Notes: generated by a model from the sequence alone, not told the origin. A DNA stretch of 32,000 bases from an uncultured Chloroflexia bacterium (GCA_963718915.1 CAVRAI010000009.1:210001-242000), one strand, 5' to 3'. Counted from the stretch's first letter, positions 1 to 32,000 are shown. Translations and numbers: made by a program.

Positions 1-1
1 T

Positions 2-448
2 CACCGCCACATCCCGGCCACTCTGCTCTCTGAAGGTGCGCGGCTGTTGGCTGCCGCCGATTCCTACCACGCGATGATCGCGGCGCGGCCATACCGCCCG
101 GCATCTACGCCCGACGTTGCTACCGCTACGCTACGCGATGAGGTTCGGCAGGGGCGGCTTGATGGCGAGGCGGTCAACGCTGTGCTGGCCGCGGCGGGCC
201 ACAACGTCCAGGTGGCAAAGCGCGCATGGCCCGCCGGACTGAGCGAGCGCGAGGTTGAGGTGTTGCGTCTGGTCGCTCACGGCCTCTCCAGGCGCCAGAT
301 AGGCCAACAGCTCTGTATCTCTGAGAAGACCGCCGATCATCACATCCAGCATATCTATACCAAGTGCGGCGTCTCGACACGGGCATCAGCCACACTCTTC
401 GCCATGCAACATCGCCTCCTCAGCGACCTGGCCACCCTCACAGAATAG
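2..448 (+). CDS. HD-GYP-type HD-domain protein fused to a C-terminal LuxR-family HTH (5' end outside window)
   Basis: The frame is open from base 2, so the gene starts upstream. AADSYHAMIAARPYRPA matches the end of HD-GYP/HD phosphohydrolase domains. LSEREVEVLRLVAHGLSRRQIGQQLCISEKTADHHIQHIYTKCGV is a typical LuxR/GerE HTH. Confidence 0.75.
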   Translation, partial: HRHIPATLLSEGARLLAAADSYHAMIAARPYRPASTPDVATATLRDEVRQGRLDGEAVNAVLAAAGHNVQVAKRAWPAGLSEREVEVLRLVAHGLSRRQIGQQLCISEKTADHHIQHIYTKCGVSTRASATLFAMQHRLLSDLATLTE

Positions 449-572
449 GGCGTTCGCCCGATGCTCCCACAGGCTCTTCCAGTTATCCTTAAGCCATGCG
501 CGGCAGAACAAAGGCACAGCAGTGGCACACTACTCTTTGAATGTGCCGAACGAATTCCGCAAAGGGGGATAA

Positions 573-1367
573 ATGATGAACCGTATCATCTCGAAAGACA
601 GCACGCCCATCGCATACCAGCAGAGCGGCAAAGGACCGCCGCTGGCGCTCGTGCATGGCACAACCGCCGACCACACCCGCTGGGCGCCTGTGCTTCAGCC
701 CCTCGAAGAGCACTTTACCCTCTATGCGCTTGACCGGCGCGGGCGTGGCGAGAGCGGAGACGCCGACGCCGACCATTACTCCATCGAGCGCGAGTTTGAC
801 GATGTGGCCGCGGTCGTCGACTCCATCGGCGAACCAGCACATCTGCTCGGCCACTCGTACGGCGCGCTCTGCTCGCTGGAGGCGGCTCTGCGCACAAAAA
901 ACCTGCGCAAGCTCGTGCTGTATGAGCCACCTATCCCGACCGGTATCGAGCTTTATCCGAGTGCATCCGTCGAGCGTATACGGGCAGCGTTAGCGGCAGG
1001 AGATCGCGATGGCGCCGTCACCATCTTCATGCGCGAGATTGCTCAGGCGCCCCAGCGCGACCTGGACCTGTTGCGGTCGGCTCCGGCGTGGCAGGGGCGG
1101 GTGGCGGCGGCGCACACCATTCTGCGTGAGATACAAAGTTCAGATACCTATGTCTTCGAACCAGCGCGCTTCCACCAGATGACCGTGCCCACGCTGCTCT
1201 TGCTCGGCGGCGACAGCCCACCATTTCTCCAGCGCGCCACCCAGGCTGTGCAGGCCGCGCTGCCCAACAGCCGAATCGTTGTCATGCCGGGCCAACAGCA
1301 CGTGGCAATGAACTCAGCGCCCGAACTTTTTGTACGCGACGTTCTGCAATTTCTGCGGGCTGATTGA
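573..1367 (+). CDS. alpha/beta hydrolase fold protein
   Basis: 264 aa with HGTTADH near the N-terminus and a GHSYGA nucleophile elbow (GxSxG). A C-terminal His lies in GQQHVAM. The RBS GGGGGA precedes the ATG. Confidence 0.85.
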   Translation: MMNRIISKDSTPIAYQQSGKGPPLALVHGTTADHTRWAPVLQPLEEHFTLYALDRRGRGESGDADADHYSIEREFDDVAAVVDSIGEPAHLLGHSYGALCSLEAALRTKNLRKLVLYEPPIPTGIELYPSASVERIRAALAAGDRDGAVTIFMREIAQAPQRDLDLLRSAPAWQGRVAAAHTILREIQSSDTYVFEPARFHQMTVPTLLLLGGDSPPFLQRATQAVQAALPNSRIVVMPGQQHVAMNSAPELFVRDVLQFLRAD

Positions 1368-1496
1368 AGAATCAGCGACTAATGACGCAGGCGCGTCAGT
1401 TCCGATCAGTGCGCGCATTGCTGTGATAGGGCTACTTCCTCCGTTGCGTCTTCCAGCGCATGGTACGCTGTTGTGCAAAACGGAGGTATTTTCGTG

Positions 1497-2048
1497 ATGA
1501 CAACGTACATAGCGTTGCTGCGGGGCATCAACGTCGGCGGACATCGGCTCATCAAAATGGCCGACTTGAGGACCATGTTCGAGGCGTTGGGCTTCGGCGG
1601 GGTGCAGACCTATATCCAGAGCGGGAACGTCGTTTTCCAGGCCGACGAGGCGGAACAGCCGCTGCGCGAGCGCATCGAGCAGCGGATCGCGGCGACGTTC
1701 GGCTTCGCGGTCACGGTCGCCCTGCGCACGCACGACGAACTGGCGCAGGTCATCGCGGATTGCCCGTTCGCGCCAGACGCGCTGCCTGAGGGCGAGAGCC
1801 TCTACGTCGCGCTGTTGGCGGAGGCGCCCACGCCAGAAGGCGTCGAGCGGCTGCTGGCGAGCAAGACCACGCCAGACGATTTCCGCATGCTGGGCCGCGA
1901 GGTCTATCTGCTCTACCGCCGAAGCATGCGCGAGAGCCAGCTCACGAACAACCTGCTCGAAAGCAGACTCGGCGTCCCCGCAACCTCGCGTAACTGGCGC
2001 ACCCTCACTACCCTCGCCGCGATGAGCAAGACGCTGGCCGATGGATGA
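1497..2048 (+). CDS. DUF1697 family protein
   Basis: YIALLRGINVGGHRLIKMADLRTMFEALGFGGVQTYIQSGNVVF is the DUF1697 signature. The longest ORF starts at 1473. GGAGG at 1482-1486 favours a start at GTG 1494 or ATG 1497. Confidence 0.8.
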   Translation: MTTYIALLRGINVGGHRLIKMADLRTMFEALGFGGVQTYIQSGNVVFQADEAEQPLRERIEQRIAATFGFAVTVALRTHDELAQVIADCPFAPDALPEGESLYVALLAEAPTPEGVERLLASKTTPDDFRMLGREVYLLYRRSMRESQLTNNLLESRLGVPATSRNWRTLTTLAAMSKTLADG

Positions 2049-2049
2049 T

Positions 2050-3390
2050 CTACGGCACGCTGGCCGCAAGCGGGTAATATTCCAGGCCGGGCGTGAAGTC
2101 ACCTGCATTGTCGTTATGCGCCTGCCCCCAGAGCGCGACCGCATGCCCGGCCGCGTCGTACTGGACGGCGAGCGGCGTGCCTACAGGCATTGTCGCCACA
2201 CGTTGCCAGGTCGTCGCGCCATCCCGCAGCGTGTAGACGAGGTTGGCTGGCCCAATGCTCCAGAGCAGGATCGAGCCATCCGGTAGCACAGCTAGCCTGT
2301 CTGGGGCAAAGAGAATATCCGTGCTCGGAAGCGCGGGCAACTCCTGCCAGTGCACGCCCTTATCGGTTGAGCGCAGCATTGTGAGTGAGGGAGACTGTTG
2401 TGGAAACACCCAGGTAACCAGCGTGTCGGCGCCAGGTTGCGCGGCTGTCTGTCCTATATCGGCGTCTGGGTAGGGTGTGCTGACTCGTGTCCAGTGGCGT
2501 CCGTCATCGCTGGAGCGCACAAGGGTCAGGCAATTATCTGAGCAGGGCGCTACAGTCAGCGTGGCGTAGATCGTAGACCCGCTAGAAACCAAGAGGGCGC
2601 CGATCAATTGCGCTGAATGCCCGAGCAGTTGCCACCCGCTTATCTCGGTGAGTGGGCCATCCGCGCGGCTGACGAGCAGATGGAAGGGTAGAGAGTTATC
2701 CGGCGCCCTCGCGCCTTTAGCCACTACGAAGAGGGTTGAGTTGGTCCAGGCGACATTGTCGACAACCAGCGATGCGGGCACATGGATCGGTGACCACGTG
2801 AGGCCGCCATCGTGGCTGCGGAACACTCGCGCGGTTGGCGTGACGTTGTCGCAGACGATGCAGTTATAGGTGACGAGCGCCACATCCCTGGCATCGCTCG
2901 GCGAAACAGAGACACGACAGCGCGCCCCGGTTGAGACGTTGCCCAGCAGATTCCATACATGCAGATTCCATACATTCTGATTGGGATCATAGGCCGCGAA
3001 GTTGATGGGAGCAGCGCCAGGGCCGAGTGTGCCACAGGTGTAGCCCAGCGCGCCATTCGCGCTAAAGGCGATATCCTGCGCCCATCCTGGGCCATTGGCT
3101 TTCCATCCCGTGCCGCGCGGTATCGAGGTTGGCACGGGTGTCGGCGTCTTGATACGCAACAGCGTCTCAGTGGGCGTTGGAATGATGTGTGCGGGCATGA
3201 CGCCTGGTAGCCAGTGGATCGCCAGCGCCAGCACGACAACGCCTGCGAGCGCGACCGACGCAATATTGAGCAGACGCCGCAGCGAGAAGCTGCTGGTAGC
3301 GGGCTTGAGCGACGTAACGCGCGGCATGTCATCGGATGTGGTATCTGGAATCGTAGCGGGCGCCTGGGCATGTTTGTCGTCATCGCTCAT
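2050..3390 (-). CDS. membrane-anchored Asp-box (BNR) repeat beta-propeller-like protein, paralog 1
   Basis: 446 aa. An acidic N-terminal tail is followed by one TM helix (LLNIASVALAGVVVLALAIHWLP). Asp-box-like motifs are SHDGGLTWS, SSDDGRHWT, STDKGVHWQ and RDGATTWQ. The conserved C-terminus reads VQYDAAGHAVALWG...GLEYYPL. Confidence 0.75.
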   Translation of the reverse strand: MSDDDKHAQAPATIPDTTSDDMPRVTSLKPATSSFSLRRLLNIASVALAGVVVLALAIHWLPGVMPAHIIPTPTETLLRIKTPTPVPTSIPRGTGWKANGPGWAQDIAFSANGALGYTCGTLGPGAAPINFAAYDPNQNVWNLHVWNLLGNVSTGARCRVSVSPSDARDVALVTYNCIVCDNVTPTARVFRSHDGGLTWSPIHVPASLVVDNVAWTNSTLFVVAKGARAPDNSLPFHLLVSRADGPLTEISGWQLLGHSAQLIGALLVSSGSTIYATLTVAPCSDNCLTLVRSSDDGRHWTRVSTPYPDADIGQTAAQPGADTLVTWVFPQQSPSLTMLRSTDKGVHWQELPALPSTDILFAPDRLAVLPDGSILLWSIGPANLVYTLRDGATTWQRVATMPVGTPLAVQYDAAGHAVALWGQAHNDNAGDFTPGLEYYPLAASVP

Positions 3391-3512
3391 GCGTGTTGTG
3401 CGGTCCTTCCCGGTTCACCTGCTTGTCGGCCTGGGGCCTATCCTCTCATGCCAGGTATGTCGTGTCAAATGATGAGATGGTGAGCGGATGAGATCGCGGG
3501 GCGACGCCGCCA

Positions 3513-4829
3513 TTAGCGCGAACCCTGAAGCGGATAGTATTCCAGACCCAGCGCGGCTGTTGGATTGATTGCCCGTCCCCAGAGCGCGACCGCATGTCCC
3601 CCAGCATCATATTGCACCGTCATAGGCGTACCGGCGGGTAGTGACGCAATGAGTCGCCATGTGGCCGCTCCGGCGGGCAGCGCATAGACCGCGCCTGCGT
3701 TTCCATAACAGAAGGCGTAGACCGAGTTGTCTGACGCGGCGAAGATAACCGCGCCGCCCGTCGTGGGATCTACCGGGAAGGCTGGCAACTCTCGCCAGGA
3801 ATCGCCGTCATTGTCTGACCGCAGGGGCACGAGTATGCCCGGTGTAGGCAGAAACGCCGAGCCGACGAGGGTGTGGGTGTATGGCTGCGCCGCCTGAAGC
3901 GTGATGGGGCTGCCCTTGTAGTTCGCGGAGTACGAGGTCCAGTGCGCGCCATCATCGGCGCTGCGCACCTGAATCGTGCAGTAGCTGGCGCAGGACATCT
4001 CATTGAGCGAGGCGTAGAGCGTCGTCCCGCTCGAAAGCAGCGAGATATTACTGAGCTGCGTGGTTTGTCCGATTAGCTGCTGTGAGTCAATCTCCGCGAA
4101 TGATCGGTTATGCTGCCAGACGAGCAGATGGCTGGGCGAGTTGGGAGGGATAGTTGTGCTGTCGGCGGAGAGATTGCCCCGCGTCGCCAGGAATAGCGCC
4201 GAGTCTGCCCAGGCGACATCATAGACATTCATCATAGCGGGCAGGAGAAGCTCCTCCCAGGTCTCGCCGCCATCGTACGATTCATAGAGCCGCGAAGCGG
4301 GATAATTATCGATGCAGTCCCCACCGTCAGGACAATAGGTAACGGCAAGTACAACATAATTACCCGCATCGGGCGAGACGAGCACCTGGCAGCTATCGCC
4401 AGAAGCGGGGGTTGGCAACTCCTTCCAGGTGTTCTGGTGCACGTCATAGACGGTCAGCGACATGACGGCGTTGAGTGGACTCTTGTCACAGATGTAGCCC
4501 AGCGCGCCATTGGATGTGAACGCGATATCCTGCGCTGATTCGGGGCCGATGGACTCCCAGCCGGAGCCGCGCGCTGGTGGCAACTGCGCGTTGAATGTCT
4601 GAGTTGTGCGCGTCGACTGGCTATTCGGCCCTTTCGGTAGGACATCGGGCAGCCAGTGGATCGCCAGCGCCAGCACGGCAATGGCCGCCACCGCCACCGT
4701 CGCCACGTTGAGCAACCGCCGTTGCGAGAATGCGCGGGAAGCAGGATGTAGCGACGAGACGTGCGGATGCTCCTCCCGCTCGTCATCGGTCGGCGTGGCA
4801 TCATTGTGAGACGGCTCGTCATTCCGCAC
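3513..4829 (-). CDS. membrane-anchored Asp-box (BNR) repeat beta-propeller-like protein, paralog 2
   Basis: 438 aa with the same architecture as 2050..3390: TM LLNVATVAVAAIAVLALAIHWLP, motifs SYDGGETWE, SADDGAHWT and SDNDGDSWR, and C-terminus VQYDAGGHAVALWG...GLEYYPL. The GTG start lies 3 nt after the larC stop, with its RBS (GAGAGGGA) inside the last larC codons. Confidence 0.75.
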   Translation of the reverse strand: MRNDEPSHNDATPTDDEREEHPHVSSLHPASRAFSQRRLLNVATVAVAAIAVLALAIHWLPDVLPKGPNSQSTRTTQTFNAQLPPARGSGWESIGPESAQDIAFTSNGALGYICDKSPLNAVMSLTVYDVHQNTWKELPTPASGDSCQVLVSPDAGNYVVLAVTYCPDGGDCIDNYPASRLYESYDGGETWEELLLPAMMNVYDVAWADSALFLATRGNLSADSTTIPPNSPSHLLVWQHNRSFAEIDSQQLIGQTTQLSNISLLSSGTTLYASLNEMSCASYCTIQVRSADDGAHWTSYSANYKGSPITLQAAQPYTHTLVGSAFLPTPGILVPLRSDNDGDSWRELPAFPVDPTTGGAVIFAASDNSVYAFCYGNAGAVYALPAGAATWRLIASLPAGTPMTVQYDAGGHAVALWGRAINPTAALGLEYYPLQGSR

Positions 4830-4832
4830 TGA

Positions 4833-6048
4833 TTATCCCTCTCGCTCGGCGTCCAGGTTGAAATGCGTGCGCGCGGCCTGTGTCACCCGCGCCATCACTG
4901 TCTCCACCGGAAGATGCAGCTTCTCCGCCAGCGCGCGGCAGTCGTCGTACTCTGGCGTCACGGCGATCACCGCGCCATCCGCCGTCTTCAGCTTGACGCG
5001 CACCGGCCCCAGTGGCGTCTCGATCTCGCGCACCTCGCGTCCCGCCTTGAGCCGCTCGGCGTGGTGCATGCGCACGCCCAGCGTCGCACTCTCGCGCAGA
5101 ATCCGCGCCGCAAGCTCGCTGGCGTCCTCCGGGCGCGCGATGACCGTTAATAGCGTCGCGGGCCGATTCTTCTTCATTTGCAACGGAGTATAACTCACGT
5201 CAAGCGCGCCACTTGCCAGCAGGCGCTCCATCAGCCAGCCAAGCGCCTCGCCGGTCATGTTGTCGATGTTGGCCTCGATGACCATCACCTCGTCGCGCTC
5301 GAAGCCTGCCTCGGCCCGCTGCCACTGCTTCTGGCGCGGTCCCAAGCACGACGCGGAGGCAGTTGGCCCACGGCAGTTTGCGCGCGCCGAATCCGTAGCC
5401 GACGGCGCTGAGCCGCATCGCCGGGCGCTCGAAGCGGGCGAGCGCGGCCACCAGCGCGGCTCCCGTTGGCGTAACAAGCTCCCCCTCTATTGGGACGGAC
5501 CGCCAGACGGCATCTGTTCCCTTGAGCAACTCGAGGGTGGCGGGCGCGGGTACGGGTAACGCGCCATGCGCCGAACGCACCCGCCCCGACGTCAGCGGCA
5601 ACTCTGAGCAGTAGACCTCCGCGACATCGAGCAGGTCCAGGGCAAGCGCCGCGCCGACGATGTCCACTATCGAGTCCACCGCGCCGACCTCGTGAAAGGT
5701 GACCTCATCGGGCGTTGCGCCGTGGATGATGGCCTCCGCCTGCGCCAACCGCTGGAAGATCGCCAGCGCGCGCTCGTGCGCCCGTGCTGGGAGCGACGCG
5801 GCGTCCAGCATTGCGGTGATGTCGGCCAGCCGCCGATGCGCGTGTGGCGTCTGCTCGTCCAGCCGGACGTGGAGCCGCGTGCCGCTGATACCATGCTCGG
5901 TAACGGACTCCGCCTCCAGGGTGTAGCCCACGAGCGGCAGCGTTGTCAGCGCGTCTCGCAACTGCGCGAGATCGAGGCTCGCGTCGAGCAGCGCGCCGAG
6001 CAGCATATCGCCGCTGATGCCAGAGAAGCAATCCAGCCAGAGCAGCAT
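4833..6048 (-). CDS. larC: LarC-family nickel insertion protein (DUF111) with an apparent +1 frame break near 5305-5325
   Basis: The N-terminal part MLLWLDCFSGISGDM...GYGFGARKLPWANCLRVVLG is in one frame (stop at 5200). The C-terminal part DEVMVIEANIDNMTGEALGWLMERLLASGALDVSYTPLQMKKNRPATLLTVI is in the +1 frame (stop at 4833). Total length is 1216 nt (3n+1). The ATG at 6048 is preceded by AGGAGA. Confidence 0.8.
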
Positions 6049-6124
6049 GGGCGGGTCTCCTATTCGTGGGCTGTAGCGAAAGCGAAGGGCAGTGTGCTCT
6101 TTACGACGGACAGCCACGGCGGCT

Positions 6125-6292
6125 GGCGATTAAAACCGCGCCTTGATGGCCTCACTGCGCTCCGCCACAAAACCCGCCGTCGCGGGTTTCAACGATCCGC
6201 GCACTAGTGGGTACACTGTAGGGACACAGTCTGGGAAGTCCGCGCAGGCGGACTTTGTGGCCGCAGGCCCTTCAGGCGCGGTTTCAACCGCC
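6125..6292. repeat. MITE-like composite repeat bounded by 27-bp imperfect inverted repeats, with two internal hairpins
   Basis: 6125-6151 (GGCGATTAAAACCGCGCCTTGATGGCC) is the reverse complement of 6266-6292 (GGCCCTTCAGGCGCGGTTTCAACCGCC) at 22/27 positions. Internal perfect 8-bp hairpins are AAACCCGC/GCGGGTTT (6170-6189) and AAGTCCGC/GCGGACTT (6236-6255). A third partial core copy, GCGGGTTTCAACGATCC, lies at 6182-6198. Confidence 0.45.
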
Positions 6293-6357
6293 CGCGCTGC
6301 CCAGCGCGTGTCCCTCGAACTTGCTGAACCACCTTATGCCGCGAAGGTGATTTATCC

Positions 6358-7323
6358 CTACCTCGCCCCTGCCTGTAGCGCCTTCTCGCAGATATCATAC
6401 TGCCGCTCGACGCGCATGCCCACGCGCTCGTAGAGTCGGGTGGCGCCAGTGAGACTCTGTGAGTCCACACCCAGCGCGACCGTGCGCAGCCCGCGCCGGT
6501 AAAGCGCGCCGAAAGTGTGGCGGAGCAGCGCCTCGCCCAATCCCCGCCCGCGCCAGGGTCGCCGGACGCCCAGATCGTTGACCCAGCCGCGATCCGGCAG
6601 TACCTCGCCCATCACCACACCGACCACCTCGTCGCCATCTATCGCCAGGAACCAGAGTGAGGGGTCGAACGTGTCAACCTCGATGTTCGCGCGGACAAAA
6701 TCTTCATACGGCTGCTCGGCGTATCCCCAGTGGTCCTGGAACGCCTCGCGAAAGGCGACATAGGTGGCGCGCAGATCGGCCTCCGTGATGGGATTGCGCA
6801 CGGTGATGCCCGCTGGCCAGACGGCAGTCGCAGGCTCCTCGGCCAGTTCGACGATCATGCCCCACATTCGGCGGACAACCTGATAGCCGGATTGCTCCAG
6901 CAGGCGGCGCGCTGGCTCATTGGCAGCGGTGATCCATTGCTGGAGGACGACGCGATCATCGGGCGCGAATCGTCCCATTGCTTCACTGGCGCGCTGCTCG
7001 ATGCGTGCGAGCAACGCCGTGCCGATGCCACGCCCGCGCGCGTCGGGGTGGACGGTGGCGAACGCCTGGAGGTCGGTGCGCTCGACGGGCTGCACATGGG
7101 CAAAACCCAGCGCCTCCGGCCCGTCGGATGCGACCGCCAGCCAGGCATTCTTTCCCCAGTCGAAGTCGGAACGCTGCCAGACAATGCTGACACCGTCGAG
7201 CATGGCGGGGTCAGGGCTGCCCATCTCCTCGGTCTCGCAGATGGCGATGAGCGCCATAATCGTGTCGCGGTCGCCGGGCGAACAGGGGCGAATAGAAACG
7301 CCGGGAATATCGAAAGCAGTCAT
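6358..7323 (-). CDS. GNAT family N-acetyltransferase with two tandem GNAT domains (MshD-like architecture)
   Basis: 321 aa with two acetyl-CoA binding motifs: VHPDARGRGIGTALL and VRRPWRGRGLGEALL. Confidence 0.85.
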   Translation of the reverse strand: MTAFDIPGVSIRPCSPGDRDTIMALIAICETEEMGSPDPAMLDGVSIVWQRSDFDWGKNAWLAVASDGPEALGFAHVQPVERTDLQAFATVHPDARGRGIGTALLARIEQRASEAMGRFAPDDRVVLQQWITAANEPARRLLEQSGYQVVRRMWGMIVELAEEPATAVWPAGITVRNPITEADLRATYVAFREAFQDHWGYAEQPYEDFVRANIEVDTFDPSLWFLAIDGDEVVGVVMGEVLPDRGWVNDLGVRRPWRGRGLGEALLRHTFGALYRRGLRTVALGVDSQSLTGATRLYERVGMRVERQYDICEKALQAGAR

Positions 7324-7382
7324 GGTGTGACTCCTTGTGAGATGTGTGATACTGAATCCGGTTGGACTGTTGTCATACGGAG

Positions 7383-7435
7383 GCAGGCCGTAGCGTAAAC
7401 GCTACGGCGAATTTCCCAACCCATTCGCCGAGGCC
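7383..7435. repeat. dispersed double-hairpin repeat, copy 1 (inverted relative to copy 2 at 17700..17754)
   Basis: Contains the palindrome GCCGTAGCG-TAA-CGCTACGGC and the hairpin GGCGAAT-N10-ATTCGCC. Its reverse complement matches 17700..17754 over about 46 nt with 2 mismatches. It lies in the intergenic region between folC and the GNAT gene. Confidence 0.6.
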
Positions 7436-7620
7436 TTCAAGCTCCGGCACGCTCCCCACATACAACGACCCAGCCGGACTTGGTATGAGAGCAATACTCT
7501 TCGAAAATGCACCTTTGCGCGCAAGACCACTGCCCTTCCTCGCAACCAGGAAGGGTAGCCAAGGCGCCGGGTCAGAGAATTATTGTTTCGATGGTACTCA
7601 TCGCGCCTATCTCCACATCT

Positions 7621-9057
7621 TCAGGGGTGGTCTACGCCCGCGATTTCGATGGTGCGCGCCTCATCCGTCGGGCGCGTGGCGAACCAGCGCAACACCTCCC
7701 CCGCCAGATAGACTGACCCAGCGACACAGACCAGGTCGCGCGGCCCCGCGTCGGCCAGCGCGGCGGTCAGCGCCTGCGCCGTATTGTCGAGCGGGCGGAT
7801 ATCGAGCGCGGGCGCGGCATCGCGTATGACCGTGGCAAGCTGCTCTGGCTGGGCGGCTCGCGGAATCGCCGCTGCGGTGGTATAGACACGCGCCGCGCCA
7901 GAACGGGCAATCTCGGCGGCGACGCCCGTAAGGTCTTTATCAATCATCAGGCCGATGACCAGTAGCAGGCGATCCCAGGTGAAGTGGCGGCGCAGGGCGG
8001 CGAAGAGATGGGCGAACGAGTCGGCGTTGTGGGCGCTATCGACTATCGCCAGCGGCGCGCGCCCGACGATCTGGAGCCGCCCCGGCCAGCGCACGGCGCG
8101 CAGTCCCGCGCGCATGGAAGCCTCGTCCAGCGGCAGGCCACGCGCGCGTAGCGTCTCCGCCAGGGCCAGCGCCACCGTCGCGTTCTCGATCTGATGCTCG
8201 CCGAGCAGCGCCAGCTCTACCTGGTTGTAGCGCCCCGTCGGCGTCGTCACGCTGAAGAACTGGCGGGTCTGCTCCGCCGTGCTGGGCGACCAGATATAGT
8301 CGCAGCCGCTGCCCTCCGGCCCGACACGCACCAGCGGCGCCTGCCGCTCGTGGGCGACCCGCTCGATAGCCGCCACCGCCTCAGCCGCCTGCGCCGAGCA
8401 GATGACGGGCACACCCTGCTTGATGATGCCCGCCTTCTCGCCCGCAATCTGGCCCAGCGTGTTGCCGAGGATGGCCATGTGATCGTAGCTGATGCTGGTG
8501 ATGGCCGTCGCCATCGGCTCGACGACGTTCGTGGCGTCCAGCCGACCACCCAGCCCCACCTCGATCACAGAATGATCCACGCTCGCCGCGCGAAACGCCA
8601 GGAATGCCAGCGCCGTCGAGACCTCGTAGGTGATATAGGAGCCGTAGGTCGTTCCCAGCGACTCCACTGCCCCGCGAAGTTGCGGCAGAAGCGCGATGAG
8701 CGCCTCGGCGGAGATGACCTGCCCATCCACGCGGATGCGCTCGCGGAAGGTATGCAGGTCGGGCTGGGTGTAGAGTCCGGTGTGGAGTCCCGCTGCCCGC
8801 AGGATGCTCTCCAGCATCGCCGAGGTCGAGCCTTTGCCCTTGGTTCCGGCGATATGGGTGACGCCATAGGCCCGCTGCGGATCGCCCAACTGTGCCAGCA
8901 GGGCGCGCTCGCGGGCGAGGTTGTCCTCGCGGTCGTGGACGAACACGCCGGTACGTTCGGTGTCGCTGAAGCCATAGATCCAGGCCAGCGCCTCGGCCCA
9001 GGTTTCGGGCCAACTCGCGGGCCAGCCAGCTTGTGACTCGTCGCTGGTATCGCTCAT
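7621..9057 (-). CDS. folC: bifunctional folylpolyglutamate synthase / dihydrofolate synthase
   Basis: 478 aa with the Mur-ligase P-loop GTKGKGST and FolC-like sequence throughout. Its ATG overlaps the folP stop (ATGA at 9054-9057). Confidence 0.9.
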   Translation of the reverse strand: MSDTSDESQAGWPASWPETWAEALAWIYGFSDTERTGVFVHDREDNLARERALLAQLGDPQRAYGVTHIAGTKGKGSTSAMLESILRAAGLHTGLYTQPDLHTFRERIRVDGQVISAEALIALLPQLRGAVESLGTTYGSYITYEVSTALAFLAFRAASVDHSVIEVGLGGRLDATNVVEPMATAITSISYDHMAILGNTLGQIAGEKAGIIKQGVPVICSAQAAEAVAAIERVAHERQAPLVRVGPEGSGCDYIWSPSTAEQTRQFFSVTTPTGRYNQVELALLGEHQIENATVALALAETLRARGLPLDEASMRAGLRAVRWPGRLQIVGRAPLAIVDSAHNADSFAHLFAALRRHFTWDRLLLVIGLMIDKDLTGVAAEIARSGAARVYTTAAAIPRAAQPEQLATVIRDAAPALDIRPLDNTAQALTAALADAGPRDLVCVAGSVYLAGEVLRWFATRPTDEARTIEIAGVDHP

Positions 9058-9944
9058 GCGTTGTCCTCCTGCCAGCCACGCACCACCGCATCGCTCATAC
9101 GGACAACCCGCGCCATCTGCCGCACATCATGAACGCGCACGATATCCGCGCCCTGAGCGATGCCCAGCGCGACGGTCGCCGCCGTCCCCTCCACCCGGTC
9201 ATCGACAGGCGTGCCCAGCACCAGCCCGATATGCGCCTTGCGCGATGTGCCAATCAGCAGCGGTCGCCCCAGCGCGCGTATCTCGCGCAGCCGAGATAGC
9301 ACCCGCAGGTTTTCCGCGCCCGCCAGCCCGAAGCCGAAGCCGGGATCGAGTATCAGATGCTCCCAGGGGATGCCAGCGGCCAGCGCGACTTCGATGCTGG
9401 TGGAAAGCTGGCGCAGCACGTCGCTCACCGGATCATGGCGCGGCTTGCCCCGCAGGTTGCTCATCATGACGACGGGAACGCGCCGACCAGCCACGACGCC
9501 TGCCATGCGCGCATCGCCGTGGAGTCCGGTAATATCGTTGACCAGCAACGCTCCCGCGTCGAGCGCGGCCTCGGCGACGCTCGCCTTATAGGTGTCAATC
9601 GAGAGGATGACCGAAGGCGGCAGGGCGGCGGCCAGCGCGGCAATCACCGGGACAACGCGCCCGCGTTCGATGGCGGCGTCCAACGGTGGCTCGCCAGTGG
9701 TAGACGGGCGGGTGGACTCGCCGCCGATGTCCAGCATTTCCGCGCCATCGGCCACCATCTGTTGCGCGCGGGCGACCGCCGTCGCGACAACGGCATCGCT
9801 GGCGACGCCATCGGCTGCCAGACCATCCTGTGAGAAGGAGTCAGGGGTGATGTTGAGAATCCCCATGACCCAGGTCTTTGAACCCCAGGCAAGTGTGTGG
9901 CGCCCCCAGATGGTCGGCGCGAGCGATTCAGGCGCATCAGGCAT
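9054..9944 (-). CDS. folP: dihydropteroate synthase
   Basis: 296 aa with MGILNITPDSFSQDG, GAEMLDIGGESTRP and NDITG, followed by a C-terminal pterin-binding region. It is translationally coupled to folC. Confidence 0.92.
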   Translation of the reverse strand: MPDAPESLAPTIWGRHTLAWGSKTWVMGILNITPDSFSQDGLAADGVASDAVVATAVARAQQMVADGAEMLDIGGESTRPSTTGEPPLDAAIERGRVVPVIAALAAALPPSVILSIDTYKASVAEAALDAGALLVNDITGLHGDARMAGVVAGRRVPVVMMSNLRGKPRHDPVSDVLRQLSTSIEVALAAGIPWEHLILDPGFGFGLAGAENLRVLSRLREIRALGRPLLIGTSRKAHIGLVLGTPVDDRVEGTAATVALGIAQGADIVRVHDVRQMARVVRMSDAVVRGWQEDNA

Positions 9945-10174
9945 AGTCGTTCGTGTACTCCATGTGTCACTGGTCGGCGAATATCGGCAGTTTGGCGAAG
10001 TATGTCCAGGGGTTCCGTGCCGCAGGCTGAAGACCTGCGGCTAATCCTAGGGTGAACGAATCCGCTCATCGTCAGCGGCGATTCCGAACGGGCAGGATTA
10101 GCCGCGGCATTTATGCCGCGAAGCTCGCCCAGCACGCGCCTCGCCCTCGTTCGTCCTGTATTATTAGCGCCGCA

Positions 10175-10948
10175 TTATTCCATCCCCACCGCTTTACGCA
10201 GCGCCGCCAGCTCTTTCGCGGCCAGCAGCCGCGACGCGCCCGGCTTGAGCAGCCCCAATTTGAGCGGCCCCACGCGCACCCGTCGCAGTTCCAGCACGCG
10301 CAGACCAGCCACCGCCAGCATCCGCCGCACCTGGCGCTTGCGGCCCTCGTGCAGCTCGATACCGAGCCAGATACCCTCCTCGGACGTCTCATCGATAATC
10401 CAGGCACGGGCGGGCGCGGTGAGGCGTGTCTCGCCGGGGAGCATCATCCCCTTCGTGATGGCCGTCATCGCCGCCGCCGAGGGACGATTCTCCACCAGCG
10501 CCTCGTACTCTTTGGTTAATGCATAGCGTGGATGTGTCAGACGGAGCGCCATCTCGCCATCGTTCGTCAGCAGCAGCAGCCCCTCCGTGTCCAAATCCAG
10601 CCGTCCGACCGGATAAACCCGCTGCGCCACCCATTCGGCGGGCAGCAGATCGAGCACCGTGCGCCGCCGCTGTGGGTCGTGCGCGGTCGTCACCGTCTCG
10701 GCGGGCTTGTTCAGCAGGATGTAGAGATGGGTGGCGGCGGGACGCACCAGCCGACCGCGCACCCGCACCTCATCGCTGGCCGGGTCAACGCGCACGCCCA
10801 ACTCACGCACGATCTCGCCATTCACCGAGACGGCGCCCGCCTCGATCAGCTCTTCGGCGTGGCGGCGAGAGGCGATGCCCGCGTGCGCCAGATATTTCTG
10901 CAGCCGCTCGCCGCGCTGCTCATTGTCCGTTCCTGCCGTGTCCGCCAT
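10175..10948 (-). CDS. rluB: RsuA/RluB-family rRNA pseudouridine synthase with N-terminal S4 domain
   Basis: The S4 domain reads RLQKYLAHAGIASRRHAEELIEAGAVSVNG. The catalytic motif is GRLDLDTEGLLLLTNDG. Confidence 0.88.
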   Translation of the reverse strand: MADTAGTDNEQRGERLQKYLAHAGIASRRHAEELIEAGAVSVNGEIVRELGVRVDPASDEVRVRGRLVRPAATHLYILLNKPAETVTTAHDPQRRRTVLDLLPAEWVAQRVYPVGRLDLDTEGLLLLTNDGEMALRLTHPRYALTKEYEALVENRPSAAAMTAITKGMMLPGETRLTAPARAWIIDETSEEGIWLGIELHEGRKRQVRRMLAVAGLRVLELRRVRVGPLKLGLLKPGASRLLAAKELAALRKAVGME

Positions 10949-11120
10949 ATCTGACCTATCTCACGCTAAGCCGTCCAAAACGCCCGCTGGGCCATGCCCT
11001 GTACATGATACCGCGCAAAGCCAGAGCGCGGCAGCCAGAAATCTGCCTAGCGCCTTGCCACGTACGTTACCATGGAGAAGCGGGCAATTTGTGTGCGTGG
11101 TGGCGTGTAAAGAGAGCGGT

Positions 11121-12633
11121 ATGGCTGAGACGGGCGCCGAGGCGAGCGCGGCGAATCGTTCGTTCACCCAACAGGAACAGCGCGAGGCGGCAGAGTTCGT
11201 GCTGCGGCTGGGCAATGCTTTGCTTCAGGCGGGCTACCCCATCAACCAGATCGGCGAGCTGCTGCTGGCGCTCTCGCACTCGCTGGACCTGCCACAGCCC
11301 CAGGTGTATGTGACGCCGACCGTCATTGAGGTCACCATCGGCCCGCTGACCCACCAGCATCGCGCGCTGCTCGTCACAGCGCCGGGCGATGTCAACCTGG
11401 GCCACCTCACCCAACTGGACGCCATTGCCCGCACCGTCGCCGCTGGCAAGCTCACCCCGCGCGACGGCATCGCCCGACTGGAGGCGCTCTCAGCCGCGCC
11501 CCCGCTGCATAGCGCGCTGCTGGTCGGCTTCGCCTATGCGCTGACGGCGGCGGCGTTCGCCCGGACGCTCGGCGGCGGCCTCCGCGAGATTCTGGTGGCG
11601 GCGCTGGTAGGCGGTGTGACGGGCGCATTGTCCGTCTTCGCACACCTCTTCGCGCGCCTCCAGCGCATCTTTCCGCCACTCGCCGCGTTCGTCGCCAGCT
11701 TCATGGTGACGGCGTGGGCGGCGCGGGTGACACCAGTCTCGGGCGATCTGGTCACGCTGGCGGGCCTCTTCGCGCTCCTCCCTGGCTTCACGCTGACCGT
11801 GGCGCTGGAGGAGCTGGCATCGCGCGACCTCGTCTCTGGCACGGTGCGCCTGACCTCGGCCTTCATTACGCTCTTCGGGTTGATTCTGGGCGTCGCGCTG
11901 GGCCGCCAGTTTGGCGTGCGGCTCTTTGGCCAGGTGACCCCGGCGACTCCCACGGCGCTGCCCGCGTGGACGTATTTGCTGGCGGCGATTGGCGGCCGGG
12001 CTGGCATATACACTCTGGCTCCAGGTCGAGCGGCGCGACATCATCTGGGTGGTGCTGGCCTGTCTGATTGGGGCGCTGGCGGCGCGGGCAGGCGTGATGC
12101 TGCTGGGGCAGCAGCTTGGCGCGTTCGCGGCGGCGCTGGCGGTCGGCCTTGCCAGCAACCTCTTCGCGCTGGCGACTGGTCGCCCAGCGGCGGTGATGCA
12201 GGTACCGGGGTTGATCGTGCTGGTGCCTGGCAGTATCGGACTGCAGAGCTTCCAGGCGCTCTTCACCGCCCAGACGGTTGTGGGCATCCAGGCGACCTTC
12301 CAGATGTTCCTGACGGCGATTGCGCTGGTCTACGGCATCTTCGTCGCCAATCTACTGCTGCCCTCGCGCCACCCGCTACGCACGCTCTTCGACATGGTCA
12401 GCCGCATCGAGCAGACGGTGCTGCTGCGCGGCGGGAAAGGCGAGAAAGCGGCGGCAACGGTAGGCAGTATCAGCCGCTGCATCGCCTCACATGGATTGGT
12501 AACGCCACGCGCCCTTAGCGGGGGATATAGAGCGTGTTATGAACTCAAGTTCAACCGGATGAACCGAGGCAACATGAGGCAGGTGAAGGCCAGAACACGC
12601 AGACCTGCCAACGTCGTAGCGAGGCGCTCGTAG
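11121..12633 (+). pseudogene. ThrE-family (DUF1212 + DUF3815) threonine/serine exporter-like membrane protein with a +1 frame break near 11990-12000
   Basis: The N-terminal DUF1212-like part (FVLRLGNALLQAGYPINQIGELL...LAAIGG) is in one frame. The C-terminal DUF3815-like part (LAYTLWLQVERRDIIWVVLACLIGALAARAGV...IFVANLLLPSRHPL) is in the +1 frame. Length is 1513 nt (3n+1). Continuing the first frame to 12518 gives Arg/Gly-rich nonsense. The last ~90 codons do not look like exporter sequence. Confidence 0.6.
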
Positions 12634-12659
12634 TCGCGCGCCAGGCGGCGGTGTCGTGC
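12537..12659 (-). mobile_element. C-terminal remnant of an IS5-family DDE transposase
   Basis: The translation ARHRRLARDYERLATTLAGLRVLAFTCLMLPRF resembles the conserved ...RRLARDYERL..TLAGLH..AF..LML C-terminus of IS5-family transposases. No intact upstream catalytic region is present. Confidence 0.4.
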
Positions 12660-12855
12660 TGTCGTGCTTCTGCGCCCCCGACTGATCCGAGCGCCTCCAC
12701 ATCCCCAGCTCACGCACAGTGCCGCTCTTCGCCACGACAGCGAGAATGGTATCAGAGCAGAGTTGGAAGCGCAGCCACCCACAACACGCGCTTCGTCCGC
12801 CCTGGAGAGCGATAGCACGAAGGATAGCTCGAACCCTGGGGATTCGCCATTGAGC

Positions 12856-13284
12856 ATGAGCATCATCACACAGTACCTGCGCTGGCTGGGCCACGACGCT
12901 GGTGGCGCCCTCCCACCCGAAGACGTCCTCGTCGGCATCCTGGCCGATGGCGCCTGGCAGCTGCCGCCGACCTGGCCACCCCTCGAACCCGACGAGACGC
13001 TGGTCTACGTCCCTCCCCAGTGGATCGGCGACTGGGAGACCGGCCACCGCCTTGCCCCTGGCTATCAGCATGTCTGGCGCGTGCCACGCGCGTCGCTCTG
13101 CCCGCCGCTGTCCCACCCACACTTCGGCCCCTATCGCCCCGGCGCCCTTCCTCCCAGCGCCACCGGCCCAACTGCTCGGTCCAGGTGGGCGCGCTCGCGG
13201 AGTGAGACGGCCGTGCCGACTGAGGAGATGGAGGAAACTCGACCAGAACGGCTCCAGCGAGACGGCGCGAGTGAACCTGCCTGA
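12856..13284 (+). CDS. hypothetical Trp/Pro-rich protein (uncertain)
   Basis: The ATG ORF MSIITQYLRWLGHDAGGALPPEDVLVGILADGAWQLPPTWPPLEPDETLVYVPPQWIGDWETGHRLAPGYQHVWRV has strong third-position GC bias in its first ~80 codons. I recognise no family, and the distal part looks non-coding. Confidence 0.3.
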   Translation: MSIITQYLRWLGHDAGGALPPEDVLVGILADGAWQLPPTWPPLEPDETLVYVPPQWIGDWETGHRLAPGYQHVWRVPRASLCPPLSHPHFGPYRPGALPPSATGPTARSRWARSRSETAVPTEEMEETRPERLQRDGASEPA

Positions 13285-13437
13285 CCGCGTTGCGGCAGGA
13301 ACCAAACAGCCTGCACGACCACGTGGAATGAGTGGGTACGCTTTGGAGGGCGGATGTTTTATACTGGTCACACCTCGGCACGGCAGGGCAGATGGTGGCG
13401 TAGGTAGCGCAAGTAGTGCAAGTAGCAGAGGAGCGAG

Positions 13438-14364
13438 ATGGTGAGAGCCTTTCTGCTCGTTCTGCTCGCGTATACGGTGGCGGGCGTGGTCGCCGTCGTC
13501 TCTGGCATCCTGCTGCGCAACCAGGCGCCGATCCTCGTCGTGGGCGCGGCGGATCTCGCGGCGACCATTGTGATCTTCCTCTTCAGCGTCATGGTCCGCA
13601 ATTCCAGCATCTACGATCCGTATTGGAGCGTCGCGCCCGTGCCCATTGCGCTCTTCTGGCTGCTGCAGCCCGGCTCCAACGGCTTTGCCAATCTCCGCCA
13701 TGTGCTCATCTTCGCGCTGCTCTGCCTCTGGGCCATCCGACTGACCGCGAATTGGGCGTCCCAGTGGCGCGGCCTGGGACATGAGGACTGGCGCTATCGC
13801 GACATCAAGCGGCAGGCAGGCCGATTCTACTGGCCCGTCAGCTTTCTGGGCATTCATCTGCTGCCGACCATCCTGGTGTTCGGGGGCTGTCTGGCGCTCT
13901 GGCCCACCTTGAGCGACCGGAACACGCGCCTGTCCTGGCTGGATGTGGTGGCCGCGCTCGTGACGCTGACGGCCATCGTCATCGAGGCGACGGCGGATTG
14001 GCAGATGCGCCGATTTCGCCGCAGCCTGGCTGCCAAACGCGACATCGACGCCATGCCGCGGGGCTTGTGGTCGCTCTCGCGCCACCCCAATTACTTCGGC
14101 GAGGTCTTGTTCTGGTGGGGGCTGTACCTCTTCGTGCCGCTGGCGTATCCAGACTTCCGTCTCGTGGTCATTGGGCCGTTGCTGATCCTGGGCCTTTTCC
14201 TGGGCATCAGCATCCCGCTGATGGAGCGCCACCTGCTCGCCGGGCATCCCGAGTATGCCGAGTATCAGCGCCAGGTGGTCTCGCCCTTCTTCCCCTGGTT
14301 TCCCCGCTTCGTTCGCGGACAACGGGGACACCAATCCAAACCACCGCTCCAGCGCGACGAGTAG
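13438..14364 (+). CDS. DUF1295 / steroid 5-alpha-reductase-like polytopic membrane protein
   Basis: 308 aa with multiple TM helices. The signature is LWSLSRHPNYFGEVLFWWGLYLF. Confidence 0.85.
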   Translation: MVRAFLLVLLAYTVAGVVAVVSGILLRNQAPILVVGAADLAATIVIFLFSVMVRNSSIYDPYWSVAPVPIALFWLLQPGSNGFANLRHVLIFALLCLWAIRLTANWASQWRGLGHEDWRYRDIKRQAGRFYWPVSFLGIHLLPTILVFGGCLALWPTLSDRNTRLSWLDVVAALVTLTAIVIEATADWQMRRFRRSLAAKRDIDAMPRGLWSLSRHPNYFGEVLFWWGLYLFVPLAYPDFRLVVIGPLLILGLFLGISIPLMERHLLAGHPEYAEYQRQVVSPFFPWFPRFVRGQRGHQSKPPLQRDE

Positions 14365-14392
14365 GGCTTGAACCCCCTTACGGCTCACGGCG

Positions 14393-14686
14393 CTACTCGT
14401 CGCCAAGAATCTGCTTGAGCGCCTCACGGTGTTCCTCGAATACCTGTCTGCCGAGTTCGGTGATCTCCACGTATGTCTGTGGCTTCTGGCGCACGAAAGC
14501 TTTGGTGATGGTGAGGTAGCCCGCCTCTTCCAGCTTGTGCAGGTGGGCGCCCAGGTTGCCGTCAGTCAGGCCGAGCGTGCCCTTGAGAAAGCTAAACGTC
14601 ACCTGTCGCTCGGTTGAGACGGCGGCCAGGATCGCCATGATGCGCAGGCGCACAGGCTGGTGGATGACCTCGTTGAGCTGCGCCAT
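14393..14686 (-). CDS. winged-helix (ArsR/MarR-like) transcriptional regulator
   Basis: 97 aa, MAQLNEVIHQPVRLRIMAILAAV...LTDGNLGAHLHKLEEAGYLTITKAFVRQKPQTYVEITELGRQVFEEH. Its ATG lies 2 nt after the stop of the upstream membrane-protein gene. Confidence 0.85.
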   Translation of the reverse strand: MAQLNEVIHQPVRLRIMAILAAVSTERQVTFSFLKGTLGLTDGNLGAHLHKLEEAGYLTITKAFVRQKPQTYVEITELGRQVFEEHREALKQILGDE

Positions 14687-14688
14687 CG

Positions 14689-15258
14689 TTAGCGCCGCCG
14701 CAAGAGATAGAGGCTCACGCCAATCAGTGGCAGCCCGGCAAAGACCGCGATCCACAGCCAGAAGTAGGTCGGGACGAGCCAGAAGCCAAGCGCGGTCATG
14801 ATGGTGATGGCGAGGCCGCAGACGATGAACAGCCGCTGTTGCAAGAACAGTCCAGTGGTGATGGTGGCGAGCATTACGACGGTGATCCACAGGGTCGCCA
14901 CCTGCATCGTCGTCAGATCGAGCATGAACTGCCACAAGATGAAGAATGCGTAAAGCACCCCAAAGAAGATGGGCAGGCGGCTATGGATGAACGCGCTGCG
15001 CGAACCGGGCGTGAAGCGAACAACTGGCGTAAGCCGTTGCGCGAACAAGAAACTGCACACGACGCCCACCAGGATCGTCTCCCCTGCGGACCAGACGGGC
15101 GTCAGTGGTTGCCACTGCGCGACGGCGAAGGCAACGGTCCAGACGATGCCGCAGACCAGGGTGCAATAGAGCCACACGCGCAGCAGGTGATTTGTCTGCG
15201 CCGTCGCCTGGCTGATGTCGTTCAAGGCAGCCTGTGCCTCGTCATGGGATAGGTTCAT
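14689..15258 (-). CDS. hypothetical polytopic membrane protein, first gene of a two-gene operon with the winged-helix regulator
   Basis: 189 aa from the ATG at 15258 (MNLSHDEAQAALNDISQ...), with 5-6 predicted hydrophobic helices. The longer ORF extending to 15417 lacks support. Confidence 0.75.
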   Translation of the reverse strand: MNLSHDEAQAALNDISQATAQTNHLLRVWLYCTLVCGIVWTVAFAVAQWQPLTPVWSAGETILVGVVCSFLFAQRLTPVVRFTPGSRSAFIHSRLPIFFGVLYAFFILWQFMLDLTTMQVATLWITVVMLATITTGLFLQQRLFIVCGLAITIMTALGFWLVPTYFWLWIAVFAGLPLIGVSLYLLRRR

Positions 15259-15281
15259 GGCATTTCTCGATTCTTTTCTCG

Positions 15282-15310
15282 TAGAGTACTCTGTGATATA
15301 GAGTACTCTA
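15282..15310. promoter_or_regulatory. two copies of the palindrome TAGAGTACTCT(A), a candidate operator upstream of the membrane-protein/regulator operon
   Basis: TAGAGTACTCT lies at 15282-15292 and the perfect 12-bp palindrome TAGAGTACTCTA at 15299-15310. The copies are 17 bp apart start to start and sit 24-52 bp upstream of the ATG at 15258. Confidence 0.5.
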
Positions 15311-15431
15311 CACAAATACATCGAAAAGAGAGTCATGTCAAGGGCTCTCGGATATTCGTGAGGGATGCAGGGAAAGTGGTGGTGAGATAGGGGTGACATT
15401 GAAGTTGCCGAGGGCATATTGTGACTGGGGC

Positions 15432-15481
15432 GACCGCCCTCTCCCCCTAACCGCCTCCCCTAAAGAGGGAGGGGGACCAGA
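15432..15481. repeat. dispersed C-rich/G-rich hairpin repeat, copy 1
   Basis: GACCGCCCTCTCCCC...CCTCCCCTAAAGAGGGAGGGGGACCAGA. It shares an identical 15-nt head, the same C-arm/G-arm layout and the CCAGA tail with 17594..17641. Confidence 0.5.
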
Positions 15482-15636
15482 AAGCCAGAGAGCGGGCGTG
15501 GATTAACGAGTTGCTTGATAAGGAAGACGACGGCACGCTGAGCACCGAGGAGCGCCACCAGCTTGATGAGATGCTCGCCATTCACGAGATCGGGCACGCT
15601 GATTCGTTCGCTAGCTTACTCTGCTACGCTATCGGT

Positions 15637-15978
15637 TCAGTCGTAGCGCAGCCGAGCGAACTTTATTCCAGCCCAAAGTACACCAATAGCCCCGACAAAT
15701 AGCACAATGGGTCCCAGGCATTGCACTGGAACTGGAAGCAGATTCGGCTGATTGCGTGGCAAGAAATGCGTCGCAACAAATTGTACGACAACGCTGAAAC
15801 AGGCAATTTCTCCTGCGCAAATGGTCACGACAAGCCATCGCTTCCCATCAGGATGCTTCAATGCTTTCGGATTTCCTGACCTCAATCTGGCCAATTGTGA
15901 AACCATGAATGGCAGGTACACCATGAGACCCAACACGAGTGCCAAAACCACAATATCTGCCACAATATCTATCGTCAT
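15637..15978 (-). CDS. hypothetical small membrane protein
   Basis: 113 aa with three hydrophobic segments (IVADIVVLALVLGLMVYLPF, WLVVTICAGEIACFSVVVQFV, LGPIVLFVGAIGVLWAGI). It lies in a locally lower-GC stretch. I recognise no family. Confidence 0.5.
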   Translation of the reverse strand: MTIDIVADIVVLALVLGLMVYLPFMVSQLARLRSGNPKALKHPDGKRWLVVTICAGEIACFSVVVQFVATHFLPRNQPNLLPVPVQCLGPIVLFVGAIGVLWAGIKFARLRYD

Positions 15979-15995
15979 CTCGCTATAACTACCCG

Positions 15996-16364
15996 CTACG
16001 CCACGGCGCCACGCGGGCGGACGAGCGAGAGCATCGGCTCACCGCTATCGAGCATGTTGACGATACGCGAGCCGCCGGAGTTTGTGGGCGTGCGGGTGGT
16101 GAAGCCTATGGCTTTGAGCATCTGCGGCTGCTGGGCGGCGCGTAGCTCCTCGGCGACCAGCCAGAGCAGGTCGGAGACATCCATCTCCAGCGCCTCGGCC
16201 AGCCGTTCCAGCACGACGGGCGAGGGATATTTCTTGCCGCGCTCGATCTCGCCCAGGTAGACTACCGAGATAATCGAACGCTCGGCCAGCTCCTTCATCG
16301 TCAGGTGGCGCGCGGAACGCTCGCGCCGGACGACCGTGCCAACGGTTTCCTGCAAGTCAGCCAT
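15996..16364 (-). CDS. XRE-family helix-turn-helix transcriptional regulator
   Basis: 122 aa from the ATG at 16364, preceded by AGGAGG. The HTH reads LTMKELAERSIISVVYLGEIERGKKYPSPVVLERLAEAL. The longer ORF to 16868 is an unsupported extension. Confidence 0.85.
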   Translation of the reverse strand: MADLQETVGTVVRRERSARHLTMKELAERSIISVVYLGEIERGKKYPSPVVLERLAEALEMDVSDLLWLVAEELRAAQQPQMLKAIGFTTRTPTNSGGSRIVNMLDSGEPMLSLVRPRGAVA

Positions 16365-16421
16365 GTGGTCGCCTCCTGTCCCTCGCGATAGTCTCAAAAA
16401 CGCCCGGCAGAGTCCGCTATC

Positions 16422-16465
16422 TATGCTCTCAGCATACCTCAGCGCAACGCCTATGCTGAGAGCAT
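16422..16465. promoter_or_regulatory. pair of ATGCT-N3-AGCAT palindromes in the divergent XRE / DUF4177-clpP control region
   Basis: TATGCTCTCAGCATA lies at 16422-16436 and TATGCTGAGAGCAT at 16452-16465. The second is the reverse complement of the first, and the centres are 30 bp apart. Confidence 0.5.
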
Positions 16466-16595
16466 CGCTTTCCCCTTCAATTCTACGCCACATAGGGGTA
16501 CCGTTCAAGCAAGATCGTACCGCCGGAGCGAGAGACGCGCCACAGGTCGCACCTTTCCGGCGTTCCCAGAGAGTGTTAGCAGGGGGATACCACCG

Positions 16596-16856
16596 ATGAT
16601 GTACTTTCAGCCCTATCTGGCCAACGAGGCCAGACCCGCCTCGCCGCCACCGACACCCATCGTCTTCGAGCGCGCCGACCCCGCGCGGTGGGAGTATCAC
16701 GTCGTCTCGATCGATCCGCGTGAGGATGAGCCGCTGGACGAGCAGGCGCTGGCGACGCTGGGGAGCGATGGCTGGCTGCTCGCCAACATCCTCTCGCTGC
16801 CCAACGGCCAGACCATTTCCCGCATCTACTACTACTTCGTGCGCCAGGCCGAGTAG
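16596..16856 (+). CDS. DUF4177-like small protein
   Basis: 86 aa. WEYHVVSID...LATLGSDGWLLANILSLPNGQTISRIYYYFVR fits the DUF4177 pattern (WEYK..., GWELV). The RBS GGGGGA is upstream. Confidence 0.7.
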   Translation: MMYFQPYLANEARPASPPPTPIVFERADPARWEYHVVSIDPREDEPLDEQALATLGSDGWLLANILSLPNGQTISRIYYYFVRQAE

Positions 16857-16906
16857 TGGCGTTCCCATATTTGCCCGCCAGCGCGCGGGCAGGAGGATGA
16901 TTCGTC

Positions 16907-17590
16907 ATGCCATACACACCATATGAGATGCCCATACCCCAGGCAGCTAACGCCGCCAGTCTGGTCATTCCCACTGTCATCGAGTCGGGGTCGCGTGGCG
17001 AGCGCGCCTACGACCTCTTTTCGCGGCTATTGCGCGAGCGTATCGTGCTGGTTAACGGGATGGTTGAGGACCAGATGGCCAACCTCATCGTCGCCGAGCT
17101 ACTTTTCCTCGCCAGTGAGAACTCTGAGCGCGAGATCAACATGTACATCAACTCGCCTGGGGGCGTTATCACCGCCGGACTGGCGATCTATGACACCATG
17201 CGCTCGATTCGCAGTCCCATCTCCACCACCTGCGTCGGCATGGCGGCCAGCTTCGGCACGGTGCTGCTGATGGCGGGCGATCCCGGCCACCGCTATACGC
17301 TGCCGCATTCACGCATCCACATCCACCAGCCGTTGATTCAGGGCGGGCTGGGTGGCCAGGTGACTGATATCGATATCCACGCGCGCGAGCTGCTCCACAC
17401 CCGCGACGTGATGAACGAGATCATGGCGATGCATACTGGCCAGCCGCTGGAGCGCATCCGCCACGACACCGAGCGCGACTACTACATGAGCGCCGAGGCC
17501 GCCCGCGACTATGGTATCGTGGACGAGGTGCTGCAACTGGAGGACTGGCACACGCGCGGGACAAAGAGCGTCAAGGCCATCGAAGGGTAG
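16907..17590 (+). CDS. clpP: ATP-dependent Clp protease proteolytic subunit
   Basis: 227 aa with [36 protein letters not shown], the catalytic Ser in GMAASFG, His in IHIHQP and Asp in [10 protein letters not shown]. The RBS AGGAGG lies at 16891-16896. Confidence 0.93.
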
Positions 17591-17593
17591 AGG

Positions 17594-17641
17594 GACCGCC
17601 CTCTCCCCCAGCCCCTCCCCGCTCCGGGGAGGGGAGCCAGA
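17594..17641. repeat. dispersed C-rich/G-rich hairpin repeat, copy 2 (immediately after the clpP stop)
   Basis: GACCGCCCTCTCCCC is followed by a perfect 9-bp stem CCCCTCCCC (17612-17620) / GGGGAGGGG (17626-17634) and the tail CCAGA. Confidence 0.5.
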
Positions 17642-17699
17642 GTGAGCCTAGCAGACAGCGCGCTGGAGGACATCCGTTGATCTGGGTGAAGCGCGCCGT

Positions 17700-17754
17700 G
17701 GCCTGCCAACGAATGGGTGGGGAAATTCGCCGTAGCGTTGACGCTACGGCCTGC
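17700..17754. repeat. dispersed double-hairpin repeat, copy 2
   Basis: GGCCTGCCAACGAATGGGTGGGGAAATTCGCCGTAGCGTTGACGCTACGGCCTGC is the inverted counterpart of 7383..7435. This explains the shared peptide VNATANFPTHS in two spurious ORFs. Confidence 0.6.
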
Positions 17755-17869
17755 TAGCCCGCCACGGCGCGTGGTGTTCGGAAGAACAAGTAAAACTACA
17801 TCATGCCGCGAAGGTGGCCTACGACATCCCCCGCCCACGCCTGTTTGATATGTGTGAAAGGAGCGCGTC

Positions 17870-18877
17870 ATGCGCGTACTGATTCTCGGTGGCACGCAGT
17901 TTCTGGGGCGGCATCTGGCTGCTATCGCGCTGGCGCAGGGCCACAGCGTGACACTCTTCAATCGCGGCACGAAGAGCGAGGGGCTGTTTCCCGAGGCGGA
18001 GCATCTGCGCGGCGACCGTGACGGCGACCTGACCGCGCTGCAGGGCCGCAGGTGGGATGTCGCAATCGACACCAGCGGCTACGTGCCCCGTGTCGCGCGC
18101 GCATCGGCGGAGTTGCTGGCCAACGCTGTCGAGCACTACACGTTTGTCTCCAGCATTTCGGTCTATTCAAGTTGGCCCGAGGCGCCACACATCGACGAGA
18201 CGGCGCCCGTCGGCACGCTGGCCGATCCCACCATCGAGGAGGTCAACGGCGAGACGTATGGCCCGCTCAAGGCGCTCTGCGAGCAGGCGGTCGAGGGGAC
18301 GCTGCCAGGGCGAGCACTGATCGTGCGTCCGGGGCTGATCGTCGGGCCGTACGATCCAACCGACCGCTTCAGCTACTGGCCCGCGCGTGTGGCGCGAGGC
18401 GGCGAGATGCTGGCGCCGGGCAGGCCGGAGCGGCTGGTGCAGGTCATCGACGCGCGCGACCTGGCCGAGTGGGTACTGCGGATGGCGACCGCGCGCGCCA
18501 CCGGAACGTTCCACGCTACCGGGCCAGACTATCCGCTGGCGATGGCCGAGATGCTGGCGGAGTCGCGGCGGGTCAGCGGCAGCGAGACGACCATCACCTG
18601 GATCCCCGACGACTTCCTGGAGCAGCAGCAGATCGGCGAATGGGTTGAGCTGCCGCTCTGGATTCCCGAACGCGAGGGGCCAGGCGTTGGCGACGTGAAT
18701 TGCGCGAGGGCGATTGCCGCCGGGCTGACGTTCCGCCCATTGGCAGAGACGATTCGCGCCACGCTTGACTGGCTCGCCACCCGGCTCGCCGACTATAGCT
18801 GGAAGGCTGGCCTGACGTCCGAGCGCGAGGCCGAGACGCTGGCCGCATGGCACAATCGGCAGCAGGGTGCGGTATAG
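17870..18877 (+). CDS. NAD-dependent epimerase/dehydratase (extended SDR) family protein
   Basis: 335 aa with the N-terminal Rossmann motif MRVLILGGTQFLGRHL. The RBS AAAGGAG is upstream. Confidence 0.85.
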   Translation: MRVLILGGTQFLGRHLAAIALAQGHSVTLFNRGTKSEGLFPEAEHLRGDRDGDLTALQGRRWDVAIDTSGYVPRVARASAELLANAVEHYTFVSSISVYSSWPEAPHIDETAPVGTLADPTIEEVNGETYGPLKALCEQAVEGTLPGRALIVRPGLIVGPYDPTDRFSYWPARVARGGEMLAPGRPERLVQVIDARDLAEWVLRMATARATGTFHATGPDYPLAMAEMLAESRRVSGSETTITWIPDDFLEQQQIGEWVELPLWIPEREGPGVGDVNCARAIAAGLTFRPLAETIRATLDWLATRLADYSWKAGLTSEREAETLAAWHNRQQGAV

Positions 18878-18895
18878 CGAGAAGTGGAGGACATC

Positions 18896-19648
18896 ATGGC
18901 AGCTGAGCGCATCGGCATAATCAGCGATATCCATGGCAACGCCGTCGCCTTCGACGCGGTGTTGGCGGCGTTACGGGCGGATGGCATCGAGCAATTCGTC
19001 TGCCTGGGCGACGTCGCCGCGACCGGACCACAGCCACGCGAAGTGATCCAGCGGCTGCGCGACCTGAACTGTCCAGTGGTGATGGGCAACACCGACGACC
19101 ATGTGCTGGCGCCACCTGAGCCAGACTCCGACGACGAGGATGTCATCCGCATCCGCGAGATCGACCAGTGGAGCGCGGCGCAGCTTTCGCCGGATGAGCG
19201 CGCGTTCGTGGCGAGCTTCGCGCCGACGGTGACACTGCCGCTGGCCGACGGTGGCAGTCTGCTTGGCTACCACGGCTCGCCGCGGTCATACAACGACATT
19301 CTGCTGCCAACCACTGCGGTAGAGGAACTTGATGCGCTGCTCGGCGAGGTGACAGCGACGGCGACGGTGCTGGCGGGCGGACATACGCATCAGCAGATGC
19401 TGCGGCGGCATCATCGGGCGCTCGTGGTGAATCCCGGAAGCATCGGCCTGCCGATGGATCGGATTCCACCTGGCCCCGGAACGCGCAACCCATCGTGGGC
19501 CGAGTTCGCCGTGCTGACGTGTCGCGCGGGCGATCTGCGAATCGAGTTGCGGCGGGTGCGCTTCGACGCGCAAGCGTTGCTGGCGGCGGCGCGGCAGAGC
19601 GGGATGCCCCACGCCGAGTGGTATGCGAGCGACTGGGATATTGGCTGA
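18896..19648 (+). CDS. metallophosphoesterase family protein (YfcE/MJ0936-like)
   Basis: Motifs are IGIISDIHGN, CLGDVAATG, GNTD, GGHTHQQ and NPGSIG. The ORF track starts at GTG 18884. The ATG at 18896 has better spacing to GTGGAGGA. Confidence 0.85.
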   Translation: MAAERIGIISDIHGNAVAFDAVLAALRADGIEQFVCLGDVAATGPQPREVIQRLRDLNCPVVMGNTDDHVLAPPEPDSDDEDVIRIREIDQWSAAQLSPDERAFVASFAPTVTLPLADGGSLLGYHGSPRSYNDILLPTTAVEELDALLGEVTATATVLAGGHTHQQMLRRHHRALVVNPGSIGLPMDRIPPGPGTRNPSWAEFAVLTCRAGDLRIELRRVRFDAQALLAAARQSGMPHAEWYASDWDIG

Positions 19649-19704
19649 GCGAGCCAGCGCAATCGGGCCACGCCGAACACAAACAGGCAAAGTCGCGAGA
19701 ACTA

Positions 19705-19713
19705 TGGTATACT
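19705..19713 (+). promoter_or_regulatory. candidate extended -10 promoter element (TGGTATACT) for ssrA
   Basis: TGnTATACT lies about 40 nt upstream of the mature tmRNA 5' end. There is no good -35 hexamer. Confidence 0.35.
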
Positions 19714-19753
19714 GAGAGGCACGCAGTGATGTGCATGCTGCGTTCCACCTCAC

Positions 19754-20119
19754 GGGGATGTCGGGTTTCGACAGGCAGGAGAGGTGATCGTTTGCAGGCC
19801 GAGGTGCCGGTACACACATCTCGTAAAACAACCGGCAAAACTATGACTGCCGACAAGCAGCCTTCTCTCGCTCTCGCCGCCTAAAAACGGTCGAAGCGCA
19901 TCCGTCCGACTTGCGTCTCATGGGCCGGGTACGGGTGTAACACAATGAGGCTGGGTAGCGCGGACACCCGCTAAGCGCTGCCAAGAGCCAGTGGGCAGGT
20001 GTCGCTGAACCCCGTCGGTGGGGGTCAGTGATGCGTCATCAAAACGCCGGATAAGCCTGTAGCATATCGCTCATCGCGCTTGTTTGGACGGGGAGTTCGA
20101 CTCTCCCCCATCTCCACCA
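19754..20119 (+). ncRNA. ssrA: transfer-messenger RNA (tmRNA, SsrA)
   Basis: The 5' end GGGGATGTCGGGTTTCGACAGG pairs with the 3' end ...CATCTCCACCA, including the G3:U pair. A T-arm-like GGAGTTCGACTCTCC is present. The internal tag ORF GCC GAC AAG CAG CCT TCT CTC GCT CTC GCC GCC TAA (19849..19884) encodes ADKQPSLALAA. Confidence 0.93.
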
Positions 20120-20122
20120 TCT

Positions 20123-20158
20123 GAGCCCAGACCGCTTAAAGTCTGGGCTCGTGCTTTG
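20123..20158 (+). terminator. stem-loop terminator after ssrA
   Basis: A perfect 10-bp stem GAGCCCAGAC (20123-20132) / GTCTGGGCTC (20141-20150) with loop CGCTTAAA is followed by GTGCTTTGT. Confidence 0.6.
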
Positions 20159-20181
20159 TCCGAGTTGACTCCAGTTGTGAC

Positions 20182-21211
20182 CCTAAAGGCTGTACACAAA
20201 GGCTTTTTTCAGGGTTCACGCCACTCGGCGATAGTGGAAGGCTGGGTGGTTCTGCTCGCGTGCCAGGCGTTTGAGCATCAGACGCAGCATGCTCAGGTAT
20301 ACCCACGTCTCACTGGTGGAGGGCAGGAATTCATAATCCTTGCTCATCCGCCGGTTACGCCCGATCCAGGCAAAGGTCCGCTCCACTACCCAGCGACGCG
20401 GCAGGAGCTGGAAACCGGGAAGCCGAACGGGCGGCTCCTGGTCGGCCCGCAGCCACTGGCCGCGTCCCCCGGGCCGCGCCACCACCTGTAAGCGCCAGCC
20501 GAACGTCTCCCACACCCAGGTCTGCAACGGCCCGTTGTAGGCGCTATCCGCCCAGATCAGGTTCAGGCGCGGTAGGGTGGACTGGAGTTGGTGCAGCAGC
20601 CAGGGGGCGCCAGCGCGATCCGGGATATCGGCCGGATGCACGATGACTCCGAGCGCCAGGCCGAGGGTATCGACCAGCAGATAGCGTTTGCGGCCTGAGA
20701 GTTTCTTACCTCCATCATAGCCGTGTGGGCCACCGCGCTCGCTCGTCTTGACCGACTGGCTATCGAGAATGGCGGCGCTCGGCGTTGGCTCGCGACCTCC
20801 CCGCTGCCGCACCCGTTCGCGCAGCGTCGTGTGGATCTGCTTCCAAGTTCCGCTGAGGCGCCAGCGGCGGAAATAAGCATAGACCGTAGACCACGGGCCG
20901 TAACTGCGAGGCAGCATACGCCACTGGCAGCCACTGCGCGGAACATAGAAGATCCCGTCGAGGATGACCCGCAGATTCACGGAGCGTGGCCGCCCACCCA
21001 GCTTGGCCGACGGCAATAATGGCGCGAGAATCGCCCACTCCCGGTCGCTGCGTTCTGCGGGATAGGTGGCTGAGACTGGGGAGGCTCTCTCAGGCATACT
21101 CCGCCTCCTTGCGCTGGATTGACCGTTGATCCTTCCTACCTTACCGCGCTTCCCGCGATGTGACGAACAGCGCTCCTGCCAGAGCTAGAGCCTTTGTGTA
21201 CCGCCTTTAGG
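20182..21211 (-). mobile_element. IS5-family insertion sequence (about 1030 bp) with 22-bp terminal inverted repeats
   Basis: The left IR CCTAAAGGCTGTACACAAAGGC (20182-20203) matches the reverse complement of 21190-21211 (CCTAAAGGCGGTACACAAAGGC) at 21/22 positions. The element encloses a single DDE transposase ORF. No unambiguous target-site duplication is visible. Confidence 0.8.
20216..21097 (-). CDS. IS5-family DDE transposase
   Basis: 293 aa. The N-terminal region is EWAILAPLLP...GRPR...ILDGIFYVPRSGCQWRMLP...YAYFRRWRLSGTW, followed by DSQSVKT...KRYLLVDTLGLALGVIVHPADIPDRAGA...IWADSAYNG...RWVVERTFAWIGRNRRMSKDYE. Confidence 0.9.
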   Translation of the reverse strand: MPERASPVSATYPAERSDREWAILAPLLPSAKLGGRPRSVNLRVILDGIFYVPRSGCQWRMLPRSYGPWSTVYAYFRRWRLSGTWKQIHTTLRERVRQRGGREPTPSAAILDSQSVKTSERGGPHGYDGGKKLSGRKRYLLVDTLGLALGVIVHPADIPDRAGAPWLLHQLQSTLPRLNLIWADSAYNGPLQTWVWETFGWRLQVVARPGGRGQWLRADQEPPVRLPGFQLLPRRWVVERTFAWIGRNRRMSKDYEFLPSTSETWVYLSMLRLMLKRLAREQNHPAFHYRRVA

Positions 21212-21213
21212 CC

Positions 21214-21372
21214 GTGGAAGCCGATAACGCCGAATTACGCCACTACCTCGCACGGTTAGGGCGTCGGTCTCGTTGCTTCACCCGCTCCCTTCACCCGCTC
21301 CCTTCAGGCGCTGCCAGGCGCTGCGCGATGCCGTCAAACTCTTCGTCTATGCCTGGAATCGCCGCCAACTCT
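21214..21372 (+). pseudogene. probable C-terminal fragment of an IS1-family-like transposase (frame-broken)
   Basis: EADNAELRHYLARLGRRSRCFTRS is in one frame and ALRDAVKLFVYAWNRRQL in another. Together they resemble the conserved ...LR..LARL.R...CFS.S...L...KLF...N tail of IS1-type transposases. No upstream part is present. Confidence 0.35.
21277..21302. repeat. 13-bp direct tandem duplication (TTCACCCGCTCCC x2)
   Basis: The two copies at 21277-21289 and 21290-21302 are identical and lie inside the IS1-like fragment. Confidence 0.9.
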
Positions 21373-21374
21373 TT

Positions 21375-21422
21375 CGCCGTGTGCATCGCCGTGTGCATCG
21401 CCGTGTGCATCGCCGTGTGCAT
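21375..21422. repeat. 12-bp perfect tandem repeat CGCCGTGTGCAT x4
   Basis: Four identical head-to-tail copies are read directly from the sequence. In one frame they translate as AVCI x4. Confidence 0.9.
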
Positions 21423-21462
21423 CCCAAGTACTCATCCCACGTCTTTCACAATTCATCTACCC

Positions 21463-21714
21463 ATGACGTTAGCCACTCCCGTGCTGCTCGGTGATTTGAC
21501 GAGGGATACCTACGAACAATTGGAGTTATTCGCGTCTCCTCCTCCTTTGCCCGATGAGCAGCGACGGGTAATGGCGGCCACAGATATGATCAACGCGCGC
21601 TTCGGGCGCGACACGATCCAACTGGCGGCAAGTGGACTTGAACAGCCATGGGGCATGCGACAGGCGCATCGCTCACCCAGCTATACGACACGCTGGGAGG
21701 AGTTGGCGCGGGTC
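21463..21714 (+). pseudogene. C-terminal fragment (DUF4113 region) of a UmuC-like Y-family DNA polymerase
   Basis: VLLGDLTRDTYEQLELF...EQRRVMAATDMINARFGRDTIQLAASGLEQPWGMRQAHRSPSYTTRWEELARV matches the characteristic UmuC C-terminus. There is no N-terminal polymerase domain and no proper stop. Confidence 0.6.
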
Positions 21715-21911
21715 TGGGAGCAACACGCGCCCCCAGATGCAAGGACACGGCCTTTAGCTCGCGTCCGGCGCTGCGGAGGTGGCGGGCGCGTCTTCCACGG
21801 GGCTGGCGTGAAGCGAGGAGACGGTCAGCCCGTCGGGGAATGTACGAACACGCCGACCCGGCGCGCGGACGCCGTAGACGCCATACATCAGCGCCGCTAT
21901 TTTGCAGTTGG

Positions 21912-21940
21912 AGATGGGCTGCCGCAGAGACAGCCCATCT
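21912..21940 (-). terminator. hairpin downstream of the FKBP gene (possible terminator)
   Basis: A perfect 10-bp stem AGATGGGCTG / CAGCCCATCT with a 9-nt loop lies about 40 nt after the stop at 21978. There is no clear U-tract. Confidence 0.35.
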
Positions 21941-21977
21941 ATTACCTATCTTATGACGAGATGACGGGTTCCCATTG

Positions 21978-22358
21978 CTACCGCACGCCCAGCAGCTCCA
22001 CGTCGAAGATGAGCGTGGCGTTTGGGGGGATCACGCCGCCAGCGCCACTCGCACCGTAGCCCATAGTCGGCGGGATGATCAGCCGACGCTGTCCGCCGAC
22101 ACGCATACCTGAGACACCCTGATCCCAGCCCTGGATGACGCGCCCGCCGCCAAGCGGGAACCCGAACGGCTGGCCACGGTCGCGCGAGCTATCGAACTTC
22201 TGGCCTGTGGTGAGCCAGCCAGTGTAATGCACCGAGACGTTCTGGCCCGCCCGCGCCTCTGCGCCAGAGCCAACCACAACATCGATATACTGGAGGCCGC
22301 CCGGCAACTGACCCGGCGTTCCACTCACTGGCGGCGGCCCGCTATTTGGATTCGACAC
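21978..22358 (-). CDS. FKBP-type peptidyl-prolyl cis-trans isomerase
   Basis: 126 aa, VHYTGWLTTGQKFDSSRDRGQPFGFPLGGGRVIQGWDQGVSGMRVGGQRRLIIPPTMGYG...IPPNATLIFDVELLGV. The start is GTG. Confidence 0.92.
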   Translation of the reverse strand: MSNPNSGPPPVSGTPGQLPGGLQYIDVVVGSGAEARAGQNVSVHYTGWLTTGQKFDSSRDRGQPFGFPLGGGRVIQGWDQGVSGMRVGGQRRLIIPPTMGYGASGAGGVIPPNATLIFDVELLGVR

Positions 22359-22440
22359 GATCTTACCTGCTTCGTTCTTTGCTAAGGCTTGTCAGCCGAT
22401 ACACATCGTATGTTCGAGGCAGTGATATGATACCGCATCA

Positions 22441-23043
22441 CTACTCATCGCCGTCTACGTGCGGAGAACGCTGCTCCTCGTCGCCTTCCGCAGCCCATTC
22501 CGGCTCCGGCTCGACGCCCAGCGCATCCGCCAGGCGATTGTAATAGTTGAAGAAGCCGATGACCTCCACCGCTTCGAGGATAGCGGCATCGCTCCAGCCC
22601 GCAACACGCAGCGCCACGATGGCAGGCTCACCGCCCGCCTGTGGATCGCGCGTCACCTGGACGGCGAAATCGAGCAACATTCGTAGCGGCTGATCCAGGT
22701 CAGCCTGTCGGTAGTCATCCATCGCCACCTGCGATAGTCGCACATCGAGACCATCCGCCTCCAGCGCCGCGCGCAGATCGTCTCCGTGCGATTTCGTTCA
22801 ATAGTGGCAGCCATTCACGCGCGAAACTACCACCGCCAGCAGTTCGCGCGTCCAGCGGGGGAGCGCCCCCTCGCCCATCATCAGCGTCTGATAGAGCGCG
22901 ATGGAGGCGCGCAGCACGCGAGGATGAAGGCTCTGAATGCCCACAACATTGAAGACCTTGCCCGCCCGCTTGATGGCTGCGTCATACTCACGGCGCAACA
23001 TCCCATCCGATTCATCATATGGGACGGTATGGATATAGGGCAT
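22441..23043 (-). CDS. AhpD/carboxymuconolactone-decarboxylase-family peroxidase-related protein with in-frame TGA at 22798-22800 (candidate selenocysteine)
   Basis: Two same-frame ORFs are joined by one TGA: ...LLAVVVSRVNGCHY-TGA-TKSHGDDLRAALE...AVEVIGFFNYYNRLADALGV. The TGA sits where the second Cys of the family's CxxC...H motif is expected. The ATG at 23043 is preceded by GGGAAGGGAG. The product is 200 codons in total. Confidence 0.7.
22739..22790 (-). other. SECIS-like extended hairpin 8-59 nt downstream of the in-frame UGA
   Basis: The mRNA pairings are CGCAC/GUGCG (22786-22790 with 22739-22743), GAGAC/GUCUC (22780-22784 with 22747-22751) and AUC/GAU, plus U-G, G-C and C-G pairs and a GC-rich apical part. 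This was folded by eye only. Confidence 0.35.
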
Positions 23044-23379
23044 ACACACGCTCCCTTCCCGGTAAACCAGAACCAGGCACAACGAACTATCACCATTCTA
23101 TCTCCCTGGCCAAGAGCACGCCGCACGGCGATATACTACGCACGGCGATATACTAGATGTGGAGTGTGAGCGCTTCACATGGCATGGCATGGTATGGCAG
23201 GCGCTAAATCGCAGGTGGAGGTACTCATTCCACCTCCATCTAATTGCTGCACGCATGGACGTATGGTAAGCTGGGGCAGCGCGGGATAGCATACAATTAT
23301 CGTCTGGATGGCTGGCGATACCGAAAAGAACAGCGCGCATCGAGCACTCGGCGCGGCGAAGAGTGAGGAGGGGACGACG

Positions 23380-25824
23380 ATGAATCGGGGAGGCCGACAG
23401 GTGTCCGCGACGGAGCTGGAACGCCGGGCGCAGCAAATCAAGGAGGTCGTGCGCGCGAGCACCGCATTACGCGCCGATATGCCACCTGAAGCGATCTGCG
23501 CTCTGGTCGCCCAGACGATTCACGCCACCCTGGGATTCCGGGCAGCCGTTGTCAACCTCATCATTCCGGGGAATCGCTACTTCGCCATCGTCGCCACGGC
23601 CGGAATCTCCGACGCCGAACGCCAGCGGCTCCTCAACGATCCACCGCCAGTGGATCACATCATCTCACTGATGCGGCCGGACTTTCAGGTGAGCCACACC
23701 CGCTCGTATTTCATCGGCCACGAGCATAAGTACCTGCTCGAAGGCGCGGGCGGCATCACGCTGCTGACACCATCCGCCGTCGCCGCGCCGCGCAGCCCCA
23801 ACGCATGGCATCCCGATGATGTCTTCTTCGTCCCGCTGATCAGCGTTCGCGAGAACCGTCTGCTCGGTATCATCTCGCTGGATCTGCCAGAAGACGGCAA
23901 AATCCCTTCGTTTGACACGGTGGAAGTCATCGAGCTGCTCGCGAACCAGGCGGCAACCGCGCTCGACACCGCCAGGCTCTTTCAGGAGCGCGATCACGAG
24001 CGACAGGCGCTCCACCAGGGTTTGGAGGAATTGCTCGCCCATCTGGATCGCATGCGCCAGCGCGACTTAAGCTCGCGCGCGCACCTGCGCACCTCTGCGC
24101 TGACCCATGTCGCGGGGGCGCTCAACGATGTCTCCGAGACGCTGGGCAATGTGCTGGCAGATGTACGGGAAGCGGGGACGGTCGTTCAGCAACAGGCCAG
24201 CGAGATGCGCAACGCGGCGCTCCAACTGGTGAACAACGCCCAGCAACAGGCTGAGCAGATACAGACTGCCTCGCAGGTCATCCAGCGCTCCTCAGAGCAG
24301 ATGCATCAGATCGTCGCGAAGGCCGCAAGCTCCCGCGCCATCGCCGAGGAGGCCAACAGCATCTCGAACGACGGACGCGAAGCCGCCGAGCGCGCGGGCG
24401 AGGGCATGAGCGCGGTGCGCGAGATTACTCTGCAAGCCGCCCGGCGCATCAAGCGTCTCGGGGAGAGCAGCCAGGAAATCAGCAATGTCATCCAGCTCGT
24501 CTCGGAGTTCGCCAGCCAGACCCACCTGCTGGCTCTCAACGCGGCCATCGAGGCGGCCAACGCAGGCGAGCATGGCAGCGGGTTCGCCATCGTCGCGCGC
24601 GAGATTCGCAACCTTGCCCAGAATAGCAACGACGCCACCAAGCAGATTCACGCGCGCATCAAGGGCATCCAGAACGAGACGAATCAGGTGGCAGTCACCG
24701 TTGAATACGCGACACAACAGGTCGTACAGCTTTCTGATCTGGTCACCCGCAGCGGAACCGCGCTCCATGCCATCGATACCGTCATCCAGGAAATCATCAG
24801 TGAGATTGCCATGGTGCATCGCACGGCTGAGGAACAGGCAAGGGCCACGGCTACCGTCGCGGGCACGATGAACACCATCGCGGGCATCACCGGCGCCACC
24901 TGGGAAAGCGCCGAGAACATGCGCGCCTCGATGGACCAGTTGGCCGAACTGGCGGCTATTCTCCAGGCCAAGATCGAGATGTTCCGCCTGAACGAGCGCC
25001 TGCATGGTGGTCCCGCCAGCTCATCGACCAGTCTTCCGCTCTACTCGTCGGGCGTCTCGTCCGGCCTAACGCCCGGCAGAATCACCTCAACACCCGCCTC
25101 GTCGTTTCCTGCTGTGCCATTCCCAGCAACTTCTTCCGCGGGGACTCCTCTTCCGGCGACATCCTACCCTGCCAACCCGTTCGCTGGCGCGCCCGCCGCG
25201 GATCCATTCGCCACATCGTCGCCCAAAGCGAATGCGGCGCCTCCCGCGAACGGCACGGCTGACGGCGACATGACTCTGGAGGCGACTGTGCCGATGCCCG
25301 CGATTCAACCGTCGCCAATCTTCCCAACCAGCAGCAGCCCGCTCACGCCGATGCGTCTTGCCGCGCTCGACGACACCAATGGCGCTGCTCCGCCGCCAGA
25401 TGCGCAACCAGACATGCGACCAGACATGCAACCAGACATGCAACCAGACATGCAACCAGGCATGCCAGGTGCGGCGCCAGCGGAGACTCCAACCGAGGTT
25501 GCTATAGCGGATCAGCCGCCTGACGCCGCGCACGGTGGGACGCCGGAGATGTCGTCGGTGGCGTGGATGGAACAGCCTGCCCCAGAATCGACGGCTGAGG
25601 CGGCCCCAGAGACGACCCCGTTACGTGTCCTGGAGACGAGGCCGCTGCCCGCGCTCGAACCCACCGAGCAGGCTGCATCAGATGCCATGCCCGATGACGC
25701 CATGCCCGATGACGCCATGCCCGATGACGATATGCCCGATGTCGCACCAGAGCCAATGACAGAGCCAGATAGTTCGTCAGACGACGCTTCCACAGTGGAG
25801 CATGGCGCCGATCCCGCGCGATGA
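23380..25824 (+). CDS. soluble methyl-accepting chemotaxis protein with N-terminal GAF domain and long Pro/Ala/Ser/Asp-rich C-terminal tail
   Basis: The MCP signalling hairpin core is SEFASQTHLLALNAAIEAANAGEHGSGFAIVAREIRNLAQNS. A GAF-like N-terminal region is present (FVPLISVRENRLLGIISLDLPE...LLANQAATALDTARLF). No TM segment is evident. The ATG at 23380 follows GAGGAGG; the longest ORF begins at 23308. Confidence 0.88.
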   Translation: MNRGGRQVSATELERRAQQIKEVVRASTALRADMPPEAICALVAQTIHATLGFRAAVVNLIIPGNRYFAIVATAGISDAERQRLLNDPPPVDHIISLMRPDFQVSHTRSYFIGHEHKYLLEGAGGITLLTPSAVAAPRSPNAWHPDDVFFVPLISVRENRLLGIISLDLPEDGKIPSFDTVEVIELLANQAATALDTARLFQERDHERQALHQGLEELLAHLDRMRQRDLSSRAHLRTSALTHVAGALNDVSETLGNVLADVREAGTVVQQQASEMRNAALQLVNNAQQQAEQIQTASQVIQRSSEQMHQIVAKAASSRAIAEEANSISNDGREAAERAGEGMSAVREITLQAARRIKRLGESSQEISNVIQLVSEFASQTHLLALNAAIEAANAGEHGSGFAIVAREIRNLAQNSNDATKQIHARIKGIQNETNQVAVTVEYATQQVVQLSDLVTRSGTALHAIDTVIQEIISEIAMVHRTAEEQARATATVAGTMNTIAGITGATWESAENMRASMDQLAELAAILQAKIEMFRLNERLHGGPASSSTSLPLYSSGVSSGLTPGRITSTPASSFPAVPFPATSSAGTPLPATSYPANPFAGAPAADPFATSSPKANAAPPANGTADGDMTLEATVPMPAIQPSPIFPTSSSPLTPMRLAALDDTNGAAPPPDAQPDMRPDMQPDMQPDMQPGMPGAAPAETPTEVAIADQPPDAAHGGTPEMSSVAWMEQPAPESTAEAAPETTPLRVLETRPLPALEPTEQAASDAMPDDAMPDDAMPDDDMPDVAPEPMTEPDSSSDDASTVEHGADPAR
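25396..25467 (+). repeat. 12-bp tandem repeat (CCAGACATGCAA and variants, about 6 copies) inside the MCP tail
   Basis: It encodes PDAQ-PDMR-PDMQ-PDMQ-PDMQ-PGMP. The three central copies are identical. Confidence 0.9.
25681..25742 (+). repeat. 15-bp tandem repeat (GATGACGCCATGCCC, about 4 copies) inside the MCP tail
   Basis: It encodes DAMP-DDAMP-DDAMP-DDDMP-D. Two copies are identical. Confidence 0.9.
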
Positions 25825-25857
25825 GCGACATGACGCACGCGAGTGGTTACTGGCCAC

Positions 25858-25889
25858 AAAAAAACGGGATGCCAAACAGTGGCATCCCG
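25858..25889 (-). terminator. rho-independent terminator of the small XRE gene (minus strand)
   Basis: A perfect 10-bp stem CGGGATGCCA (25865-25874) / TGGCATCCCG (25880-25889) is followed on the minus strand by T7 (A7 at 25858-25864 on the plus strand). Confidence 0.7.
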
Positions 25890-25948
25890 GGTAGTAACGC
25901 TCCGAAAGGTACGGTTGTCTGAGCGAAGGTAGCGCTGCGCCAGCGGAA

Positions 25949-26206
25949 TCAACCCGTTGGCAGCAGATGCTCCTGCTTTCCAGCTTTGCGCAGGTGATCC
26001 GTCCCCAGGCCAGACAAATTGCCAGCCAGAACCGCTACACTGGTCTCCAGGATAGCGGCGAGACGATGAACAGCGTAGGGCTGCGGATCCTCTTTCCCTT
26101 GCTCAAAGCGAGCAATAGTCTCCCGGCGCAAACCGGTCAACTCGGCCAACTGACCGAGGCTGAGGCCGTTCCGTTGCCGTACCTGCCGCAAACCACGTAA
26201 CTTCAT
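25949..26206 (-). CDS. XRE-family helix-turn-helix protein
   Basis: 85 aa, LRQVRQRNGLSLGQLAELTGLRRETIARFEQGKEDPQPYAVHRLAAIL. The RBS GAGGAGGG is upstream. Confidence 0.8.
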   Translation of the reverse strand: MKLRGLRQVRQRNGLSLGQLAELTGLRRETIARFEQGKEDPQPYAVHRLAAILETSVAVLAGNLSGLGTDHLRKAGKQEHLLPTG

Positions 26207-26447
26207 ACGCCCTCCTCATCGAGGTGTACACAGCCAAACAAGCTACGCTGCTTGCCTGGCGTGCATGGGCGACCGACCACCAGATGTGGACGACCGACCC
26301 TATTCGCATTCTAGCATCTCAGCCATAGGACGTCCAGTTATTTCTTACGAGAACGCTTCCCCCATTCCGCGGTACACAGAATGGGGTACGGGACTACGTG
26401 TTTACTGGCACATGAGCGTCAGGACGTCACCGCATCCTGATGATCCG

Positions 26448-27476
26448 CTACTGCCCTTCTGGGCCGGGGAAATGGCACGCCGCCAGGTGATTGGGGCGTT
26501 TGGCCTCCAGCGGAGGCGTGACCTCGCGACAGATTGCCTGGGCGCGCCAGCAGCGGGGATTGAATGGGCAGCCTGTCGGCGGGTTCACAGGGCTGGGCAC
26601 GTCGCCTACCAGAATGATGCGCTTGCGCTGTCGCTCCAGATCAGGGTCTGTGAGCGGGCTGGCGGAGAGCAACGCGATGGTATACGGATGCTGCGGGTTG
26701 CTATAGACCTCATCGGCGTTGCCAAGCTCGACAATATGCCCCAGGTACATCACCGCGACGCGATTGCTGATGTGCTTGATGGCCGCCAGATTGTGGGCAA
26801 TAAACAGGTAGGTCAAATTGAACTGGTTCTGCAGATCGAGCAGCAGATTTAGCACCTGCGCCTGAATCGAGACATCGAGCGCGGAGATCGGCTCGTCTGC
26901 CACGATGAACTGTGGATTGAGCGCAAGGGCGCGCGCAATGCCAATGCGCTGGCGCTGGCCACCGCTGAACTCATGGGGATAGCGGTTCACATAGTTGGGG
27001 TTGAGTCCCACGACCTGAAGCAGTTCTTTGACGCGGTCCAACCGCTCGGCGCGGGTGCCACGATTGAAATTTTCGAGTGGCTCGGCGACGACTCGCCCGA
27101 CGGTGTAGCGTGGGTCAAGCGAACTGAAGGGATCCTGGAAGATCATCTGCATATTGGCGCGCTTGTGGCGTATCGCGCTGGTGCTGAGGTGGCTGATCTC
27201 TTCGCCCTGGAAGTAGACCTCACCCGCCGTTGGTTTGATCAGTTGCAGCACCGCACGCCCCAGCGTGGACTTGCCACAGCCGCTCTCGCCCACCAGGCCC
27301 AGCACCTCGCCCTGCTTCACTTGCAGGTCCACGCCGTCTACGGCCTTCACCGAAGCAACCGCTCGTCCGAGCAGGCCACCTTTGATCGGGAAGTGCACTT
27401 TTAAGTTACGGATATCGACCAGCGTGTTCCCGGTTGGTTGCGCCGGAAAGCCGGATTGTGTTGACTCTGCCGCCAT
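26448..27476 (-). CDS. peptide (Opp/Dpp-type) ABC transporter ATP-binding protein, OppF/DppF-like
   Basis: Walker A is GESGCGKST, the signature is [15 protein letters not shown] and Walker B is [14 protein letters not shown]-terminal oligopeptide-type extension ends with ...CHFP. Confidence 0.9.
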
Positions 27477-27567
27477 GAACTCTCTCCCTCGTTACCTGCG
27501 TTGCCGTCGCAACACCGGCATCGGATCCAGATAGATTATTCCGTGTGCCGCGCTGCGACACGACATC

Positions 27568-28536
27568 TCAATATGGGTAGAAACACGCCGCCCTCTGATT
27601 CGGGCCGACGTTTTCCAACAGAGGAAGCTCCTGGCGGCACCGCGGCTGCGCCTTGCGACAGCGTGGCGCGAACGGACATCCAGGTGGGAGGTTGACCAGA
27701 TTTGGCGGCTGACCACCAATCGCGGCCAGACGCTCCCCACGCTGTTGATCTGGCCGGGGAACGGCTGCCAGCAACGCCTGTGTGTAGGGGTGCGCCGGAG
27801 TCTTAAAGATGGAAGCCGTCGGAGCGGTCTCTACAACGCGCCCGGCATACATCACACAGACACGATCACACGTCCCCGCTACCACGCCCAGGTCATGGGT
27901 GATAAGCAGCGTCGCCGTGCGGAACTCCGTCGCCAGACCTTTCATCAGGTCCAGCACCTGCGCCTGAATCGTCACGTCGAGCGCGGTGGTTGGCTCGTCG
28001 GCGATCAGGATTTGTGGGTTGCATGACAGCGCGATGGCGATCATCACGCGCTGGCGCATACCACCGCTGAACTGGTGAGGATAATCCTTCAGCCGTCTGC
28101 GCGCCTCAGGAATACGCACGCGATCGAGCATCTCCGCGGCACGATTCATGGCGGTGGTGTCATCCATCTTCAGGTGCGCCTTGACGGCCTCCGCAATCTG
28201 ATAGCCAATCGGCAGCACCGGGTTGAGCGACGTCATGGGATCCTGGAAGATCATCGCAATCTGGCCACCGCGCAGTTTATAGAGATCTTCCTGATCCATG
28301 TCCCGAATGTCATCGCCCTTGTACAGAATCTCGCCACCGACTATTTTCCCCGGAGGGCCAACCAGCCGCATAATCGAGAGCGAGGTAACACTCTTCCCAC
28401 AGCCGCTCTCACCCACCAATCCGAGCGTCTCGCTCTCATTGAGGGTAAAGGACACATCTTCTACCGCTTTGGCGACCCCGCTACGGGTGTAAAAGTGTGT
28501 CTGGAGGTTCTTTACTTCCAGCAACATTTCGGCCAT
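27568..28536 (-). CDS. peptide (Opp/Dpp-type) ABC transporter ATP-binding protein, OppD/DppD-like
   Basis: Walker A is [10 protein letters not shown], the signature is [15 protein letters not shown] and Walker B is [12 protein letters not shown]. The C-terminal extension contains PGCPFAPRC. Confidence 0.9.
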
Positions 28537-28718
28537 GTATACCTCGAATCGATCAAAATCTCATCACCGACGCGCGACGAGATCGCTACTTCACAGCATA
28601 TGCTGTAGAAACGTCTGATGTAAAATCCCCGGCGCGATGCCATTGCTACCGCTGTTGCCGTTGCTGGTCACCGCGCCACGCTACGTACCACCACGTACCA
28701 TGCCGCAACGAATGCGCG

Positions 28719-29801
28719 CTAGTCCTTCTTGCGCGGGTTGAAGGCATCACTGACGCCATCACCCATGAATGAGAAGGCAATGACAATGATGATGAGCACA
28801 AGGCAAGGCCACATCTCTTCCGTCCACGCGGTCGGCGAATAGATCTTCGCTTGCGCATCGGAGATCATCAGGCCCAGGCTGGTGGCGGGCGGCTGTAACC
28901 CGGCGCCAAGCAGACTGATACCTGCCTCGCCGATGATGGTGGCAAGGATATTGAGTGTCGACGCGACGATGACAATCGGCAGCACATTCGGCACGATGTG
29001 TCGCCTCAGAATGTTGAAGGTGCTGGTGCCGACGGTATGGGCCGCTTCGACAAACTGGCGCTCTTTCAACTCGAGCGTCTGTCCGCGAACGTAACGCATC
29101 ATCAACGGCCACGACAGTAATCCAATGGCGAGCGTCAATAAGAGCATACGCCCAAAAACGGCGTTGTTGTGGAACCAGGTATCAAAAATCGGGCCAAGGG
29201 ATGCGCCCATCAGCAGAATGAGCAGCAGTCCTGGGAAGGCAAAGATAATGTCGGTGAATCGATCCAGGACGAGGCCGAGCCCTCCCCCAAACCATCCTGC
29301 CAACGTCCCCAGCACCACACCCAGACCGATATCAAAAACCTCCACCATCAGCGCCAGCTCGATAGAGATGTTGACACCACCGAGCAAACGGGCGAAAATG
29401 TCGCGCCCAATGGTATCCGTTCCCAACGGATGCACCAAAGAATTGGGGCCAAGAGGGAACAGTGTGCCGGGTGTATCGGAACTACTCAGGTCAACGTTGA
29501 GCGGATTATGGTAGTCGTTTGGGCCAACGTGCTCGGTTCCCGTTATACCGCCCACAATGGTTGGCCCAAGGTGGCGATAGATCGGAGGGAAGACAAAGCT
29601 CCCGACGACGATGATGAGTACGACTGCCAGGCAGAAGACAGCGCGTTTGTCACGCGCAAACCGCCGGGCGGCGGCGCGCAAGGGCGAGATAGATCGCGAC
29701 TCGGCGATCTCCGCCATCTCCAGTTGGGTGTAATTTGCTGTTCCAACTATCGGTTCTTTGTCGATGTTACCCGTTCCCTGAGGGGTGTCGATAGTATCCA
29801 T
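28719..29801 (-). CDS. peptide ABC transporter permease, OppC/DppC-like
   Basis: 360 aa polytopic protein with the EAA-type loop region FVEAAHTVGTSTFNILRRHIVPNVLP. Confidence 0.9.
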   Translation of the reverse strand: MDTIDTPQGTGNIDKEPIVGTANYTQLEMAEIAESRSISPLRAAARRFARDKRAVFCLAVVLIIVVGSFVFPPIYRHLGPTIVGGITGTEHVGPNDYHNPLNVDLSSSDTPGTLFPLGPNSLVHPLGTDTIGRDIFARLLGGVNISIELALMVEVFDIGLGVVLGTLAGWFGGGLGLVLDRFTDIIFAFPGLLLILLMGASLGPIFDTWFHNNAVFGRMLLLTLAIGLLSWPLMMRYVRGQTLELKERQFVEAAHTVGTSTFNILRRHIVPNVLPIVIVASTLNILATIIGEAGISLLGAGLQPPATSLGLMISDAQAKIYSPTAWTEEMWPCLVLIIIVIAFSFMGDGVSDAFNPRKKD

Positions 29802-29869
29802 CTACGTCATCTACCTCTCTGTCGATAAAACACTCGTGGAAGGCCGCCTCACTGGCGCGCTTCCCAACC

Positions 29870-30895
29870 TCAGGAAACTTTGATACGTGGATCGAGAACG
29901 CCATAGACCAGGTCAACGACCAGGTTCATGAACGCCACCGCAATCGCGACGATCATCACCGTGCCCTGGACTGTTGGCATATCTTTATTGCTGATAGATG
30001 CCACGGCGAGAAACCCGATTCCAGGAATCTGGAAGAGGGTCTCGGTAAAGAACGCGCCGCCAACGACGAACGCCACCGCCGGACCAAGGGCCGTTACCAG
30101 AGGCACCAGCGCGTTGCGGAAGGCATGGCGCACCACGACAACGCGCTCGCGCACGCCTTTTGCGCGCGCGGTTCTGACGTAATCCTGTTCAAGCACCTCG
30201 AGCATTGTCGTGCGTGTTAAGCGCGCATAAAAGCCTAGACCCAGCAAGGTAAGGAGCAATATCGGACCCACCGCGTGGATATCGAAAAGCCCGTTCCATC
30301 CAGATACCGGCAGGAAAGGCAGATTGTGCAGTGAGAGGTACACCATCACCAGTTGGAAGATCGGAATCGAAATAAAGGTAGGGATTGCGTAGAGGGCGAG
30401 CGCGGTGGTCATGCTTGTGGTATCAAGCTTGCTCCCCGCACGCACAGCGGCAATGATACCAACCGGCACTCCAATGATCACCTGCAAGAAGAGGGAGGTC
30501 AGGCCGAGTTGCGCCGAGATCGGCACGCCACTACCAAGGATATCTAAGACCCTACGCCCGCGCTGCGTAAAAGAAATCCCCAGGTCGAAGTGCAGCAGGT
30601 TATTCAGAAAATTACCGTACTGCTGATACCAGGGGAGATCGAGATGATACAGATGATTGAGTTGGGCGATGCCCGCCGCGGTACATTTGGGCTGACAAAG
30701 CAATTCCACCGGAGAGCCAGGGGAGACGTAGCCGAGGATAAAGGTAATAAACGTGACACCGAACAACACGAAGACAAGGCCCGCGAGTCGTCTGATAAGA
30801 AATCGGGGGCCGATACGAATGCCCCCATAGGCCAACACACCGACCAGGAGCAGTACGACGATAATGGCGGGCAGGCTAGAGAGGAGTTGATCCAC
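29870..30895 (-). CDS. peptide ABC transporter permease, OppB/DppB-like
   Basis: The protein is polytopic with the motif YVRTARAKGVRERVVVVRHAFRNALVPLVT. The GTG at 30895 lies 7 nt after AGGAGG. The ORF track's ATG at 30937 lies inside a tandem repeat and lacks an RBS. Confidence 0.88.
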   Translation of the reverse strand: MDQLLSSLPAIIVVLLLVGVLAYGGIRIGPRFLIRRLAGLVFVLFGVTFITFILGYVSPGSPVELLCQPKCTAAGIAQLNHLYHLDLPWYQQYGNFLNNLLHFDLGISFTQRGRRVLDILGSGVPISAQLGLTSLFLQVIIGVPVGIIAAVRAGSKLDTTSMTTALALYAIPTFISIPIFQLVMVYLSLHNLPFLPVSGWNGLFDIHAVGPILLLTLLGLGFYARLTRTTMLEVLEQDYVRTARAKGVRERVVVVRHAFRNALVPLVTALGPAVAFVVGGAFFTETLFQIPGIGFLAVASISNKDMPTVQGTVMIVAIAVAFMNLVVDLVYGVLDPRIKVS

Positions 30896-30923
30896 TGAGA
30901 CGCCTCCTTTGCACGATGTCATC

Positions 30924-30962
30924 AACGAGCGAATCAAACGAGCGAATCAAACGAGCGAATCA
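30924..30962. repeat. 13-bp perfect tandem repeat AACGAGCGAATCA x3 just upstream of the oppB-like RBS
   Basis: The three copies are read directly at 30924-30936, 30937-30949 and 30950-30962. Confidence 0.9.
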
Positions 30963-31049
30963 CGAATGCGGAAGAGCGACGATGTGTGGTCACCAGTGCT
31001 GTTCGGGTACACAGCCAGGTTCCATGCCAGATCATCGGTAGATAGCCCT

Positions 31050-31071
31050 CTGCGCAACACCTGCGCAACAC
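31050..31071. repeat. 11-bp tandem duplication CTGCGCAACAC x2
   Basis: The two copies are read directly at 31050-31060 and 31061-31071. Confidence 0.8.
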
Positions 31072-31489
31072 CTTGATCAGCGTGTTTGACCACCTGTGGC
31101 AAAGCCATTGAGCTATTGACGAACTGTGTTTGCTGGTTTTACACACCCATCGCCTCTGGCGCGCCTCCACCGGGCATTCCCGGCAAGCGTACAACGGATT
31201 CGCTCAGCTGAGTAGGAGGCGAAAGGCCAGATAACATGGGAAGGTATGATTGCCACCATAGTATCACAAGGAGCGACGTGCGCAAGAGGATTAGGCCCGC
31301 GCTCGCAGTGGTACTGGATGGGACATCACATAACGCGCCTGTAGTCTGCGTGTGACTCGATACAATTACGGTGAGAAGCGCACAACAAACCCGCGGAAAT
31401 GGGAAGAAAGTACAGGCAGCCTTCAACAAAGGCCACACGAACGCATTGCCGTGAGTTCTCTGTCCGCTTCTTTGCTGGTTCTTCGCGAA

Positions 31490-31528
31490 CCGCCTGCCCC
31501 TACTCCAAAAAAGAGTTGGGACAGGCGG
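31490..31528 (-). terminator. long imperfect hairpin about 70 nt downstream of the substrate-binding-protein gene (possible intra-operon attenuator/terminator)
   Basis: CCGCCTGCCCCTACTC-CAAAAAA-GAGTTGGGACAGGCGG forms about 14 pairs with two mismatches. There is no U-tract on the minus strand. Confidence 0.35.
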
Positions 31529-31598
31529 CCTGTGGATGCGCCAATCGAGACTTCTTACGAAGCAGGTATCAGCGCACCCCGAAGAACGCTACATGCGA

Positions 31599-32000
31599 CT
31601 AGTGATTCGCGATGTAGGAGGACTGCCAGGCGGGCAGCGGGAAGGATCCCTGAGCGGTCTGGACAAAGCCACCCTTGACCCACGTGCGTACGCGATAGTA
31701 GTTCTGGTACTGTGACGTTGGGCACCAGGCAACCTGGTCGACAATCATCTGCTCAGCCTGATTGTACAGCGGAACGCGCTGGCTCATATCCTGAAGTCCA
31801 TCGGCCTGCTTCATCAGGGCGTCGGCCTCTGGGATACTGGCATTCTGCTCGTTGTACGGCGAATCCGTCGAGAAGAGCAGTGTCGTCCAGTCCTCAGGAT
31901 CTGGATAGTCTGCGGCCCACGCGAAGCGGTAGAGCTGGAGGGTCTTAGACTGCTCCTCCTGGAGGATGGTCTTCCAGGCGGTCTGGTCAATGGTCGCGTT
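31599..32000 (-). CDS. peptide ABC transporter substrate-binding protein (family 5), C-terminal part only (5' end outside window)
   Basis: The frame is open to the window edge. The translation is ...YRFAWAADYPDPEDWTTLLFSTDSPYNEQNASIPEADALMKQADGLQDMSQRVPLYNQAEQMIVDQVAWCPTSQ..., typical of the OppA/DppA C-terminus. Confidence 0.85.
   Translation of the reverse strand, partial: NATIDQTAWKTILQEEQSKTLQLYRFAWAADYPDPEDWTTLLFSTDSPYNEQNASIPEADALMKQADGLQDMSQRVPLYNQAEQMIVDQVAWCPTSQYQNYYRVRTWVKGGFVQTAQGSFPLPAWQSSYIANH

Follow-up and report, generated by a model that had tools for sequence, protein, structure and literature searches.

An AhpD-like gene with an in-frame UGA in a Chloroflexota contig is a probable member of the TIGR01926/COG2128 selenoprotein family

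Our analysis concerns a 32,000-nucleotide stretch of DNA from an uncultured Chloroflexia bacterium (GCA_963718915.1, CAVRAI010000009.1:210001-242000), which we refer to as the window and whose positions are counted from its first letter. Within it, the minus-strand gene at 23043..22441 very probably encodes an AhpD-like oxidoreductase of the TIGR01926/COG2128 type, 200 residues long, in which UGA codon 82 specifies selenocysteine (Sec). The insertion of Sec in the source organism, along with the physiological substrate of the enzyme, is something that we infer only from sequence comparison. The coding features on which the argument turns are the following.

23051..23057, minus strand: Shine-Dalgarno-like AAGGGAG, 8-14 nt upstream of ATG 23043
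22441..23043, minus strand: complete CDS, 200 codons long, of the predicted AhpD-like (TIGR01926, peroxidase-related) selenoprotein; codon 82 would specify Sec, and the stop is the TAG at 22443..22441
22843..22845, minus strand: codon of Glu67, which corresponds to the proton-relay Glu and precedes the first Cys of the redox motif by 12 residues
22801..22809, minus strand: codons of Cys79-His80-Tyr81, where Cys79 is the first (putatively resolving) Cys and Tyr81 the counterpart of Tyr50 in PA0269
22798..22800, minus strand: in-frame UGA, the predicted Sec codon (residue 82), in place of the second Cys of C-x-x-C
22786..22788, minus strand: codon of His86, the relay His, four residues past Sec and the counterpart of His137 in Mycobacterium tuberculosis AhpD

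The frame that opens at ATG 23043 and runs to the TAG at 22441 contains a single internal stop, the TGA at 22800..22798. A first-pass annotation of the same DNA had described two minus-strand open reading frames, 22798..23082 and 22441..22743, that lie in one frame and are split by this TGA and 18 sense codons, and our coordinates agree; the downstream frame opens with the GTG at 22743. The local peptide around the TGA is ...VNGCHY-TGA-TKSHGDDL..., or, in its wider setting, ...RELLAVVVSRVNGCHY-[TGA]-TKSHGDDLRAALEADGLD..., and the read-through product, ...LLAVVVSRVNGCHY-[TGA]-TKSHGDDLRAALE..., has the pattern N-x-C-x-x-[TGA]-x-x-x-H. Judging from sequence conservation, the true start of the gene is ATG 23043, with AAGGGAG upstream and both kept in relatives; the Shine-Dalgarno region, GGAAGGGAGCG, is retained in the window gene and in the related loci L090, L002, L004, and L005. 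UGA is an ordinary stop codon in the window, where it ends 9 of the 21 genes, and recoding at codon 82 must therefore be local. A scan for other window ORFs broken by one TGA returned only two antisense artefacts. The neighboring genes encode an FKBP isomerase and a methyl-accepting chemotaxis protein, an order that is shared with locus L001.

The protein belongs to a recognizable family, and the TGA falls at the center of its redox motif. With the TGA modelled as Cys for the computation of profile scores, residues 10-182 matched the TIGR01926 "peroxidase-related enzyme" profile over positions 9-178 of 178 with 130.5 bits, against a cut-off of 81.8, while the Pfam CMD profile matched residues 41-93 with 48 bits and straddled the TGA. 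Because both matches cross the TGA, neither half of the gene is a complete domain, as had been claimed at the outset. The best matches among solved structures were PDB entries 6k40, 3c1l, 2pfx (E about 1e-24), 2oyo, and 2prr, with E values that ranged from 1e-24 to 3e-18 over residues 16-185. In the printed alignments, the second Cys of C-x-Y-C in 6k40 and 3c1l falls on the TGA column, and Cys-form relatives align there in the same way, which bears out the earlier assertion that the TGA stands for the second Cys of N-x-C-x-x-C-x-x-x-H. More broadly, the C-x-Y-C-x-x-S/A-H-G block is in the same register in the window protein and in the solved TIGR01926-type proteins 6k40 (annotated as Alkyl hydroperoxide reductase AhpD), 3c1l (Mlr4105), 2pfx, 2oyo, and 2prr. 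All five carry Cys where the window protein would carry Sec, and most come from structural genomics, with no substrate defined. The relay pattern E-x11-C-x-x-C-x3-H is present in the window protein as Glu67, Cys79, Sec82 (predicted), and His86, and Glu67, Tyr81, and His86 are all invariant in alignment A2.

The relationship with AhpD itself would be one of mechanism rather than identity. M. tuberculosis AhpD and Pseudomonas aeruginosa PA0269 share with the window protein the CMD/AhpD helical core and the spacing of the relay, but both use Cys where the window protein is predicted to use Sec, and similarity to true AhpD is weak: the TIGR00777 profile scored 21.2 bits, far below its cut-off of 191.95. 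With the same relay, the window protein would appear to work like AhpD, yet by its profile scores it is not an AhpD equivalog. No AhpC/peroxiredoxin gene was found among the window ORFs scanned. A second candidate family was NF041238 (AhpD_rel_CFYUT), an "alkylhydroperoxidase-related (seleno)protein" that corresponds to "hypothetical protein 1" of the Sargasso Sea survey and that has in common with the window protein a C-[FH]-Y-U-T motif and a C-terminal AhpD-like domain. Membership was rejected, as the score of 68.2 bits falls short of the 175-bit cut-off and the match is confined to profile positions 215-341 of 357, the C-terminal third, with the N-terminal part absent.

If codon 82 specifies Sec, the organism should have the means to decode it. 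Neither selA, selB, selD, nor tRNA-Sec was found within the 32-kb window, where ARAGORN recovered only tmRNA, and the 20-kb Ktedonobacterales loci L002-L005 likewise contained no Sec machinery. Among metagenome loci, the best 80 of 351 relatives, tRNA-Sec, selB, or selA adjoins the orthologue in 19 of 80. Specifically, the gene adjoins SelB in 14 of the metagenome loci and SelA in 8, and in seven loci ARAGORN detected a tRNA-Sec(UCA) at a distance of 0.1-2 kb. Of the 41 loci whose downstream flank reaches 1 kb or more, 11 have SelB there. In locus L070, for example, the gene order is tRNA-Sec / AhpD-like(Sec) / SelB / SelA, and in L046 it is Aldedh / AhpD-like(Sec) / SelB / SelA. In addition, Ktedonobacter racemifer DSM 44963 has been recorded as positive for SelD, SelA, and SelB, with five selenoproteins (Peng et al. 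2016; PMC5029168, Tables S1 and S2). The orthologous loci and the K. racemifer table suggest that the source genome, too, encodes the Sec machinery. We found no description in the literature of orthologues embedded in a sel gene cluster, including in Lin et al. 2015 (PMC5322559), where AhpD is not mentioned; a literature search for Ktedonobacter and selenium, together with the BSepDB supplements, returned nothing relevant.

Bacterial decoding of Sec also calls for a signal in the mRNA, and we examined the region 3' of the UGA, in which the U of UGA is counted as +1. Two features overlap there.

22732..22796, minus strand: predicted SECIS-like extended hairpin, with stems formed by +10..+28 and +43..+63 (22791..22773 and 22758..22738)
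22723..22797, minus strand: synonymously frozen stretch, the 25 codons after the UGA, defined by codon comparison among Ktedonobacterales relatives

The stronger evidence comes from the codons. We compared the window gene with L090, L002, L003, and L009 in 20-codon segments whose first codon lay 0 to +7 past the UGA. Of the codon pairs that encode the same amino acid, a fraction of 0.02 differed in codons +1..+25, the minimum for the entire gene, versus 0.26 gene-wide, and the sole synonymous variant in this stretch, at codon +12, lies within the apical loop of the predicted hairpin. Similarly, pS was 0-0.05 in the stretch past the UGA versus 0.25-0.50, and between the window and L003 there were 0 synonymous differences over 22 codons, with pS elsewhere of about 0.5. 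The near absence of synonymous change in the 25 codons past the UGA therefore implies an overlapping constraint at the level of RNA. From these comparisons we conclude that an RNA element is present 3' of the UGA.

The shape of that element is less firmly drawn, and the exact pairing of the hairpin should be read as a model. In addition to the stems listed above, the predicted structure has three outer base pairs (+5..+7 with +67..+69) and an apical region at +29..+42 (22772..22759) that is G-rich, begins with G, and spans up to 14 nt. Like bacterial SECIS elements of the E. coli fdhF type and the bSECISearch consensus, it is a stem-loop that follows the UGA directly, inside the coding sequence, and has apical G residues; it differs from them in being longer than usual and in having a large apical region. 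The apical loop begins about 25 nt past the UGA, which we take to be within the usual 16-37 nt of the bSECISearch model. The same long-hairpin fold is found in five to six relatives, including L090, L002, L003, L004, and L005, the last with a compatible A-U to G-U change.

The first-pass annotation had claimed a SECIS-like hairpin directly 3' of the UGA, and this claim stands in part: the hairpin forms and the synonymous sites beneath it are frozen, but neither covariation nor thermodynamics sets it apart. Folding of the 74-nt segment 22803..22730 gives a minimum free energy (MFE) of -29.8 kcal/mol, which is marginally beyond chance relative to dinucleotide shuffles (z = -2.17) but no better than when the peptide is recoded with synonymous codons (z = -0.81, p = 0.21). 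Family-wide, the synonymous-recoding null gave a mean z of 0.04, and a profile of 60-nt MFE z-scores across 85 loci had no dip past the UGA. In view of these results, we gave up the case for a hairpin of greater-than-chance stability. The covariation that was sought across orthologous TGA-containing loci fared no better. The long-hairpin consensus obtained with RNAalifold breaks in the more distant loci L011 and L012, with no real covariation; both fold long hairpins that use other pairings, which is why alignment-based covariation fails. Two helices can be followed family-wide, with 71-74% of cells paired in register versus 17-59% when the 3' partner is slid, but compensatory changes in them are rare, almost nonexistent. 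The scarcity of such changes, together with the break in L011 and L012, led us to drop the covariation claim as well. A search of the whole window against Rfam at the gathering threshold recovered only tmRNA and no SECIS family match, and at E <= 10 the region 22600-22900 gave only two chance snoRNA matches.

Relatives outside the window's clade mostly carry something different. Most have a short stem-loop, which is either CACGGAGA-GGA-UCUCCGUG at +13..+31 or, overlapping that position, GACCUC-CGKGCC-GAGGKC at +21..+40. In the window's clade a G-G mismatch has abolished the short hairpin, and the long hairpin takes its place. The family's short hairpin is also kept by L091, a Cys form with TGC at the column, so that this hairpin could represent a fossil SECIS or, in part, a by-product of coding for H-G-E-D-L-R. 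The window's clade also has a 4-residue insertion past the redox motif. We considered whether these four codons arose to build the long hairpin and rejected the idea, as the insertion is found too in the Cys form P0001 and in the short-hairpin loci L010 and L089.

Of the alternatives to Sec insertion, the one that survives best is that the UGA is decoded without Sec or acts in part as a stop: near-cognate decoding might insert Trp or Cys, a suppressor tRNA might act, or termination might be regulated, so that most of the product is an 81-residue peptide and some of it full-length protein. An argument can be made for it from the lack of Sec machinery in the 32-kb window, from the unremarkable stability of the hairpin against recodings, and from a Terriglobia MAG relative with a genuine TGG (Trp) at the column, which indicates that a residue other than Cys or Sec is tolerable there. 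Yet UGA serves as an ordinary stop elsewhere in this window, the position is that of the family's catalytic Cys, orthologues adjoin tRNA-Sec, selB, and selA, and K. racemifer, the type species of the order, has SelA, SelB, and SelD (PMC5029168). Furthermore, the 75-nt synonymously frozen stretch lies exactly 3' of the UGA, as a SelB-binding element predicts. We regard readthrough without Sec as quite improbable.

Sec insertion at codon 82 presupposes that the half of the gene beyond it is translated, and comparison across the Ktedonobacterales clade (window, L002, L003, L009, L012, and L010) argues that this is so. Nei-Gojobori estimates of dN/dS were 0.10-0.26 downstream of the TGA versus 0.03-0.24 upstream, with dS of 0.2 to >1 and no frame disruptions. 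On this evidence, the downstream half is evidently translated, and purifying selection acts on it as it does on the upstream half. Translation could in principle proceed from a separate start, such that residues 1-81 and a second protein from GTG 22743 assemble as two polypeptides; both ORFs exist, and some annotations call both pieces. But the 18 codons that separate GTG 22743 from the TGA show conservation at the protein level, and since one of them encodes the invariant His86, ahead of this first possible downstream start, a separate C-terminal protein is ruled out as the functional form. Nor does a Shine-Dalgarno sequence precede GTG 22743, the downstream starts that have been called vary among relatives (P0007, P0015, P0024, P0027, and P0028), and the solved homologues are single chains. 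A split gene is accordingly a very remote prospect, and the full-length selenoprotein remains the preferred reading.

The TGA itself is widely shared. It was present in all 88 of the other related loci that span the column, a set made up of L002-L006, 80 metagenome loci, and L089, L090, and L093, whose contigs were reached via protein look-up. In a scan of one genome per species, the Ktedonobacterales MAGs L002-L005, at 88-92% identity, all had TGA, as did L006, an Anaerolineales MAG at 46% identity; L007, a 99% match, ends at a contig edge. The metagenome scan gave TGA in 80 of 80 loci, the best 80 of 351 relatives, at 41-89% identity. Other relatives, which are mostly more distant, have Cys at the column (P0001 at 76% identity, P0004 with codon TGC, and L008 at 27% identity) or Ser (P0012 and P0020-P0029). 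A database "W" at the Sec column can be a TGA read by a code-4 gene model, as in P0003; the supposition that every such "W" arises in this way proved false for P0011, where the codon is a genuine TGG.

With TGA in 88 of 88 spanning loci, the codon is therefore no accident, and the concern that it might be strain-specific gives way to a distribution common to Ktedonobacterales, Anaerolineales, and the 80 best of 351 metagenomic relatives. Public records do bear the marks of the stop codon, as had been expected of ordinary gene callers: fragments P0016, P0018, P0019, P0007, and P0015 stop or begin at the TGA, and many database fragments finish at ...CHY. Frameshifts also occur within the gene in L004 and L005, which are long-read MAG contigs, but we treat these as assembly errors, because neighboring genes are broken as well. 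That the TGA is a nonsense mutation or base-call error, an accident in one strain that left the gene dead or truncated at 81 residues, can be dismissed as having next to no chance of being right, for all that split database entries and frameshifted contigs might seem to favor it, given its recurrence across different phyla and samples, an intact downstream frame with the low dN/dS and the range of dS reported above, and identities of 41% to 99%, which mean that the related loci are not copies of one contaminant.

Sec-containing proteins of this type have been known for some time. An AhpD-like protein (COG2128) with a CxxU motif was reported as a new selenoprotein family, with 27 sequences, from the Sargasso Sea in 2005 (PMC1088965). 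In the subsequent GOS survey, AhpD-like proteins were the fourth most abundant selenoprotein family, with 299 Sec sequences and 902 Cys homologues (PMC2398784), and by 2016 the family had been recorded in 16 sequenced organisms. COG2128 with CxxU was listed in 2005, 2008, and 2022, and "AhpD-like protein, TIGR01926, CxxU" was tabulated in reviews of 2022 and 2026. The statement in the first-pass annotation that AhpD-like families include Sec members was thus correct, as COG2128/TIGR01926 CxxU is a catalogued selenoprotein family. The window gene has the same profile, the same CxxU, a 3' hairpin, and Cys homologues in common with these proteins (COG2128 / YciW, TIGR01926; "AhpD-like 1" of the Sargasso Sea and GOS surveys). 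It is a straightforward member of a family catalogued since 2005, and it opens no new question. There are differences, however: known members come from marine plankton or from Clostridia and Deltaproteobacteria, whereas the window member comes from soil-type Ktedonobacterales (Chloroflexota), and its clade is distinguished by the 4-residue insertion and by a long hairpin of about 60 nt where most relatives have a short one. Two aspects are modestly new, namely a soil Ktedonobacterales lineage with a long, replaced SECIS (putative) and the frequent embedding of orthologues in a sel gene cluster.

The mechanism that we envisage borrows from known Sec decoding and from AhpD. As the ribosome nears the UGA, the mRNA immediately 3' of it would fold, in the Ktedonobacterales clade as a long hairpin from about +5 to +69, and this hairpin would recruit SelB-GTP with Sec-tRNA(Sec) so that Sec is inserted and translation does not terminate. 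In the finished protein, Glu67, Cys79, Tyr81, Sec82, and His86 would form a relay with the spacing of the AhpD proton relay, which consists of Glu118, Cys130, His132, Cys133, and His137 in M. tuberculosis AhpD and of Glu36, Cys48, Tyr50, Cys51, and His55 in PA0269 (PMC3141380). In the M. tuberculosis enzyme, the second Cys (Cys133) is exposed and forms a mixed disulfide with AhpC, and Cys130 is partly buried (PMC6626918). Since Cys133 is exposed and attacks AhpC, Sec82 in the window protein would take the place of the solvent-exposed, attacking Cys. The selenolate might then attack an oxidised partner, which could be a peroxiredoxin sulfenate or disulfide or another small oxidant, and Cys79 would resolve the intermediate to leave an intramolecular selenenyl-sulfide. 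A low-pKa selenolate would be expected to bring its largest kinetic gain at the attacking position.

A broader interpretation, which we consider doubtful, has two parts that are proposed jointly. Under the first, the protein would be an AhpD-like selenoprotein of aerobic soil that is tied to the Sec system itself, often within the arrangement selC - ahpD(Sec) - selB - selA, and that acts not in generic peroxide defence but either as a main reason that the machinery is retained or as a selenium-handling helper. Under the second, the Ktedonobacterales clade would have swapped the short SECIS hairpin for a different and much longer element, with about 75 nt synonymously frozen.

If true, the longer Ktedonobacterales element would imply lineage-specific co-evolution of SelB and SECIS. 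The comparison of relatives indicates that the putative SECIS hairpins of a single protein family can be replaced clade by clade. There is also value for annotation. Gene callers split or truncate this gene, and some pipelines print Trp for the TGA, as in P0003; recognition of the predicted Sec codon restores a full-length redox enzyme. More generally, the gene flags its Ktedonobacterales organism as a likely selenium user, and it adds a soil lineage of the Chloroflexota to a selenoprotein family that has been best known from marine metagenomes.

Genes of the selenocysteine machinery lie beside orthologues of the AhpD-like selenoprotein gene in metagenomic DNA. Among the best 80 of 351 related loci, 19 have such genes adjoining the AhpD-like Sec gene, with tRNA-Sec directly upstream of it and/or selB-selA downstream in convergent orientation. 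SelB lies downstream in 11 of the 41 metagenomic loci whose downstream flank extends for at least 1 kb. The AhpD-like Sec gene and the sel genes form a tight selenoprotein/sel-gene cluster, for which we found no published description in the AhpD-like family.

Metagenomic loci with sel genes beside the AhpD-like Sec gene
L070:2132-5634, sel cluster with the AhpD-like Sec gene
L046:3054-7192, sel cluster with the AhpD-like Sec gene
L014, L027, L030-L032, L036, L037, L039, L040, L042, further sel-adjacent loci
L048, L057, L062, L068, L071, L072, L077, remaining sel-adjacent loci

Other members of the family carry sense codons at the Sec column, the alignment position of the in-frame TGA. A 52%-identical relative from Terriglobia MAG GCA_020072965.1 (L092:10001-10606) has a genuine TGG (Trp; motif C-V-Y-W) at this column, and its hairpin 3' of the codon has decayed. 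A sister sequence, protein P0012, has Ser there. These two forms appear to have left TGA in a single step for a residue that is not Cys, and the motif is now CxxW or CxxS. A third relative (L091:1364-1912) has TGC (Cys; C-F-Y-C) and retains the short family hairpin, CACGGGGAGGAUCUCCGU, directly 3' of the Cys codon. Either this hairpin is a fossil SECIS left by a Sec-to-Cys change, or it is partly a by-product of H-G-E-D-L-R coding.

Upstream of the AhpD-like gene in the window, about 80-110 nt from its ATG, a 17-nt sequence is perfectly duplicated in tandem (23122-23155, two copies of CGCACGGCGATATACTA on the plus strand). The TAGTATATCGCCG box is single-copy in three relatives (L090, L002, and L005), and the duplicated unit may serve as an operator or a promoter element. 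Further upstream lies a chemotaxis protein with a long low-complexity C-terminal tail, which is made of 12-nt and 15-nt tandem repeats encoding (MQPD)n and (DAMPD)n.

Other features of the window
4833-5477, minus, LarC C-terminal piece (PF01969 profile positions 235-375)
5200-6117, minus, LarC N-terminal piece (profile positions 1-235)
19754-20119, plus, tmRNA gene (ARAGORN; Rfam RF00023, 168 bits)
20216-21097, minus, IS4/IS5-family transposase (DUF4096 and DDE_Tnp_1)
23308-25824, plus, methyl-accepting chemotaxis protein
25404-25465 and 25684-25745, plus, tandem repeats in its tail

The tmRNA encodes the tag peptide ADKQPSLALAA. Between it and the FKBP gene, the transposase is adjoined by an ORF that has DUF4113 as its sole domain and contains a perfect 12-nt tandem repeat of 4.2 copies (21374-21423). 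Because neither a transposase nor a DUF4113 gene is listed at syntenic loci L001 and j0khGhHc, the joint region (20216-22059) may be an insertion. Elsewhere, the LarC nickel-insertion protein (4833-6117) is split into two overlapping ORFs that lie in different frames, offset by +1. A frameshift or assembly error could account for the split, as could a programmed frameshift like that of larC1/larC2 in Lactobacillus plantarum.

Probable artefacts affect several relatives. The AhpD-like gene is frameshifted in MAG contigs L004/L001 and L005 (MAGs CAVPDP01 and CAVQGK01), and the neighboring ABC-transporter genes are also fragmented in L001/L004. We infer that these frameshifts are assembly indels rather than biology, possibly originating in long-read sequencing; database protein P0025 is one of these artefacts. 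In the JGI-derived protein P0003 the Sec column reads Trp although the underlying DNA (L093:277-819) has TGA, which means that TGA was read as sense in the translation. At the protein level, Trp is also printed there in other JGI-sourced entries (P0005, P0006, P0008-P0010, and P0013). In entries like P0003, selenoproteins are masked by a false Trp.
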